Shown here piece by piece: positions 1 through 64,000 of a stretch of 64,000 bases of DNA. Source of the DNA: Myxococcota bacterium. Its GTDB lineage: Bacteria > Myxococcota_A > UBA9160 > JAFDDA01. The position numbers and the translations under genes are program-made. Every line of letters starts with the position of its first letter. Position 1 is the stretch's first letter. The stretch spans positions 544,001 to 608,000 of the forward strand of contig OZ245817.1 in NCBI GenBank assembly GCA_965228475.1, written 5' to 3'. The notes beneath the pieces are model-generated. The model ran no database searches, had not been told where the DNA came from, and saw only the letters and a program-made list of their open reading frames with translations.

Positions 1-185
1 GTCACGAGGGTCTCGACGCGCAGCGCGCTCGCGCCCGGGAAATGGGTCGTGACCGTGCCGAAGCGGCGGGCGAGGGTCGGGTCCTCCTGGCGTGGGAGAC
101 TCTGGAGTGCGGCGAGGCCGGCGACGAGGATCAGACCGAGGGCCAGGACCGTGAGCCGGGGGTTGCGGTAGAAGAGGTCGTTCAC
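1..185 (-). CDS. RND efflux transporter permease subunit (AcrB/AcrD/AcrF family), N-terminal part; runs off the window edge
   Basis: A GTG at 185 overlaps the upstream TGA (GTGA). My translation is MNDLFYRNPRLTVLALGLILVAGLAALQSLPRQEDPTLARRFGTVTTHFPGASALRVETLV, a typical AcrB N-terminus (TM1, LPxxEDP, PGAS). Not in the ORF track. Confidence 0.85.
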   Translation of the reverse strand, partial: MNDLFYRNPRLTVLALGLILVAGLAALQSLPRQEDPTLARRFGTVTTHFPGASALRVETLV

Positions 186-1411
186 GGCGTCATCCCGGCG
201 GCGCGCGCTTCCGTCTCCTTCGCTTCCGACCTGGCTCGGCCTGGCTCGGGTTCGCCCTCGATCCGTCTCACCCGCTGGCCCGGCACGAGCCGGTGGAGCC
301 CCGAAGCCACCACCCACTCCCCGTCCGTGAGCGTCCCGCGCACGAAGACGCGGTCGGCCTCGGCGTGGATGACCTCGAGCGTGCGCCGGGAGACGCGCAG
401 GTTCCCGGGCCGGTCCCCTTCGAGGGCGAAGGCGGACCAGAGCCCGCGGCGGCTCTCCGTGAGCGCCGAGATCGGCAGCCAGAAGCCGCGGCCGGGGTGC
501 TCGGTTTCGATGGCGACGCGCGCGAGCTCGCCGTCCCGCACGCCGGCCGGCCCGTCCTCGAAGCGGAAGACGGCGGTGACCGTGCGCGTGTCGGTCTCGA
601 CGGTTTCGAGCAGCGCGTGGAGCCGCGCCGGGTGCATCGCGCCGGCGACCTCCAGCTCGTGCACGGTCCCGGCCGAGAGCCCGGCGGCGACCTCGGGCGG
701 CAGACCGACGCGCACCTCGAGGACGCCGTCCTCGACGAGGGTCAGGAGGTGCTGGCCCGGGGAGACCACCGTGCCCTCGTCGGCGCTGCGGGCGGTGATG
801 CTTCCGGCGTAGGGGGCGACCAGGTTCGAGAGGTCGAGCGCCACGTCGACGCTCGTCCGGGCGCTCCGCGTGGCGGCGATGTCGGCGCGGGCCGCCGCGA
901 GCTGGGCGGCGAGCGCCTCCTGCTCGAAGCGCGATTCGTCGAAGCGCTGGGCGGAGATGCTCTCGCGCGCGAGGAGTTCGCGACGCCGCTCGGTGGTGCG
1001 TTCGGCGAGGGAGAGCCGGGCCTCCATCTCCTTCACCCGGGCGCGGCTGGCGGCGACCTGGGCGTCGAGCTCGCGGCGGCGGGCCCGCAGCTCCCGGGCG
1101 TCGAGGCTCGCCAGGCGCTGGCCCGCTTCGACGCGGTCGCCTTCGTCGACCTCGACGGACAGCAGCCGCCCTCCGCGGTCGAAGCCGAGCTCGCTCCGGC
1201 GGCGGGCCACGATGCGGCCCGAGTAGCGCGTGGCCACGCGGTAGCCGTCGAGGGCCGAGACCTCGAGGCCCACCACCGGGAGCCGCAGGCTCCCGGCGTC
1301 TTCCTCGGTGGTCTCCGAGGGGACGGCGGCGGAGGGGCCACGCGCGGTCCACCAGAGCCCGGAGGCGGCGGCGACCGCGACGACGACGAGGCCGATGCGA
1401 AGCAGTTTCAT
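182..1411 (-). CDS. RND efflux periplasmic adaptor (membrane fusion protein)
   Basis: N-terminal TM anchor MKLLRIGLVVVAV, lipoyl half-motifs (GGRLLSVEVDEGDRVEAGQRLA; LVAPYAGSITARSADEG), coiled-coil hairpin. Lies directly upstream of the AcrB-like gene. Confidence 0.9.
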   Translation of the reverse strand: MKLLRIGLVVVAVAAASGLWWTARGPSAAVPSETTEEDAGSLRLPVVGLEVSALDGYRVATRYSGRIVARRRSELGFDRGGRLLSVEVDEGDRVEAGQRLASLDARELRARRRELDAQVAASRARVKEMEARLSLAERTTERRRELLARESISAQRFDESRFEQEALAAQLAAARADIAATRSARTSVDVALDLSNLVAPYAGSITARSADEGTVVSPGQHLLTLVEDGVLEVRVGLPPEVAAGLSAGTVHELEVAGAMHPARLHALLETVETDTRTVTAVFRFEDGPAGVRDGELARVAIETEHPGRGFWLPISALTESRRGLWSAFALEGDRPGNLRVSRRTLEVIHAEADRVFVRGTLTDGEWVVASGLHRLVPGQRVRRIEGEPEPGRARSEAKETEARAAGMTP

Positions 1412-1531
1412 CTGGATTCTCCTACAGCGAGCGACGTGGGCGCGGCGCCGCGCAGGAAGGCGAAGTACGTAGGGGCCGGGATCACCGGGATTCGGCTCCG
1501 GCGAGCGCCGTGGGTGCGGCGCCGCGCAGGA
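1408..1531. repeat. Imperfect 50-bp direct repeat (1408-1457 and 1482-1531) duplicating the 3' end of the TetR gene
   Basis: 42/50 identical by manual alignment. The copies encode LRGAAPTSLAVGESR* and LRGAAPTALAGAESR*. Confidence 0.8.
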
Positions 1532-2108
1532 CGACATCGATGGCCGGCTCGACGAGCTCGTCGAAGGACCGCCCGTTCTGGAGTTTGTTCGACAGATGCA
1601 GCGTGACCAGTCCGTGCAGGCCGACCCAGCACAGGTGGGCGATGGTCAGCGGGTCACCGACCAGGCTGCCCTCGCGCACGCAGCGTTCGGTGACCTCGAG
1701 GAGCGGCCGCCAGCAGCGGTCGAGGTTCTCGAGCCGGGCGGTCTCGTCGGACTCGAGATGGTCGATCTCGAACATGATCCGGTAGGCGTGCGGCTCCTTG
1801 ACGGCGAAATCGAGGTAGCCCCGGCCGCCGGCGCGCAGCTGCTCGAGGGCCGGGAGCCCCTCGGTCGCCTCGTAGACGACCTGCATGTGGTCGCCAAAGC
1901 GGTCGAAGGCGGCCCGGCGGACGGCGGCGAAGATCTCGTCCTTGTTCTGGAAATAGCGGTAGGGGGTCATGGCGCTCACGCCGAGGGCCCGGGCCATCCC
2001 GCGCAGGGTCACGCCCTCGTAGCCGGACTCGGCGAACTGGCGGGTGGCGACGTCGCAGAGTTCGGTGCGGAAGCTCTCGATCTCGTCCTGGCTGAGGGTT
2101 CGCGGCAT
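1482..2108 (-). CDS. TetR/AcrR family transcriptional regulator (WHG-type C-terminal domain)
   Basis: HTH FAESGYEGVTLRGMARALGVSAMTPYRYFQNKDEI; C-terminal CWVGLHGLVTL. Confidence 0.92.
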   Translation of the reverse strand: MPRTLSQDEIESFRTELCDVATRQFAESGYEGVTLRGMARALGVSAMTPYRYFQNKDEIFAAVRRAAFDRFGDHMQVVYEATEGLPALEQLRAGGRGYLDFAVKEPHAYRIMFEIDHLESDETARLENLDRCWRPLLEVTERCVREGSLVGDPLTIAHLCWVGLHGLVTLHLSNKLQNGRSFDELVEPAIDVVLRGAAPTALAGAESR

Positions 2109-2119
2109 GGCTGTACATT

Positions 2120-2139
2120 ACATCGTAAATTTACGGTGT
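2120..2139. promoter_or_regulatory. Palindromic putative TetR operator
   Basis: ACATCGTAAATTTACGGTGT is a 20-bp palindrome with one mismatch, in the AT-rich divergent region just upstream of the tetR start. Confidence 0.7.
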
Positions 2140-2241
2140 CCACTGGAGGTAGAACACGTTCTAAAAAAGATGCAGCGCGGGGCCGTCTGACGCATGATGG
2201 GGCCATGCACGGGCTGCACAGAGCGTGAGGACGAGCCGGTC

Positions 2242-3288
2242 ATGACCTGGCGCGTGATCCAGTGGGCGACCGGCGGCGTCGGCCGCGCCGCGATCGAGGG
2301 CGTGGCGGCCCACCCGGAGCTCGATCTCGTGGGCTGCTGGGTCCACTCGGAAGAGAAGGAAGGGCGCGACGCCGGGGAACTCGCCGGAATCGCGCCCCTC
2401 GGCGTGGCCGCCACCCGGGACGCCGACGCGCTCGTCGCCCTCGAAGCCGACTGCGTCGTCTACAGCCCGGTCCTCGCGAATCCCGAGGAGGTCTGCCGCC
2501 TGCTCGCCTCGGGCAAGAACGTCGTGACGCCGCTCGGCTGGTTCTTCCCGGCGGCGGGCCCGGACACGCGCGAGGTCGAGGCCGCCTGCCGCGCGGGCGG
2601 ATCCACGCTGCACGGCACCGGCATCCACCCGGGCGGGATCACCGAGCGGTTCCCGCTGATGGCGTCGGCCCTCGCGCGCAACGTGCGGCACGTGCGCGCC
2701 GAGGAGTTTTCGGACCTGCGCAACTACCCCGCCGAGTTCGTCGTGCGCGAGGTCATGCAGTTCGGGAAGCCGCCCGAGCAGGCGGCGACGAGCCCCATGC
2801 TCGGCCTCCTCGGCGGGGGGTTCGGCCAGTCCATCGACATGGTGGCCGCGGGGCTCGGGATGAAGCTCGATGCCGAGAAGCGCACCCGCCACGAGATGGC
2901 GGTGGCGACCGAGCGGATCGAAACGCCCGTCGGGCCTCTCGAGCCCGGTACGGTCGCGGCCCAGCGCTTCACCTGGGAGGGCACGGTCGCGGGCCGGGCC
3001 GTCGTCACGGTGCGCACGAACTGGCTGATGGGCGAGGAGCACCTCGACCCGCCGTGGCGGCTCGGGGAGGAGCGCTTCGAGATCGAGCTCGATGCCGACC
3101 CGCCCGTCTCGCTGACGTTCCACGGCCTGCACCCGCCCGAGCTCGGCAAGGACCTCGACCGCAACCCGGGGATCGCGGCCACCGCCATGCACTGCGTGAA
3201 CGCGGTGCCCTACGTGTGCGCGGCCGACCCCGGCATCAAGACCTACCTGGACCTGCCGCTCGTCTGCGGGCGCGCGGCGGCCGACTGA
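2242..3288 (+). CDS. NAD(P)-dependent dehydrogenase of the 2,4-diaminopentanoate/amine dehydrogenase-like family (often labelled dihydrodipicolinate reductase)
   Basis: RVIQWATGGVG Rossmann start, GKNVVT, STLHGTGIHPG, C-terminal TAMHCVNAVPYVCAADPGI. Start chosen at MTWRV behind a GAGG SD. Confidence 0.75.
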   Translation: MTWRVIQWATGGVGRAAIEGVAAHPELDLVGCWVHSEEKEGRDAGELAGIAPLGVAATRDADALVALEADCVVYSPVLANPEEVCRLLASGKNVVTPLGWFFPAAGPDTREVEAACRAGGSTLHGTGIHPGGITERFPLMASALARNVRHVRAEEFSDLRNYPAEFVVREVMQFGKPPEQAATSPMLGLLGGGFGQSIDMVAAGLGMKLDAEKRTRHEMAVATERIETPVGPLEPGTVAAQRFTWEGTVAGRAVVTVRTNWLMGEEHLDPPWRLGEERFEIELDADPPVSLTFHGLHPPELGKDLDRNPGIAATAMHCVNAVPYVCAADPGIKTYLDLPLVCGRAAAD

Positions 3289-3298
3289 AAGGAACGAC

Positions 3299-4279
3299 AT
3301 GGCCCTGAGCCTCCTTCGCCTCGACATGCGCGCCCCGGACTTCTCCCCCGCGAGCGCCCGCGACCTCTACGCCGCCGCCCTCGAGATGTCGACGTACTGC
3401 GACCAGAACGGCTTCGACTCGATCGTGCTCTCGGAGCATCACGGGACGGACGACGGGTTCCTGCCGGCGCCGCTGGCCTTCGCGGGCTGCGTGCTCGGCC
3501 GCACCGAGCGGATCCGCGTCGGCATCGCGGCGCTCCTCCTGCCGCTCCACGATCCGATCCGGGTGGCCGAGGATCTCGCCGTGCTCGACCTCGCGAGCGG
3601 CGGCCGCATCGGCATCACCGCGGGCATGGGCTACCGCGAGGCCGAGTACGACATGTTCGGCAAGGATTGGAAGGGGCGCGGGAAGCTCTTCGACGAGTGC
3701 CTCGAAGCGCTCCAGGCGTGCTGGAGTGGCGAGCCCTTCGAGTGGCAGGGGCGCCAGGTGCGCCTCTCGCCGCGGCCGTTCACCGAGCCGCATCCGCCGG
3801 TCTTCGTCGGCGGCATGGCGAAGAACGCCGCGCGGCGGGCCGCCCGGTTCGGCTTGCCCTTCCAGCCCGGCTCGAACAACGAGGAAGCGAACGCGCTGTA
3901 CAAGAGCGAGTGCGAACGGCTCGGGAAGATGCCGGTCCTGCTGCCGCCGGGGGAGACGGAGCTGCTCGTGGTGGCCGAGGACGTCGACGAGGCCTGGGAA
4001 CGGGTCGGCCCGTACCTGCTCCACGACGCCGTGACCTACGCGTCCTGGCAGCCTTCGAGTCAGCGCTCCGCGGTCCACTCGGACGCGAAGACGATCGACG
4101 AGCTGCGGGCCGAGGGCCGCTACGTCGTGAAGTCGCCGGAAGAGTGCATCGAGTGGGGGCGGGAGAAGGGGGCCTTCGCGCCCTTCGTCCTCTACCCGCT
4201 CTGCGGTGGGACCCCGCCCGAAGAAGGCTGGAAGAGCCTGAAGCTCTACACCGAGAAGGTGCTGCCGAACGTTCCCTAG
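3299..4279 (+). CDS. LLM-class flavin-dependent oxidoreductase
   Basis: SEHHGTDDGFLPAP, RTERIRVG, LPLHDPIRVAEDLAVLDLASGGR, GMGYR. Confidence 0.92.
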   Translation: MALSLLRLDMRAPDFSPASARDLYAAALEMSTYCDQNGFDSIVLSEHHGTDDGFLPAPLAFAGCVLGRTERIRVGIAALLLPLHDPIRVAEDLAVLDLASGGRIGITAGMGYREAEYDMFGKDWKGRGKLFDECLEALQACWSGEPFEWQGRQVRLSPRPFTEPHPPVFVGGMAKNAARRAARFGLPFQPGSNNEEANALYKSECERLGKMPVLLPPGETELLVVAEDVDEAWERVGPYLLHDAVTYASWQPSSQRSAVHSDAKTIDELRAEGRYVVKSPEECIEWGREKGAFAPFVLYPLCGGTPPEEGWKSLKLYTEKVLPNVP

Positions 4280-4285
4280 GCCTGG

Positions 4286-5071
4286 CTAGTCCCGGTACAG
4301 CTCGCCGGCGTTCACCATGAGCGTCTCGCCGGTGATCATGCGCGCGCGGTCCGAGCAGAAGAACACCACGGCCTCGGCGACGTCCTCGTCGGCCGGGATC
4401 TCGTCGAGGGCCATGTTGTCCGTGATCTCGCGCTTCACGACGTCGGCTTCGACGCCGCGCTCCTTCGCCTGCCAGTTCACGTAGAGCTCGACCATCGGGC
4501 CCCACATCCAGGTCGGGATCACCATGTTCACGCGGATCTTCTTCGGTCCGAGCTCTTCGGCCATGTGGTACATGCTGGAGAGCAGGGCGCCCTTGGCCGC
4601 CGCGTAGGCGATCTGCGGCATCTTCGGCGGAAGCCACATCGCCTGGGAGCCGATCAGGACGATCGAGCCGCCGCCGCGGGCGGCCAGGTGCGGTACCGCG
4701 GCACGGGCCACGCTCATCGTGCCGATCACGTTCATGTCGAGGGATCGCTTCCAGTCTTCGGGTTCGGTGGTCTCGAGCGTGCCGAAGATCGAATCGAGCG
4801 CGGCCACGTTCACCACGGCGTCGATCCCGCCGAAGCGCGCGACCGCGGCGTCCATCAGCGCTCCACAGCCAGTCGGGTCGGTGATGTCGATCGCCTTCGG
4901 CAGGATCCGTTCGCCCGTCGGGTCGAGGGCCTTCGCCGCCTCGGCGAGTTTGTCCTCGCTGCGCGCCGCGATGGCGACGTTCGCGCCGTCGCGCAGCGCG
5001 CAGGCCGCGATCTCACGCCCGAGACCCGGGCCCACTCCCGTCACCACCACCGTCTTGCCTTCGAGAATCAC
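4286..5071 (-). CDS. Short-chain dehydrogenase/reductase
   Basis: TGVGPGLG, catalytic YAAAK. GTG start at 5071 behind a GAGGGAG SD; alternative ATG at 5098. Confidence 0.9.
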   Translation of the reverse strand: MILEGKTVVVTGVGPGLGREIAACALRDGANVAIAARSEDKLAEAAKALDPTGERILPKAIDITDPTGCGALMDAAVARFGGIDAVVNVAALDSIFGTLETTEPEDWKRSLDMNVIGTMSVARAAVPHLAARGGGSIVLIGSQAMWLPPKMPQIAYAAAKGALLSSMYHMAEELGPKKIRVNMVIPTWMWGPMVELYVNWQAKERGVEADVVKREITDNMALDEIPADEDVAEAVVFFCSDRARMITGETLMVNAGELYRD

Positions 5072-5137
5072 GCGCACTCCCTCTTGGATGGCGGCCATGA
5101 TACCCGCCCCGCCGTTGGATCTTGCTAGCTTTCCGAG

Positions 5138-6169
5138 GTGCCCGCGGTCCCCGGCGCACAGCCCTGGGTCAAGCTTCCGGACGAGGCGCTGCTCGACTGG
5201 CGCCTCTGCGACCTCGGCCTGCAGGTCGCGGGAACCGCCCTCGAGGGGCGCATCGAACGGCTCTACCAGGAACTCGCGCGCGCCGGGCTGCGCTTCCGCC
5301 CGTACGTCTGGCTCTCCACGGACTGGTTCACGCCGGACGGCCACACGGGCTTCGCCGTTCCGTTCTACCTCGCCCATCCGCGCCTGGCGCACCTCGAGCG
5401 GAGGCAGATGTACGCCGTCGAGGGGGGCAACGCCGATGCCTGCATGCGGCTCCTCCGGCACGAGACCGGCCACGCGATCGACAACGCCTATCGACTGCAC
5501 TGGCGAAAGCGCTGGCGGGAAACCTTCGGCCCCGCGAGCCAGCCCTACCGCTGGAGCTACGTCCCGGACCCGGAGAGCACCCGCCACGTGATCAACCTCG
5601 AGAACTGGTACGCCCAGAGCCATCCGATCGAGGACTTCGCCGAGACCTTCGCCATCTGGCTGCGGCCGGGCGAGCGCTGGAAGACCCGCTACGCGAAGTG
5701 GCCGGAGGCCCTGCGCAAGATCCACTTCGTCCGCGACCTGATGGGGACGATCTCCCGGGAGAAGCCGCGGCTTCGCACCCGCGCGAGGCCGGACTCGCTC
5801 GGCTCGCTCCGCCTCACGCTGCGCGAGTACTACCAGCAGAAGCAGGCCTTCTACGGCGACCACGACCGCTCGGTCTACGACCGCGAGCTTCTCCGTCTGT
5901 TCTCCGACGAGACGGCGCATCGAAAACGCCGGGCCGCCGCCGCGCTGCTGCGCGAGTACCGGACGGAGCTTCGCTCCCGCGTCACGGCCTGGACGGGGCA
6001 GTACGCCTTCGTCGTCGACGAAGTGCTCCAGCAGATGACCCTGCGGGCGCGCGAGCTGCGCCTGCGGGTCGCGTACTCGGAGCGCGAGACGGTCCAGGAC
6101 GCGGCGATCGTGCTCACCGTCCACACGATGCGCCACATGCGGCGCGGCCATCAGGAGTACCAGCGTTGA
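5138..6169 (+). CDS. Putative zinc-binding metallopeptidase (zincin)
   Basis: HExxH motif LLRHETGHAIDNAY with downstream YAQSHPIEDFAETFA. Confidence 0.8.
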   Translation: MPAVPGAQPWVKLPDEALLDWRLCDLGLQVAGTALEGRIERLYQELARAGLRFRPYVWLSTDWFTPDGHTGFAVPFYLAHPRLAHLERRQMYAVEGGNADACMRLLRHETGHAIDNAYRLHWRKRWRETFGPASQPYRWSYVPDPESTRHVINLENWYAQSHPIEDFAETFAIWLRPGERWKTRYAKWPEALRKIHFVRDLMGTISREKPRLRTRARPDSLGSLRLTLREYYQQKQAFYGDHDRSVYDRELLRLFSDETAHRKRRAAAALLREYRTELRSRVTAWTGQYAFVVDEVLQQMTLRARELRLRVAYSERETVQDAAIVLTVHTMRHMRRGHQEYQR

Positions 6170-6188
6170 AGCGTCGGCGGACCGTGTC

Positions 6189-7214
6189 GTGAAGAAGCTG
6201 CGGGTCGTTCTGCTCTGTCACGAGGATCTCGTTCCGCCGAACGAGGCGCCCGCGGACTACGCGGATGCCATCTACGACTGGCAGGCGGAGTTCGACGTCT
6301 CCGCCGCGCTGCGCGAGCTCGGCCACGAGGTCCAGGTCCTCGGCGTCTCCGACGACGTCCTGCCGATCCGTCAGTGCGTCTCGGGCTTCGAGCCCGACGC
6401 CGTCTTCAACCAGCTCGTCGAGCTGCGCGACGTCGGCGCCTTCGCCGTCCACGTGGTGAGCTACCTCGAGCTGCTCGGCGTTCCCTATACCGGCTGCAAC
6501 CCCCAGGGCCTCCTGCTCGCCCGGGACAAGGCGCTCTGCAAGAAGATCCTCCGCTACCACCGCATCCCGACGCCGGCCTTCCGGGTCTTCCCGCTCGGCC
6601 GCCGCGTCCGGATCCCAGCGCGCCTGCCGTACCCGATGATCGTGAAGTCCCTCGACGAGGAGGCGTCCCGGGGGCTTTCCCAGGCCTCGATCGTGCACGA
6701 CGAGGCGGCGCTGGCCGAACGCATCGCCTTCGTGCATCGCAACGTCGGGACGGCGGCGATCGCCGAGGAGTACGTGGAGGGCCGGGAGATCACCGTCGCG
6801 GTGCTCGGGAACGAACGGCTGAAGACCTTCCCGGTCTGGGAGATGAGCTTCGCCAACCTGCCCGAGGGAACCGAGCCGATCGCGACCGAACGCGTGAAGT
6901 GGGACCGCGCCTACCAGAAGAAGCTCGGCGTCACGATCGGCGCGGCGAAGATCCCCGAGGACGTCGCGAAGCGCATCGCCCGCATCGCACGGCGGAGCTA
7001 CCGCGCGCTCCAGCTCTCGGGCTACGCCCGGCTCGATCTCCGCGTCACGCCGGACGGCCGGGTCTACGTGATCGAGGCGAACCCGAACCCGGACCTCTCG
7101 AACGACGAAGACTTCGCGCTTTCGGCGAAGCACGACGGGATTCCGTATCCGAAGCTGATCCAACGGATCGTGCGCCTGGGCCTCGGCTATCAGGCCCCCG
7201 GCCGGGTACGCTAG
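6189..7214 (+). CDS. ATP-grasp amide ligase, D-Ala-D-Ala ligase-like but atypical
   Basis: LELLGVPYTG, RDKALCK, YPMIVK, EEYVEGREITV, YARLDLR, IEANPNP. Lacks the canonical Ddl N-terminal GGxSxE motif. Confidence 0.85.
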   Translation: MKKLRVVLLCHEDLVPPNEAPADYADAIYDWQAEFDVSAALRELGHEVQVLGVSDDVLPIRQCVSGFEPDAVFNQLVELRDVGAFAVHVVSYLELLGVPYTGCNPQGLLLARDKALCKKILRYHRIPTPAFRVFPLGRRVRIPARLPYPMIVKSLDEEASRGLSQASIVHDEAALAERIAFVHRNVGTAAIAEEYVEGREITVAVLGNERLKTFPVWEMSFANLPEGTEPIATERVKWDRAYQKKLGVTIGAAKIPEDVAKRIARIARRSYRALQLSGYARLDLRVTPDGRVYVIEANPNPDLSNDEDFALSAKHDGIPYPKLIQRIVRLGLGYQAPGRVR

Positions 7215-7221
7215 CGCCGTC

Positions 7222-9393
7222 GTGGCACGCTCCGTCACCATCCGCCGCAGCCTGCTGCTGAATCTCGGCCTGCTCGTCGTGGGCCTGTGCGCCGCGATCG
7301 TGGCCGTCACGGTCTATACGGGCCAGCAGATCGTCGGGGTCACCTCGCGCCGCCTGATCGACAGGACGCTCGACCGAGCCGTCTCGGAGCTCGGGATCTT
7401 CTTCGAGCCGGTCGAGCGGAACCTGCGCATGGGGCGTGGCTGGCTCGAAGCCGGAACGCTCGATCCCACCGACGACGCGAGCCTCGACGCCTTCTTCCGC
7501 CCCCTGCTCGAGGCGTACCCGCAGATCTCCTCGGTCAACCTAGGCGACGAAGCGGGCCGCAACTGGATGCTCCTGCGGACGGCGACGGGCTGGTACAGCC
7601 GACGGATCGATCCGCCCGCTTCCGGCGATCAGATCCGCTTCCGCGAGCGGGCGCAAGACGGCAGCCTTCTTCGCGAAGAACGGGTCGACCCTTCCGAGTC
7701 CGAACGCTACGACCCGCGTACGCGGGTCTGGTACCGCATGGCCTGGGACGGCGTGCCGAAGCCCGGCCCCGGCGTCACGCGGCCGGACGGCATCTACTGG
7801 ACCGAGGCCTACGAGTTCTTCACGACGCGCGAGCCCGGCATCACGGCGACCGTGCACGTGGAGACCCCCTCCGGCCGCTGGCTGCTCGCCTTCGACATCC
7901 TGCTCCGTGACCTCTCCGCCTTCACCCAGGAGATCGAGGTGACGCCGAACGGTTTCGTCGGCGTCCTCTCGGCGGACCGCAAGCTGCTCGGGGTCCCCCG
8001 GCTGCCGCAGCTCGCCAATGCGGAGGCGGTCCGGGCCGCACAGCTCAAGCGCCCGGGTGATCTGGGGATCGCCGTGGTCGAAGACGCGATCGCGAACTAC
8101 CAGCGTCTCGACGCGAGCCGCCGGGTCAACGTCGACCCGGTGGGTTCGCTCGAGCGCGGCTGGCTCGACGCGGGCGACTCGATCTTCGCCTTCGAGAGCG
8201 GCGGTGCGCGCTACTGGGCCGACGTGCGGATCATCGTCGTTCCGCCGGACCAGAAGATCCTGGTCGTCGCGAACATCCCGGAGCGGGATCTGCTCGGACC
8301 CATCCGGCAGCTCCGGGCGGGCGTGCTCGCCGTGACGGCGCTCGCCCTGCTCGCCGCCATCGCGAGCGCCTACCTCCTCGCGCGCCGCTACTCGCTTCCC
8401 CTTGCGGCCCTCGCCCGGAGTAGCGCGCGCATCCGCCGCCTCGATCTGCGCGCGGCGGATCGGGTCCAATCGGGCATCACCGAGATCTCCGAGCTCGCCG
8501 GTGCACAGGAGAGCATGCGCACCACCCTCGACGCCTTCTCCCGCTACGTGCCGACCGACGTCGTGCGGGAGCTGGTCGAGCTCGGCGAAGCCGCGCGCAT
8601 CGGCGGGGAGCGCAAGGAGCTCACCGTGATGTTCAGCGACATCGAGGGCTTCACGAAGATCGCCGAGCGCAAGAGCCCCGAAGAGCTCACGCATCATCTC
8701 GCCGGCTACTTCGAGGCCATGCTTTCGATCCTCGACGAGATCGGAACGGTCGACAAGCTCGTCGGCGACGGGATCATGGCCTTCTGGGGCGCACCCCATC
8801 CGGACCCGCACCACGCGCGCCACGCACTCGAGGCCGTGCTCGACTGCGAAGCTCGCCTTGCCGAGCTGAACCGGGCCTGGCAGGCCGAGGGCGAGCCGCC
8901 GCTGCCGACCCGCTTCGGTCTGGCGAGCGGCCCCGCGCTCGTCGGAAACGTCGGCTCCGCGCGACGCCTGAGCTACACGGCCGTCGGCGACGTCGTGAAC
9001 CTCGCGAGCCGGCTCGAGAGCCTGAACCGTGTCTACGGCACCCGGATCCTCGCGGCCGACGGCGTCCGGAAGCACGCGGGAGACCGCTTCGAGTGGCGGA
9101 CGATCGACCGGGTGCGCGTGGTGGGCCGGGATCAATCGGTCGAGATCCACGAGCTCCTCGGCCGGCGCGACGCGGTCCCGGCTCGGCGCCGGCGTTTCGC
9201 CCAGGCCTACGAACGCGCGCTCGCCGCGTACCGGAAGCGGGAGTTCGCGCGGGCGGTCGAGCGGATCGACGCGCTCGAGGACGCTTGGCGTACCGATCTC
9301 TCGGTCGCGCGCCTGCGCACGAGCTGCATGGAGTGCCTCGAGGCCCCGCCGCCCGCCGACTGGGAGCCCATCACCCTGCTCACCCAGAAGTAG
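7222..9393 (+). CDS. Membrane-bound class III adenylate/guanylate cyclase with Cache-like sensor and HAMP region
   Basis: Two TM helices flank an extracellular domain (YDPRTRVWY, WTEAY). Catalytic motifs MFSDIEGFT, DKLVGDG, YTAVGDVVNLASRLE; K/T pattern suggests ATP specificity. Confidence 0.92.
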   Translation: MARSVTIRRSLLLNLGLLVVGLCAAIVAVTVYTGQQIVGVTSRRLIDRTLDRAVSELGIFFEPVERNLRMGRGWLEAGTLDPTDDASLDAFFRPLLEAYPQISSVNLGDEAGRNWMLLRTATGWYSRRIDPPASGDQIRFRERAQDGSLLREERVDPSESERYDPRTRVWYRMAWDGVPKPGPGVTRPDGIYWTEAYEFFTTREPGITATVHVETPSGRWLLAFDILLRDLSAFTQEIEVTPNGFVGVLSADRKLLGVPRLPQLANAEAVRAAQLKRPGDLGIAVVEDAIANYQRLDASRRVNVDPVGSLERGWLDAGDSIFAFESGGARYWADVRIIVVPPDQKILVVANIPERDLLGPIRQLRAGVLAVTALALLAAIASAYLLARRYSLPLAALARSSARIRRLDLRAADRVQSGITEISELAGAQESMRTTLDAFSRYVPTDVVRELVELGEAARIGGERKELTVMFSDIEGFTKIAERKSPEELTHHLAGYFEAMLSILDEIGTVDKLVGDGIMAFWGAPHPDPHHARHALEAVLDCEARLAELNRAWQAEGEPPLPTRFGLASGPALVGNVGSARRLSYTAVGDVVNLASRLESLNRVYGTRILAADGVRKHAGDRFEWRTIDRVRVVGRDQSVEIHELLGRRDAVPARRRRFAQAYERALAAYRKREFARAVERIDALEDAWRTDLSVARLRTSCMECLEAPPPADWEPITLLTQK

Positions 9394-9434
9394 TCCCGCG
9401 GCCGGGGCAAAGCCGGATTGGTAGAATCCGGGAG

Positions 9435-10106
9435 ATGGCGGCGGTCTCTCCCACCTCGGAAGCTGCAGGCGCGACGACTTCGGGTTCGATGGCCCAGGGC
9501 TCGCAGGCCCTGCTCGCGTGCCACGAATGCGACGGGCTCGTCCGCGAGCCGCGCCTCGAGGCGGGCACGTCGGCCCGCTGCGCCCGCTGCGGCGGCCTGC
9601 TCGCCCGCGCGCGGCAGGACAGCATCGACCGGACGCTGGCCTTCACCTTCGCCTCGCTCGTGCTGTTCACCCTGGCGAACGTCTACCCGTTCATGAGCTT
9701 CCAGCTCGAAGGCCGAACCCAGGTCTCGACCCTGGCCTCGGGGTCGGTCGAGCTGTGGCAGGCCGGCCTGCCCGAGCTCGGGGTGCTCGTCTTCGCGACG
9801 AGCATCGGCTTCCCGGCGCTCGAGCTCTTCGGCTTGCTCTACGTCCTCCTGCCGCTGCGCTTCGGCCAGCCCGCTCCCCGACACTACGGCCCCGTCTTCC
9901 GCTGGATCCAATCCGTCGGACCCTGGGCCATGCTCGAGGTCTACCTGCTCGGGGTGCTGGTCGCGATCGTGAAGCTCTCGGAGATGGCGACGCTCGTGCC
10001 GGGCATCGCCTTCTGGTCGTTCTGCGGGCTCATCGTGACCACGACCTGCGCCAACGCCACCCTCGACCCGGCGCTCGTCTGGCGGCGCCTCGGGGCCTCG
10101 CGATGA
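9435..10106 (+). CDS. pqiA: Paraquat-inducible protein A (PqiA/LetA), first half-gene
   Basis: Zn ribbon CHECD...CARCG, ANVYPFM, PWAMLEVYLLGVLVAIVKL. Confidence 0.9.
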   Translation: MAAVSPTSEAAGATTSGSMAQGSQALLACHECDGLVREPRLEAGTSARCARCGGLLARARQDSIDRTLAFTFASLVLFTLANVYPFMSFQLEGRTQVSTLASGSVELWQAGLPELGVLVFATSIGFPALELFGLLYVLLPLRFGQPAPRHYGPVFRWIQSVGPWAMLEVYLLGVLVAIVKLSEMATLVPGIAFWSFCGLIVTTTCANATLDPALVWRRLGASR

Positions 10107-10762
10107 GCACCGCGGCGTCGCAGCCGGCGGAGGTCGCCCTGTCGTCCGCCAAGGACGTCGGGCTGATGAGCTGCCACGGCTGCAATCTCCTGCTTCGCGA
10201 GCGCCATGCGGCGCGCGGCGAAACCCTGCGCTGCCCCCGCTGCGAGGCTCCCGTCCACGGCCGCAAGCCCAACAGCCTGCAGCGCACCGCGGCCCTGGTG
10301 GTGACGGCCGCCATCCTCTACGTGCCGGCCAACCTCTTCCCGATCATGACCGTCGTCTCCTTCGGTCGGGGGCAGGCCGATACGATCCTCTCGGGCGTGA
10401 TCCACCTCGCCGAAGCGGGTCTCTGGTCCCTTGCGCTGCTCGTCCTGTTCGCGAGTGTCGTGGTCCCGATGTTGAAGCTCGTGGGGTTGACCTTCCTGGT
10501 GTGGTCGGTCCATCGCCGATGGCGGTGGCGTCCGCGCGACCGTACGCTGCTCTACCGCGTGATCGAAGGCGTTGGGCGCTGGTCGATGATCGACATCTTC
10601 ATGATTTCGATTCTCGTGGCCCTGGTGCAGCTCGGGAACGTCGCGACCATCGAGACCGGCCTCGGGGCCACGTGCTTCGCGGCGGTCGTGGTCGTGACGA
10701 TGTTCGCGTCTATGAGCTTCGACCCCCGCTTGATCTGGGACGTCCTGGAGGAAGATCGATGA
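10103..10762 (+). CDS. pqiA: Paraquat-inducible protein A (PqiA/LetA), second half-gene
   Basis: ATGA overlap; CHGC...CPRC, PANLFPIM, GRWSMIDIF, FDPRLIWD. Confidence 0.9.
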   Translation: MSTAASQPAEVALSSAKDVGLMSCHGCNLLLRERHAARGETLRCPRCEAPVHGRKPNSLQRTAALVVTAAILYVPANLFPIMTVVSFGRGQADTILSGVIHLAEAGLWSLALLVLFASVVVPMLKLVGLTFLVWSVHRRWRWRPRDRTLLYRVIEGVGRWSMIDIFMISILVALVQLGNVATIETGLGATCFAAVVVVTMFASMSFDPRLIWDVLEEDR

Positions 10763-12501
10763 GCGAAGGTTCCGGGCCCCCGGTCGACCCGGTCGAAGCG
10801 GGGGAGGCCGAGGTCGTCAAGCGTGGCGGCTTCTCGATCATCTGGCTGATTCCGGTGCTCGCCCTGCTGATCGGCGGGACGATCTGGTGGCAGGCCGCCT
10901 CGAACCGTGGCCCGGTCGTGACGATCCTCTTCGACGAGGGCGGCGGCATCGAGCCCGGCAAGACCAAGGTGAAGTACCGCGGCCTCGAGGTCGGCGAGGT
11001 GCTCGAGGTCGGCATCCGGGACATTGACACCGTCGAGGTCCAGGCGCAGCTCGGCCCGGGAGCACGGCCCTTCATGACGAGCGAGACCCAGTTCTGGATC
11101 GAGAAGCCGCGCGTGGGCGTGGGAGGGATCTCGGGTCTCGACACGCTCGTCTCGGGCTCCTACATCGCGATCCTTCCCGGGGTCGACGAGGCCGGCGTCC
11201 CGATCGGGCAGCCGAAGACGGAGTTCCGGGGCCTGCTGCGGCCGCCGCTGACCGCCGTCTATCCGAACGCGCTGCGCATCGGGCTCGAGACCGACGACCT
11301 CCGCGGCCTCACCCGCGGCGCCGACCTCCGCTTCCGCGACATCCGCGTCGGCGAGGTCGAGCGCTACGAGATCCACGCGGACGGCCAGGGCGTTCGGGTC
11401 TGGGCGCTCATCGCCGAGGAGTACAAGGACCTCGTGCGCCCGAGCACCGAGTTCTGGAACGCCAGCGGGATCGTCGTCGAGGCGAAGTCCTCGGGGGTGA
11501 AGATCGAGGCCGAGTCCCTGGCGTCGATGCTCGGCGGCGGCATCGATTTCGAGACGCCTCCGGAGGCCTACATCGAGCGTCCCGTCGGCGACGGCGCCAT
11601 CTTCCAGCTCCACCCGACGCGGAGCGCGGCCACCGAGGCCCTCGAGCAGGGCGTCGGCCTGCGCCTGTGGCTCGAGGCGCGGGAGGGCGGGTCGCTCTCC
11701 GATGGCGACGGCGTCTACTACCGCGACATGGAGATCGGCGCCGTCGGGGAGCCGGAGCTCTCCGAAGATGCCCTCACCGTTCGCTACCCGATCCACATCG
11801 CCGAGCGCTTTCGCCCGCTGGTCCGCCGGAACTCGCGCTTCTGGAAGCGCAGCGGCTTCGAGTTCAAGGCGAGCCTGCGCGGCGTCGAGACCAAGGTCGG
11901 CGGGCTGAACACGCTGATCTCGGGGGGCGTGGTGCTCGCCACGCCCGACCGCCCGAGCGACGAGGTCGAGGACGACTCGGTCTTCGTGCTGCACCCGAAG
12001 CCGCGCGAGGGCTGGACCGACTGGAGCCCGAAGATCGTGCTGCGCGAGGTGCACGAGGAGGACCGGCTCCCCCACGTCGTGCGGCTCTATGCCGAGCGGC
12101 CGACCGGGCTGCGCGTGGTGCTCGTCGCGCCGCGTCAGGGGTCGCTCTCGCCCGGAGCGCCGGTCTACTATCGCGACCGGCTGGTCGGAGAGCTCGGCGA
12201 GATCCGCTTCAGCGCGGACGCCCGGAACATCGAAGCCGATGCCTGGATCGACAAGCGCTACGCGACGCTGGTCCGGGGCAATACGCGCTTCTGGAACGCG
12301 AGCGGGATCACCGTCGACGCGGGCATCACCAAGGGCGTGAAGATCCGCACCCAATCCTTCGAGGCGATGATGACGGGCGGGGTTTCCTTCGCCACGCCCG
12401 ACAAGGCCACGGCTCCCGCCGGCGCCGGGGCGCGGTTCACCCTCCACGAGGAGCCGAAGAAGGACTGGCTCAAGTGGTCGCCTTCCCTGCCGCTCCGCTA
12501 G
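10759..12501 (+). CDS. Multi-MCE (MlaD) lipid transport protein, PqiB/LetB family, four MCE domains
   Basis: N-terminal TM SIIWLIP, then four repeats with (Y/F)R(G/D)xxVG and FW(N/K/I) MCE motifs. No C-terminal coiled coil. Confidence 0.88.
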   Translation: MSEGSGPPVDPVEAGEAEVVKRGGFSIIWLIPVLALLIGGTIWWQAASNRGPVVTILFDEGGGIEPGKTKVKYRGLEVGEVLEVGIRDIDTVEVQAQLGPGARPFMTSETQFWIEKPRVGVGGISGLDTLVSGSYIAILPGVDEAGVPIGQPKTEFRGLLRPPLTAVYPNALRIGLETDDLRGLTRGADLRFRDIRVGEVERYEIHADGQGVRVWALIAEEYKDLVRPSTEFWNASGIVVEAKSSGVKIEAESLASMLGGGIDFETPPEAYIERPVGDGAIFQLHPTRSAATEALEQGVGLRLWLEAREGGSLSDGDGVYYRDMEIGAVGEPELSEDALTVRYPIHIAERFRPLVRRNSRFWKRSGFEFKASLRGVETKVGGLNTLISGGVVLATPDRPSDEVEDDSVFVLHPKPREGWTDWSPKIVLREVHEEDRLPHVVRLYAERPTGLRVVLVAPRQGSLSPGAPVYYRDRLVGELGEIRFSADARNIEADAWIDKRYATLVRGNTRFWNASGITVDAGITKGVKIRTQSFEAMMTGGVSFATPDKATAPAGAGARFTLHEEPKKDWLKWSPSLPLR

Positions 12502-12604
12502 GGCTCGATCGTCATCAGCAAAAGTGATCGATAAGATCAAGACAATCCATTGGACTGATCGATGGCCACGACCGATCCTTCCTTCGCAACCGAAGGAGGA
12601 CCCC

Positions 12605-13045
12605 ATGGCCGAAGATCGACGCGTCGAGGCGCTGTCCCGCCTGCTGGCCGACAGCTACACGCTCTACCTGAAGACCCACAACTACCACTGGAACGTGACG
12701 GGGCCGATGTTCACGACCCTGCACACCCTGTTCGAGACCCAGTACAACGACTTGGCGCTCGCGGTGGACGAGATCGCCGAGCGCATCCGCGCGATCGGCG
12801 CTCCGGCCCCCGGGAGCTACGCGGCCTTCGCCGCGCTCACCCGGATCGAGGAGGCGGGCGAGGGAGTGCGCGCCGTGGACATGGTGAAGGATCTCGTCGC
12901 GGATCAGGATGCGGTCACGCAGTCGGCCCGCGCCGTGCTCGAGGCCGCCCAGGCCACGGGCGACGAAGTGTCGGCGGACCTCGCCATCCAGCGCAGCCAG
13001 GTGCACGAGAAGAACGCCTGGATGCTGCGGAGCCACCTCGAGTAG
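12605..13045 (+). CDS. dps: Dps DNA starvation/stationary-phase protection protein
   Basis: LYLKTHNYHWNVTGPMFTTLH, DEIAERIRAIG, HEKNAWML; AAGGAGG SD. Confidence 0.96.
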   Translation: MAEDRRVEALSRLLADSYTLYLKTHNYHWNVTGPMFTTLHTLFETQYNDLALAVDEIAERIRAIGAPAPGSYAAFAALTRIEEAGEGVRAVDMVKDLVADQDAVTQSARAVLEAAQATGDEVSADLAIQRSQVHEKNAWMLRSHLE

Positions 13046-13059
13046 AGGCGGCTCGGAGG

Positions 13060-14430
13060 CTAGCGGCCCTTCGAGAGCCGGCCGATGTCGATGTAGCGGC
13101 GGATCCGCCCCTTGCTGTCGAGGGGCGTTCCGTTGCTGTCCCAGAACTCGATGCGGTTGCCGGTGCCGGTCTGGACGTTCACGATGATGTCCGAGACCAC
13201 GCGCAGGTCGCGCGGCTCCTCGACCTCCTTCCAGCCCGCGTAGTACTCCGGGTCGTCCTCACTCCAGCGCTTGTTGTGCCAGATGATCTTCCACAGCTCC
13301 TCCTTGCGGTCGTAGGCGAAGGAGTAGAGCGGCTTCAGGGTCTCCCGGTCGATGTAGATGTCCTTGTGGTGATACGGGTGATCCTCGTTCTTCGGGATCA
13401 TCCGCACCTTCACGGCCTTGCGCAGCTCCCAGCGGTCGTTGGCGTAGGACAGGCCGTAGGGGCCGAAGTTCACGTCCTTGTTGTAGGGGTAGGCGCGGAT
13501 CCGGCTGTTCATCGGCGCCAGGATCTCCATCTCGCCGAGGCATGCCCACTCGTACTGGGGGACGATGCCGGCGAAGCTCCGCAGGTCGTCGAAGGTGAAG
13601 TCGGTGCCGGAGATGGCGTCGGTCCGCTGGGCCGTCGAGATGCGCCGCACGCGGCGGAGCTGGGGGATGTAGACCCAGGTGTCGTCGTTCTTCGCCTCGG
13701 CGCGCGGCCCGTCGGCGCTCTTGTAGCGGTAGGTCATGAGGTTGATGCCGCGGGCGTCGAAGGGTGCGACCACCTCGATGCCGAAGGCGCCCTTGCGCTT
13801 CTCGCCGCGGAAGAGGTCGCCGTTCTGCTTCTCGATCAGGCTCGGCTCGACGCGGCTCGAGAGCTGGACCGCGCGCCCGGTCCCTTCGTAGTAGAGCGGG
13901 AGCTGCTCGCCGCGGTCCCAGTAGGAGTAGTAGAAGGAGGCCGCCCCGCCGTCGCCGCGCCAGGAGTAGTCGAAGTTCCACATGATCTTCAGGCCGGCTT
14001 CGGGGTCCGTCTTGCAGTCGAGGGTGTCCATGGGGAACGGTGCGCCCGCGGTGTAGTTCTCGAGGCTGCCGTCGGGGCCGATCCGGGCCTGGCCGCGAAA
14101 GCGCTCGGTGGCCGCGAGGTACGCCTCGGCCTGCCGGTAGTCCCGGTGCAGGGGGCCGATCTCGAGTTCCATTCCCTCGAAGAAGAAGAAGTCGCGGTTC
14201 GACCAGAACTCGGGCGGGAGGTAGCGCTGGAGGCGGGCCAGTTGGTCGAAGCCGATGACGTCGCCTTCCTGGAACGCGGGGCCGCCTTGGCCGGCATCTT
14301 CCTGCGCCCGGCTGGCGGGCGCGGCCCCGAACACGAGCATCGCGGCGGCGAGGACGCCGGAAACCAGGGGAGCGTACGATCGGGGCAAAGCGTCTCCTCG
14401 GGCGCACGGCGGGCCCCCGCCCCGCGCCAT
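13060..14430 (-). CDS. DUF1329 family exported protein (LolA-like fold family), paralog 1
   Basis: Signal peptide ending ASRA-QE; YTAGAPFP, DDTWVYIPQLRRVRRIS, YAYDRK-like motif. Start uncertain. Confidence 0.82.
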   Translation of the reverse strand: MARGGGPPCARGDALPRSYAPLVSGVLAAAMLVFGAAPASRAQEDAGQGGPAFQEGDVIGFDQLARLQRYLPPEFWSNRDFFFFEGMELEIGPLHRDYRQAEAYLAATERFRGQARIGPDGSLENYTAGAPFPMDTLDCKTDPEAGLKIMWNFDYSWRGDGGAASFYYSYWDRGEQLPLYYEGTGRAVQLSSRVEPSLIEKQNGDLFRGEKRKGAFGIEVVAPFDARGINLMTYRYKSADGPRAEAKNDDTWVYIPQLRRVRRISTAQRTDAISGTDFTFDDLRSFAGIVPQYEWACLGEMEILAPMNSRIRAYPYNKDVNFGPYGLSYANDRWELRKAVKVRMIPKNEDHPYHHKDIYIDRETLKPLYSFAYDRKEELWKIIWHNKRWSEDDPEYYAGWKEVEEPRDLRVVSDIIVNVQTGTGNRIEFWDSNGTPLDSKGRIRRYIDIGRLSKGR

Positions 14431-14544
14431 TCGCAGTATGATACGGATCTTCGCGGCTCCGGTCGCGGAGCAATCGCCTCACGGCTCCGGTCGTGCGGCC
14501 CCAGTTTCGATCCTTTGTTCGCGGGTTCCGGTGACGGAGGACAC

Positions 14545-15363
14545 ATGACCGCTTCCGGACCGGCCGAGAACCCGGCCCAGGCGGCCTCGGGCGCGGGGCG
14601 AACCGTCGTGGTGACCGGCGCTTCGGCCGGCATCGGCGTGGCGATCGCGCGCGCGCTCGGCGAGCTCGGCTTCACCGTGGCGCTCGGAGCCCGCCGCCGG
14701 GATCGACTCGAACAGGTGGCGAAGGAGGTCGAGGCGGCCGGGGGCCAGGCCTTCGTCCATGAGCTCGACGTCGCCGACGGGGCCTCGGTCGAGGCGTTCT
14801 TCACGGCGCTCGAGGCGGACTTCGGCGCGGCGGATGCCGTCGTGAACAACGCCGGCGTCGACAACCCGGGTGCATTTCACGAGACGGACCCCGCGGAGCT
14901 CGAACGCTCCGTCGCCGTGAACCTGCTCGGGCCCATGTACGTCTGCCGGCGCGCGCTTCCGGCCATGGTCGAGGCGGGGCAGGGCGACCTGGTCTTCATC
15001 TCCTCCCATGCGGCCCGGGAGTACCGCCCGGCCCAGGCGGCCTACGGGGCGACCAAGGCCGGCCTCGAGAACCTGGCCCGGACGCTCGGACTCGAGCTCG
15101 AGGGCACCGGCGTCCGCTCCACGATCGTGCAGGTCGGCGCCACCCAGAGCGAGTTCCACACGAACTGGACGCCCGACCAGATCACCCACCTCTTGAAATA
15201 CTGGAAGAAGTTCGGCGTCCAGCGTCACCTCGCGATGATGCCGCCCGAGAGCGTCGCGCGCGCCGTGGTGCTCGCGCTGACCACGCCGAAGGGGACCCAG
15301 CTCGGGTGCATCGAGGTGCAGCCCGAGGCGCCGCTCGAGAAGCGGGAAGGAGCCGGATCGTGA
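14545..15363 (+). CDS. Short-chain dehydrogenase/reductase
   Basis: TGASAGIG, NNAG, YGATK; GGAGG SD. Confidence 0.92.
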   Translation: MTASGPAENPAQAASGAGRTVVVTGASAGIGVAIARALGELGFTVALGARRRDRLEQVAKEVEAAGGQAFVHELDVADGASVEAFFTALEADFGAADAVVNNAGVDNPGAFHETDPAELERSVAVNLLGPMYVCRRALPAMVEAGQGDLVFISSHAAREYRPAQAAYGATKAGLENLARTLGLELEGTGVRSTIVQVGATQSEFHTNWTPDQITHLLKYWKKFGVQRHLAMMPPESVARAVVLALTTPKGTQLGCIEVQPEAPLEKREGAGS

Positions 15364-16826
15364 GCGGCGGACTGAACCCGGAGGAGCGCAACCTGATCGA
15401 TGGCCGGCTCGTCGGAGCGAGCTCCGGCGCGACCTTCGAGAACGTGAACCCCGCGACGGAAGAGGTGATCGGGGTCTGCGCCGACGGCACGAAGGAGGAC
15501 ATGCAGGCCGCCATCGCCGCGGCGCGGCGCGCCTTCGACGAGACGAGCTGGGCGACCGACGCCGCCTTCCGGGCGCACTGCCTGCGCCAGTTCCATGCGG
15601 CGCTCGAGGAGGCGAAGGAGGAGCTGCGGGCGATCGTCGTCGCCGAGGCCGGTTCGCCGGTGCTCCTGACCCACCACGTCCAGGTGAACGCCTTCATCGA
15701 CGCGATGCCCTACTTCGCCGACCTCGCCGAGAACTACGAGTACGAGCGGGCGATGGAGCCGATCACGTTCATGGGCGCACCGCAGCGGCGCATCCTGCGC
15801 CGCGAGGCCGCCGGCGTCGTGGGTGCGATCACGCCCTGGAACTTCCCGCTCTACCTGAACCTGTGCAAGCTCGGCCCGGCGCTAGCGGCCGGCTGCACGG
15901 TCGTGTTGAAGCCGCCGCCGGACACACCCTGGAGCGCCACGAACCTCGGGCGGCTGCTCGCCGAGAAGACGGACATCCCGGCGGGCGTCGTCAACGTCGT
16001 GGCGAGCGCGGACCACGCGATCGGGGAGCTCCTGACGACGGACCCGCGGGTCGACCTCATCACCTTCACCGGCTCGACCGCGACCGGCCGGCGCATCATG
16101 GAGTGCGCCGCGCCGACGGTGAAGAAGGTCTTCCTCGAGCTCGGCGGCAAGAGCGCGAACATCGTGCTCGACGACGCGCCCTTCGGGCCGGCGATCGGAA
16201 TGGCCGGCACCGTCTGTACCCACGGCGGCCAGGGCTGCGCGATCACCACCCGCATGCTGCTCCCTCGCTCCCGCTACGAAGAGGGCGTCGAGCTCGCGAA
16301 GCAGGCCTTCGAGAACGTGCCCTACGGCGACCCGACGGACCCCGGCAAGCTCCAGGGACCGCAGGTGAGCAAGCGGCAGCAGGAGCGCGTGCTCGCCTAC
16401 ATCGAGAAGGGCAAGCAGGAGGGAGCCCGCTGCATCGTCGGCGGCGGCGTGCCGGCGCACCTTCCGAAGGGCTACTACGTCGAGCCCACGCTCTTCGTCG
16501 ACGTCGATCCGAAGTCGACGATCGCCCAGGAGGAGATCTTCGGGCCGGTCCTCTGCGTGATCCCCTACGAGGACGACGACGACGCCGTGCGCATCGCGAA
16601 CGATTCGATCTACGGCCTCTCCGGCGCGGTCTCGAGCGCGGACGAAGAGCGCGCGCTCGCCGTCGCGCGCCGGATCCGCACCGGGACGCTCTCGGTGAAC
16701 GGCGGCATGTGGTTCAACGAGGACACGCCCTTCGGGGGCTACAAGCAGAGCGGCGTCGGACGCGAGAACGGCGTGCTCGGCTTCGAGGAGTACCTCGAGA
16801 CCAAGGCGATCGGCCTGCCGGGCTAG
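15360..16826 (+). CDS. Aldehyde dehydrogenase family protein
   Basis: GTGA overlap; ITPWNFP, FTGST, LELGGKS, GQGC, EEIFGPV. Confidence 0.95.
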   Translation: MSGGLNPEERNLIDGRLVGASSGATFENVNPATEEVIGVCADGTKEDMQAAIAAARRAFDETSWATDAAFRAHCLRQFHAALEEAKEELRAIVVAEAGSPVLLTHHVQVNAFIDAMPYFADLAENYEYERAMEPITFMGAPQRRILRREAAGVVGAITPWNFPLYLNLCKLGPALAAGCTVVLKPPPDTPWSATNLGRLLAEKTDIPAGVVNVVASADHAIGELLTTDPRVDLITFTGSTATGRRIMECAAPTVKKVFLELGGKSANIVLDDAPFGPAIGMAGTVCTHGGQGCAITTRMLLPRSRYEEGVELAKQAFENVPYGDPTDPGKLQGPQVSKRQQERVLAYIEKGKQEGARCIVGGGVPAHLPKGYYVEPTLFVDVDPKSTIAQEEIFGPVLCVIPYEDDDDAVRIANDSIYGLSGAVSSADEERALAVARRIRTGTLSVNGGMWFNEDTPFGGYKQSGVGRENGVLGFEEYLETKAIGLPG

Positions 16827-16839
16827 CGGGCCCCTTCCG

Positions 16840-17739
16840 TCAGTCGAGCCCGCCCGGGGCGGTGCGCCGCAGGTAGGTGCCGATGCGTTCGATCGCCTGG
16901 CGGCCTTCGGGGAGCAGATCCGCGAAGGCGTGCCAGACGTGCACCATGTCCTCCCAGACCTCGAGCTCGACGTCCGTCCCCGCCGCCTGGGCGCGCTCGG
17001 CGAAGCGCGTCGAATCGTCGAGCAGCACCTCGGCCGTCCCGACCTGGACGAGCAGGGGAGGGAGGCCGGCGAGGTCGGCGAACAGGGGCGAGGCGGTCGG
17101 GTGGTCGCGCCGCCCGCCCGCGTAGGCCTCGGCCATCATGGCGAGACCCTCGCGGCTGACCATCGGGTCCTCCTCGGCCTTGCTCGCGAAGGAGGCGCCC
17201 GAGAGCGTCAGGTCGAGCCACGGTGAGATGCAGACGCCCGCGGCGGGCAGCGCCGTCCCGGTGTCCCGCAGGGCGAGCAGTGCGGCGACGGTGAGCCCGC
17301 CGCCCGCGGAGTCGCCGGCCAGGGAGACGTTCTCGGCGGGGACGTCCGCCTCGAGCACGAATCGATACGCGGCGCAGGCATCCTCCACCGCCGCCGGGTG
17401 CGGGTGTTCGGGGCCGAGCCGGTAGTCCACCGAGAGCACGCGCGAGGCGGTCTCCCGGGCGAGGCGGGTCACGAGCGGGCGATGGCTCTGGATCGAGCCG
17501 ATGGTGTAGCCGCCGCCGTGGAAGTAGACGAGCACGCGGTTCGGCCGCGATTCGGGTGCCACCGTCCACTCGGCCGGGACGCCTCCTGCATCGACGGGTT
17601 CGTAGCGGACGTCACCGGGCCGTTCGAAGCCCGCGGTGATGGCATCCATGCCGGCGCGCATCTCCGGGATCGTCTCGCCCTGGATGGGCGGGTTCGCTCG
17701 GAGCAGGTCGACCACGGTGGTGAGCTCGGGGCTGGGCAT
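16840..17739 (-). CDS. Alpha/beta hydrolase, HSL-family esterase/lipase
   Basis: YFHGGGY, DYRLGPEH, GDSAGG nucleophile elbow, HVWH. Confidence 0.93.
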   Translation of the reverse strand: MPSPELTTVVDLLRANPPIQGETIPEMRAGMDAITAGFERPGDVRYEPVDAGGVPAEWTVAPESRPNRVLVYFHGGGYTIGSIQSHRPLVTRLARETASRVLSVDYRLGPEHPHPAAVEDACAAYRFVLEADVPAENVSLAGDSAGGGLTVAALLALRDTGTALPAAGVCISPWLDLTLSGASFASKAEEDPMVSREGLAMMAEAYAGGRRDHPTASPLFADLAGLPPLLVQVGTAEVLLDDSTRFAERAQAAGTDVELEVWEDMVHVWHAFADLLPEGRQAIERIGTYLRRTAPGGLD

Positions 17740-17776
17740 GCGTGCTCCACGGGCCGCTGCCGCGACCCTCGAAGGT

Positions 17777-18874
17777 TCAGAAGGAGAGGACGGTCCGGAC
17801 GCCACGGCTCTGGCGCAGATCTTCGAGTGCCTCGTTGATCTCCTCGATCGGGCGGGTCCGGGTGAGAAGCGCTTCGAGGTCGATGCGGCCCTGCTGCCAG
17901 AGGGCGATGATGCGCGGGATCTCGCGCAGGGAGTTCGAGGATCCGAGCGTGCAGCCGAGGAGCTTCTTCTCCGAGATCGTGAAGCCGGCGGCGGGGGAGA
18001 TCGTGATGCCTTGGTCGACCGGTGGCGCACCGACGGCGACGACCGTTCCGCCGTTCCGCACCGAGGCCAGGGCCGTCTCGACGAGCTTGGCGTGGCCGGC
18101 TGCCTCGAAGGCGTAGTCGGCGCCGACCCCCGTGAGCGCCATCGTGCGCTCGGTGACGTCTTCCTCCGTGGGGTCGATCAGGTCGGTTGCACCGAGCCGC
18201 TTCGCGAGTTCGCGCCGCTCGGGGACGGGGTCGCTCGCGATGATGCGCGCCGCGCTCGCCACGCGCGCACCCTGCACCACGGAGAGGCCGATTCCGCCGA
18301 GCCCGAGCACCAGCACCGTGGCGCCGGCTTCGACCTCGGCCGTGTTGAGCACCGCGCCGACGCCCGTCTGGACCGCGCAGCCGATCACACACACGACGTC
18401 GAGGGGGACGTCGGGCGCGACCTTCACCGCACCGGTCTCGGGCACGAGCACCTGCGCGCCGAAGGCCGCCAGGTTGATGCCGCGGAAGATCGTCTGCCCG
18501 GCCCGGGAAAGGTGCGTCTGGCCGTCGGGGAACGTGTTGGTCGCGATGCCCGCCATGTTGACGCAGAGGCTGGCTTCGTCGCGCACGCACCAGTAGCAGC
18601 GCCCGCAGGGCGGAACCGCCGTCAGCACGACGGGGTCCCCGGGCGCGAAGCCTTCGACGCCGTCGCCCACGGATTCCACGACGCCCGCCGCCTCGTGGCC
18701 GAGGATCACCGGGACCGCGGCGGGGAACGCGCCGTCGACGACCGAGAGGTCCGAGTGGCACAGGCCGCAGTAGGAGACGTCCACCCGGAGCTGGCCAGGG
18801 CCCGGCGCGTCGATCTCGACGTCGTCGCGCAGGACGAGGGGCTTTCCGACTTCTTCGAGAACCGCGGCCTTCAT
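17777..18874 (-). CDS. Zn-dependent alcohol dehydrogenase (class III-like MDR)
   Basis: CGLCHSD, GHEAAG, structural Zn CGRCYWC...C, GLGGIG. Confidence 0.95.
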   Translation of the reverse strand: MKAAVLEEVGKPLVLRDDVEIDAPGPGQLRVDVSYCGLCHSDLSVVDGAFPAAVPVILGHEAAGVVESVGDGVEGFAPGDPVVLTAVPPCGRCYWCVRDEASLCVNMAGIATNTFPDGQTHLSRAGQTIFRGINLAAFGAQVLVPETGAVKVAPDVPLDVVCVIGCAVQTGVGAVLNTAEVEAGATVLVLGLGGIGLSVVQGARVASAARIIASDPVPERRELAKRLGATDLIDPTEEDVTERTMALTGVGADYAFEAAGHAKLVETALASVRNGGTVVAVGAPPVDQGITISPAAGFTISEKKLLGCTLGSSNSLREIPRIIALWQQGRIDLEALLTRTRPIEEINEALEDLRQSRGVRTVLSF

Positions 18875-18945
18875 CGGACCTCCCGTGGTTTCCAGGTTTC
18901 GGCGCGGCGCCATGATACCGTTCCCGGAACGCGAGGAGTCGATCC

Positions 18946-19893
18946 ATGGAAACCGAGAAGCTCCACCTCTTCGGCCTGCCGGCTGCGCTGTTCGGCGAGG
19001 CGAAGAAGGAGCACTTTCCGGGCCGTCGACTCGTGGGGCTCGAGGACGAAGCGGACTTCGCCGCGCGGATCGGCGAGATCGAGGTGCTCTTCGCCCTTCG
19101 CCCGCCGAGAGGCCACTGGGCCCGGGCCGAGCGCCTGCGCTTCGTCCAGATCATGGGGGCCGGCGTCGACGCGCTCCTGCCGGCGCCGGATCTGCCCGCT
19201 CACGTCCGCGTCGCCAACGGGCGCGGCATCTCGGGCGACGTGATGGCCGAGTACGCGCTGCACTGGATGCTGCACTTCGCCCGCCGCGCCGACCGCAACG
19301 CCGCGCAGCAGACCCGGAAGGAGTGGCGCATGTACGCTCCGTGGAGTCTCTCCGGGGCGACCTGCGGGATCCTCGGCATGGGTGCGATCGGGCAGGCCGT
19401 CGCCGAGCGCGCGAAGGCTTTCGGGATGCGCGTCCTGGCCACCCAGCGGAGCCCCAAGCCCTTCGCGGCGGCTGACGAGGTCCTCGCCAGCGAGGAGACC
19501 GAGCGCGTCCTGGCCGAGTCCGACTACGTCGTGGTGATCCTGCCGTTGACCCCCGAGACGAGGGGGAGCCTCGACGCGACACTGCTCTCGAAGATGAAGT
19601 CCGAGGCCGTCCTCATCAACATGGCGCGGGGCGAGATCGTCGACGAAGCGGCGCTGGCCGCGATGCTGCGCGAGGAGCGGCTGCGCGGCGCGGCCGTCGA
19701 CGTCTTCGCGGAAGAGCCCCTGCCGGAGACGAGCCCGCTCTGGGAGGTGCCGAACCTGATCGTCACTCCCCACGTCGCGGGCTTCAGCCGGGACTACCTG
19801 CCCGTCTCGTTCGAGATCTTCGCCGAGAACGTGCGGCGCTTCGAAGCGGGCGAACCGCTCCGCAACGAGATCGACCCGGCCCGCGGCTACTAG
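18946..19893 (+). CDS. D-2-hydroxyacid dehydrogenase
   Basis: GILGMGAIG, PLTPET, INMARG, DVFAEEPL, TPHVAG. Confidence 0.94.
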   Translation: METEKLHLFGLPAALFGEAKKEHFPGRRLVGLEDEADFAARIGEIEVLFALRPPRGHWARAERLRFVQIMGAGVDALLPAPDLPAHVRVANGRGISGDVMAEYALHWMLHFARRADRNAAQQTRKEWRMYAPWSLSGATCGILGMGAIGQAVAERAKAFGMRVLATQRSPKPFAAADEVLASEETERVLAESDYVVVILPLTPETRGSLDATLLSKMKSEAVLINMARGEIVDEAALAAMLREERLRGAAVDVFAEEPLPETSPLWEVPNLIVTPHVAGFSRDYLPVSFEIFAENVRRFEAGEPLRNEIDPARGY

Positions 19894-19921
19894 CGCGGGC
19901 GGCCTCAGGGTCCGCGGCCGG

Positions 19922-20563
19922 CTAGCCGAGCACCGCCGCGGCGTTCGCCTGGACGAGTTCGAGGATGTGCTTCGGCGCGGTCTCCGGCGTGCCGCCGGCG
20001 AAGGGCGGCTTCGGATCGTACTGCAGCGCGAGCTGGACCATCTGTGCGTAGTCGTCCCCGGCGACCTCCGCCGCGAAGGCGAGGGCCATGTCGATGCCCG
20101 AGGTGACGCCGCCCGCCGTCCAGAGTTTGCCGTCGACGACCACGCGGTCCGAGCAGGCCTCGGCGCCGAACTGGGCGAGGGCTTCGAGGCCGAGCCAGTG
20201 GCACCCCGCCCGCTTGCCCTGCAGCACGCCGGCCGCGCCGAGGATCCAGGAGCCCGTGCAGACCGAGACCGTGTAGCGGGAGTGCTCGTGCATCTTCGCG
20301 ACCCACTCGAGGGTCGGCGCGTCCTGCATGACGGCGCCGACCCCGCTGGCCGGGCCACCGCCGATGAGCAGTACGTCCGCGCGGTCGATCTCGGAGATGC
20401 CCGCCTCGGCCTGGATCGTGAGCATGCCCGTGTCGGCGGTGATGGGGCCCTTCTCGCGCGCCACGAAGCGGACCCGCGCGTCCGGTAAGCGGGAGAGCAC
20501 CTCGTAGGGTCCGAGGGCATCGAGGGCGGTCATGTCCGGGTAGATCAAGATCGCGACGTCCAT
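19922..20563 (-). CDS. DJ-1/PfpI family protein (isonitrile hydratase-like)
   Basis: MTALDALGPYEVL, SVCTG nucleophile, AGGVTSGIDMAL, YDPKPPF. Confidence 0.9.
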   Translation of the reverse strand: MDVAILIYPDMTALDALGPYEVLSRLPDARVRFVAREKGPITADTGMLTIQAEAGISEIDRADVLLIGGGPASGVGAVMQDAPTLEWVAKMHEHSRYTVSVCTGSWILGAAGVLQGKRAGCHWLGLEALAQFGAEACSDRVVVDGKLWTAGGVTSGIDMALAFAAEVAGDDYAQMVQLALQYDPKPPFAGGTPETAPKHILELVQANAAAVLG

Positions 20564-20632
20564 CGCTTCTCCTTCGCGCGCGGTTTCGGGGTATTCTGGC
20601 ACGCCCGCCGGAGTATTCTGACACGCCCACCG

Positions 20633-21817
20633 ATGAGCGCCGCACCCGTCTACGACCCCTACGACTACGACATCGACGAGGACCCGTACCCGGTCTATCG
20701 CCGGATGCAGGACGAGGCGCCGGTCTACTACAACGCCGAGCACGACTTCTACGCCCTGACCCGCTATCAGGACTGCCTCGAGGCCCTCGTCGACCACGAG
20801 ACCTTCAGCTCGGCCTACGGCACGGTGCTCGAGCTGATGAACGGGGAGCCCTTCGAGGCGCCGCTCATCATCTTCATGGATCCGCCGCGGCAGACGCGCC
20901 TGCGAAACCTCGTCTCGAAGGCCTTCACCCCGCGCCGCATCGCCGAGCTCGAGCCGCGGATCCGCGCGATCGCCTGCGGCTACCTCGACGAGCTGGTGGG
21001 CGCGGGCGAGGCCGACTTCGTCGAGGCGTTCACCGCGAAGCTTCCGATGGACGTGATCAGCACACTGCTCGGGATCCCCGAGTCCGACCGGGATGCGGTG
21101 CGCCGCTGGTCGAACGCGATCCTGCATCGGGAGCCCGGGAACCCGATGCCGCCGGCCTCGGCCCTCGAAGCCCAGGGCGAGCTGATGAAGTACTTCCAGG
21201 CCGCCGTGGAGGAGCGCCGCGCGCGCCCGCGGGACGACATCATGACGCTCCTCGTCGAGGGCGAGACCCGCGAGGCGGAGCGGCTCGACGACGTCGAGGC
21301 CCGCTCGTTCTTCAACCTGCTTGCCACCGCCGGCAACGAGACGGTGACGAAGCTGCTGGCGACGGCCTTCTACTGGCTCTGGAAGTTCCCGGGCGAGCGG
21401 GCCCGCCTGCTGGCCGACCCCTCGGTGATTCCCGGCGCCGTCGAAGAGACCCTGCGGTTCGACCCGCCCTCCCACTACCAAGGCCGCACCACCACCCGGG
21501 ACGTGACGCTCCACGGTGTGACGATCCCGAAGGGTGCCCGCGTCGCCATCGTGAACGGCGCCTCCGGGCGCGACCCGCGCAAGTTCCCGGACCCGGATCG
21601 CTTCGACGTCGGACGGGAGATCGATCTCCACCTGGGCTTCGGCCACGGCCGACACATCTGCCTCGGTGCGAGCCTCGCCCGCCTCGAATCCCGCATCGCC
21701 CTCGAGGAGTTCGGCCGCCGCTTCCCGGATTACGAAGTCACCGGCTTCGAACGGATGCACTCGAGCAACGTGCGGGGCTTCTCCGGACTCACCCTGCGGT
21801 ACCCCTCGGCGTCGTGA
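20633..21817 (+). CDS. Cytochrome P450
   Basis: I-helix AGNETV, K-helix EETLR, heme ligand FGHGRHICLG. Confidence 0.96.
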   Translation: MSAAPVYDPYDYDIDEDPYPVYRRMQDEAPVYYNAEHDFYALTRYQDCLEALVDHETFSSAYGTVLELMNGEPFEAPLIIFMDPPRQTRLRNLVSKAFTPRRIAELEPRIRAIACGYLDELVGAGEADFVEAFTAKLPMDVISTLLGIPESDRDAVRRWSNAILHREPGNPMPPASALEAQGELMKYFQAAVEERRARPRDDIMTLLVEGETREAERLDDVEARSFFNLLATAGNETVTKLLATAFYWLWKFPGERARLLADPSVIPGAVEETLRFDPPSHYQGRTTTRDVTLHGVTIPKGARVAIVNGASGRDPRKFPDPDRFDVGREIDLHLGFGHGRHICLGASLARLESRIALEEFGRRFPDYEVTGFERMHSSNVRGFSGLTLRYPSAS

Positions 21818-23430
21818 ACTGGCTCGACCTCGACGATCCGGCCGAACGCCTGCTCGGCCGCGCCCTGCGCCGCCAGGCCGAGACCCAAGGCGACGCGCCC
21901 TTCCTGATCACCGACGAAGGCACGCTCTCCTACGCAGCGGTCAACGACGGCGCGAATCGCTTCGCCGCCGGGCTGCGGGAACACGGCGCCGAGCCCGGCG
22001 CGCCCGTCGCCCTGCTGATGGAGTCGAGCCCCGAGTGCGTGCTCGCGGCCCTCGGCGCGAACAAGCTCGGCGCCTTCTGGATGCCCACCAACACGGACTA
22101 CAAGGGCGTCTGGCTGCGCGAGACCTTCGAGGACGGTGGCGCACGGGTGCTCGTCGCCGACGGGGCGCTTCTGCCGCGCGTCGCCGAGCTCGGCCCGGGC
22201 CTTCCCTTCGAGCGGATCCTCGTCGTGGGCGAGGCGGCCTGCGAGGTTCCCGGCGTCGAGCTCGTCCCCGCCGCTTCGGTCCTCGACCGGCCCGCCGCGG
22301 AGCCCGACGACGCCGACTTCGACTACGGCGATACCGCCGCCGTCCTCTGGACCTCCGGAACGACGGGGCGGTCCAAGGGCGTCATGCAGAGCCACAACAC
22401 CTGGCTCCGCGGCGCGACGAGCGGCGCACGTTCCTCGCGGCTCCGCGAAGGCGAGGTCCTCTACAACTGCCTGCCGATGTACAACTCGGCCGCCTGGGTG
22501 GCGAACGTCTTCCGCGCCCTCGTCACCGGCTCTCCCTGCGTGATGGACCGCCGCTTCTCGGCGAGCGAGTTCTGGGATCGCTGTCGCAAGTTCGACGTCA
22601 CGATGGTCTTCACGCTCGGCGCGATGCACATCTTCCTGTGGAACGCGCCCGAGCGCGCCGACGACGCCGAGAACCCGGTGCGGAGTGCCACCATGATTCC
22701 CATGCCCGAGGACGTCCTCGGCCCCTTCAAGGAGCGCTTCGGCATCGAGGCGATCCACCAGGGCTACGGGCAAAGCGAGTGCCTCGGCCTGCTCGACCGC
22801 ACCGACGACGGCCAGCCGAAGAAGCCGAACTCCCTCGGCCGGGTCTCGGGGGGCCTCGAGCTCGCGATCCTCGACGAGGAGGACCGTCCGGTGGAGGCCG
22901 GCGAGACCGGCGAGCTGTGCGCGCGCCCCACCGAGCCCCACGTTCTGATGAACGGCTACTACGACGCCCCCGAGGCGACCCTGCGCGCCTTCCGGAACCT
23001 CTGGTACCACACGGGCGATCTCGTGCGGCGTGACGAAGACGGGGACTGGTTCTTCGTCGACCGCAAGGCGGACTACATCCGCTACAAGGGGCGGAACCTC
23101 TCCTCCTTCGCGGTGGAGCACATGGTGAACGCCCACCCGGCGGTGGCGGACTCGGCGGCCCACGGCGTCCCCTCGGCGGAGCTCGAGAGCGAGGCCGAAC
23201 TCAAGGTCTGCGTCGTCCTGAAGCCGGGCGAGGCGCTCGAACCCGAGGCGCTCGCCCGCTTCGTGAACGAGAACGCGCCGTACTTCTTCGTGCCGCGCTA
23301 CGTCGAGTTCGTGGACGAACTGCCGCGCACGCCGACCGGGCGCGTCCAGAAGTTCAAGCTGCGCGAGCGCGGCGTGACGCCCGCGACCTGGGATGCACGC
23401 GCCGCGGGCTTCGAGGTCGTCCGGACTTGA
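21814..23430 (+). CDS. AMP-binding acyl-CoA ligase (CaiC-like)
   Basis: GTGA overlap; WTSGTTGRSKG, GYGQSE, NLWYHTGD, LPRTPTGRVQK. Confidence 0.92.
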   Translation: MNWLDLDDPAERLLGRALRRQAETQGDAPFLITDEGTLSYAAVNDGANRFAAGLREHGAEPGAPVALLMESSPECVLAALGANKLGAFWMPTNTDYKGVWLRETFEDGGARVLVADGALLPRVAELGPGLPFERILVVGEAACEVPGVELVPAASVLDRPAAEPDDADFDYGDTAAVLWTSGTTGRSKGVMQSHNTWLRGATSGARSSRLREGEVLYNCLPMYNSAAWVANVFRALVTGSPCVMDRRFSASEFWDRCRKFDVTMVFTLGAMHIFLWNAPERADDAENPVRSATMIPMPEDVLGPFKERFGIEAIHQGYGQSECLGLLDRTDDGQPKKPNSLGRVSGGLELAILDEEDRPVEAGETGELCARPTEPHVLMNGYYDAPEATLRAFRNLWYHTGDLVRRDEDGDWFFVDRKADYIRYKGRNLSSFAVEHMVNAHPAVADSAAHGVPSAELESEAELKVCVVLKPGEALEPEALARFVNENAPYFFVPRYVEFVDELPRTPTGRVQKFKLRERGVTPATWDARAAGFEVVRT

Positions 23431-24443
23431 AGATCCTCGTCACGGGGGGAACGGGCTTCGTGGGCTCGCACAGCGCGGCGGCGCTCGCGGCGGCGGGGCA
23501 CGACGTCCGCCTGTTGGTCCGCAGCCGCGAGAAGACGAAGCGGGTCTACGAGGCCCTCGGCCTCGAGGCGCCGGAGGCCGTGGTCGGCGACATCACCGAC
23601 GCCGCTTCGGTCGGCCGGGCCCTGGAAGGCTGCGAGGGCGTGCTCCACGCCGCGGCGGTCGTCGGCCTCGACCGGAGCCAGGCCCTGGAGGTCGAACGCA
23701 CCAACCGCGCCGGGACGGAGAACGTGGTCGGCGAAGCCCACCGGCGCGGACTCGGCCCGATCGTCTACGTCTCGAGCGTCTCGGCCCTGTTCGACCCCGA
23801 GGGCGGCCCCATCACGCGAGACTCGAAGCCCACCTTCCAGGCCGGGAACGCCTACAGCGAGTCGAAGGCCCGCACCGAAACCTACGTGCGCGATCTGCAG
23901 GAGCAGGGCGCGCCGCTCGCGATCACCTACCCGACGGGCGTTCTCGGACCCGACTCGCCGACCCTGACCGAGTTCCACCGCGGCGTGCTCATGCAGCTCG
24001 ACGTCGCCCTCGTCTCGGGCTCCGGGGGTGTCGCTGCCGTCGACGTCCGGGATCTCGCCCAGGTCCACGCGGCGCTCTTCGCCCGGCCACCGGCACCGGC
24101 CCGCTTCCTCGCGAGCAGCCGCGATCTCGATTGGCGGGAGGTCGCGGACATCATCGACGAAGTCACGGGCCGCAAGCTCCCGCGCGTCTACGTCCCCGGT
24201 TCCGCGCTGCGCGGCCTCGGGTGGTTCGTGGATCGCTTGCGCCGCTTCGTCCGGATCGAGACGCCCCTCAGCCAGGAGGGCATGGTGACGGCGACCCGCT
24301 GGCCGGGAACCGACGCGAGTGTCACGGAGCGCGAACTCGGCGTGGTCTTCCGCGACCCGCGCGAGACCTTCCGCGACACCCTGCGCTGGTTCGGCGAGCA
24401 GGGGCACGTCCCGCCCCGAAAGCTCGGCCGGCTCGCCGGCTAG
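23427..24443 (+). CDS. NAD-dependent epimerase/dehydratase (extended SDR, DFR/HpnA-like)
   Basis: TTGA overlap; TGGTGFVG, HAAA, YSESK. Confidence 0.88.
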   Translation: MKILVTGGTGFVGSHSAAALAAAGHDVRLLVRSREKTKRVYEALGLEAPEAVVGDITDAASVGRALEGCEGVLHAAAVVGLDRSQALEVERTNRAGTENVVGEAHRRGLGPIVYVSSVSALFDPEGGPITRDSKPTFQAGNAYSESKARTETYVRDLQEQGAPLAITYPTGVLGPDSPTLTEFHRGVLMQLDVALVSGSGGVAAVDVRDLAQVHAALFARPPAPARFLASSRDLDWREVADIIDEVTGRKLPRVYVPGSALRGLGWFVDRLRRFVRIETPLSQEGMVTATRWPGTDASVTERELGVVFRDPRETFRDTLRWFGEQGHVPPRKLGRLAG

Positions 24444-24455
24444 GCCAAGCGCGAC

Positions 24456-25250
24456 TCACTCCATGCCGAGGAGCTTCCCGATCCCGAAGCGGTGGCCCGC
24501 GGTGAAGCCGCCGTCGATCACGAGCGTGTGGCCCGTCACGAAGGAGGCCTCGTCGCTCGCGAGGAAGAGCGCCCCGTTCGCGATCTCCACCGGGCGGCCG
24601 AGCCGGCCGAGCATGTGGGCGTCCATGATGCGCTCGCGCACGACGCCCATCTCCGGGTTCCCCATCACTTCCTCGAGCAGTGGGGTCTCGATGAAGCCCG
24701 GGCAGATCGCGTTGGCGCGAATGCCCTTGCGCGCGTAGTCGATCGCGAGGTTCTTCGTGAGGATCACGACGCCGCCCTTGCTGGCGTTGTAGACGCTCGT
24801 GACCTCCATGCCTTCGATGCCCTCGACGCTCGCCAGGTTGATGATGCTGCCGCTTCCCTGCTCCATCATCGTGGGGAGCACCGCGCGGCAGAAGAGGAAG
24901 GTCCCCTTCAGGTTGATGTCGATCACCCGGTCCCACTCTTCGGGCTCGAGCATGTGGACGTAGCCGCCGGACCCGACGCCCGCGGAGTTCACCAGGGTGT
25001 CGATGCGGCCGAAGCGTTCCCGGGCGGCAGCGACGAAGGCGTCGATGCGTGCGGCCTCGCGGACGTCCCCCGTCTCGAACATCACGTCCGGTGCGAGCTC
25101 GGCGGCGCGCTTCCAGTCCGGCGACGCCGGCTCGTTCAGGTCGAACCCCGCCAGCGAGGCGCCCTCCTCGGCGAAGCGCAGGGCGCAGGCCGCGCCGATC
25201 CCCGAAGCGGCGCCCGTGATCACGGCGACCTTGCCTTCCATCCGTCCCAT
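24456..25250 (-). CDS. Short-chain dehydrogenase/reductase
   Basis: TGAASGIG, NSAG, YNASK, IRANAICPG, VIDGG. Confidence 0.93.
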   Translation of the reverse strand: MGRMEGKVAVITGAASGIGAACALRFAEEGASLAGFDLNEPASPDWKRAAELAPDVMFETGDVREAARIDAFVAAARERFGRIDTLVNSAGVGSGGYVHMLEPEEWDRVIDINLKGTFLFCRAVLPTMMEQGSGSIINLASVEGIEGMEVTSVYNASKGGVVILTKNLAIDYARKGIRANAICPGFIETPLLEEVMGNPEMGVVRERIMDAHMLGRLGRPVEIANGALFLASDEASFVTGHTLVIDGGFTAGHRFGIGKLLGME

Positions 25251-25275
25251 CGTCAGTCCTCTCGCGAGCGCTTCC

Positions 25276-27237
25276 TCATTCCGGAAGGGCGAAGGCGACC
25301 AGATGGTCGCCGGGTTTCGTTCCCAGGGTGCCATGCCCGCCCGCGGCGATCACGACGAACTGCCGCCCGTCGGGCCGCAGGCGGTACGTCATCGGCCCCG
25401 CCTGGCCGCCGGCCGGGAGCTGCGTGCGAAAGAGCTCCTCGCCGGTCGCGACGTCGTAGGCGCGCAGGTAGCCGTCCATGGCCGCGCCGATGAAGGCGAG
25501 GCCGCTCGCGGTCACGAGGGGCCCGCCCATGCTCGGCATGCCGAAGCGGATCCAGAACGGCCACGGCGCGCGGCCGCGCGTGGTGCCGAAGGGCACCTCC
25601 CAGAGCAGCTCGCCGCGGGCGAGGTCGACCGCGAGCAGCGTTCCCCAGGGCGGCTTCGTGCAGGGAATGCCGAGGGGCGAGACCAGGACGCCCTGTTCGA
25701 GGGCGTAGGGGGTGCCCGCCTGTTCGAAGAGGATGCGCATCGGCGGGTCGGCCTCGACGTCGGCGACCTCGGCGCGCGGAACCAGGCGGATCACGTTCGG
25801 CATCCGGGACAGGTTCACGACGGCGATCTGCCGCTCGGGATCGAAGGCGAGGCCGCCCCAGTTGAAGCCGCCCGCCACACCGGGGAACTGGATCGAACCC
25901 TCCAGGGTGGGCGGGGTGAAGATCCCGTCGGAGCGGAGGGCCTCGATGCGCCGCTCGCACCAGGCGCGGTCGAGGGGCGTCAGGCCGAAGGCGTCGTCGG
26001 GTGTGACCGTCGTCGCGTGGAGCGGGGGCGGGTGGGTCGGGTAGGGCTGGGTCGACGCGAGGCGTTCCCCGGGGACGCCGCCCTGGGGCGCAGGGCGCTC
26101 TTCGATCGGGTGGATCGGTAGGCCGGTCTCGCGGTGGAGCAGGAAGACGAAGCCGGCCTTCGTCGCCTGGGCGACGGCCGGCACGCGGCGGCCCTCGTGC
26201 TCGAGCTCGATCAGGGCGGGCGGGGCGGCGAGGTCGTAGTCCCAGAGGTCGTGATGTACGGTCTGGAAGTGCCAGGCGACCTCACCCGTTGCGGCGTGGA
26301 GCGCGACGACGGCGCTCCCGTAGTGGTCGAGCCCTTCGCGCACGCCCTCGCCGCGGTAGAAGTCCGGGCTCGGGTTTCCCATCGGCAGGAAGAGCAGGCG
26401 CCGCTCGAGGTCCGCCGAGAAGACGCCCCAGGCGTTCGGCGTGCCGGGGTGGTAGCGCGGCGTCCCCTCGGGCCCGTCGGGGAGCGCAGGCCAATCCGCG
26501 GGGACCGGATCGAAGGCCCAGCGCAGGGCGCCGGTGCGCAGGTCGTAGCCGCGGATGACGCCGCCCGGGACGTCGAGCCGGCGGCCGTCCGCGACGCTCG
26601 CGCCGACCGCCACGACGTCCCCGACCACGGTGGGGACCGAGGTCGGCTCGTACTCGCGCGGCGCGTGCGCGCCGAGGCCCGTGCGGAGATCGATCTCGCC
26701 GCCGCTGCCGAAGCCGCGGCATCGCTCGCCGGTCGCGGCGTCGACCGCGAGCAGGCGCGCATCCATCGTGCTCGTGAAGATCCGCCGGGCGCAGGGCTCT
26801 CCGGCCCGGGCGTCCGGATCGCGCCAGAGCGAGACGCCGCGGCAGCGCCGGAAGCCGCTCTCGCGGGCATCGACCTCCGGGTCGAAGCGCCAGCGTTCCT
26901 CGCCCGTCTCCGCGTCGACGGCGAAGACGCGGTTCAGGGGCGAGCAGTAGTAGAGCGTGTCGCCGTCGAGGATCGGCGTCGCCTGGTGCGCGGTCTTGCC
27001 TTCGCCCTTCGGGAGGACGTCGCCCGTGCGATGGGTCCAGGCGCGTTCGAGGTGGGCGACGTTCTCCGGGCCGATCTGGGTGAGCGGCGAGTAGCGGGTC
27101 GCGCCGGAGTCGCCGCCGAAGGTCGGCCAGCCGGCGACGGGGCCGCCGGTGTCGATCGGCGGCGCGGTCTCACCGCAGGCGAGCAGGGCCGCGGAGACGC
27201 ACGCCCCGGCGAGGAGGCGCCAGGCGGACCGCTTCAT
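25276..27237 (-). CDS. PQQ-dependent dehydrogenase (glucose/quinate/shikimate family), predicted lipoprotein
   Basis: Lipobox LLAC; RYSPLTQI, QATP, CRGV, FQTVHHDLWDYD, PCTKPPWG, GGQAGPMTY, GRQFVVIAAGGH. Confidence 0.92.
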   Translation of the reverse strand: MKRSAWRLLAGACVSAALLACGETAPPIDTGGPVAGWPTFGGDSGATRYSPLTQIGPENVAHLERAWTHRTGDVLPKGEGKTAHQATPILDGDTLYYCSPLNRVFAVDAETGEERWRFDPEVDARESGFRRCRGVSLWRDPDARAGEPCARRIFTSTMDARLLAVDAATGERCRGFGSGGEIDLRTGLGAHAPREYEPTSVPTVVGDVVAVGASVADGRRLDVPGGVIRGYDLRTGALRWAFDPVPADWPALPDGPEGTPRYHPGTPNAWGVFSADLERRLLFLPMGNPSPDFYRGEGVREGLDHYGSAVVALHAATGEVAWHFQTVHHDLWDYDLAAPPALIELEHEGRRVPAVAQATKAGFVFLLHRETGLPIHPIEERPAPQGGVPGERLASTQPYPTHPPPLHATTVTPDDAFGLTPLDRAWCERRIEALRSDGIFTPPTLEGSIQFPGVAGGFNWGGLAFDPERQIAVVNLSRMPNVIRLVPRAEVADVEADPPMRILFEQAGTPYALEQGVLVSPLGIPCTKPPWGTLLAVDLARGELLWEVPFGTTRGRAPWPFWIRFGMPSMGGPLVTASGLAFIGAAMDGYLRAYDVATGEELFRTQLPAGGQAGPMTYRLRPDGRQFVVIAAGGHGTLGTKPGDHLVAFALPE

Positions 27238-29045
27238 TCCCCGGGCATTCCTCCCGCCCGGGCCGTCTGCGTGCCGCCGCCGTTCGCATCGAGGCGGATC
27301 ACCTTGGGGACGCCGCCTTCGATCTGCCAGGCCGGAGAGTTCGAGTTCGAGGTCCACACCCGCCCGCGTTCGTCGAAGTCCACCTCGCGGGTGTAGGTGA
27401 CCCGGGTCGGCAGCGGGTAGAGCGTGAAGCGCTCGTCGGACGGGCGGAAGCGGATCAGGGAATCGCTGTTCGTCCCGCAGACCCAGACGTCGTCGTTGCG
27501 ACGGTCGACGTGAAGGGCGTAGGGCGTCTCGCCGAGGGCGCCCGGAACGTCGAGCGGGTACTCGCGGAAATCGCGCGTCTTCGGGTCGAAGCGGGCGATC
27601 AGGCTCTTCGAGAAGCTCGGGATCCAGAGCTGACCCTTCGAATCGAAGCGCAGCCGGCGCGGGGCGGGGAAGGGCGTCTCGACGATCTCGATCGAGAAGT
27701 CGTCGGGGTCGACGCGGCCGATCCGGTGCGCGTTGAGCTGGCTGAACCAGACGCTGCCGTCGGGCGCGACGTCGATGCCGTAGGGCACCGGCATGGTCGT
27801 CACTTCTTCGGTCTGGGCGGCGAGCGCGCGGATGTCCACGTGGCGCCCGACCCAGAGCAGGAACGGGAGGGCCCGCAGCGTCATCTCCTGGCCGAAGGAG
27901 GTGGCCGGCAGGCGGACCTCCCGGCTCTCTCCGCTCGCCGGGTCGTACATCCCGACGTGATTCGAGGCGGCGATCGTGTACCAGATGCGCCCTCGGGAAT
28001 CGAAGCGCAGGGTGTGCGGGTAGTAGCCGTCCTCGAGGGCGTGCATGGTGAAGCGCTCGGTCTTCGGGTCGAAGCCCGCCAGACGATTGCCGCTCGCGAG
28101 CGTGATCCAGAGCCGCCCGTCCGGCGCGACCTGGATCGAATGGGGCCCGACGTGCTGGTTCGAGGTCGGGGGGATCGGGCGGCTGCGGCTGCGGAAGGCG
28201 CCGCCGAGGGGGAGCCCGCCCTCGTTCGGGATCGTCCAGGCCTCGCGCTTCCCGCCGCCGACGTCGGGGTCGAGCCGGTAGAGCTGGTCCTGATCCATGT
28301 CGACGGAGTAGAGCGCGCGTTCGCCGGGGTGGTACACGACGTCGTGTTGCATGGAGGCGCGGCCGCCGAGCTCCCATTCTTCGATGACGGCGCTCCGGAC
28401 CTCGGCGGGCGGCGGCGGCGCGAAATCCGCTTCGCCCATTCCGGCCGTGAGCCTCGGCACGGCGTTCTCCGGCGCATAGACGCGGTTGTAGAGCGCGGGA
28501 ATGGTCTCGCGCAGCTCGCGCCCGATCATGCCCCCCATGCGGCCCATGAGCGCGATCACCTTGCGCCACTCCTCGGGGTCGCGCGTGCGCCGCGTGGCCC
28601 AGTTGCCCTGCTGATGGCAGAACGTGCACTGGCGCTTCAGCTCTTCGCGGTTGGCCTCGTCCGGGATCTCTTCGAGCGCGAGGCTGTACCAGAAGTTCGC
28701 CGGGAGCTGGGCGGCGACGGCGGCCGCGTCGGTCTCCCGCTCGAGGGCGACGTCGAAGGCACCCGAAGGCTCGGGAACGTCCGTCCTGCGGAAGTCCTGC
28801 CAGCCGATGCGGCGCACGCGGACGACGAAGGGCCCTTCGCCGGGAAGCGCCGGCGTGCGGTAGCGGCCCTCGTGGTCGCTGAAGACCGTCGTGCCGTGGG
28901 CCGGGTCGCCGGCTTCGACGGTCACCATGGCGCCCACGATGGCGCGGCCCTCGCCGGAGACGCGCCCCTGGAACGTGGCCCCGGCCGCGGTGAGGGGCAC
29001 GGAGACGCCCACGAGGGCGACCAGACAGAGGAGCCGGCGAAGCAT
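27234..29045 (-). CDS. Exported protein with carboxypeptidase-regulatory-like domain, single CxxCH heme motif and Vgb/streptogramin-lyase-like beta-propeller
   Basis: Signal peptide; GRV...GAMV...TTVFSDHEGRY; CTFCH; repeated propeller blades PHS/PHT/PYG...DG.(L/I/V)W. Confidence 0.75.
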   Translation of the reverse strand: MLRRLLCLVALVGVSVPLTAAGATFQGRVSGEGRAIVGAMVTVEAGDPAHGTTVFSDHEGRYRTPALPGEGPFVVRVRRIGWQDFRRTDVPEPSGAFDVALERETDAAAVAAQLPANFWYSLALEEIPDEANREELKRQCTFCHQQGNWATRRTRDPEEWRKVIALMGRMGGMIGRELRETIPALYNRVYAPENAVPRLTAGMGEADFAPPPPAEVRSAVIEEWELGGRASMQHDVVYHPGERALYSVDMDQDQLYRLDPDVGGGKREAWTIPNEGGLPLGGAFRSRSRPIPPTSNQHVGPHSIQVAPDGRLWITLASGNRLAGFDPKTERFTMHALEDGYYPHTLRFDSRGRIWYTIAASNHVGMYDPASGESREVRLPATSFGQEMTLRALPFLLWVGRHVDIRALAAQTEEVTTMPVPYGIDVAPDGSVWFSQLNAHRIGRVDPDDFSIEIVETPFPAPRRLRFDSKGQLWIPSFSKSLIARFDPKTRDFREYPLDVPGALGETPYALHVDRRNDDVWVCGTNSDSLIRFRPSDERFTLYPLPTRVTYTREVDFDERGRVWTSNSNSPAWQIEGGVPKVIRLDANGGGTQTARAGGMPGE

Positions 29046-29152
29046 GCGGTCATCCTACCCGACCGCGCTTTGCGCTTGCACGCCAACGGCTGCCTGCGGC
29101 CCTTGGCATGCCGGCCCGGACGGCGCGGGCCCGGTGGTATGATCCGCACGCG

Positions 29153-31798
29153 ATGACCCCCGAGACACTGTCCGAAGCGATCGCAGATTGGGTCCAGCAG
29201 CAGCTCGAGGCGTTGGTCGCGCGGCACTTCCGCGGACTGGAGGTCCCGCGGGTCTTCGCGGGCCACCCCGTCGGCCCGGACGTCCGTGCGGACCTCGCCT
29301 TCACCCTCGGCCACCTCCACGGCGTCGGCCGGGGTGGCCTCGACGGTTCGCCGGCGCCCGAGGCGATCGCGCGCGTCCTGCGCCCGATCGACGGCGCAGC
29401 GACCCACACCTTCTTCTCCTACCGGGTCGCCGAGACGCTCGCAGTCTTCGGTGGCTTCGCGGACAACCCGCTGCTCGAAGGCTTCGACGAGGCGGAGCGG
29501 GAGAACGTCGCGGCCGCCTGCGACTCGACGAGCTTCGCCCCGCTCTGGCGGAAGAACCTGCTGCCCCGCAACTACGCGGCGGTCCTCGCCCGCTGCGAGC
29601 GCGGCCGGGAGCGGATCGGACTGCCCTTCGACGAGGAACTCCTGGCGCAGACCCTCGACGGCGCGCGCGAGATGCTCGCGAGCCATCCCGAGGGCTGGCT
29701 CGACGATTCGAACACCCGGATCGGCCGCCACGACATCTACAGCGCCGACGTCTACCTGTTCACCGAGCCCCTGGCCGACCGGCTCGGAGAAGCCTGGCAG
29801 ACCGGCATGGCCAACGCGCTCCGGCTGGTCGAGAATACCGTGCATCGCGACGGCACCGCGATCTCCTGGGGCCGCTCGACGGGCGCCCTGGCCCAGTGCC
29901 TGACGCTCGAACTCGCGGCGCTCGTCGTCGGGCGCGGCGCGGCCAAGGACCCGGCGCGCTGGCTCGCCCTCGCCGGCGCCGCGTTCCGCTCCTTCCAGGG
30001 CTACATGAGCGAGGGCTTGATCAGTGCTCACCAGCACCGCTCGCCCTACGAGTACCGCGGCCCCGGGCGCCGCCTGCAGATGACCCTCGACGCGCTCGGC
30101 AAGCTCGCCTTCGCGGCCCTCGAGCTGCGCAGCGCCCCGTCCGGGCTCGAGGCGACGCCCGCGTCCGAGTGCTTCCCGCCGCGGGACGCCTACCTCTCCT
30201 TCTCGGACGACCCGCCGGCCGGAGTGTGGAGCTACCGCTCGAAGGATGCGGCCTTCGTGCTGCCCGTGGTCGGTGCGACGCGTTCGGACTATCTGCCGGC
30301 GCCGCGCAACCCGGGAACCTTCGAGGTGCCCGTGGATTCCGAGATCGCGACGGGCGTGCCCTACGTCGTGAACTACGGCGGCCGCTTCGCCGGTGCCGGC
30401 CGGCCGAAGCGCGTGCGGAAGATCCCGGACGGGCTCGAGCTCGAGTACGAGGATTTCGTTCCGACGGGTCGGCTCGAGCGGGAGAAGGACCCGAAGCCCG
30501 TCCCGGGCTCACGCCACGTGGTGTTCCGCGTCGAAGGCCGAAGCCTCACCGGGGAGGAGACGCTGCGCTTCCCCGCGCCGCCCCAGGGCGTCGCGCTCCA
30601 GTTCGCCGAGACCCGGAAGCGGCCGCTGCGGGTCGAGTTCGAGAGCGAGACGCCGCACCGCGTGGACGGGATCGACACCGACGGGCTCGCCGAGTACCGG
30701 AGCTTCTGGTCGGAGCTGCCGCGCGTGCACCAGGTCGACCTCGAGCCGGCGAAGGAGATCCGGATGCGCTGGCGCGTCACGCCGAAGATCCGCGTCACCA
30801 CCACCGACCGCGACCACCACTACCACCGGAGCCTCTACGACACCCTCGCCGATCGCGTGTGCGACGTCGCCTTCGACCGAAGCTTCGTCGGGGCGCCGGA
30901 CCGCGCGCGGAGCTTCCTGCGCGACGTCGACGTCTTCCACCTGCACTGGCCCGAGTGGATCTACGGACCGGATCTCGGCGTGCATCGTGCGCTCATCGAG
31001 ACGCTGCGGGAGGAAGACGTTCGCATCGTCTGGACCCAGCACAACCGCGCGCCGCACCGGAAGGAGGCGGGCTACGAAGACGTCTACCAGCTCTGGGCGG
31101 AGCACTGCGACGCCGCGCTCCACCACAGCCGCTGGGGCGAGGCGTGGATGCGCGAGACCTTCCGCTACGGCGACCACACGCTGCACCGCCTCGTTCCCCA
31201 CGGTCACTTCGGCAACCTCATGCCCGAGGTCGCCGCGATCGACCGCGCGGAGGCGGAGCGCGAGCTCGGCCTCTCGCCCTGCGCCGTCCGCATCGGCGTG
31301 ATCGGCGCACCGCGCGCGGAGAAGAAGGTGCAGATGCTGATGGACGCCTTCGCCGCGGCGGCCCCCGGCGACTTCCAGCTCCTGGTGCTCGCCGCCGGGC
31401 CCGAGGACGTCCGCCCCGAGGACCCGCGCATCACCACGCTGCCCTTCGCACACGTTCCGCGCGACGTCTTCAACCGCCGGCTCGCCACCCTCGACTGCCT
31501 CGCGATGCCGATCGAAGGCGGCGACTACCTCACCACGGGGCAGTTCGCCGACGCCGTCGGCCTCGGACTGCCCGCGATCACCTCGGACTGGCCCTTTCTC
31601 GTGGAGATGCTCGGGGAGGCCGCCGTCGTCTACGGCCAGGGCCGCGAGGCCCTCGAGAGCTGCCTGCGAGGGCTCGACGCCGGCCGCCTGGACCGGGCCG
31701 CAGCCGCCTGCCGGAAGCTCCAGACGACGCTCGCTTGGGAGGCCATCGGCCCGCGGGTCGGCGACCTGCTGGAGGAGCTCGGCTCGAGCGGCCTCTAG
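29153..31798 (+). CDS. Large two-part protein: uncharacterised helical N-terminal region plus C-terminal GT-B (GT4-like) glycosyltransferase
   Basis: C-terminal ~330 aa show FHLHWPE, WTQHN, VPHGHF, IGAPRAEKK, TTGQFADAVGLGLPAITSD. N-terminal region contains WGRST. Confidence 0.7.
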   Translation: MTPETLSEAIADWVQQQLEALVARHFRGLEVPRVFAGHPVGPDVRADLAFTLGHLHGVGRGGLDGSPAPEAIARVLRPIDGAATHTFFSYRVAETLAVFGGFADNPLLEGFDEAERENVAAACDSTSFAPLWRKNLLPRNYAAVLARCERGRERIGLPFDEELLAQTLDGAREMLASHPEGWLDDSNTRIGRHDIYSADVYLFTEPLADRLGEAWQTGMANALRLVENTVHRDGTAISWGRSTGALAQCLTLELAALVVGRGAAKDPARWLALAGAAFRSFQGYMSEGLISAHQHRSPYEYRGPGRRLQMTLDALGKLAFAALELRSAPSGLEATPASECFPPRDAYLSFSDDPPAGVWSYRSKDAAFVLPVVGATRSDYLPAPRNPGTFEVPVDSEIATGVPYVVNYGGRFAGAGRPKRVRKIPDGLELEYEDFVPTGRLEREKDPKPVPGSRHVVFRVEGRSLTGEETLRFPAPPQGVALQFAETRKRPLRVEFESETPHRVDGIDTDGLAEYRSFWSELPRVHQVDLEPAKEIRMRWRVTPKIRVTTTDRDHHYHRSLYDTLADRVCDVAFDRSFVGAPDRARSFLRDVDVFHLHWPEWIYGPDLGVHRALIETLREEDVRIVWTQHNRAPHRKEAGYEDVYQLWAEHCDAALHHSRWGEAWMRETFRYGDHTLHRLVPHGHFGNLMPEVAAIDRAEAERELGLSPCAVRIGVIGAPRAEKKVQMLMDAFAAAAPGDFQLLVLAAGPEDVRPEDPRITTLPFAHVPRDVFNRRLATLDCLAMPIEGGDYLTTGQFADAVGLGLPAITSDWPFLVEMLGEAAVVYGQGREALESCLRGLDAGRLDRAAAACRKLQTTLAWEAIGPRVGDLLEELGSSGL

Positions 31799-31847
31799 GC
31801 GCCTTCCGAGGCCCGCCCGGCGCCCGCGCCCCATCCGTTCACAGCTG

Positions 31848-31856
31848 TGGTACGCT
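31848..31856 (+). promoter_or_regulatory. Extended -10 element (TGG-TACGCT) for the DAHP synthase leader
   Basis: TGnTAnnnT, 8 nt upstream of the leader-peptide ATG, with no SD in between. Confidence 0.55.
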
Positions 31857-31864
31857 GATTCGAA

Positions 31865-31936
31865 ATGAGCGACCGCGCCTTCCAGACCGACTTCTACTTT
31901 GCCTGGTTCCGACCGGGGCGAGGGAAGTCCGTCTAG
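31865..31936 (+). CDS. Attenuator leader peptide MSDRAFQTDFYFAWFRPGRGKSV (Phe x4, Tyr, Trp)
   Basis: ATG at 31865 to TAG at 31934-36. The aromatic cluster TTC TAC TTT GCC TGG TTC lies immediately upstream of DAHP synthase. Below the ORF-track cutoff. Confidence 0.85.
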   Translation: MSDRAFQTDFYFAWFRPGRGKSV

Positions 31937-31960
31937 CGCAGCGCGCCAACAAGAATTCCC

Positions 31961-32001
31961 GAAGCCCCGAGAGCACGACGCCTCTCGGGGCTTCGTGCTT
32001 T
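31961..32001 (+). terminator. Attenuator (3:4) terminator hairpin
   Basis: Perfect 13-bp stem GAAGCCCCGAGAG / CTCTCGGGGCTTC with an 8-nt loop, followed by a weak U-tract (GTGCTTT). Confidence 0.7.
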
Positions 32002-32022
32002 CGGGCACCCAAAGGAACCGTC

Positions 32023-33087
32023 ATGCCCGAGGCCCTCGAGAACACCCATCTGGTCACCGTCGAACCCCTGACCCCGCCGGCGGAGGTCAAGCGTGCCCTG
32101 CCGAGCTCGCCGGCCGTGCGCGAGCGGGTCGTGGCGGCGCGCGCCGCCATCCGCGACGTCCTGCACGGCCGAGACTCCCGCCGCCTGGTGGCCGTGGTCG
32201 GGCCGTGCTCGATCCACGATCACGACGCCGCGCTCGAGTACGCCGCCCGCCTGCGGGCCGTGGCGGAGCGCACCGAGGACGCCCTCGTCGTCGTGATGCG
32301 GACCTACTTCGAGAAGCCGCGCACGACGATCGGCTGGAAGGGGCTGCTCAACGATCCGCGCCTCGACGGGAGCTGCGACGTCGCCGCCGGGATCGAGGAG
32401 GCGCGCCGCATCCTGCTCGACGTGAACGCCGCGGGCGTCCCCTGCGCGACCGAGGCCCTCGACCCGGTGACGCCCGACTACCTGGCGGACCTGCTCGCCT
32501 GGACGTCCATCGGCGCGCGCACGGTCGAGAGCCAGACCCACCGCCAGATGGCGAGCGGGCTCTCCATGCCCGTGGGGTTCAAGAACGGGACCGACGGCCA
32601 CGTCGATGCGGCGGCGAACGCCATGGTCGCCGCCGCGGAGCCGCACAGTTTCCTCGGCATCTGCCCCGACGGCCGGAGTGCCATCGTGAAGACCGCGGGG
32701 AACCCGGATCGCCACGTGATCCTGCGCGGGGGCAAGAGCGGCCCGAACCACGGGCCGGACTCCGTCGCCGAGGCCCTCGCCGCCGTCGGCGACCAGGGCA
32801 TCGCGCGCCCGGTCATGATCGATTGCTCCCACGGAAACTCCCGGAAGGACCCTGCGCGTCAGCCCGAGGTCTGCCGCGAGGTCCTGGCCCAGGTCCGGGC
32901 GGGCGAGACCGGCATCGCGGGTGTGATGATCGAGAGCAACCTCGTGGCGGGCGCGCAGACCTGGAAGCCCGGCGTCGCGCTCGCCCACGGCGTCTCCATC
33001 ACCGATGCGTGCCTCGGCTGGGGCGACACGGAGCGGCTCCTCGACGAGATCGCGGAGACGGTGCGCGCCGGAGCCGCGGCGGCCTAG
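32023..33087 (+). CDS. 3-deoxy-7-phosphoheptulonate (DAHP) synthase, class I-alpha (AroF/AroG/AroH type)
   Basis: VGPCSIHD, MRTYFEKPRTTIGWKG, IGARTVESQTHR, GFKNGTDG, IDCSHGNS, SITDAC; AAAGGA SD. Isozyme cannot be assigned by eye. Confidence 0.97.
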   Translation: MPEALENTHLVTVEPLTPPAEVKRALPSSPAVRERVVAARAAIRDVLHGRDSRRLVAVVGPCSIHDHDAALEYAARLRAVAERTEDALVVVMRTYFEKPRTTIGWKGLLNDPRLDGSCDVAAGIEEARRILLDVNAAGVPCATEALDPVTPDYLADLLAWTSIGARTVESQTHRQMASGLSMPVGFKNGTDGHVDAAANAMVAAAEPHSFLGICPDGRSAIVKTAGNPDRHVILRGGKSGPNHGPDSVAEALAAVGDQGIARPVMIDCSHGNSRKDPARQPEVCREVLAQVRAGETGIAGVMIESNLVAGAQTWKPGVALAHGVSITDACLGWGDTERLLDEIAETVRAGAAAA

Positions 33088-33098
33088 GGCGGGAGCCG

Positions 33099-33890
33099 CT
33101 AGCGCGCGGTCCAGCCGCCGTCGACGGGGAGCACGATGCCCGTGACGTAGCTGCTCGCGGGCGACGCCAGGAAGAGCAGCGCCGGGCCGAGCTCCGCGGG
33201 CCGGCCGAAGCGTCGCAGGGGAATGTTCGCGAGGAGCTTGTCCGCCACCTTCGGGTCGTCGACGGCGCCTTCCGTCATCTCCGTCGGGAAATAGCCGGGG
33301 GCGAGGGCGTTGGCCGTGATGCCGTCGCGCGCCCACTCGACGGCCTGGCTGCGGGCGAGCCCGACCACCGCGTGCTTCGCGACGGCGTAGGCGCCGAGAC
33401 CGCTCACCACCGGCGCGCCGAGCCCATAGATCGAGGCGACGTGGACGACGCGGCCGGCGTCCGAGGCCGCGAGCTGGGGGTAGAGGGCCTTCGAGAGCCG
33501 CCACTGGGCGTGCAGGTTCAGCTCGAGATCCCGGTGGAAGTCCTCCGCCGCCATGCGCTCGATCCGCGCGATGCTCGAAGTGGCGGCGTTGGCGACGAGG
33601 ACGTCGCAGCCGCCGAGGCGCTCCCGCGCGGCGTCGGCGAGGGCGTCGACCTCGTCGCCGACCGAGAGGTCCGCTGCGTGGGCGAGAACCCCGCCGGCTG
33701 CGCTCTCGCTCGCCACCTCGTCGGCGAGGGCCTCGAGCCGCTCGCGTCGGCGGGCCACCGCGAGCACTTCGAAGCCCGCGCGGGCCAGCACCCGGGTCAT
33801 CTCGGCACCGAGCCCGGAGGAGGCGCCGGTCACCAGGGCGCGGCGGCCCTTGCCGCCGAAGGTGGATGCCAGGAAGTCGCGCGCGCTCAT
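33099..33890 (-). CDS. Short-chain dehydrogenase/reductase
   Basis: TGASSGLG, YAVAK, NALAPGYFPTEMT, PVDGGW. Confidence 0.92.
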   Translation of the reverse strand: MSARDFLASTFGGKGRRALVTGASSGLGAEMTRVLARAGFEVLAVARRRERLEALADEVASESAAGGVLAHAADLSVGDEVDALADAARERLGGCDVLVANAATSSIARIERMAAEDFHRDLELNLHAQWRLSKALYPQLAASDAGRVVHVASIYGLGAPVVSGLGAYAVAKHAVVGLARSQAVEWARDGITANALAPGYFPTEMTEGAVDDPKVADKLLANIPLRRFGRPAELGPALLFLASPASSYVTGIVLPVDGGWTAR

Positions 33891-33949
33891 CGCGCGACTC
33901 TAGCAGCAGCTAAACGGCGCGCCGCGTACGTCTGGCGCGCCGCGCAGGC

Positions 33950-34396
33950 CTAACAGCAGCCGAACGACTCGCTCTTGGCGGGCGCCGGCGGCGTCTCGGC
34001 CTGGGTGGGCTCGGGCGCCTCTTCGCCGAAGGTCTCGCTGTCTTCGAGCACGCGATACCACTCCCAGCGCACGCCGTCGGGCTCCTGGGCCCAGACCTTG
34101 TCGGCCTTGGCGTAGCAGCAGGTGGTCTCGCCCTCGACGAGGGTCTCGAGCCCGCCGTCCTTCAAACGCTCGGTCGCGGCGGTCACGTCGGCTCCGTCGA
34201 AGACCTCGACGCCGAGATGGTTCAGCCGCTCGGCGGCGCCGGGCTCCTCGAACAGGACCAGCTTGAGCGGCGGCGAGTCGACCGCGAAGTTCGCGTAGCC
34301 GGGCTTCCGCTTGTTCGGCGCGACCCCGAACATCTTCGAGTAGAAGGCGACGGACGCTTCGAGGTCGTTCACGTTCAGGGCCAGTTGGATCCGCAT
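33950..34396 (-). CDS. arsI: ArsI/CadI family VOC metalloenzyme (putative C-As lyase)
   Basis: RIQLALNV, PGYANF, LNHLGVEV, vicinal TTCCYAKADKVW, RWEWY; downstream of arsR. Confidence 0.85.
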   Translation of the reverse strand: MRIQLALNVNDLEASVAFYSKMFGVAPNKRKPGYANFAVDSPPLKLVLFEEPGAAERLNHLGVEVFDGADVTAATERLKDGGLETLVEGETTCCYAKADKVWAQEPDGVRWEWYRVLEDSETFGEEAPEPTQAETPPAPAKSESFGCC

Positions 34397-34431
34397 GGGT
34401 TCTCCTTGGTTCGGGGCGCTTCGTTCGGTTC

Positions 34432-34722
34432 TCAACAGGATCCGGCGCAGCAGTTCTCGCCGAGGTAGGCGACGAGCGCCGTCATGTTCTCGAAGTCCGG
34501 GGCGTAGTGGATCTGGCGTCCTTCGCGCTCGGCGCGGAGCAGCCCGGCGCCGCGCAGCTCCTTCAGGTGGAAGGAAAGGGTGGGGGCGGGGACGCCGAGC
34601 CGGTGGGCCACGTCGCCGGCCGGCAGGCCCTCGGGGCCGGCCTGGACGAGCAGCCGGAACACGTCGAGGCGGGTCTCGTGGGCGAGGGCCGAGAGGGCAG
34701 CGAGGACGGTCTGCTTTTCCAT
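34432..34722 (-). CDS. arsR: ArsR/SmtB metalloregulator with C-terminal CC...C arsenite site
   Basis: ALAHETRLDVFRLLVQAGPEG, TLSFHLKEL, C-terminal ENCCAGSC. Confidence 0.92.
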   Translation of the reverse strand: MEKQTVLAALSALAHETRLDVFRLLVQAGPEGLPAGDVAHRLGVPAPTLSFHLKELRGAGLLRAEREGRQIHYAPDFENMTALVAYLGENCCAGSC

Positions 34723-34744
34723 ATTTCCAATATTATAGAAATAT
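34721..34744. promoter_or_regulatory. ArsR operator overlapping the arsR -10 box and start
   Basis: ATATTTC-N10-GAAATAT inverted repeat in a very AT-rich patch; minus-strand TATAAT at 34737-34732. Confidence 0.75.
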
Positions 34745-34798
34745 AGAATCGGCGCAACCGGCCACCGAGCGGGGAAATTCCCTTTCATTTTCAAGGGG

Positions 34799-35287
34799 TC
34801 AGAAGAACCAGGCGGCCGCGAAGATCCCGAGCATCGTGAAGGTGATGGCCAGCTTGGCCGCCATCCCGAGGGCGAATCCGACCCACGTCCCGAAGCCGAC
34901 CCGCCCGGCCTGGCCGAGATTCCGGCGGTAGGAGTACTCCCCGAGCACCGCGCCCGCGAAGGGGCCGAGCAGGATGCCCGGGAGCCCGAAGAACAGGCCG
35001 ACGACGGTTCCGAGCGCCGCGCCGAGCACCGCCTGCCGGCTCGCTCCGAAGCGTTTCGCGCCGAGCAGGCTCGCTCCGAACTCGGCCGCATAGGCCAGGG
35101 CCGTGAGCGCGGCGAGGATCGAGATCGTCGTGCCGCTGACGCGCGCGAAGTCGTCGGCCCAGGCGCCGACCACGAGGCCGGCGAACACGAATGCGGTGCC
35201 CGGGAGCGCCGGCACCAACATGCCGGCCAGGCCGACCGCGACCAGCAGGAACGCCAGCACCCAGGCGAGGGTCGCTTCGGGGCTCAC
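34799..35287 (-). CDS. DUF456 (YqgC-like) membrane protein
   Basis: GLAGMLVPALPG, GAKRFGAS, GILLGPFAGAVLGE. Confidence 0.88.
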   Translation of the reverse strand: MSPEATLAWVLAFLLVAVGLAGMLVPALPGTAFVFAGLVVGAWADDFARVSGTTISILAALTALAYAAEFGASLLGAKRFGASRQAVLGAALGTVVGLFFGLPGILLGPFAGAVLGEYSYRRNLGQAGRVGFGTWVGFALGMAAKLAITFTMLGIFAAAWFF

Positions 35288-36957
35288 CTCGGTTCGCTCC
35301 GCTCGGTCCTCGCCCCGGTGCCCGGGTTCGGGGAGGCGACGGGCCAGGTCGTGATCATGTGCGTGCCGCCGTTCGGGCGGTTCTCGGCGCGCACCTCGCC
35401 GCCGAGCATCGAGACGATGCCGTAGACGATCGCGAGGCCGAGGCCCGTGCCCTGACCGACCGGCTTCGTGGTGAAGAACGGGTCGAAGATCCGCCCGCGG
35501 ACCGCTTCGTCGATGCCCGGTCCGTCGTCGAGGACTTCGATGCTGACACGGTCCGGTGCGCTGCGGTGGGCGCGCACCTCGACCGAGCCGGCCGGGCCCG
35601 CGGCGGCGCGGGCGTTGTCGACGAGGTTGAAGACGACGCGCTCGAGGGAGATCGGGTCCGCGAGGATCGGCGGGAGCTCCGGCGCCACGACGGTGCGCGC
35701 GGGCGCCTCGGCGTGGGCGTCGCGGCGGACCATCCGGGGCAGGAGCGAGGCGACGTCGAGGGGCTCGGGACGCGGCGGGTTGCGCCGTGCGAAGTCGAGA
35801 ACGTCCTTGGTCAGGGTCGCGCAGTAGTCGGCCGAGCCTTCGAGGTCGTCGAGGATCTCGGTCGCAGAGGGGTTGCCGGCGACGGCGTCGCGCAGGAGGG
35901 CCGTGTTCCCGAGCACCGACGTCAGCTGGTTGTTGAAGTCGTGGGCGACGCCGCCGGCGAAGCCCCCGAGCGTGTCGAGCCGGCGCGCGCGCTCGAGGCC
36001 TTCCTGGAGGCGGCGCTCCTCGGTGACGTCGATGAGCTGCCAGAGCTGGCCGAGCGGCCGGCCGGTCCCGGGCTCGAAGACCGGCCGGAGCGAGGAGAGC
36101 ACGCGCTTGCCGTCCCGAAAGCGAAGCTCGCGGCTTTCCGGGGAGGCGTAGCGGAAGGGCTCGTCGAGGGGAGTCGGATCCTCCAGCTGGCCGCGGAGGC
36201 TCTCGAGGACGCCCGCGAGGCGCACCGGTCCGGTGGCGGCCTCGAGGGGAAGGAGCTTCTCGAAGGCCTGGTTCGTCGCCCGCAGCCTTCCATCGGGCTG
36301 AACGAGTACGAGCCCGACGGGCACGGCATCGAGGACGGCCGCGAGGTCGGCCCGCTGCTGCTCGGCGTCCTGGGCCACGCGGCCGAGCAGCGAGACGACC
36401 TGCACGCCCCCGACCACGGAGCCGGTCACCAGCCAGAGGAAGAGCGCGAGCTGCTCGTCGAGACCGGCGACCTTCACGTAGGCGAATACCCAGCTCGTGG
36501 CGACGACGACCGCCAGGCTCGAGGCGAGAACGATCTGCCAGTTCCGGCGCCCCATTTCTGCGGGCCGCAGGATCTGCCAGATCCCGCCCATCGCGCCCAG
36601 GGTGATGCCCAGCGAGCCGGTGATCTGGATGGTGGGCTCACCGACGTAGGGCACGACGCCGGCCCGGACGATCGCGACGGCGGCGGCGGTCGGCGCGAGC
36701 CAGCGAGGCACGTCCCGGCCCGCGAAGACGCATGCGCCGCTGAAGAGCAGCGCTGCGAAGCAGGTTCCGAGGATCGGGTAGAGCGGGGCGAGGGCCGGGT
36801 TCTCGGCCGAGACCGAGTTGATGGCCCCGGACGCCCACAGGCAGCACCAGGCGGCGGCCCAGTGCCAGCCGCCGGCGCCCCAGCCGAGCCGGATGAGCGA
36901 AAGCGTGATGACCACCAGGAAGGCGGCGCCAGCCCCCAGGATGGGCGCGTTGCTCAA
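35284..36957 (-). CDS. Membrane sensor histidine kinase (multi-TM input, PAS, HisKA, HATPase)
   Basis: GGVAHDFNN H-box, NLVDNA, DDGPGI, FDPFFTTK, GTGLGL. TTG start at 36957 behind GAGGAG; start uncertain. Confidence 0.9.
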   Translation of the reverse strand: MSNAPILGAGAAFLVVITLSLIRLGWGAGGWHWAAAWCCLWASGAINSVSAENPALAPLYPILGTCFAALLFSGACVFAGRDVPRWLAPTAAAVAIVRAGVVPYVGEPTIQITGSLGITLGAMGGIWQILRPAEMGRRNWQIVLASSLAVVVATSWVFAYVKVAGLDEQLALFLWLVTGSVVGGVQVVSLLGRVAQDAEQQRADLAAVLDAVPVGLVLVQPDGRLRATNQAFEKLLPLEAATGPVRLAGVLESLRGQLEDPTPLDEPFRYASPESRELRFRDGKRVLSSLRPVFEPGTGRPLGQLWQLIDVTEERRLQEGLERARRLDTLGGFAGGVAHDFNNQLTSVLGNTALLRDAVAGNPSATEILDDLEGSADYCATLTKDVLDFARRNPPRPEPLDVASLLPRMVRRDAHAEAPARTVVAPELPPILADPISLERVVFNLVDNARAAAGPAGSVEVRAHRSAPDRVSIEVLDDGPGIDEAVRGRIFDPFFTTKPVGQGTGLGLAIVYGIVSMLGGEVRAENRPNGGTHMITTWPVASPNPGTGARTERSEPR

Positions 36958-37120
36958 ACCGGACTCCTCGGCTCCGTTCCGCCGGGAAGGTACACGTCGG
37001 AGCGTCTCACCCAAAGTGGTTAGGCGGCGGGAACCGTGTGGTCCATGCATTCGACGCGCTGCGGCGCGCCGGGCCCGCCGGCGCCTTGGGGCCGGGCGCG
37101 TTCTGGGCGATTCTTCCGCC

Positions 37121-37399
37121 ATGCAGTTCCAAGTGATCTACTGCCGGCCCTGCGGATACGCGGGCAAGGCCGAGGCGCTCGCGGAGGAGCTTCGCGAACG
37201 CTTCGGTGCGAGCGTCGAGGTCGAGGAAGGCAAGTTCGGTCAGTTCGACGTGCTGCTCGACGGACGCGTCATCGCCAGCCGGGGAGAGAGCGTCTGGCGG
37301 CGCTGGTTCACGCACGGTGCGCCGGAGGACGCGGAGATCTTCGAGGCGGTCGAGCGCCACGCGGCGGTCCAGGACGGCGAAGCCTGCGAGATCCCATGA
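37121..37399 (+). CDS. Rdx (SelT/SelW/SelH) family thioredoxin-like protein, CxxC form
   Basis: VIYCRPCGY...A, G.GQFDVLLDG.VI.SR. Confidence 0.82.
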   Translation: MQFQVIYCRPCGYAGKAEALAEELRERFGASVEVEEGKFGQFDVLLDGRVIASRGESVWRRWFTHGAPEDAEIFEAVERHAAVQDGEACEIP

Positions 37400-37501
37400 C
37401 CCGCCGCCCTTGATGACCGGGGGCGCGCCGCGCGCTTTTTCGAGCGCGCTGGGCGAACGCATGGGATAGGTTCGCCCTCCGGGTTTCGAGGAAGGCGGCG
37501 G

Positions 37502-39784
37502 ATGTCCAAGCGTGGGGCTCGTGGGTTGCTTTGGTTGGCGCTTCTGTGCGCCGTGCCCGTCCCCATCCTGATCGCCGGGACCGGCTGGGTCCCGGTCCTG
37601 CGGCTTCTCATGATCTCGGCGCTGACCGTCGCCGTGATGTTGATCGAGAGCACGAAGGGCGCCGTCCCCCTGATGCTCCTCGTCTTCGGGCTCCAGGCAC
37701 TCGTGTTCGGGCTCGGTCTCTGGCTGCTGGCGTGGCTCGTGACGCGGGTTCTACCGGCGCGTCTCTGCGTCGGCCTCGCCGTCGTGGTGGCGCTCGGCGG
37801 AGCCGTCGCGTGGTTCGGCGGCTTCTACGCCGACCCGTATCGCGCCCTGCCCGCGAGCGCGGTCAACTTCACCGATCACGCGAAGGAGCCGCGGGCGCCC
37901 TACGACCCGACGTACCGCTACACCGAGCCGGCCCCGGAACCGGCGCTGCCCTTCGAGCGGACCGAGACGCGCGAGCCCTGCGACGAGTACGACGTGCATC
38001 GCCGCCCGTTCTGGGGCGACACCCACATCCACACCGCTTTCTCCTTCGACGCCTGGGGGCAGGGCACGCGCAACCGCCCGCGCGAGGCGTACCGCTTCGC
38101 CCGCGGCGGGAAGGTCGGCCTTCAGCCCTTCGCGGAGGACGGGCGGCCGCTGCGCAGCGCGCAGCTCGAGCGGCCCCTCGACTTCACCATGCTGAGCGAT
38201 CACTCCGAGATGCTCGGCGAGGTCCGCACCTGCCAGACCCCGGGGATGCCCGGCTACGACTCCTTCATCTGCCGGCTCGCGCGGCGCTGGCCCCTGCTCG
38301 GGTACGTCATCGTGAACAGCCAGAGCATGGATGAGGCGGATCCCGTCCGGTACAGCTTCTGCGGGCCCGGCGCGGACGACTGCCGCCGCGCGGCCCGGGC
38401 CGCCTGGCAGGAGATCCAGGACGCTGCCGAGGAAGCCTACGACCGAAGCGCCGCGTGCACCTTCACGAGCTTCGTCGGCTTCGAGTGGAGCGGGAACCCG
38501 GACTCGAACATGATCCACCGGAACGTCCTGTTCCGGAACGAGGACGTGCCCCAGACGCTCTCGAACTACATCGACGATCGCACCCAGGAGAAGTTCTGGG
38601 CCTGGCTCGACGAAGCGTGCCTCGAGGCGGGCGGCCGCTGCGACGTGCTCGCCATCCCGCACAACTCGAACATCTCGAACGGCGCGCTCTTCCCGCTCGC
38701 GCTGCCCGACGGTTCGCCGCTCTCCGCCGAGCACGCCGAGCTGCGGGCGCGCCTGGAAGTCCTGCTCGAGGTGACCCAGCACAAGGGCGATTCCGAATGC
38801 CGCTCACCGGCTCTCGGCGGAAGCGACGAAGCCTGTGCGTTCGAGACGCTTCCCTTCGCGCGGATGCGCGAGCAGGCGACCCCCTGGGAGCAGACCCGTC
38901 CGCCCCACATGAGCTACGCCCGCGAGATCCTGGGCGAAGGCCTCGTGCAGCACGCGAGGCTCGGGAAGAACCCGTTCCCCCTCGGTCTGATCGGCGCGAC
39001 CGACACGCACCTCGGCACGCCGGGCCTCGTCTCCGAGCGGGATTTCCCCGGGCACGCCGCGGGCCTCGCGAGCTCGCGGCTCGAGGTTCCGCCGCTCGTC
39101 GACGACATCATCATGAACCCCGGCGGGCTCCAGGCCGTCTGGGCCGAAGAGAACTCCCGCGACGCGCTGTTCGCCGCGATGCGCCGGCGTGAGACCTACG
39201 GCACCACGGGCCCGCGCATGGTGGTGCGGACCTTCGGCGGGCTCGACCTCCCGCAGGACCTGTGCGAGCGCGGCGACTTCGCGGCGCGCGGCTACGCCCA
39301 CGGCGTGCCGATGGGCTCGGAGTTGCGCGGCGCGCGCGAAGAGGAAGGCTTCTCGCTCGCCGTCTTCGCCCAGCGGGACCCGGGCACCGAGCGCTCCCCG
39401 AGCACGGCCCTCCAGAGGGTCCAGGTCGTGAAGATCTGGGAGGACGGCGGCGAAGCCCACGAGGCGGTCTTCGACGTCGCGGGGGACGCGGCGAACGGCG
39501 CGAGCGTCGACCTCGACACCTGCGAACCGCGCGGCGAGGGCTTCGATCAGCTCTGCACGGTCTGGCAGGACCCGGCCTTCGACCGCGAGGCCCACGCGCT
39601 CTACTACGTCCGGGTGCTCGAGAACCCGAGCTGCCGGTGGAGCACCTGGGCCTGCAACGCGCACCGTGTCACCTGCGAGGAGGGGGAGGACCTCCCGGGT
39701 GAGCTCGCCGCGTGCTGCGACCCCGAGGTCCCGAAGACGATCCAGGAGCGCGCCTGGACCTCGCCGATCTGGTTCACGCCCTAG
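37502..39784 (+). CDS. DUF3604 family PHP-like putative metallohydrolase with N-terminal TM helices
   Basis: WGDTHIHTAFSFDA, SDHSE, GFEWS, HRNV, IPHNSNISNG, EVTQHKGDSEC, TDTH, ETYGTTGPR, QERAWTSPIW. Confidence 0.85.
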   Translation: MSKRGARGLLWLALLCAVPVPILIAGTGWVPVLRLLMISALTVAVMLIESTKGAVPLMLLVFGLQALVFGLGLWLLAWLVTRVLPARLCVGLAVVVALGGAVAWFGGFYADPYRALPASAVNFTDHAKEPRAPYDPTYRYTEPAPEPALPFERTETREPCDEYDVHRRPFWGDTHIHTAFSFDAWGQGTRNRPREAYRFARGGKVGLQPFAEDGRPLRSAQLERPLDFTMLSDHSEMLGEVRTCQTPGMPGYDSFICRLARRWPLLGYVIVNSQSMDEADPVRYSFCGPGADDCRRAARAAWQEIQDAAEEAYDRSAACTFTSFVGFEWSGNPDSNMIHRNVLFRNEDVPQTLSNYIDDRTQEKFWAWLDEACLEAGGRCDVLAIPHNSNISNGALFPLALPDGSPLSAEHAELRARLEVLLEVTQHKGDSECRSPALGGSDEACAFETLPFARMREQATPWEQTRPPHMSYAREILGEGLVQHARLGKNPFPLGLIGATDTHLGTPGLVSERDFPGHAAGLASSRLEVPPLVDDIIMNPGGLQAVWAEENSRDALFAAMRRRETYGTTGPRMVVRTFGGLDLPQDLCERGDFAARGYAHGVPMGSELRGAREEEGFSLAVFAQRDPGTERSPSTALQRVQVVKIWEDGGEAHEAVFDVAGDAANGASVDLDTCEPRGEGFDQLCTVWQDPAFDREAHALYYVRVLENPSCRWSTWACNAHRVTCEEGEDLPGELAACCDPEVPKTIQERAWTSPIWFTP

Positions 39785-39870
39785 CCGCGCCGGCGCTTCC
39801 CGCGCCGTCGACGTTGAATCCGGCGCGCCGTTTGAGGTAGAACGGAGCGGGTTCCCGAGGAGCGAAGATC

Positions 39871-40674
39871 ATGGACGTGCTGGGGTATGCAGGCCGCAAG
39901 GTCGTCATCACGGGCGCCGCGTCGGGCATGGGCGCGGCGGCCGCGCGGATGCTCGTCGACCTCGGCGCCGAGGTCCACGCCCTCGACGTCGCCGCCGTCG
40001 AAGCGCCGGTGAAGCAATCCATCTCGGTCGACCTCGCGGACCCGGCTTCGATCGAGGCCGCCGCCGGGAAGCTTCCCGACCGCATCGACGTGCTCTTCCA
40101 CTGCGCCGGGGTCCCCGGGCCGCCGCGCTTCGATGCGGTCACCACGATGCTCGTGAACTTCATCGGGCTCCGACATCTGACGGAAGCGGTGGTCGACCGG
40201 GTGGCGGATGCCGGTGCCATCGCGAGCATCACCTCCGTGGCCGGCATGGGCTGGCAGAAGAACCTCGAGAACGTGAAGGCGCTGATGGAGGTCACGGACT
40301 TCGAGGCCGCCCGGGCCTGGTGTGCGGAGCGCCCGGACGTCGCGAACGGATACCTCTTCTCGAAGCAGTGCATCATCTACTACACGAAGGCGCTCGCGGT
40401 CCGGCTCCTGCCGAGGGAGGTCCGCGTGAACTGCATCTCGCCTTCGCCGACGGACACGGCGATGCTCCCGGACTTCCACGCCCAGGCCGGACAGGAGTTC
40501 ATCGACGAGCACTTCATGGCGCCGGTCGGCCGCAACGCGAGCCCCGAAGACATGGCGGGGCCGCTCGTCTTCCTCGGCAGCAAGCTGGCGGGGTTCATCT
40601 CCGGCCAGGATCTGACCGTCGACTACGGCTACAAGGCCTCGGTCGAAACGGGCGTGAAGGTCGGCCTGCTCTGA
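39871..40674 (+). CDS. Short-chain dehydrogenase/reductase (coniferyl-alcohol/3-alpha-hydroxysteroid dehydrogenase-like)
   Basis: TGAASGMG, VNFIGLR, YLFSK, VRVNCISPSPTDT. Confidence 0.88.
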   Translation: MDVLGYAGRKVVITGAASGMGAAAARMLVDLGAEVHALDVAAVEAPVKQSISVDLADPASIEAAAGKLPDRIDVLFHCAGVPGPPRFDAVTTMLVNFIGLRHLTEAVVDRVADAGAIASITSVAGMGWQKNLENVKALMEVTDFEAARAWCAERPDVANGYLFSKQCIIYYTKALAVRLLPREVRVNCISPSPTDTAMLPDFHAQAGQEFIDEHFMAPVGRNASPEDMAGPLVFLGSKLAGFISGQDLTVDYGYKASVETGVKVGLL

Positions 40675-40678
40675 GGCG

Positions 40679-41752
40679 CTAGGGCACGCTCGCGTTCACC
40701 CGCGCCGTGGCGGCCAGCAGATCGCCGATCTCCCAGTAGTCCACCGTGATGAAGTTCGGGATCTGGCCGTGGAAGTCGCCGCACAGCATCGCGCGGTCGC
40801 CGAGCTCCGGTTCCGGGTTCACGAGGGCCGCTGCGACGGGCGTGCCCGCCGTCGCGGTGATGAAGTGGTTCAGGATGAAGAGGTCCGCACCCGGCGTGCC
40901 GCGGTTGTCCGCGCAGCCGGCCTCCGAGAGCAGGAGATCCACGAGGAACTCCATCGGGTGGTCGAAGAGACTGAAGTCGTAGTCCGTCTCGAAGGCGAAG
41001 CTCCAGACGTAGTGATGCCAGGGCAGGCTCGCGCCGCCGTCGTCGGTCAGCACGACGAGGCGGCGGCCGGCGCGGATCATCTCGCGCAGGGTCGGCCAGG
41101 GCTGGCCCGGGGTCTGGGCGTGGGCGTAGTCGGCAAGCCCGCTCGCGGCGAAGGCCGCGGCCGTGTCCGCTTCCGAGATGTAGGACTCGAAGATGATCGA
41201 GACCACGGCGCCGGGGTTCGCATCGAGGAAGGTCCGGATCGTCGTGAGCCCGGCGACGAGGTCGATCTGGCCGAGGTACTGGCCCCCGAGCTTGCAGAAG
41301 GAGTGGCAGAGCCAGATGCCACCCTCGAAGTAGTGGGTGTCGAGCATCAGGCCCCGCACGCCGGCCTCGAGCTGCTCCGTCATGCCTTCGGTGTGGTTCG
41401 CCACGAGCGGGTCGAAGCCGTCGTCGAGGGCCGAGAAGGCGTTGTGTGTCGTGGCGTAGGCGACCGCGTCGAAGGGGCGGTCGCACAGCGCGGCGTCCCC
41501 GTTGCAGGCGAGGTCCGGCTGGTAGGAGGCCGTGAAGTCGCGGTCGGCCAGGTCGATGTCGCCGTCCTGGTCCTGGTCGGCGGGGAGGCAGGGCAGGCCG
41601 AGGGCCGGGTCGATGCCGAGGCAGGACTCGACGAAGGCGACGTCGGCGGCGTTCACGTGGCCGTCGAGGTTGGCGTCGCCCGGCTTCGGGCCGCAGCCGG
41701 GCGCGGTCGCGATGAGCAGCGGGAGTGCAAGAAGGAGAGGGAGCCGGCGCAT
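40679..41752 (-). CDS. Exported PI-PLC X-domain-like phosphodiesterase with N-terminal dockerin/EF-hand-like repeats
   Basis: Signal peptide; GDANLDGHVNAAD and DQDQDGDIDLAD; TTHNAF, QLEAGVRGLMLD, LCH, WPTLREMI, PNFITVDYW. Confidence 0.8.
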   Translation of the reverse strand: MRRLPLLLALPLLIATAPGCGPKPGDANLDGHVNAADVAFVESCLGIDPALGLPCLPADQDQDGDIDLADRDFTASYQPDLACNGDAALCDRPFDAVAYATTHNAFSALDDGFDPLVANHTEGMTEQLEAGVRGLMLDTHYFEGGIWLCHSFCKLGGQYLGQIDLVAGLTTIRTFLDANPGAVVSIIFESYISEADTAAAFAASGLADYAHAQTPGQPWPTLREMIRAGRRLVVLTDDGGASLPWHHYVWSFAFETDYDFSLFDHPMEFLVDLLLSEAGCADNRGTPGADLFILNHFITATAGTPVAAALVNPEPELGDRAMLCGDFHGQIPNFITVDYWEIGDLLAATARVNASVP

Positions 41753-41795
41753 CCGGGGATCATACCCGACTGGGCGCCTCGGCCGAAGCGCGCCT

Positions 41796-42494
41796 TCAGG
41801 GGTCGTAGGACAGGCCTCCGGTGCGCTCTGCAACGCGATCGACGAAGCGGCCGAGGGAAGGGTACTTCGAGAGCATGGCGCGTCCCCCGCTGAAGGTGTC
41901 CGTGTGCAGGCCCAGGAGCGCGGAGAAGACCGAGAGGTCGGCCCGCGAGAGCTCGTCCGAATGGAAGAAGTTGCGGTCGCCGAGCATCGCCACGAGGTCC
42001 GAGAGCCTCCGCTCGAATTCCGGGTCCGTGTTGCGCGCTTGCAGGTCGAAGGCGGCGTCACCGAGGCTCCCGTCGTCGTCGATCACGCCGAGCCGGGCCA
42101 GCGGGCCCATGCGGTTGCCTTCGGCGTCGTGGGTCTCGGGCGTGCTCTCGGCCTGGCGCGCGAGCCCTCGCAGCAGGTAGAAGCGGAAGGTCTCTCCGAC
42201 CCAGTCGGAGATGCGGCGCTGTTCCTTGGCGACCTTCGGATCGCGCGAGAGCAGGGGTGGCTCGGGAAAGCGCTCCTCGATCGCATCGAGAATCGCCTCC
42301 GAGTCACCGATCCGCTCGCCGTCGATCTCGAGGATCGGGAGGAGGCCCGTCTCGGGGCTCCACCGGCGAAGCTCCGCCGGGCTCCCGGGCTCGCGGAACT
42401 CGAAGGGGACCCCCTTCAGGCGCAGGGCACGGATCACCTTCTGGGTGAAGGGCGTGATGCGGAGTCCGAGCAGGACGAGGTGGGGATCGCTCAG
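41796..42494 (-). CDS. Glutathione S-transferase family protein (probable CTG start)
   Basis: ITPFTQKVIRALRLKG, PETGLLPIL, DSEAI, SRADLSVF. GAGGAG SD lies 6 nt before a CTG that overlaps the upstream TGA. Confidence 0.8.
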   Translation of the reverse strand: MSDPHLVLLGLRITPFTQKVIRALRLKGVPFEFREPGSPAELRRWSPETGLLPILEIDGERIGDSEAILDAIEERFPEPPLLSRDPKVAKEQRRISDWVGETFRFYLLRGLARQAESTPETHDAEGNRMGPLARLGVIDDDGSLGDAAFDLQARNTDPEFERRLSDLVAMLGDRNFFHSDELSRADLSVFSALLGLHTDTFSGGRAMLSKYPSLGRFVDRVAERTGGLSYDP

Positions 42495-43930
42495 GTTCGG
42501 CTCCTCGCCGGGGCGGTGGGTTCGGTTGCCGCGAAGAGGATAGCCGTGCCGTGCAGGGTGGCGACGACGTCCTGCGCGTCGAGGCGGTCGCGCGCCTGTT
42601 TCCACGGGCGGTCGAGCAGGCAGAGGTGCGCGGGGGCGCCGATCGCGATTCGGCGAGGGGAGGCGCCGGGTGCAGCGGCCGGGGTCGTGAAGAGCGCGAG
42701 CGCGCGCTCGGGAGGCAGCGCTTCGTCGGGAGCGAGGGCCGCACCCGCGGCGCTCCTCCGATCCACCGCCGCCTGCATCGCCCGCCAGGGGTCCGGGTCC
42801 CCGAACGGTGCATCGGTACCGCCTCCGAGCGCGACGCCGGCTTCGAGGAATCCCGCACACCGGTAGAGCCAGGGGAGCTCGCGGGCTTCCACTTCCTCGA
42901 GGTAGGCATCGCCCCGCTCGCGGATGAAGTTCGGCTGGGTGACGACGGCGACGCCGAGTGCGGCGAGCGTTCGAACCGCTTCGGGAGGAGCGATCGACGC
43001 GTGTTCGATGCGATCTCCCGAAAGCACGCCAGCGCCCTCGAGCGCCGCCGACGCGAACACCAGCTCCGTCCGGGTGACGCAATGGATCGCCACCGGCCGG
43101 CCGGCGGCGTGGCTCCGCGCGATCGCTCGCTCGAGCGCATCGAGGGTCGGGAGCCGCGACTCGCGCAGCAGGATCTTGAGCTCGCCGCGTTCGAGGCCCG
43201 GCGTGGTGGGCCGAGGCAGACCCTCGCTACCCATGATGCGGAGGGATTGCGTCAATGCACCCTTCGCGACGGCTTCGGCGAAATGCGCGAGCTCCTCGAG
43301 GCCATTGTGGGGCGTCGCGTCCGTGACGCCCGTGACGCCGAAGCCCGCGAGCTTGCGTCCGATGCGGGCGAGGTCCGGGAGGGCGCTCGATGGAAGTCGC
43401 TCTCGCAGCAGACCGTCGAGCCCGTGGAGGACGCCCGTCGGCCGGCCGCTCTCGTCGCGTTCGATTCCCTCGGCCGCAGTGTCTTCGTCTTCGAGACCGA
43501 GCGCGCGGAGCGCCGCGCCGTTCAGGAACCAGGCGGCGCCGCTCCGGTGTTGGATGCGCAGCGGGACCTCCGGCCGCAGCCGATCGAGCCGCCCCCGGTC
43601 GAGGCGCCCCGCCACGGACTCGTGGTAGCCGACGCCCCGAATCCAGCCTTCGATCGGCCTCGCCGCCGAGAGGCGGCGCTCGAGCTCCGCCGCGTCGTGC
43701 ACGGCCGGCGGGCCGCAGGGAACGGACTCTTCCGCGCGAGCCCAGGCCAACAGATGCAGGTGGTGGTCGTGGAGGCCCGGGAGCAGCGCGCCGCCGCGGG
43801 CCTCGATCGTCGCGGCTTCGTCCGGGAGGTCCGTGCCGATCGCCGCGATGCGGCCGTCCGAGATCCGCACGTCGCGAATCTCTCCGGCGAGGTCCACGCC
43901 GCGAAGCAGAAGGGCATCGGTGCGGCTCAT
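42491..43930 (-). CDS. Amidohydrolase family 3 (YtcJ-like) metal-dependent hydrolase
   Basis: PGLHDHHLH, GVTGVTDAT, VAIHCV, RIEHAS, GGTDAP; ATGA overlap with the upstream CoA-transferase. Confidence 0.9.
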   Translation of the reverse strand: MSRTDALLLRGVDLAGEIRDVRISDGRIAAIGTDLPDEAATIEARGGALLPGLHDHHLHLLAWARAEESVPCGPPAVHDAAELERRLSAARPIEGWIRGVGYHESVAGRLDRGRLDRLRPEVPLRIQHRSGAAWFLNGAALRALGLEDEDTAAEGIERDESGRPTGVLHGLDGLLRERLPSSALPDLARIGRKLAGFGVTGVTDATPHNGLEELAHFAEAVAKGALTQSLRIMGSEGLPRPTTPGLERGELKILLRESRLPTLDALERAIARSHAAGRPVAIHCVTRTELVFASAALEGAGVLSGDRIEHASIAPPEAVRTLAALGVAVVTQPNFIRERGDAYLEEVEARELPWLYRCAGFLEAGVALGGGTDAPFGDPDPWRAMQAAVDRRSAAGAALAPDEALPPERALALFTTPAAAPGASPRRIAIGAPAHLCLLDRPWKQARDRLDAQDVVATLHGTAILFAATEPTAPARSRT

Positions 43931-45165
43931 CGGATGCCGAACTCCCGAAGTACCGCGGCCGAGTCGGCGCCGAGGGCGCGGGCACGACCCCCGGCTTTCG
44001 GCGCTCGTGGCGGGCGCGCGGCGGGAACCGGCCCCGTGCGAACGGTTCCATCGAAGGCCCGCCGTGCCGCCCCGACGAGGGAGACGTCGACGCGGAGGCC
44101 ACCGTCTCCTTCGAGGGCGCGGAGCGCTTCGTCCGCCGCTTCGAGCCCCGCCAGCGGGTCCGCGATCGCGTCGCCGCAGAAGATCGGGCCGCGGCTCCGG
44201 CCCGACGCCCACCCGAGCCCTGCGGCGATCGCCGCGTCGTCGCCGAAGGCGACCCAGTCCGCACCCGGTCCGCGGGCGCCGTGGCCGGTGATCGAGAGCC
44301 AGCTGAGCCCCGGATGCTCCGCGAGGATCGCTTCGTCGTGCAGTCCGAGCTGGCGGAGGGCCCGCGGCCGCGAAGACTCGACGACGAGGTCGGCACGCGC
44401 GACGAGCCGCCGCAGGGCCTCTCGTCCCCCTCGCCGGGTGAAATCGAGCGCGACCGACTCCTTGCCGGCGTGGAGCCGGTCGAAGAACGCCGCCGGTCCG
44501 CCCCGCGCCGCATCCGGACGCGCCGTGCTCTCGACCTTGATGACGCGCGCGCCGGCGCGCGAGAGCAGCTGGGTGCAGAGCGGACCGGCCCAGAGCGACG
44601 AGAGGTCGATCACCACGGGCCGGGCGGGCGGGGCCGATCGGGCCAGGCCGAGCCGCTGGCGCCACGGCGGCCCGGCCGCGCGCCAACCTTCCGCGGCCGC
44701 CACGGCGAGGCCCATCATCCGCCCGCGCGCGACGAGTTCTTGGCAGCTCCGGTCCCCGACGGCGCTCGCGACGAACGCCCAGGTGTCTCCGCGCGCTTCG
44801 GCTTCGAGCCAGGCCGGGAGCAGGCTCCGGTCGTCGGGCCGCGCGAGGTTCAGGGCGATCCAGCCGTCTCGCGTGGCCAGCAGGCGGCACGAGCCGCCCG
44901 GCGAGACGCGCCCGCGCCGCCGGAGCCCGAGCACCGCCGCGCGTTCGCCGAGCAGGGAGGGTCCGTCGAGGGGTGGGAGCGCGTTCCCGACGCACGCCGC
45001 GGATCGGTCCTCGACGCGACTTGCGAGTTCCGCCGCACGCAGGGCGATCGACGCCGGCCCCACGCACGCGGAGCCGTCCGCCGGCCCCGTAAGGATCATC
45101 GCGCCGGAGCGAGCCCAGGCGTGCGTCGCCGGGTCCGGGGTCGTCGTCGCGTCGGGAGCGGCCAT
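43927..45165 (-). CDS. CaiB/BaiF family CoA-transferase (atypical N-terminal half)
   Basis: DLSSLWAGP, GARVIKVES, GKESVALD, ADLVVESSRP, IADPLAG. Confidence 0.85.
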   Translation of the reverse strand: MAAPDATTTPDPATHAWARSGAMILTGPADGSACVGPASIALRAAELASRVEDRSAACVGNALPPLDGPSLLGERAAVLGLRRRGRVSPGGSCRLLATRDGWIALNLARPDDRSLLPAWLEAEARGDTWAFVASAVGDRSCQELVARGRMMGLAVAAAEGWRAAGPPWRQRLGLARSAPPARPVVIDLSSLWAGPLCTQLLSRAGARVIKVESTARPDAARGGPAAFFDRLHAGKESVALDFTRRGGREALRRLVARADLVVESSRPRALRQLGLHDEAILAEHPGLSWLSITGHGARGPGADWVAFGDDAAIAAGLGWASGRSRGPIFCGDAIADPLAGLEAADEALRALEGDGGLRVDVSLVGAARRAFDGTVRTGPVPAARPPRAPKAGGRARALGADSAAVLREFGIR

Positions 45166-45214
45166 CGCGGAAAGCATACTCGGAGCGCGCGGGGGTCGGA
45201 TACAATCGGCCGCC

Positions 45215-45523
45215 ATGAAGCTTCCCACCGGTGCCCGGTTCAAGAGCGCCGTCTGTGAGACCCAGGTGATGGTGATCGCTGCGCCCGAGGAGGACCTCGC
45301 GGTCACCTGCGGCGGGGCGCCGCTCCTGCCCCTCGACGCCGAGACGCCGGGCGACGCGACCCTCGACCCCTCCGCCGCCGACGGCTGCCAGATCGGCAAA
45401 CGCTACGTCGACGCGTCCGGCGATCTCGAACTGCTGTGCACGAAAGCGGGCGCGGGCAGCCTCGCGCTCGCCGGCGAGCCGCTCGGGCTGAAGGGCGCAA
45501 AGCCCCTGCCGAGTTCGGACTGA
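45215..45523 (+). CDS. Small conserved-looking hypothetical protein with an internal tandem repeat and four Cys
   Basis: MKLPTGARFKSAVCETQVMV...CGGAPL...GKRYVDASGDLELLCTKAGAGSL; good codon usage; TACAAT 8 nt upstream. Confidence 0.8.
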   Translation: MKLPTGARFKSAVCETQVMVIAAPEEDLAVTCGGAPLLPLDAETPGDATLDPSAADGCQIGKRYVDASGDLELLCTKAGAGSLALAGEPLGLKGAKPLPSSD

Positions 45524-45533
45524 TCTCCACGCC

Positions 45534-45611
45534 ATGAAGCGGATGCCGCGGCTCGAGCGCGAACCCGAGCTCGTGCCCGTCGGGCCGCCGCGGCGGAGTG
45601 CCTCGCGATGA
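45534..45611 (+). CDS. Possible 25-aa bridging small ORF (MKRMPRLEREPELVPVGPPRRSASR)
   Basis: Fills the intergenic gap; its TGA overlaps the next ATG (ATGA). No SD evident. Confidence 0.3.
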   Translation: MKRMPRLEREPELVPVGPPRRSASR

Positions 45612-47119
45612 ACCTGATGATGCTGCTCGAGATGGCGAAGGAAAGCCACGCCGACCGGCGCGCCCTGACCTGTGGCGAGCGCTCCCACACCTACGGGGAG
45701 CTCTACGCTGCGGCCGGGCGGACGGCCGCAGCGCTGCGCAACCAGAGCCTCGCCCACGTCGCGCTGCTCGACGTTTCGACGCCCGCCGTTCCCTTCGCGC
45801 TGTTCGCGAGCGCCTGGGCCGGGCTCCCCTTCGTTCCGCTGAACTACCGCCTCGCCGACGAAGCCCTCGCCGGGCTCTTCGCGCGGATCGCTCCGGCTCG
45901 CCTCTTCGCCCACCCCGAGCGGAGCGCGCAGCTCGCCGCGCACGAAGGCCTCGACGTGACGGCGCGCGACGCACTGCTGGCAAGCGCCGAGGCCGGCGAC
46001 GTGCCCGAGGCCGATTGGAGCATGGACCCCGAAGAGATCGCGATCCTGCTCTTCACGAGCGGGACCACCGGCGAGCCGAAGGCCGCGGTGCTCCGCCACA
46101 AGAATCTCGTCTCGTACGTGCTCGGGACCGTCGAGTTCGCCGGCGCGGCCGAGGAGGACGCCGCGCTCGTGTGCGTCCCGCCCTACCACATCGCCGGAAT
46201 GGCCTCGGTCCTGACCTCGGTCTACGCCGGGCGCCGCATCGTCCAGCTCCCGGAGTTCGATCCGCACGCGTGGCTCCGCGTCGCCCGGGAGGAGTGCGTG
46301 ACCAACGCCTTCGTCGTTCCGACCATGATGTCGCGCATCCTCGACGCGCTCGAGGGCTCCCCGGCGGAGCTTCCGCACCTGCGCGCCCTCAGCTACGGCG
46401 GCGGCAAGATGCCGCGCCCCGTGATCGAGCGCGCCATGGAAGCCTTCCCCGGCGTCGCCTTCGCCAATGCCTACGGCCTGACCGAGACGAGCTCGACGCT
46501 CTCGATCCTCACGCCCGAAGATCACCGCGAGGCGATGGCGAGCGAAGCGCCCGCCGTGCGCCGCCGCATCGCTTCGGTCGGGAAGCCGCTGCCGGGCCTC
46601 GAGGTCGAGATCCGCGACGAGGCCGGCCGTGCCGTGCCGCCGGGCGTCGTCGGCGAGATCCACGTTCGCGGAGAGCAGGTCGCCGGGGAGTACCTCGGAC
46701 AGGGCAGCCGGTTCACGAGCGACGGCTTCTTCCCGACGCGCGACGGGGGCTTCCTCGACGACGCGGGCTACCTCTTCCTCGAGGGGCGCATCGACGACGT
46801 GATCGTGCGCGGGGGCGAGAACATGAGCCCCGGCGAGATCGAGGACGTGCTGCTCGGCCACGACGCCGTCGCCGACGTCTGCGTGGTCGGCACGGCCGAC
46901 GAGCAATGGGGCGAGGCCGTCGCCGCGGTGGTGGTGCTGCGTTCCGGTACGGCGGAGGACGATGCCCTCCGGCAGGCGCTCCGCGAACACGTCCGTGCCG
47001 CGCTCCGCGGTTCGCGCGTCCCCGCACGGATCGACTTTCGCCCGGCGCTGCCCTACAACGAGACCGGGAAGCTCCTGCGGCGGGAGGTGCGGGCGTGGCT
47101 CACGACGAAAGCGAACTAG
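45608..47119 (+). CDS. AMP-binding acyl-CoA synthetase
   Basis: FTSGTTGEPK, PPYHIAG, AYGLTET, TRDGG, LPYNETGKL. Confidence 0.93.
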   Translation: MNLMMLLEMAKESHADRRALTCGERSHTYGELYAAAGRTAAALRNQSLAHVALLDVSTPAVPFALFASAWAGLPFVPLNYRLADEALAGLFARIAPARLFAHPERSAQLAAHEGLDVTARDALLASAEAGDVPEADWSMDPEEIAILLFTSGTTGEPKAAVLRHKNLVSYVLGTVEFAGAAEEDAALVCVPPYHIAGMASVLTSVYAGRRIVQLPEFDPHAWLRVAREECVTNAFVVPTMMSRILDALEGSPAELPHLRALSYGGGKMPRPVIERAMEAFPGVAFANAYGLTETSSTLSILTPEDHREAMASEAPAVRRRIASVGKPLPGLEVEIRDEAGRAVPPGVVGEIHVRGEQVAGEYLGQGSRFTSDGFFPTRDGGFLDDAGYLFLEGRIDDVIVRGGENMSPGEIEDVLLGHDAVADVCVVGTADEQWGEAVAAVVVLRSGTAEDDALRQALREHVRAALRGSRVPARIDFRPALPYNETGKLLRREVRAWLTTKAN

Positions 47120-48129
47120 CGCACCGTTCCGAGCTGCTCGGGCTCGCCGAGGCGGCCGAGTGTCTCGCGTCCCCGTATGCGGAGGACGAGTACTCCGCGG
47201 CGAGCGGCGAGCCGTTGCTCGTGGTCGAACTCACCGGCGAGGCGCTTCCGAACGCGGAGGTCGCGCCGCTCGTCGATGCGCTCGCCGGCCTGGCCTGCGT
47301 GACCGTGGCGTTCGTGCCCGACGCGGCCGCGCCGGCCGCCGAAGGGCTCGCGGAGGCCTTCGACGTCCTCGTCGAGACCCCGGACGAGCTGGCGGCCCTC
47401 GACGAGCACGTCGGCCGCTCGCCCCTCGCCTCGACGGCCCTCGCTCAGCTGCTTCGCGGTACCGAGCGGCGCAGCCTCGAGCAGGGCCTCGTCGCGGAAT
47501 CCGTCACCTACTCGATGCTCCAGGCCGGCCCCGAGTTCGCGGCGTGGCTCGCGGCGCGGCCGACGCTCCGGCCGGAGGTGCCGGAGCGACCGCCCGTGCA
47601 GCTCTCCCGAGATGGCGCGCGCCTCGACGTATTGCTCGACCACCCGGCCAAGCGCAACGCCTACTCCGCCGCGATGCGCGACCTCCTCTGCGAGGGCCTC
47701 GAGCTCGCCGCGAGCGACGAAGCCATCGAGGAGGTCGTGCTGCGCGGCGCGGGCCCGGCCTTCTGCTCGGGCGGGGACCTCGACGAGTTCGGCCTGCTCG
47801 CGGACCCGGCCACCGCCCATGCGATTCGCACCACGCGCAGCGCCGCGCGCTGGCTCGCGCGGCTCGCTCCCCGCGTTCGCGCCGAACTTCACGGCCCGTG
47901 CATCGGAGCGGGCATCGAACTCCCGGCCTTCGCGGGCACCGTCCTCGCGGCCGAAGACACGACGCTCCACCTTCCGGAGGTCGACATGGGGCTCATCCCG
48001 GGCGCCGGCGGAACCGTCAGCCTGCCGCGGCGCATCGGCCGCCAGCGCACGGCCTGGCTCGCGCTCACCGGAACCCGCCTCGACCGCGAGACGGCGAAGG
48101 CCTGGAACCTCGTCGACGGGGACCTCTAG
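47095..48129 (+). CDS. Enoyl-CoA hydratase/isomerase family protein with N-terminal extension
   Basis: GTG behind GGAGG; PAKRNA, FCSGGDL, GAGIEL, LPEVDMGLIPGAGGT. Confidence 0.88.
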   Translation: MAHDESELAHRSELLGLAEAAECLASPYAEDEYSAASGEPLLVVELTGEALPNAEVAPLVDALAGLACVTVAFVPDAAAPAAEGLAEAFDVLVETPDELAALDEHVGRSPLASTALAQLLRGTERRSLEQGLVAESVTYSMLQAGPEFAAWLAARPTLRPEVPERPPVQLSRDGARLDVLLDHPAKRNAYSAAMRDLLCEGLELAASDEAIEEVVLRGAGPAFCSGGDLDEFGLLADPATAHAIRTTRSAARWLARLAPRVRAELHGPCIGAGIELPAFAGTVLAAEDTTLHLPEVDMGLIPGAGGTVSLPRRIGRQRTAWLALTGTRLDRETAKAWNLVDGDL

Positions 48130-48136
48130 CTCGGCC

Positions 48137-49354
48137 TCAGAGGATCGCGCCCGAGGCCTTGTACTCGAGCAGCCGCTCCATGTCGTAGCCGAGCTCCATC
48201 AGGACTTCGTCGGTCTGGGCGCCCATCTCGGGGCTCGTGCCGACGGGGACCGGACGCTCGTCGAACTGGACGGGGCTCGCGACGAGCCCGAACTCGATGC
48301 CGTCGCCGCGGTCGACTCGCGCGACGTAGCCGTTCTCGACGACCTGGGGGTCGTCGTGGAGTTCGGCGGCGCTCTGCATGGGCGCCCAGGGGCCTTCGAG
48401 CGTCACGAAGACCTCGCGCCACTCCTCGAGCGTCTTCTCCGCGAAGATCGCATCGAGGTCGGCGATGATCGCCTCGCGGTTCTTGAACCGCGCGCCGCCG
48501 TCCGCGCTCCTCGGATCGTCGATCCACTCGGGCCTGCCGACGTGGCGGCAGAAGTCCGGCCAGTGCTTGTCCGCCTGGAGCATCATCAGGAGCAGCCAGC
48601 GCTCGTCCTTCGTCTTGTAGGAGTTGCCGACGGGGTTCGGCGCGCCGCTCCGGCTGAAGGTCGGCGCGGCCCCCGGGCGGTCGATCAGCTTGCTCGCCAC
48701 GATGTCGGGCGAGAGCACCCACATCGCGGTGTTCAGCAGCGACACGTCGACGATGCCGGCCACGCCGGTCCGTTCCCGGCGAAGGAGCGCCGCAGCGATG
48801 CCGCCCGCGATGGTCATCGCACCGATGCCGTCGCCGAAGGCGGCCCGCTGCATGGTCGGGTTCTCCTGGCCGGCCGGCGTCAGCGCATGGGCGATGCCGC
48901 CGCGGCTCCAGAAGGCCGTGGCGTCGTAGCCGCCCTTGCCCGCATCGGGGCCCTTCGGGCCGTGCCCCGTCCCGCGCACGTAGATGCAGTTCGGGTTCAC
49001 CTTGCGGATGTCTTCCGGGTCGATCGCGAGGCGCGTCCGCGCGTCCGGCAGGAAGTTCGTGAGGAAGACGTCGGCGGTCTCGACCAGCCGGTAGAGCAGC
49101 TCGCGCCCGCCCTCGCTCGCGAGGTCGATGCCGACGCTGCGCTTCCCGCGGTTGCTCTGCTGCATCATGAAGTCGATGCCGCCCTCGGTGCTCTTGAAGC
49201 CGACGGCGGCGAGACCGCGCTGCCCGTCGCCCATCACCGGGTGCTCGATCTTGACGACGTCGGCGCCCCAATCCGCGCACACCGCGCCGGCGGCGGGAAC
49301 GAACCACCACTGGGCCACCTCGACGATCCGGATCCCTTCCATGGCGCCCTGCAT
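48137..49354 (-). CDS. CaiB/BaiF family CoA-transferase
   Basis: ADWGADVVKIEHP, NRGKRS, ADVFLTNF, GYD, FGD, PEMGAQT. Confidence 0.93.
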   Translation of the reverse strand: MQGAMEGIRIVEVAQWWFVPAAGAVCADWGADVVKIEHPVMGDGQRGLAAVGFKSTEGGIDFMMQQSNRGKRSVGIDLASEGGRELLYRLVETADVFLTNFLPDARTRLAIDPEDIRKVNPNCIYVRGTGHGPKGPDAGKGGYDATAFWSRGGIAHALTPAGQENPTMQRAAFGDGIGAMTIAGGIAAALLRRERTGVAGIVDVSLLNTAMWVLSPDIVASKLIDRPGAAPTFSRSGAPNPVGNSYKTKDERWLLLMMLQADKHWPDFCRHVGRPEWIDDPRSADGGARFKNREAIIADLDAIFAEKTLEEWREVFVTLEGPWAPMQSAAELHDDPQVVENGYVARVDRGDGIEFGLVASPVQFDERPVPVGTSPEMGAQTDEVLMELGYDMERLLEYKASGAIL

Positions 49355-49391
49355 CGCGTGTCCTCCTCGGTTCCGTCGATCCTATCATGAA

Positions 49392-49409
49392 CTTACAGTG
49401 TGCTATAAG
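49392..49409. promoter_or_regulatory. Palindromic putative TetR operator in the divergent promoter
   Basis: CTTACAG-TGTG-CTATAAG in an AT-rich patch between caiB and tetR. Confidence 0.55.
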
Positions 49410-49433
49410 AATCCCGCGGCCGGGGAGGAGTCC

Positions 49434-50045
49434 ATGGGCGAGGCGCAGGCGGCTCCGGTCGGGCGGCGCGAGCAGCGCAAGCGAGAGGTCCGCGAGCGGA
49501 TCCTCGCCGCCGCCGAGGCGCTGTTCCTCGAGCAGGGCTTCGAGGCGACGACGGTGGACCAGATCGTCGAGGCGGCCGAGGTCGCCCAGAAGACCTTCTT
49601 CAACCACTTCCGGACGAAGCAGGCCGTGCTCGAGGTCGTCGCGAGCGCGCGGCTCGGCGTCTTCGAGCGCGCCGTGGCGTCGGCGCGCCGGGGTCCCGGC
49701 GGGACGCGGGAGCGGCTCGAGCGCACCTTCGACCGGCTCTCCCGCCGCGCGTCCGAAACGAGCGGCCTCGTCCGCGACCTCACCCTGCACGGCCTGCGCA
49801 CGGCTCGCCACGCCAAGGGGTTCGGGACGATGCAGGCGGCGATCGCGGACCTCCTGCGCGACGGTCAGCGGGCGGGCGACGTCCGCGAGGATCACGACCT
49901 CGAGTTCATGGCGGAGCTCGTCGTCGGCGCCTACAGCATGGTGATGATCCAGTGGGCGAAGGACGCCGACTACCCGGTCCGAGCGCGCCTGCGCGAGACG
50001 GCGCGCTTCCTCGGGGAAGCCGTGATGCCGAGGGAGGACGCATGA
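49434..50045 (+). CDS. TetR/AcrR family transcriptional regulator
   Basis: LFLEQGFEATTVDQIVEAAEVAQKTFFNHFRTK; GGAGGAG SD. Confidence 0.93.
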   Translation: MGEAQAAPVGRREQRKREVRERILAAAEALFLEQGFEATTVDQIVEAAEVAQKTFFNHFRTKQAVLEVVASARLGVFERAVASARRGPGGTRERLERTFDRLSRRASETSGLVRDLTLHGLRTARHAKGFGTMQAAIADLLRDGQRAGDVREDHDLEFMAELVVGAYSMVMIQWAKDADYPVRARLRETARFLGEAVMPREDA

Positions 50046-50893
50046 AGAATCTCGAAGGACGAACCGCCGTCGTAACGGGCGCGGCGAGCGGGATCGGCCT
50101 GGCGATGGTGCGTTGCTTCACCCGTGCCGGCATGCGCGTCGCCATGGCCGACGTCGAGCGGGGGGCGCTCGCGACCGCGGCGCGCGAGTTCGATCCGGCG
50201 GGCGTTCTCCCCGTCGTCACGGACGTGAGCGACGCCCGCGCCGTGACCGAGCTCGCGGACCGTGCCCAGGAGGCCTTCGGCGCCGTCCATCTGGTCTGCA
50301 ACAACGCGGGCGTGTTCACGGGCGGCCTTTCCTGGGAGGCGCCCCAGGAAGACTGGGACTGGGTCTTCGGCGTGAACGTCCAGGGCGTCGTGAACGGCCT
50401 TCGGACCTTCGTGCCGCGCCTGCTCGAGCAGGGCGAGGGGCACGTGGTGAATACGGCGTCCATGGCCGGCGTCACCGCGACGCCGCTCACCGGCGTCTAC
50501 AACGCGAGCAAGCACGCCGTCGTCTCCCTTTCGGAGACGCTCTACCTGGAGCTCGAGGCGCAGGACGCCGACGTCGGCGTCTCCGTCGTCTGCCCGGAGG
50601 CCGTGCGCACCGGCATCGCCCGCGCCGAACGCAACCGCCCCGACGGGCGCCGCATCCCCGAGACCGCCCTCAGCAAGGAGCGGCAGGTGGTGGGGCAGGC
50701 GATCACCGCGGCCGCGGAGGCGGGGCTCGACCCGGCCGTCATCGCCGAGCGCACGCTTCGCGCCGTCGAGGAAGGCCGCTTCTGGGTGCTCGCCGAAGAC
50801 GAGTTCTGGCGCCAGGCCTGCCTGAACCGTCTCGAAGGGATCCGCCGCCAGGAGAACCCGGGCTTCCGGGCGCCGGAGGGCTACGAGGACTGA
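50042..50893 (+). CDS. Short-chain dehydrogenase/reductase
   Basis: ATGA overlap; TGAASGIG, CNNAGV, NTASMAG, YNASK. Confidence 0.93.
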   Translation: MKNLEGRTAVVTGAASGIGLAMVRCFTRAGMRVAMADVERGALATAAREFDPAGVLPVVTDVSDARAVTELADRAQEAFGAVHLVCNNAGVFTGGLSWEAPQEDWDWVFGVNVQGVVNGLRTFVPRLLEQGEGHVVNTASMAGVTATPLTGVYNASKHAVVSLSETLYLELEAQDADVGVSVVCPEAVRTGIARAERNRPDGRRIPETALSKERQVVGQAITAAAEAGLDPAVIAERTLRAVEEGRFWVLAEDEFWRQACLNRLEGIRRQENPGFRAPEGYED

Positions 50894-50906
50894 GCTCCGC
50901 CGGTGC

Positions 50907-51182
50907 CTAGGCGGGCGGACCCGCCCGGCGAAGCGCCTCGGTCGCCAGCCGTTCGAGGGCGAAGAGCCGGCGTCGAAGCCGGAGCACGACTTCGACGCCC
51001 GCGGCGTTGACCTCGAGGTCGTGCATCAGCACGGTGGCGACGCGAAGCTCCTCCGCTTCTTCGAGCAGGAGCTCCTCGGCCTCGAAGAGCCCCTCCTCGC
51101 GGAGCGATTCGATCACCCCGGCCCGCTCGACCCCGAGGTAGGCGAGCAGCTCGCGGACTCGGACGCGCTCCCGCCCACTCAC
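50907..51182 (-). CDS. cbpM: Chaperone modulator CbpM-like (MerR-like) protein
   Basis: GTGA-coupled to a DnaJ-class gene; LMHDLEVNAAGVEVVLRL signature. Confidence 0.75.
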   Translation of the reverse strand: MSGRERVRVRELLAYLGVERAGVIESLREEGLFEAEELLLEEAEELRVATVLMHDLEVNAAGVEVVLRLRRRLFALERLATEALRRAGPPA

Positions 51183-52168
51183 GAGAGGAGATCCTTGCGC
51201 GGATCCTGCGGCCCCAGCTCGCCGGTCGCTTCGACGCGCTCGCGGCCGGCATCGTCCAGATCCTTCGGGACGCGGATGCGCACGGTCACGTAGAGGTCAC
51301 CCGCGGCGCTTCGCCCCGCACCGGGAATCCCCTTGCCGCGCAGCCGGAGGCGCTGGCCGCCGTCGGTGCCGGCGGGGAGGGTGAGGGTCGCCGTGCCTTC
51401 GAGGGTCGGCACCTCGAGCTGCGCGCCGAGCGTCGCCTCCGCGAACGTCACGGGGACGTCGAGGTGGAGGTCGCGGCCTTCGCGCCGGAACATCGGATCC
51501 TTCGCCACGCGCAGCGTCGCGTACAGGTCTCCGGCGGGGCCGCCGCCGCGTCCTTCGGACCCCTTGCCCGGGATGCGGATGCGCGCGCCGTCGATCATGC
51601 CGCGCGGCACCTTCACGGTGATCGATTCGGTCGCCGAGGCCGGGCCGCCGCTGCGCGCGAGACTCAGGCGCCGCTCGCAGCCGAGCGCCGCTTCGCGCAG
51701 GGAGAGGTGGAGTTCGGCTTCGAGGTCGGCGCCGCGCCGCGGGCCCGCCGCACGCTGCTGGCCCATCATGCGGGCGATCAGGTCCTCGAGGTCGCCGCCG
51801 AACTGGAAGGATTCGGCCCCCTCGCCGAAGCCGCCGCTGCGGAACTCGCCTCCACCGAACCCGCCTCCACCAAACCCGCCTCCACCGAACTGGGAATGGA
51901 AGGCGCCCTGGGCGCGCCGGGCTGCTTCGGCGTCGAAGCCGCCCTCGAGGGAGACGTCGCCGAACTCGTCGTAGTCGCGCCGCTTGGCCTCGTCCGAGAG
52001 CACGGCATAGGCCTCGGAGACCTCCTTGAAGCGCGCTTCGGCGGCCTCGTCCCCCGGATTCACGTCCGGGTGGAGCTGGCGCGCGAGCTTGCGGTAGGCC
52101 TTCTTCAGGGCGTCCGCGTCGACGTCCGAGGGGACGCCCAGCACCTCGTAGAGATTCTTCCGGGCCAT
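51179..52168 (-). CDS. cbpA: DnaJ-class co-chaperone without Zn finger (CbpA-like)
   Basis: J-domain with HPD, G/F-rich linker, DnaJ C-terminal domain (GDLY repeats), no CxxCxGxG. Confidence 0.88.
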   Translation of the reverse strand: MARKNLYEVLGVPSDVDADALKKAYRKLARQLHPDVNPGDEAAEARFKEVSEAYAVLSDEAKRRDYDEFGDVSLEGGFDAEAARRAQGAFHSQFGGGGFGGGGFGGGEFRSGGFGEGAESFQFGGDLEDLIARMMGQQRAAGPRRGADLEAELHLSLREAALGCERRLSLARSGGPASATESITVKVPRGMIDGARIRIPGKGSEGRGGGPAGDLYATLRVAKDPMFRREGRDLHLDVPVTFAEATLGAQLEVPTLEGTATLTLPAGTDGGQRLRLRGKGIPGAGRSAAGDLYVTVRIRVPKDLDDAGRERVEATGELGPQDPRKDLLS

Positions 52169-52216
52169 GGCCCAAGAACCTAAGCACCGCGGGCGCCGCG
52201 TCCAGCCCGGGCGCAG

Positions 52217-52861
52217 CTAGCTCCGGCGACGCTCGAGCAGCACCTGGAAGCGCTCCTTCCAGGCCTCGGAGAGCGGCTCGATCGCCAGGATCGCCTCCCG
52301 CTCGGCCTCGCCCCCGTGGAACATGGCGCGGCCGAGCTGCTGGAGGGTGAAGCCCTCGGGCCCGCGCGCGACGAGCTCGGCCGGCTCCCCGGCGGCGAGG
52401 GTGCCGGGCTCGATCACCCGGACGTACCAGCCGGAGCGGCCGCTTTCGATGATCCATTTCAGGAGCTGCGGGACACCCGCGTTCAGGCCGGGCTTGGCGC
52501 AGCGCTCCGTCGGCATGCTGACCTCGACGAGGGCCGTCCCGATCCGCAGGCGGTCGCCCGGCCGGGCCTCGGTCTCGTCGTAGCCCTCGAGGAGCACGTT
52601 CTCTCCGAAGGTCGAGGGTGGAAAGGCCTGCCCGGCGAGGGATTCGAAGTGCGCGTAGCTCTCCCGGGCGAAGACGTGCAGGGCCCGCTCGGGCCCGCCG
52701 TGGACGTGGCGCTCGTAGACCTCGTCGCCTTCGAGCCCCGTCGTCCCGAGTGCGGCGCCGCCGGAGAGTTCCGTCTTGCGGATCGCACTCGAGTCCGGAT
52801 CGCCGCCGCCGGAAGGGAAGGGCGCGACGCGGCCGGTTCGCACGGAGAGGATGCGGATCAT
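52217..52861 (-). CDS. MOSC domain protein (YiiM-like)
   Basis: GLEGD, HGGPERA, FGEN, PTERCAK, GWYVRVIEPG. Confidence 0.9.
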   Translation of the reverse strand: MIRILSVRTGRVAPFPSGGGDPDSSAIRKTELSGGAALGTTGLEGDEVYERHVHGGPERALHVFARESYAHFESLAGQAFPPSTFGENVLLEGYDETEARPGDRLRIGTALVEVSMPTERCAKPGLNAGVPQLLKWIIESGRSGWYVRVIEPGTLAAGEPAELVARGPEGFTLQQLGRAMFHGGEAEREAILAIEPLSEAWKERFQVLLERRRS

Positions 52862-52915
52862 GCCGCCGAGTGTAGGGCGAGCCGCACGGGACTGCCCCGG
52901 GGCCGAAGCATTGCC

Positions 52916-53647
52916 CTAGGAAGTCTGCGGCGAGGTCGGGTCGAGGGAGGCCGCGAGGCCGGCGATGAGGTGCCGCGCTCCGTCGGCGAAGGTCTCGTCC
53001 GCTTCGCCCTTGGCGAAGTGCGGCAGGAGCTCCATCAGCTCCTGGATCTGTTCGGTCTCTGGGGAGCCGGCCGGCGGAAAGGCCGAGATCACGACGGCGC
53101 CCACCTCGACGCCCGGGTAGGCCTGGCGGGTGCGGATCTCGGTCATCGCGTAGCCGAACGTGAACCACATGATCTCGCGCGAGGCGCGCACCACGCTCGC
53201 ATCGTCGAAGCCCGCGGAGCGCAGCACGACGAGCAGGGAGTTGATCGTGCGGAGAAAGGCCGGCGCATAGCGAGAGTGCGTGCGCAGGAGCGGGAGGACC
53301 GAGGGGTGCTCCCGCAGCTGGGAGCGCACGCCGTGCATCCAGGCGAGGGCGCGGACGGTCCAGTCGCCGTCCTCCGGCACTTCGAGATCCAGGCGGTCGA
53401 GGACGAGGCTCGTCACGCCATCGAGCAGGTCGTCCTTGTTCCGGATGTGGCGGTAGAGCGACATCGGAGCGGTGTCGAGGGCGCTCGCGAGCGCCCGCAT
53501 GCTGACGCCGGCATCCACGTCGTCGCCGAGCAGCTCGAGCGCCTTCTCGAGGATGCGTTGGCGGGAGAGAGGTTCGCGGCGGGGGCGGGAGCGGGGCGTT
53601 CGGCCAGCGGCCGCGCGCGCCGCGGCTCCGGGCGAGTTCTTCGGCAT
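52916..53647 (-). CDS. TetR family regulator with TetR_C-like domain
   Basis: LSRQRILEKALEL, SMRALASALDTAPMSLYRHIRNKDDLLD. Confidence 0.92.
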   Translation of the reverse strand: MPKNSPGAAARAAAGRTPRSRPRREPLSRQRILEKALELLGDDVDAGVSMRALASALDTAPMSLYRHIRNKDDLLDGVTSLVLDRLDLEVPEDGDWTVRALAWMHGVRSQLREHPSVLPLLRTHSRYAPAFLRTINSLLVVLRSAGFDDASVVRASREIMWFTFGYAMTEIRTRQAYPGVEVGAVVISAFPPAGSPETEQIQELMELLPHFAKGEADETFADGARHLIAGLAASLDPTSPQTS

Positions 53648-53695
53648 GAGGGTCTCCGGCCGGCACTGGGCGGGGCGCCGGCGGCGTACGCCATA

Positions 53696-53710
53696 GCGTA
53701 CATCGTACGC
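53696..53710. promoter_or_regulatory. Palindromic putative TetR operator GCGTAC-ATC-GTACGC
   Basis: Perfect 6-3-6 palindrome upstream of the tetR, with a second GCGTACGC at 53684-53691. Confidence 0.65.
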
Positions 53711-53970
53711 GGCCGGTTTCCAGTCCCGATCGGATCGCGGCGGGTCTTCTTCGAGGCTCGGAAGCCGGCGCCGCGACGCGGTCGCTTCGACGCATGGACG
53801 CGCCGCGTCGAACGGTGCGCGCCGCCGCTCGAAACCATTCCGGCACGCCGGGCGTCCCTGTCTTTGAAGGCGAGGCCCTGTGATAGGCTAGGCCGCCTTT
53901 CCGACCGGGCCGCGTCACGGCCGGCCGGTTCGGTTCGTCCACCGGGTTCCTTCTGGGGGAAGTCCTTCCG

Positions 53971-55305
53971 ATGCATCGCACCCAAGCTGCTCGTCTCCTC
54001 ACGTTCGCACTCGCATTCGCCTCGCTGGCGCTTCCCGGGAAGACGCTCGCCCAGGAGGACGCCACCGCGGCCGGTCCGGCGTTCAAGGAAGGCGACGTGC
54101 TCGGCTTCGAGCAGCTCGACCAGCTGAAGAAGTATCTCCCCGAGGAGTTCTGGGACAACCGGGACTTCTTCTTCTACGAAGGCATGACCCTCGAGATCGG
54201 TCCGGCCAACGCGGACTACTCCCCGGCGGAGGCCTTCCAGGAGGCTACGGAGAAGTTCAAGGGCACGGCGCGGATCGGCCCCGACGGAAGCCTCGAGAAC
54301 TACACCGCCGGCACGCCCTTCCCGATGTCCGACTTCGACTGCAAGGGCGACCCCCAGGCCGGCTCGAAGTTCATGTGGAACTTCGAGCGCCGCTGGAGCG
54401 GCGGCGGCGGCGAGGCCCGCTTCTTCTACTCGTATTGGGACCGCGGCGAGCGCCTGCCGCTCTACTACGAGGGCACGGGCCGCGGGATTCCGCTCTCCTA
54501 CCGCGTCGAGCCCCAATACCTCGAGAAGAACAACGGCGACCTCTTCCGCAACGAGAAGCGCCGCGTGGCGAGCGGCGCCGAGGTGACGGCGCCCTTCGAT
54601 GCCCGCGGCATCAAGCTCCTCACCTACCGCTACAAGAGCAGCTACGGCCCGCTCGACGAAGCGAAGAACGACGACACCTGGGTCTACGTGCCGACGCTCC
54701 GCCGCGTGCGCCGCATCTCGGCCGCCCAGCGCACGGACGCGATCTCGGGCACGGACTTCACCTTCGACGATCTCTTCAGCTTCAACGGCATCGTCCCCCA
54801 GTACGAGTGGACCTGCCTCGGCGAGTTCGACTACATCGCCCCGGGGAACACCAAGATCAAGGGCTACCCCTACGTGAAGGACCAGAACTACGGCCCCTAC
54901 GGCCTCTCGCTCGCGAGCGACCGCTGGGAGATGCGCAAGATGGTGAAGGTCCGGATGAAGCCGAAGAATCCCGACCATCCGTACTCGTACAAGGACATCT
55001 ACGTCGACCGCGAGACCTTCGAGCCGCACTACTCCTTCGCGTACGACCAGAAGGACGAGCTCTGGAAGATCATCTGGCACGCGAAGCGCTGGAGTGAGGA
55101 CACGAGCCTCGCCGGCACCTGGTACGAAGGCTGGGAAGGCGTCTCGGAGCCCCGCGACTTCCGGACCGTCGCCGACATCATCGTGAACGTGCAGACCGGA
55201 ACCGGGAACCGCATCGAGTTCTTCGATGCCACGGGCGAGCCGCTGTCCTCGAAGGCGAAGATCCGTCGCTACATCGACACGGGCCGCCTCACGATGGGCC
55301 GCTAG
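53971..55305 (+). CDS. DUF1329 family exported protein, paralog 2
   Basis: Signal peptide ending TLA-QE; long stretches identical to 13060-14430 (for example DDTWVY..LRRVRRIS.AQRTDAISGTDFTFDDL). Confidence 0.85.
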   Translation: MHRTQAARLLTFALAFASLALPGKTLAQEDATAAGPAFKEGDVLGFEQLDQLKKYLPEEFWDNRDFFFYEGMTLEIGPANADYSPAEAFQEATEKFKGTARIGPDGSLENYTAGTPFPMSDFDCKGDPQAGSKFMWNFERRWSGGGGEARFFYSYWDRGERLPLYYEGTGRGIPLSYRVEPQYLEKNNGDLFRNEKRRVASGAEVTAPFDARGIKLLTYRYKSSYGPLDEAKNDDTWVYVPTLRRVRRISAAQRTDAISGTDFTFDDLFSFNGIVPQYEWTCLGEFDYIAPGNTKIKGYPYVKDQNYGPYGLSLASDRWEMRKMVKVRMKPKNPDHPYSYKDIYVDRETFEPHYSFAYDQKDELWKIIWHAKRWSEDTSLAGTWYEGWEGVSEPRDFRTVADIIVNVQTGTGNRIEFFDATGEPLSSKAKIRRYIDTGRLTMGR

Positions 55306-55316
55306 CCGGACGAAGG

Positions 55317-56135
55317 CTACTCGGCGAGAGGCTTCAGCTTCTCGAGCAGCTCGGCCTGGGAGCCGACCTCGAGCTTCAGGAAGATCCGCTTCAGGTGGTT
55401 GCGGACCGTGTGCGGGCTGATGAACAGCCGGCGCGCGACCGTGGCCACGCGGTAGCCGTTCCGGATCAGCTCGAGCACCTCCTGCTCGCGCGGCGACAGC
55501 ACCGAGAGATCGACGGTCGCCGGCACGGGGCCGGGCGGGCGCGCGACGGGGTCGAGCGGCGTGGGCTGCGCCGGCTCGAGCTGGCCGAGCTCGCGAAGCC
55601 CTTCTCGCAGGACGCGGGAGGTGCCGTCGACGAGCTGGTGGACGGCCGTGGCGTCGATCTCGGGCTGGGGCGTGCGGAACACCTCGTGGACCGTCTGCAC
55701 GTCCTCGTGGAGCTGCGCGAGCCGGCTTCCGAGGGAGCTCATGCTGCGCCGGATGCGGACCTGCCGGACCGCCTCCGCCACGCGCTCCCGGAGCGTCTCG
55801 ATCTCGATGGGTTTCACGAGGTAGGCGAACACCCGGAGGTCGAGGGAGCCCACCGCCGAATCCACCGAAGGGAAGCCCGTCACGACGATCACGGCCGGGC
55901 CGTCGTCCTGCTCGCAGAGGCGCTGCACGAATTCGAGCTGGTGGTTCCCCGGCATGCGGATGTCGGAGATCACCACGTCGAAGGGTTCTTTGTTCAGCCA
56001 CTCCGTGGCTTCGGCGGCGCCCGGTGCCGTCCGGCACTCGTGGCCGAGGCGCGTCAGCATGTCCGAGGTGGGCTCGAGGAAGGCCTGCTCGTCGTCGACG
56101 AGCAACACGCGCCCTGCCTCGTCCACACGCCGCAT
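55317..56135 (-). CDS. Response regulator with REC domain and LuxR-type HTH
   Basis: VLLVDDE, SDIRMPG, YLVKP; LSPREQEVL...LFISPHTVRNHLKRIFLKL. Confidence 0.93.
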   Translation of the reverse strand: MRRVDEAGRVLLVDDEQAFLEPTSDMLTRLGHECRTAPGAAEATEWLNKEPFDVVISDIRMPGNHQLEFVQRLCEQDDGPAVIVVTGFPSVDSAVGSLDLRVFAYLVKPIEIETLRERVAEAVRQVRIRRSMSSLGSRLAQLHEDVQTVHEVFRTPQPEIDATAVHQLVDGTSRVLREGLRELGQLEPAQPTPLDPVARPPGPVPATVDLSVLSPREQEVLELIRNGYRVATVARRLFISPHTVRNHLKRIFLKLEVGSQAELLEKLKPLAE

Positions 56136-56172
56136 CGGGCTCTCCCCCTCGGTCGTCGAGCCTACCATGGCG

Positions 56173-58911
56173 CTACCGGCCCTCCCCGCCGAAATTCGAG
56201 CCATCGCGGGGGATCGCGCGGTCGAGGGCCTCGATCAGCTCCGCCGAAGAGAACGGTTTGCGGACGAAGCCCGCGTGGCCGAGGCCGCCGGCGGTCTCGT
56301 GGAACTCGTTCTCGGCGAAGCCACTCATCAGCAGGACCGGGAGGCCGGGTGAGGTCTCTTGGAGCGCACGGAGGACGTCTTCCCCGGAGAGGCCCGGCAT
56401 GGTCCAGTCGAGCAGGACGGCGCGAATCTCCGCGCCGCGTTCGGCGTGGATCTCGAGGGCTTCGCGGCCCGATGCGGCGCGGAGGGTGCGGTAGCCCGCG
56501 CCCTCCGCGATCCGGGCGACGAGCTTCAGCACCATGGGCTCGTCGTCGACGAGGAGCACGGTTCCCCGCTCGCGCTCTCCTTCGGGTGCGGCGTCCTCGA
56601 GGCGGGGGCGCGTCGCGTCGGTGTTCTCCGTCGAGCCTTCGGGATGGAAGACCGGCAGCAAGACGCGGAAGACGGTTCCGCGGCCGGGCTCGCTCTCGAG
56701 GAAGACCGCGCCGCCGTGGCCGCGAACGATGCCCAGCACCGCGGCCAGGCCGAGGCCCCGGCCGGTGAACTTGGTGCTGAAGAAGGGTTCGAAGATCTTG
56801 CGCTGGGTCTCGAGGGACATGCCGCAGCCGGAATCCTCGACCTGGAGGAAGACGTACTCTCCGGCCGGCGGCGTCTCTTCGAGGTAGCTCTCACGCAGGG
56901 TGTCGGCGTCGGCGTGGCACACCCCGACCCGCACGTGGATCTCGCCGGCTCCCCCTTCGACGGCCTCGGCCGCGTTGGTCATCAGGTTCAGGACGATCTG
57001 CCCGAGCTGGCTGGCATCGCCGCGGGTGTGCGGCAGATCCTCGCCGAAGGTATAGGTGGTCGCGATGCCGCGCAGCGAAGTGCGCAGGAGCGGGGCGATG
57101 CTGCGCACGACCTCGCCGAGATCCACCGGTTCGAGGGCGAGCTCGGCGCGTCCGGCGTAGGCCAGCATCTGGGTGCACAGGGCTGCCGCGCGCCGCGCGG
57201 CCTGGTCGATCTCCTGCACCATGCCTCGCAGGGGAGCGTCGGGGGGCACCTCCTCGAGGGCGAGGCTCGCGTTGCCGAGGACGCCGGTCAGCAGGTTGTT
57301 GAAGTCGTGGGCGATTCCGCCGGCGAGCACACCCAGGCTCTCGAGCTTCTGCGTCTGCTGAACGCGGGTTTGCAGGCGACGGTTCTCGGTGACGTCCTCC
57401 GTCCATCCCGCCGTGCGCACGATCGCACCGCTGGCGTCGCGGATCGCGAACCCGCGCGTCCGCGTCCACAGGACTTCGCCGTCCTCGCGGATGAGCCGGT
57501 AGTTCGACTCGAAGGAACCTTCCCGCGCCAGCTCGGCGATTCCCTGGGCGGCGATCTCCCGGTCTTCAGGGTGGACGTCGTCGAGCCAGGCCATCGGCGT
57601 CTCCTGGATCGTGTCGTCTTCGGGAAAGCCCTCGAGGCGGCGGGTCCGGTAGATCACCTCGCCGGTCTCCCAATCGCACAGCCAGAACATGCCGCCGACG
57701 TGCTCGGCGAGCTGCCGGAAGCGCGCTTCGCTCTCGCGCAGGGCTTCGTGGGCTCGCTTGGCCTCGGTCACGTCCTCGGCGATGCCGGCGATCCGGTAGA
57801 CCTGGCCGGTCGCGTTGCGGATCGGGAAACCCCGGTCGTGGATCCAGCGGAGGTCGCCGTTGGGCCGCATGACGCGGTACTCGACGTCGAAGTCGCCGCG
57901 CGCGGCCTTCTCCTTGAACTCCCCCCAGACGCGCCGCCGGTCTTCGGGGTGGACCGAGTCGATCCAGTGGCGCGAATGGTCGTGAATGGCCTCGATGCCG
58001 TGTCCCCAGATCCGCTCGTAGGCGGGGCTGACGTAGACGACCTGGCGCGCGTCGACGTCGTAGAGCCAGAAGACCTGGTGGATGCTCTCGGCGAGCTGGC
58101 GGAAGCGCTCCTCGCTCTCGGCGAGGGCCGCCGCCGCCCGGCGCTGCTCGGTGACGTCACGGGAGACGGCGAGGATCTCGCGCGGATTTCCGTCGGCGTC
58201 TCGCAGCATGCGGCAGCTCGATTGGAGCCAGCGATCGCTTCCGTCCTGGTGCTTCACGCGGAACTCGAACGTGCGTGGCTCGGTCGAGCGGAAGAGCTCG
58301 CGCGCGTGCCGCGCCCAGTTCGCAAAGTCTTCGGGAAGGATCCAGTCGCGGGGGGGCTCGGTCAGGCTGTCGTGGGGTGAGTAGCCGAGGACGGCTTCGA
58401 TCGAAGGCGATGCGTAGAGCACGCGGCCGTCGAGGGCGTGCCGGGAAATCAGGTCGCTCACGTTCTCCGCGACGATGCGGAACGTCTCGCGCTCCTCGCG
58501 GCTCACCCGCTCGGCTTCGTGCTGCTCCGTGACGTCCTCGCCGGTCCCGGCGAAGTGCGTCGTCGCTCCGCGCTCGTCGACGACGGGCCTCCCGCAAAGC
58601 CGCACCCAGCGCTCGCTGCCGTCTTCGCGGAAGACTCGCACGGTACGCTCGAAACGCTTCTCGGCCGCGAGATCCCGCCGCAGGGCCGGCCGGTGCGTCG
58701 GGTCGACGTTGTCCCACCAGGAGCGGGGTTTCTCCGCGAGGCTCGCACGGGAGCGTCCGGTCAGGGCTTCGTAGGCGGCGTTCACGTGAACGAGGCCGTT
58801 CTCGTAGTCGAACAGCCAGAGGAGGGCATCGACGTTCTCGGCCAGGAGCTGGCCGAGCGCGGGGCGGTCGGGGTGCGGTTCCGTTCCCTTCGTTCCGTTT
58901 CGGGGCGCCAC
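56173..58911 (-). CDS. Cytoplasmic hybrid histidine kinase (four PAS/PAC, HisKA, HATPase, REC)
   Basis: Repeated VHPED/PAC motifs, GGIAHDFNN, NLMTNA, DSGCG, GRGLGL, C-terminal LLVDDE...LLDWTMP. Confidence 0.95.
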   Translation of the reverse strand: MAPRNGTKGTEPHPDRPALGQLLAENVDALLWLFDYENGLVHVNAAYEALTGRSRASLAEKPRSWWDNVDPTHRPALRRDLAAEKRFERTVRVFREDGSERWVRLCGRPVVDERGATTHFAGTGEDVTEQHEAERVSREERETFRIVAENVSDLISRHALDGRVLYASPSIEAVLGYSPHDSLTEPPRDWILPEDFANWARHARELFRSTEPRTFEFRVKHQDGSDRWLQSSCRMLRDADGNPREILAVSRDVTEQRRAAAALAESEERFRQLAESIHQVFWLYDVDARQVVYVSPAYERIWGHGIEAIHDHSRHWIDSVHPEDRRRVWGEFKEKAARGDFDVEYRVMRPNGDLRWIHDRGFPIRNATGQVYRIAGIAEDVTEAKRAHEALRESEARFRQLAEHVGGMFWLCDWETGEVIYRTRRLEGFPEDDTIQETPMAWLDDVHPEDREIAAQGIAELAREGSFESNYRLIREDGEVLWTRTRGFAIRDASGAIVRTAGWTEDVTENRRLQTRVQQTQKLESLGVLAGGIAHDFNNLLTGVLGNASLALEEVPPDAPLRGMVQEIDQAARRAAALCTQMLAYAGRAELALEPVDLGEVVRSIAPLLRTSLRGIATTYTFGEDLPHTRGDASQLGQIVLNLMTNAAEAVEGGAGEIHVRVGVCHADADTLRESYLEETPPAGEYVFLQVEDSGCGMSLETQRKIFEPFFSTKFTGRGLGLAAVLGIVRGHGGAVFLESEPGRGTVFRVLLPVFHPEGSTENTDATRPRLEDAAPEGERERGTVLLVDDEPMVLKLVARIAEGAGYRTLRAASGREALEIHAERGAEIRAVLLDWTMPGLSGEDVLRALQETSPGLPVLLMSGFAENEFHETAGGLGHAGFVRKPFSSAELIEALDRAIPRDGSNFGGEGR

Positions 58912-59007
58912 GAAACTCCCTCGCGACGAGCATAACGTCTGGTTCGGCGTCGAATCCAGAAAACGATCGGCGGCGCGGCGTCCCGTGCGCCACTAGACTG
59001 CCGCCCG

Positions 59008-60387
59008 ATGCGTGCGGACTTTTCTCCCTTCGAGGCCAAGATGCGAGCGGCGGACCTGCCGAGCCTCGCGATCGACACGTTTCGTGCCTACTACGAGCAG
59101 CTGGCCGCGGGAACGACCGGCCTGATCCCCGAGGCCGCGATCGAGCCCATCGAGCCGCTCCCTTCTTCCCAGGATCTCGTGCCCCACGGGGCGGCCGGCA
59201 CGAGCGCGCTCGGCGCGACCGTCGTGATCAAGTTGAACGGCGGTCTGGGCACGGGGATGGGGATGCAGCGAGCGAAGTCGCTGCTGCCCGTGAAGGGCGA
59301 GCTCAGCTTTCTCGACGTGATCGCGCGGCAGGTGGGCGCCCTCCGCGAGCGTGCGGGCGCCCGCTTGCCCCTCGTCCTGATGAACAGCTTCGCGACGCGC
59401 GACGACTCGCTGGCGCATCTCGCGCGCTACGACGCGCTCTCCGCCGATCTGCCCGCGGACTTCCTGCAACACCGCGTGCCGCGCGTGCGGGTCGACGATC
59501 TCTCGCCGGTCGAGTGGCCCGCGGACCCGGAAGCCGAGTGGTGTCCGCCCGGCCATGGTGATCTCTACCCGGCGCTCGTCACCTCGGGCGCGCTCGAGCG
59601 GATGCTCTCGGCCGGCTACCACTACGCCTTCGTCTCGAACTCGGACAACCTCGGCGCCGTGCTCGACCCTTCGATCCTCGGTTTCCTCGTCGAGCGGGAG
59701 CTTCCGTTCCTGATGGAGGTGGCCGACCGGACCGAGGCCGATCGCAAGGGCGGGCATCTCGCGCGCGAGCGCGGGGGCGGGCTCCTGCTCCGCGAGTCGG
59801 CCCAGTGTCCCGACGAGGACCAGGACGCCTTCCAGGACGTCGGCCGGCACCGCTACTTCAACACCAACTCGCTCTGGGTCGATCTGCGTGCGCTCGCCGA
59901 GCGGCTCGAGGCGAGCGGCGGCGTGCTCGGGCTGCCGATGATCCGCAACGAGAAGCACGTCGTCGCGTCGGACCCCGCGACCCCGCGCGTGTACCAGCTC
60001 GAGACGGCGATGGGCGCGGCGCTCTCGGTGTTCCCGGGCGCGGCGGCGCTGCGCGTGCCGCGCCGGCGCTTCGCCCCGGTCAAGGCGACGAGCGATCTCC
60101 TGGTCGTGCGCTCCGATGCCTACGCCCTCGACGCGGGCGCCGAGCTCGTGCCCCAGTGTCCGCCCGAGGCGCTTCCCCGCGTCACGCTCGATGCCGGCTT
60201 CAAGTCCGTCGCGGACTTCGACGCGCGCTTCCCGGCGGGCCCGCCGTCGCTGCGGGCCTGCCGCACGCTCCGGGTCGAGGGGGACGTCGTGTTCGGGGAG
60301 GGCGTCGTCGTCGAGGGCGACGTCGCGGTCCGCGCCGAGCCGGGGGAGACCCATCGCGTGCCCGACGGAGCCCGGCTCCGCGGATAG
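59008..60387 (+). CDS. ugpA: UTP--glucose-1-phosphate uridylyltransferase, eukaryote-like (UGPGP/UgpA family, not GalU)
   Basis: KLNGGLGTGMG, LMNSF, WCPPGHGD, SNSDNLGA, DRKGG, FNTN, LETAMG, RFAPVK, C-terminal beta-helix. Confidence 0.93.
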   Translation: MRADFSPFEAKMRAADLPSLAIDTFRAYYEQLAAGTTGLIPEAAIEPIEPLPSSQDLVPHGAAGTSALGATVVIKLNGGLGTGMGMQRAKSLLPVKGELSFLDVIARQVGALRERAGARLPLVLMNSFATRDDSLAHLARYDALSADLPADFLQHRVPRVRVDDLSPVEWPADPEAEWCPPGHGDLYPALVTSGALERMLSAGYHYAFVSNSDNLGAVLDPSILGFLVERELPFLMEVADRTEADRKGGHLARERGGGLLLRESAQCPDEDQDAFQDVGRHRYFNTNSLWVDLRALAERLEASGGVLGLPMIRNEKHVVASDPATPRVYQLETAMGAALSVFPGAAALRVPRRRFAPVKATSDLLVVRSDAYALDAGAELVPQCPPEALPRVTLDAGFKSVADFDARFPAGPPSLRACRTLRVEGDVVFGEGVVVEGDVAVRAEPGETHRVPDGARLRG

Positions 60388-60399
60388 CGTCGCGCGGGG

Positions 60400-61443
60400 T
60401 CAGTCCATGTCCCAGAAGAAGTCGGCGTTCGTGAGTTCGGCGCCCTTCTCGCCGCCGGCGGCGGGCGCCGCATCGTCGCCGCCACCCGGGGCCGCCTTGC
60501 CTTCGACCAGCTCGACCATCTCTTCGAGGTCGTTCGTCTCCTTCTGCCAGTAGTCCTCGCTGCCGAAGTGAGGGAAGGCGTCCGGGAACGCCGGGTCTTC
60601 CCAGTGGCGCGCGATCCACGCCGCGTAGTGGACGAAGCGCAGGGCCCGCAGCGGTTCGACGAGCTCGAGCCAGCGGTCCTCGAAGGGCCGGAACTCCCGA
60701 TACGCCGCGATGAGCTGTTCGCGCTGGCGGGCGCCGTAGCCGTCGCGGCCGGGCGCGAGCATCCAGACGTCCTGCACCGCCGGGCCGCGCAGCATGTCGT
60801 CGAAGTCGAGGAAGAACCAGCCCTCGCCGCGGTTCAGCAGGTTTCCGAGGTGGCAATCGCCGTGGATGCGGTGGAGCGGAACGTCGGCGCTGCGCTCGCC
60901 GTAGACCCGGGCGACGTGGCGCGTGGCGGCCTGGTAGCGCGCGGCGCAGGAGGGCGGGAGGAAGGCCTCGAGCACGCGCAGGGGCTCCTCGGCGTAGGTC
61001 TCCCCCGAGAGCGTGATCCGCGCCGGAGCCGCGCCCGCCGCGCCGACGTTGTGGATGCGGGCGAGCAGCCGGCCGAGCACGGCGACGTTCTCGTCGGAGA
61101 GTTCGTCGAGGCTGCGTCCGCCCGTCCGGGGCCAGACGGCGTAGTGGATGCCCTCGACCTCGTGGAGGGTCTCCCCGTCGGCGAAGCGGACCGGGGCGCA
61201 GACCGGGATCTCCGCGTCCGCGAGCTCGAAGAGGAAACGATGTTCGGAAAGGATCGCCTCGCGGCTCCAGCGCCCCGGGCGGTAGAACTTGGCGACGACG
61301 TGGCTCTCGTCCTCGAGGCGCAGGTCGTAGACGCGGTTCGCGAGGCTGTTGAGCGCGATGCAGTGGCCGGTCGGCCGGAATCCGCCCGCCTCGACGGCAC
61401 GAAGCACCCAATCGGGGGTCAGGCGGTAGAAGAATTGCGTCAT
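60400..61443 (-). CDS. srkA: Stress-response Ser/Thr kinase SrkA (YihE/RdoA)
   Basis: [49 protein letters not shown]. Confidence 0.93.
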
Positions 61444-61524
61444 CCCCGGGTACCATACGCCACTCGTCGACGGCATGTTCCGACGACGTCGTCAGCGAAG
61501 ACTCAATCCTCGGGGGGAAGCGGG

Positions 61525-62487
<963 letters not shown>

Positions 62488-62708
62488 GGAAGGCGCGTCA
62501 CGGAGGGCCGAGTCAGGTGTGGCCTTTTCGACTCATCCCCGGGCCAACGGTAAAAACCTGCCCAAGACCCTGGACAACGGGGGCCGAAATCCTCTAAACC
62601 GAACGCAAGCTTAGCGGGGGGAGCTGCCGTCGTGTTGCGGCTCCCCCACAGCAACGTCCCCCATCGAACCGTCTTTCGCGTTTTTCGATCAGGGAGAGGA
62701 ACACAACG

Positions 62709-63716
62709 ATGCATCGCCGAACTTCGATCCAGCTCTTGGCCGCCTGCGCGCTCGCGCTCCAGGTCACGCCCGCCGTCGCAGACGACATCGGCGGCAGTGG
62801 CTTCACCGTGCCGCCGACCCAGAGCGATTGGCTCTGGGGCGTCGAAGGCCTCGTCCGAACGCCGCTCGACGTCTCGATGGAGTTCGGCGCGATGTTCACG
62901 GGCTACGAGATGAACGCCCGCGTCACCCACGACGACCGCAACGGTGGCGCCGGCACCGTGAACGCCGTCAGCGACACGCTCGAGATCGAGCCCGAGGGCA
63001 TCGAAGGCGGTTTCCGGTTCGCCGGCGGCATCGGCTACTGGAACTGCTGCGTGCTGATCGAGCCCGCCGTCTCCGTGCGCTGGAACCGCGCACTGGGCGA
63101 CAACCGCACGGACGATTCGCCGCGCGCCTTCGACCCGAGCGACGCGAACGAGTTCTCCTTCGTCGAGGTCGAGTACCTCCACGGTTGGGACGTCGCCGTC
63201 GGTCCGCAGATGACCTGGATGGTCCAGGACTCGACGCCGCTCATCGGTGGCATCCTCGGCGGGCTTCCGCTGGTCTTCTTCCCCTACCTCGGTGTCACCC
63301 ACACGAACTACGACGCGGAGTTCATCTTCCGCGACAACGGCGTGCTGGCCGGGGCCGTCGACCGGAACTTCGAAGACGACAACTTCATGGTCGGCTTCGA
63401 CCTGGACATTCCGCTGCCCGGTTCCCACTGGAACTTCACCCACGCGCTCACCTTCGCCTTCCGCTGGAACAACGGCGGCGACTCGAGCGACCACGACTTC
63501 GGCGGCTTCGCGCCGGATACGCCGGGCATTCCGCCGGCGTTCCTGAACGTGGGCGGCACGGCGCGGGCGGACAGCTGCAACGGCAACTTCGGCAACGACC
63601 AGGTCTGCTTCAACCTCGACCGCGCGGACGGCTGGCGCATCGGCCTGCTCTACCGCGTGACCTGGAACGATTTCGAGGGCTTCTTCAAGCGGGTGGTGTT
63701 CGGCCCGGTGGAGTAA
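62709..63716 (+). CDS. Hypothetical exported protein, possibly an outer-membrane beta-barrel
   Basis: Signal peptide ending AVA-DD; alternating amphipathic strands rich in G/F/W/D; GGAGAGGA SD; followed by a terminator. Confidence 0.7.
   Translation: MHRRTSIQLLAACALALQVTPAVADDIGGSGFTVPPTQSDWLWGVEGLVRTPLDVSMEFGAMFTGYEMNARVTHDDRNGGAGTVNAVSDTLEIEPEGIEGGFRFAGGIGYWNCCVLIEPAVSVRWNRALGDNRTDDSPRAFDPSDANEFSFVEVEYLHGWDVAVGPQMTWMVQDSTPLIGGILGGLPLVFFPYLGVTHTNYDAEFIFRDNGVLAGAVDRNFEDDNFMVGFDLDIPLPGSHWNFTHALTFAFRWNNGGDSSDHDFGGFAPDTPGIPPAFLNVGGTARADSCNGNFGNDQVCFNLDRADGWRIGLLYRVTWNDFEGFFKRVVFGPVE

Positions 63717-64000
<284 letters not shown>

Follow-up and report, generated by a model that had tools for sequence, protein, structure and literature searches.

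DAHP synthase feeds three end products, and the cell therefore has to integrate three signals in the control of one gene. The simplest way to combine them would be one leader in which codons for Phe, Tyr and Trp all occur, the attenuation mechanism itself being textbook material. The locus considered here lies in a stretch of DNA of 64,000 nucleotides that was analysed as a whole (the window), and it raises the question of whether the region upstream of one DAHP synthase gene is such a leader and which of the three amino acids it would sense. The gene (positions 32023..33087, plus strand, as for all features described below) encodes a type I-alpha enzyme of 354 amino acids that exceeds the cut-offs of NF009395 and TIGR00034 (455 bits against 173 for the latter), and its best match among solved structures is the Tyr-sensitive enzyme 6agl (E 1.4e-117). 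The sequence AGGA is found at 32013-16. Since the next gene, encoding an SDR protein, is convergent, the DAHP synthase gene is probably monocistronic. On its other side, a co-directional ORF of 896 codons ends at 31798 and is followed by a gap of 224 nt up to the DAHP synthase start at 32023. The genome (5.0 Mb, 70% GC, 96% complete) was found to contain neither TrpR nor a type II DAHP synthase, and no aromatic leader was seen before its trpE-like and pheA-like genes, named via Pfam matches and the reading of neighbouring translations, or before its paralogous DAHP synthase gene. It also has an isoleucine leader, with a full U run.

The gap contains a uORF of 23 codons at 31865-31936, translated as MSDRAFQTDFYFAWFRPGRGKSV followed by a stop codon. 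It is preceded by a candidate extended -10 promoter, TG-G-TACGCT (31848..31856; TG at 31848-49 and TACGCT at 31851-56), with 8 nt between TACGCT and the ATG, while an SD match upstream of the uORF start and a TTG-type -35 box are both lacking in this copy. The leader was without variants across the three contig sets compared, and its peptide matched no NCBIfam family. The RNA is predicted to fold better than expected (z = -4.1, with 1 of 200 shuffles equally good), and a search of Rfam returned two weak matches (E 3.4 and 4), neither of them on the leader, and no relevant model. The four helices proposed in the preliminary description of this locus (1:2, 2:3, 3:4 and a fourth) are all complementary where they had been placed, three of them with corrections. 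The protector or pause structure 1:2 (31889..31929) pairs GACTTC with GAAGTC around GCCTGGT/ACCGGGGC and is present in the minimum-energy fold of the ribosome-free leader; its inner part, however, requires one G-U pair and one bulged G. Region 2 (31914..31926) consists of the antiterminator box CGGGGC (31914-19), which copies the 3' arm of the terminator, and of GGGAA (31922-26). Region 3 (31956..31973) combines TTCCC with the 5' arm of the terminator and is common to the antiterminator 2:3 and the terminator 3:4. The terminator hairpin (31960..31995) has the expected position and a perfect stem, of 14 bp rather than the 13 bp first described (31960-73/31982-95), with a loop of 8 nt and a folding energy of -28.7 kcal/mol. 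Its U-tract, TTCGTGCTTTC (31992..32002), is interrupted, with 4 T in the first 8 nt past the GGGGC core. A stock consensus scan of the leader region called neither a promoter nor a plus-strand terminator, which is explained by the missing -35 box and the breaks in the U-tract.

To what extent this arrangement is kept was assessed from the orthologous genes, a check that the preliminary description had itself proposed. Searches for the enzyme in related genomes, at differing thresholds, gave matches in 34 of 41 and in 87 of 193 genomes; 81 of the 89 enzyme matches of the larger search were taken, one of the others being located at a contig edge and seven being weak. A quick IQ-TREE phylogeny of 109 proteins with SH-aLRT support placed the leader-bearing enzyme of this genome in one clade (support 99) and the second DAHP synthase of the same genome in a separate clade of paralogues (support 100). 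The orthologue clade holds 68 rows from the order, one of them a duplicate protein that the tree includes a single time, and 64 of these 68 genes have an aromatic-rich uORF followed by a hairpin of the GCCCCGAG...CTCGGGGC type upstream; the element is lacking at L009, L018, L124 and L128. By comparison, it precedes none of the 18 rows of the paralogue clade from the same order. Four loci stand outside these counts, namely L019 and L165, which fall on other branches and have no leader, L026, for which there is no upstream DNA, and L020, whose alignment was too short for the tree though the leader is present. Outside the order, in the same class or phylum, an aromatic uORF was identified at 5 of 11 loci examined and, at 4 of these 5, the same hairpin core. 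Records under the names Binatia, Myxococcales and Planctomycetota also show uORF and hairpin together. The element was lacking at the loci examined from Nitrospirota (three) and at one from Binatia, all of the same enzyme clade.

A covariance model, R1, found one strong site in the genome under study (86 bits, the next at 32). Across the order it found sites in 56 of 121 genomes at E <= 0.001, many of which are training sequences. Five of the 22 non-training matches that were checked stand before DAHP synthase genes (G157, G004, G069, G088 and G162). The other 17 include one isoleucine leader, the rest looking like ordinary gene-end hairpins; these other matches (one at E 9.9e-7, the rest weaker than 1e-5) have no aromatic uORF, and none of the 22 places the element before another aromatic gene. 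The element is thus conserved across the order and tied to one DAHP synthase clade. These data bear directly on the trivial explanation that an AT-richer short ORF happens to adjoin a terminator of the usual kind behind the upstream gene, for which the co-directional ORF ending at 31798 would be a suitable candidate. Among 25,992 short ORFs of the genome, 42 are aromatic-rich (at least 5 aromatic codons in 10), and the uORF at 31865-31936 is the only one of these with a hairpin and a T-rich tail behind it; moreover, the 64 orthologues with the element have differing upstream sequences, and the helices covary. Coincidence, whose probability is negligible, is refuted by this conservation.

Family-wide features were studied in an alignment of 69 leaders, made up of the 64 orthologous ones, L020 and four named records. 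A promoter match of the form TTG-N16-18-TA was found in 35 of them, this copy not being included, and 34 of those 35 have an in-frame start codon downstream, which in 23 of the 34 stands 7-9 nt after the -10 hexamer, a frequency for which no null was computed. Less telling than this search anchored on the -35 box was a strict TANNNT search, by which a -10 box lies 3-14 nt before a start codon in 13 of the 69. The spacing in the relatives agrees with the 8 nt seen here, and, together with the missing SD, it gives indirect support to the earlier proposal that the uORF is probably leaderless or nearly so.

Covariation in the same alignment was compared with shuffled data; as the leaders are kin and were chosen for carrying the element, the shuffle counts are not to be read as probabilities. 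In the terminator 3:4, 10 of the 14 pairs have changed on both sides, amounting to 84 double-changed cells against 22.6 in shuffled alignments, and 0 of 500 shuffles were as high. For the antiterminator, each of the six box pairs is kept in 63-69 of the 69 leaders, and 2:3 with two flanking pairs shows 35 double-changed cells against 15.7 +/- 3.0 (again 0 of 500 as high); registers slid along the sequence pair at 49% or less, compared with 83% for the true one. The bulk of this compensation comes from the two flanking pairs, which are unpaired in 33 and 43 of the 69 leaders, and in the 6-bp core several double changes are seen at one pair only, from G-C to A-U five times. The antiterminator and the terminator, which share one strand and both covary, are mutually exclusive. 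Support from the family for the protector 1:2 is weak: the inner hairpin is paired at 68.5% against 66.1% in shuffled data, slid registers equal it in double changes, and its outer pairs are kept in 18-54 of the 69 leaders.

Folding constrained by a ribosome, another of the checks proposed earlier, was performed at equilibrium on nascent RNA ending at the terminator loop, the ribosome footprint being taken as +5, +7 or +9 nt by assumption. The putative sensor codons (31880..31909) are F6 (31880-82), F10-Y11-F12 (31892-900), W14 (31904-06) and F15 (31907-09). Without a ribosome, the box of this leader is held by the 1:2 structure. When the footprint is set at +7 nt from the A site, the 2:3 core forms with P = 1.00 for a ribosome at F6, F10, Y11, F12 or W14. 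At F15 part of the box is hidden, and from R16 through the stop codon 2:3 is lost. A stall at sensor codons would therefore free the box and a ribosome at the stop would block it. The same holds in the family, where 2:3 is lost in all 69 leaders once the ribosome has reached the stop codon and is permitted in 67, 63 and 66 of the 69 by stalling at one or more F, Y or W codons, respectively. As any codon upstream of the box passes this test of geometry, the result speaks for compatibility and not for codon specificity. Once the 3' arm of the terminator is out, the terminator wins at equilibrium at every ribosome position (P 0.90-1.00), and the switch must therefore be kinetic. In the ribosome-free state 2:3 is suppressed in 18 of the 69 leaders only; the protector is therefore not a family-wide equilibrium feature.

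Taken with the conserved uORF and the covarying 2:3 and 3:4, this geometry supports one main element of the preliminary description, a ribosome-coupled attenuator before the DAHP synthase gene. It is very likely that the element is a classical leader-peptide attenuator, counting together the readings in which it has three inputs or responds mainly to Phe. Evidence on the inputs comes from the distribution of codons. Aromatic codons account for 388 of 759 (51%) at codon positions -12 to -2 before the box, for 12 of 587 (2%) between the box and the stop, and for 3.7% in the DAHP synthase genes. Those before the box comprise 214 F, 89 W and 85 Y codons, and F, W and Y are represented there in 68, 67 and 64 of the 69 leaders, with all three in 62; Trp is missing in two leaders and Tyr in five, one of which is partly masked. 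The position of Trp is the most constant of the three: in 44 of the 69 it occupies the third codon ahead of the box, mostly ending 7-8 nt before it, and it remains in frame whether 7, 8 or 9 nt lie between it and the box. In one family (L005, L006, L008, L120 and L143) the aromatic run has become thinner and the Trp codon is retained. At the aligned Trp site TGG is found 45 times, and CGG and GGG 3 times each; this preference for TGG, although CGG would give the stronger pairing in the inner hairpin of 1:2, suggests that the Trp codon is under selection as a codon. Little weight is given to the excess of in-frame TGG (90 against 29 out of frame), as the frames were picked by their aromatic content and the figure is biased upward. 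In the leader under study, Tyr and Trp are each represented by one codon. On these grounds, sensing of all three aromatic tRNAs appears moderately probable.

Several known systems are close to this arrangement. In Corynebacterium glutamicum, aroR-aroF has a Phe-Tyr-Phe leader and is described as subject to ribosome-mediated attenuation (accessible parts of Mentz et al. 2013, PMC4046766, and of PMC3890552). According to a review that summarises Neshat 2014, likewise accessible in part, it is induced by Phe limitation and not by Tyr (PMC11802643), while the available text of PMC7356990 describes aroR as translational control by Phe and Tyr. The present leader resembles aroR, as described in these papers, in having a Phe-Tyr-Phe run (F10-Y11-F12) and in standing immediately before a gene for DAHP synthase; unlike aroR, its family adds a positionally conserved Trp codon in 67 of 69 leaders. 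The uORFC-13-1 motif of Acholeplasma combines a uORF and an intrinsic terminator before aroF and was predicted to be an attenuator (Brewer et al. 2021, PMC8632094); as far as that paper was accessible, it has an RBS, codes for Phe only and belongs to a low-GC lineage, in all of which it differs from the leader studied here. Attenuation has also been proposed for other type I-alpha DAHP synthase genes, as judged from the accessible portions of the respective papers, namely for aroA(I-alpha_Y)-tyrA in Vibrio (PMC1173090) and for aroF and aroH in Shewanella, where aroF is listed as sensing Tyr-tRNA (PMC2659441); these portions quote no sequence of a leader peptide.

In E. coli, where the DAHP synthase isozymes are under TyrR and TrpR, trpL and pheL are classical attenuators of the leader-peptide type (per the available part of PMC11802643); like the ilvB/ilvL leaders, they have the protector/antiterminator/terminator layout that is predicted for the present element, and they differ from it in the gene and in the set of codons. 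In Actinobacteria, the ilvB/ilvL leaders combine several amino acids within one leader (Ile, Leu and Val; accessible text of PMC10272879, PMC1262725 and PMC8079986), and in Streptomyces leaderless leader ORFs are described as common, with S. lividans trpL2 having a single Trp codon and no U-tract (PMC8079986, in part). The novelty that the preliminary description attached to the leader was accordingly overstated, as DAHP synthase attenuators have been published, multi-amino-acid ilv leaders are standard and Streptomyces has many leader peptides of the leaderless type. A Trp-containing leader before a DAHP synthase gene was not found in the full-text literature as far as it was accessible, most subscription journals and supplements lying outside it, and the parts of PMC3082878 and PMC3890552 at hand contain nothing further on Trp. 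An attenuator of the aroR kind is already known, and it is the positionally fixed Trp codon that makes this leader a variant.

Whether that codon and the single Tyr codon act as inputs is where the main alternative differs. The same classical attenuator might in practice be a sensor of Phe, perhaps with one other amino acid, if the pause at a single Tyr or Trp codon is too short and UGG is kept partly for its pairing in 1:2. Phe codons indeed dominate before the box, and aroR is reported in the accessible part of the review to answer to Phe and not to Tyr (PMC11802643). In the inner hairpin, UGG pairs with bases of the box (U-G in 60 of the 69 leaders, G-C in 46 and 39), and only 7 nt separate the end of W14 from the box, which puts this codon at the limit of what the ribosome would leave uncovered. 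The effect of any individual codon may also be doubted from the Streptomyces coelicolor ilvB leader, in which mutated candidate codons were without effect according to the available text of PMC1262725. However, a role in pairing would not explain why TGG is retained where CGG would pair better, why Trp stays in frame at all three box distances or why it persists in the family with the thinned run; and even with a footprint of +9 nt, codons located 7-8 nt before the box still permit 2:3 (mean P 0.97-1.0). A sensor mainly of Phe is thus considered possible but rather unlikely. The tested example that could be traced, aroR, has no Trp, and its single Tyr codon reportedly evoked no response, which bears on whether one codon per amino acid is enough; the 69 leaders, some of which lack Trp or Tyr, form a natural series in which codon number and box distance could be set against the response.

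A different kind of signal has also been considered for the conserved peptide, namely that of an arrest peptide responding, inside the tunnel of the ribosome, to aromatic amino acids in free form instead of to tRNA charging. TnaC is an example of the arrest-peptide type to which such sensing has been likened. A W-(F/Y)-x-x-G-A stretch is indeed conserved, at a fixed place in many leaders, but its G-A part is a reading of the GGGGC box, which is found in all three frames (51, 13 and 5 of the 69), and the distance from Trp to the stop varies widely. Furthermore, a stall on excess amino acid would activate a biosynthetic gene at a time when there is no call for its product. This mode of sensing is very improbable.

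The reading that is preferred here, with reasonable though not high confidence, is a classical ribosome-coupled transcription attenuator with three inputs, Phe, Tyr and Trp. Transcription would start at or within about 2 nt of the uORF AUG, and the ribosome would load without an SD. Hairpin 1:2 may, from its predicted folding, pause the polymerase until the ribosome catches up. When charged tRNA-Phe, tRNA-Tyr or tRNA-Trp is short, the ribosome would wait with F6, F10, Y11, F12 or W14 in the A site, at positions whose geometry was computed; the stalled ribosome would melt region 1 and spare CGGGGC, which would pair with the 5' arm of the terminator before the 3' arm emerges, so that the antiterminator forms and transcription continues into the DAHP synthase gene. 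When all three tRNAs are plentiful, the ribosome would cover the box up to the stop, the 14-bp hairpin would form and the transcript would end near 32000, probably in a leaky manner, given the interrupted U-tract. The resulting OR logic would let a shortage of any one aromatic amino acid raise the flux into the common shikimate pathway, and the largest response is expected for Phe, with its 3-4 codons. A more far-reaching proposal has an even chance of holding as a whole: that the leader is a true three-input OR gate, with its single Trp codon at the last position that leaves the box free for a stalled ribosome; that it is the main transcriptional control of aromatic synthesis in this organism, in place of the TyrR and TrpR of E. 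coli; that its inputs have been retuned by lineage, being Trp-centred in one family and Trp-free in two leaders; and that it represents a widespread class absent from the papers searched.

The output of the three-input attenuator is the last point on which the readings diverge. The preliminary description had taken the weak U-tract and the extra helix as pointing to a Rho-dependent or translational output, that is, to a uORF that governs Rho-dependent termination or to a fourth helix that frees the DAHP synthase start codon. The tail, with 4 T in 8, is weaker than in 54 of the 69 relatives (5 or more) and in the isoleucine leader of the same genome, Rho is present in the genome, the terminator fold of this leader places the start codon in a hairpin, and opening of the RBS here is 1.4 kcal/mol cheaper in the antiterminated state. 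Across the 69 leaders, however, the RBS is no more open when antiterminated (mean -0.7 kcal/mol, with 18 leaders above +1 and 30 below -1), and translational control was rejected, as these opening energies show no conserved state-dependent switch. The 86 nt from the uORF stop to the gene are largely paired, and largely paired RNA is a poor loading site for Rho. The claims made for the fourth helix (31966..32005) fared similarly. Its 13 bp are complementary, including one G-U pair, but with -21.9 kcal/mol it is less stable than the terminator (-28.7 kcal/mol) and has P = 0.05 in the ribosome-free leader, and since it needs bases up to 32005 it cannot form before the termination decision; past the decision point, its inner part is compatible with the antiterminator 2:3. 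It reaches at least 10 bp in 4 of the 69 leaders and 13 bp in this genome only, and was rejected as a family feature. A third G-run past the U-tract was likewise rejected as a conserved switch, being present in 28 of the 69 leaders, yet also at 16 of the 36 T-tailed hairpins that stand at ordinary gene ends in this genome.

Ordinary genes of this genome also end in interrupted tails, TTCGTGCATC and TTCGTTCGGGG among them, and a weak tail is usual here. An output of the non-classical kind is improbable. Among 110 strong gene-end hairpins, with genes crudely called, at least 4 T within 8 nt are found in 30 and at least 5 in 14. Given the weak tail, the U run of the isoleucine leader and the presence of Rho, the terminator of this leader may be leaky or assisted by a factor.

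The aromatic codon set is altered in several of the DAHP synthase leaders. In the five leaders of family f4 (L005, L006, L008, L120, L143), the aromatic run is thinned: a single Trp codon stands at the conserved site, Phe codons are few and Tyr is usually absent; a His codon is found upstream in four of the five, and their U-tracts are likewise weak. These leaders have possibly been retuned toward Trp. Three others (L003, L117 and L229) have no Trp codon preceding the antiterminator box, and the L229 leader carries a Phe-Gly repeat together with one Tyr. Throughout the genome that holds the window (G000, 70% GC), most gene-end hairpins have U-tracts that are interrupted in the pattern TT(T)CGTTTC, which suggests that intrinsic termination follows a less strict rule in this lineage.

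Outside the window, the same genome contains a second predicted leader-peptide attenuator (contig C1, about 4691585-4691720, plus strand), in which the leader peptide MFEAIGSRVIIIIAPSGGPAVR, with its stop codon, is followed by a hairpin whose U run is complete. The downstream gene encodes a 550-aa CimA-like citramalate synthase, whose best NCBIfam match, NF042433, scored under the cut-off of that model. A comparable Ile-rich leader was identified upstream of a similar CimA-type gene in another genome (G039, locus L238).

Upstream ORFs were also observed before DAHP synthases of other lineages. Four loci in records named Dehalococcoidia or Chloroflexi (L053, L065, L066, L076) have a distinct Tyr/Cys/Phe-rich uORF that lies some 240 nt ahead of the start of DAHP synthase and is accompanied by a predicted promoter, a hairpin and a U run. 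At one Polyangiaceae locus (L075), a Phe/Trp/Tyr leader precedes an enzyme that falls outside the window's clade.

Directly upstream of the window leader lies an 896-codon ORF (29108-31798, plus strand), to which the NCBIfam search assigned no family; its C-terminal third may resemble a glycosyltransferase. Genome G157 contains a second copy of the leader and DAHP synthase (L228, contig C1), in which the gene is disrupted by several frameshifts; this copy could be a duplicate that arose from assembly or from sequencing errors.
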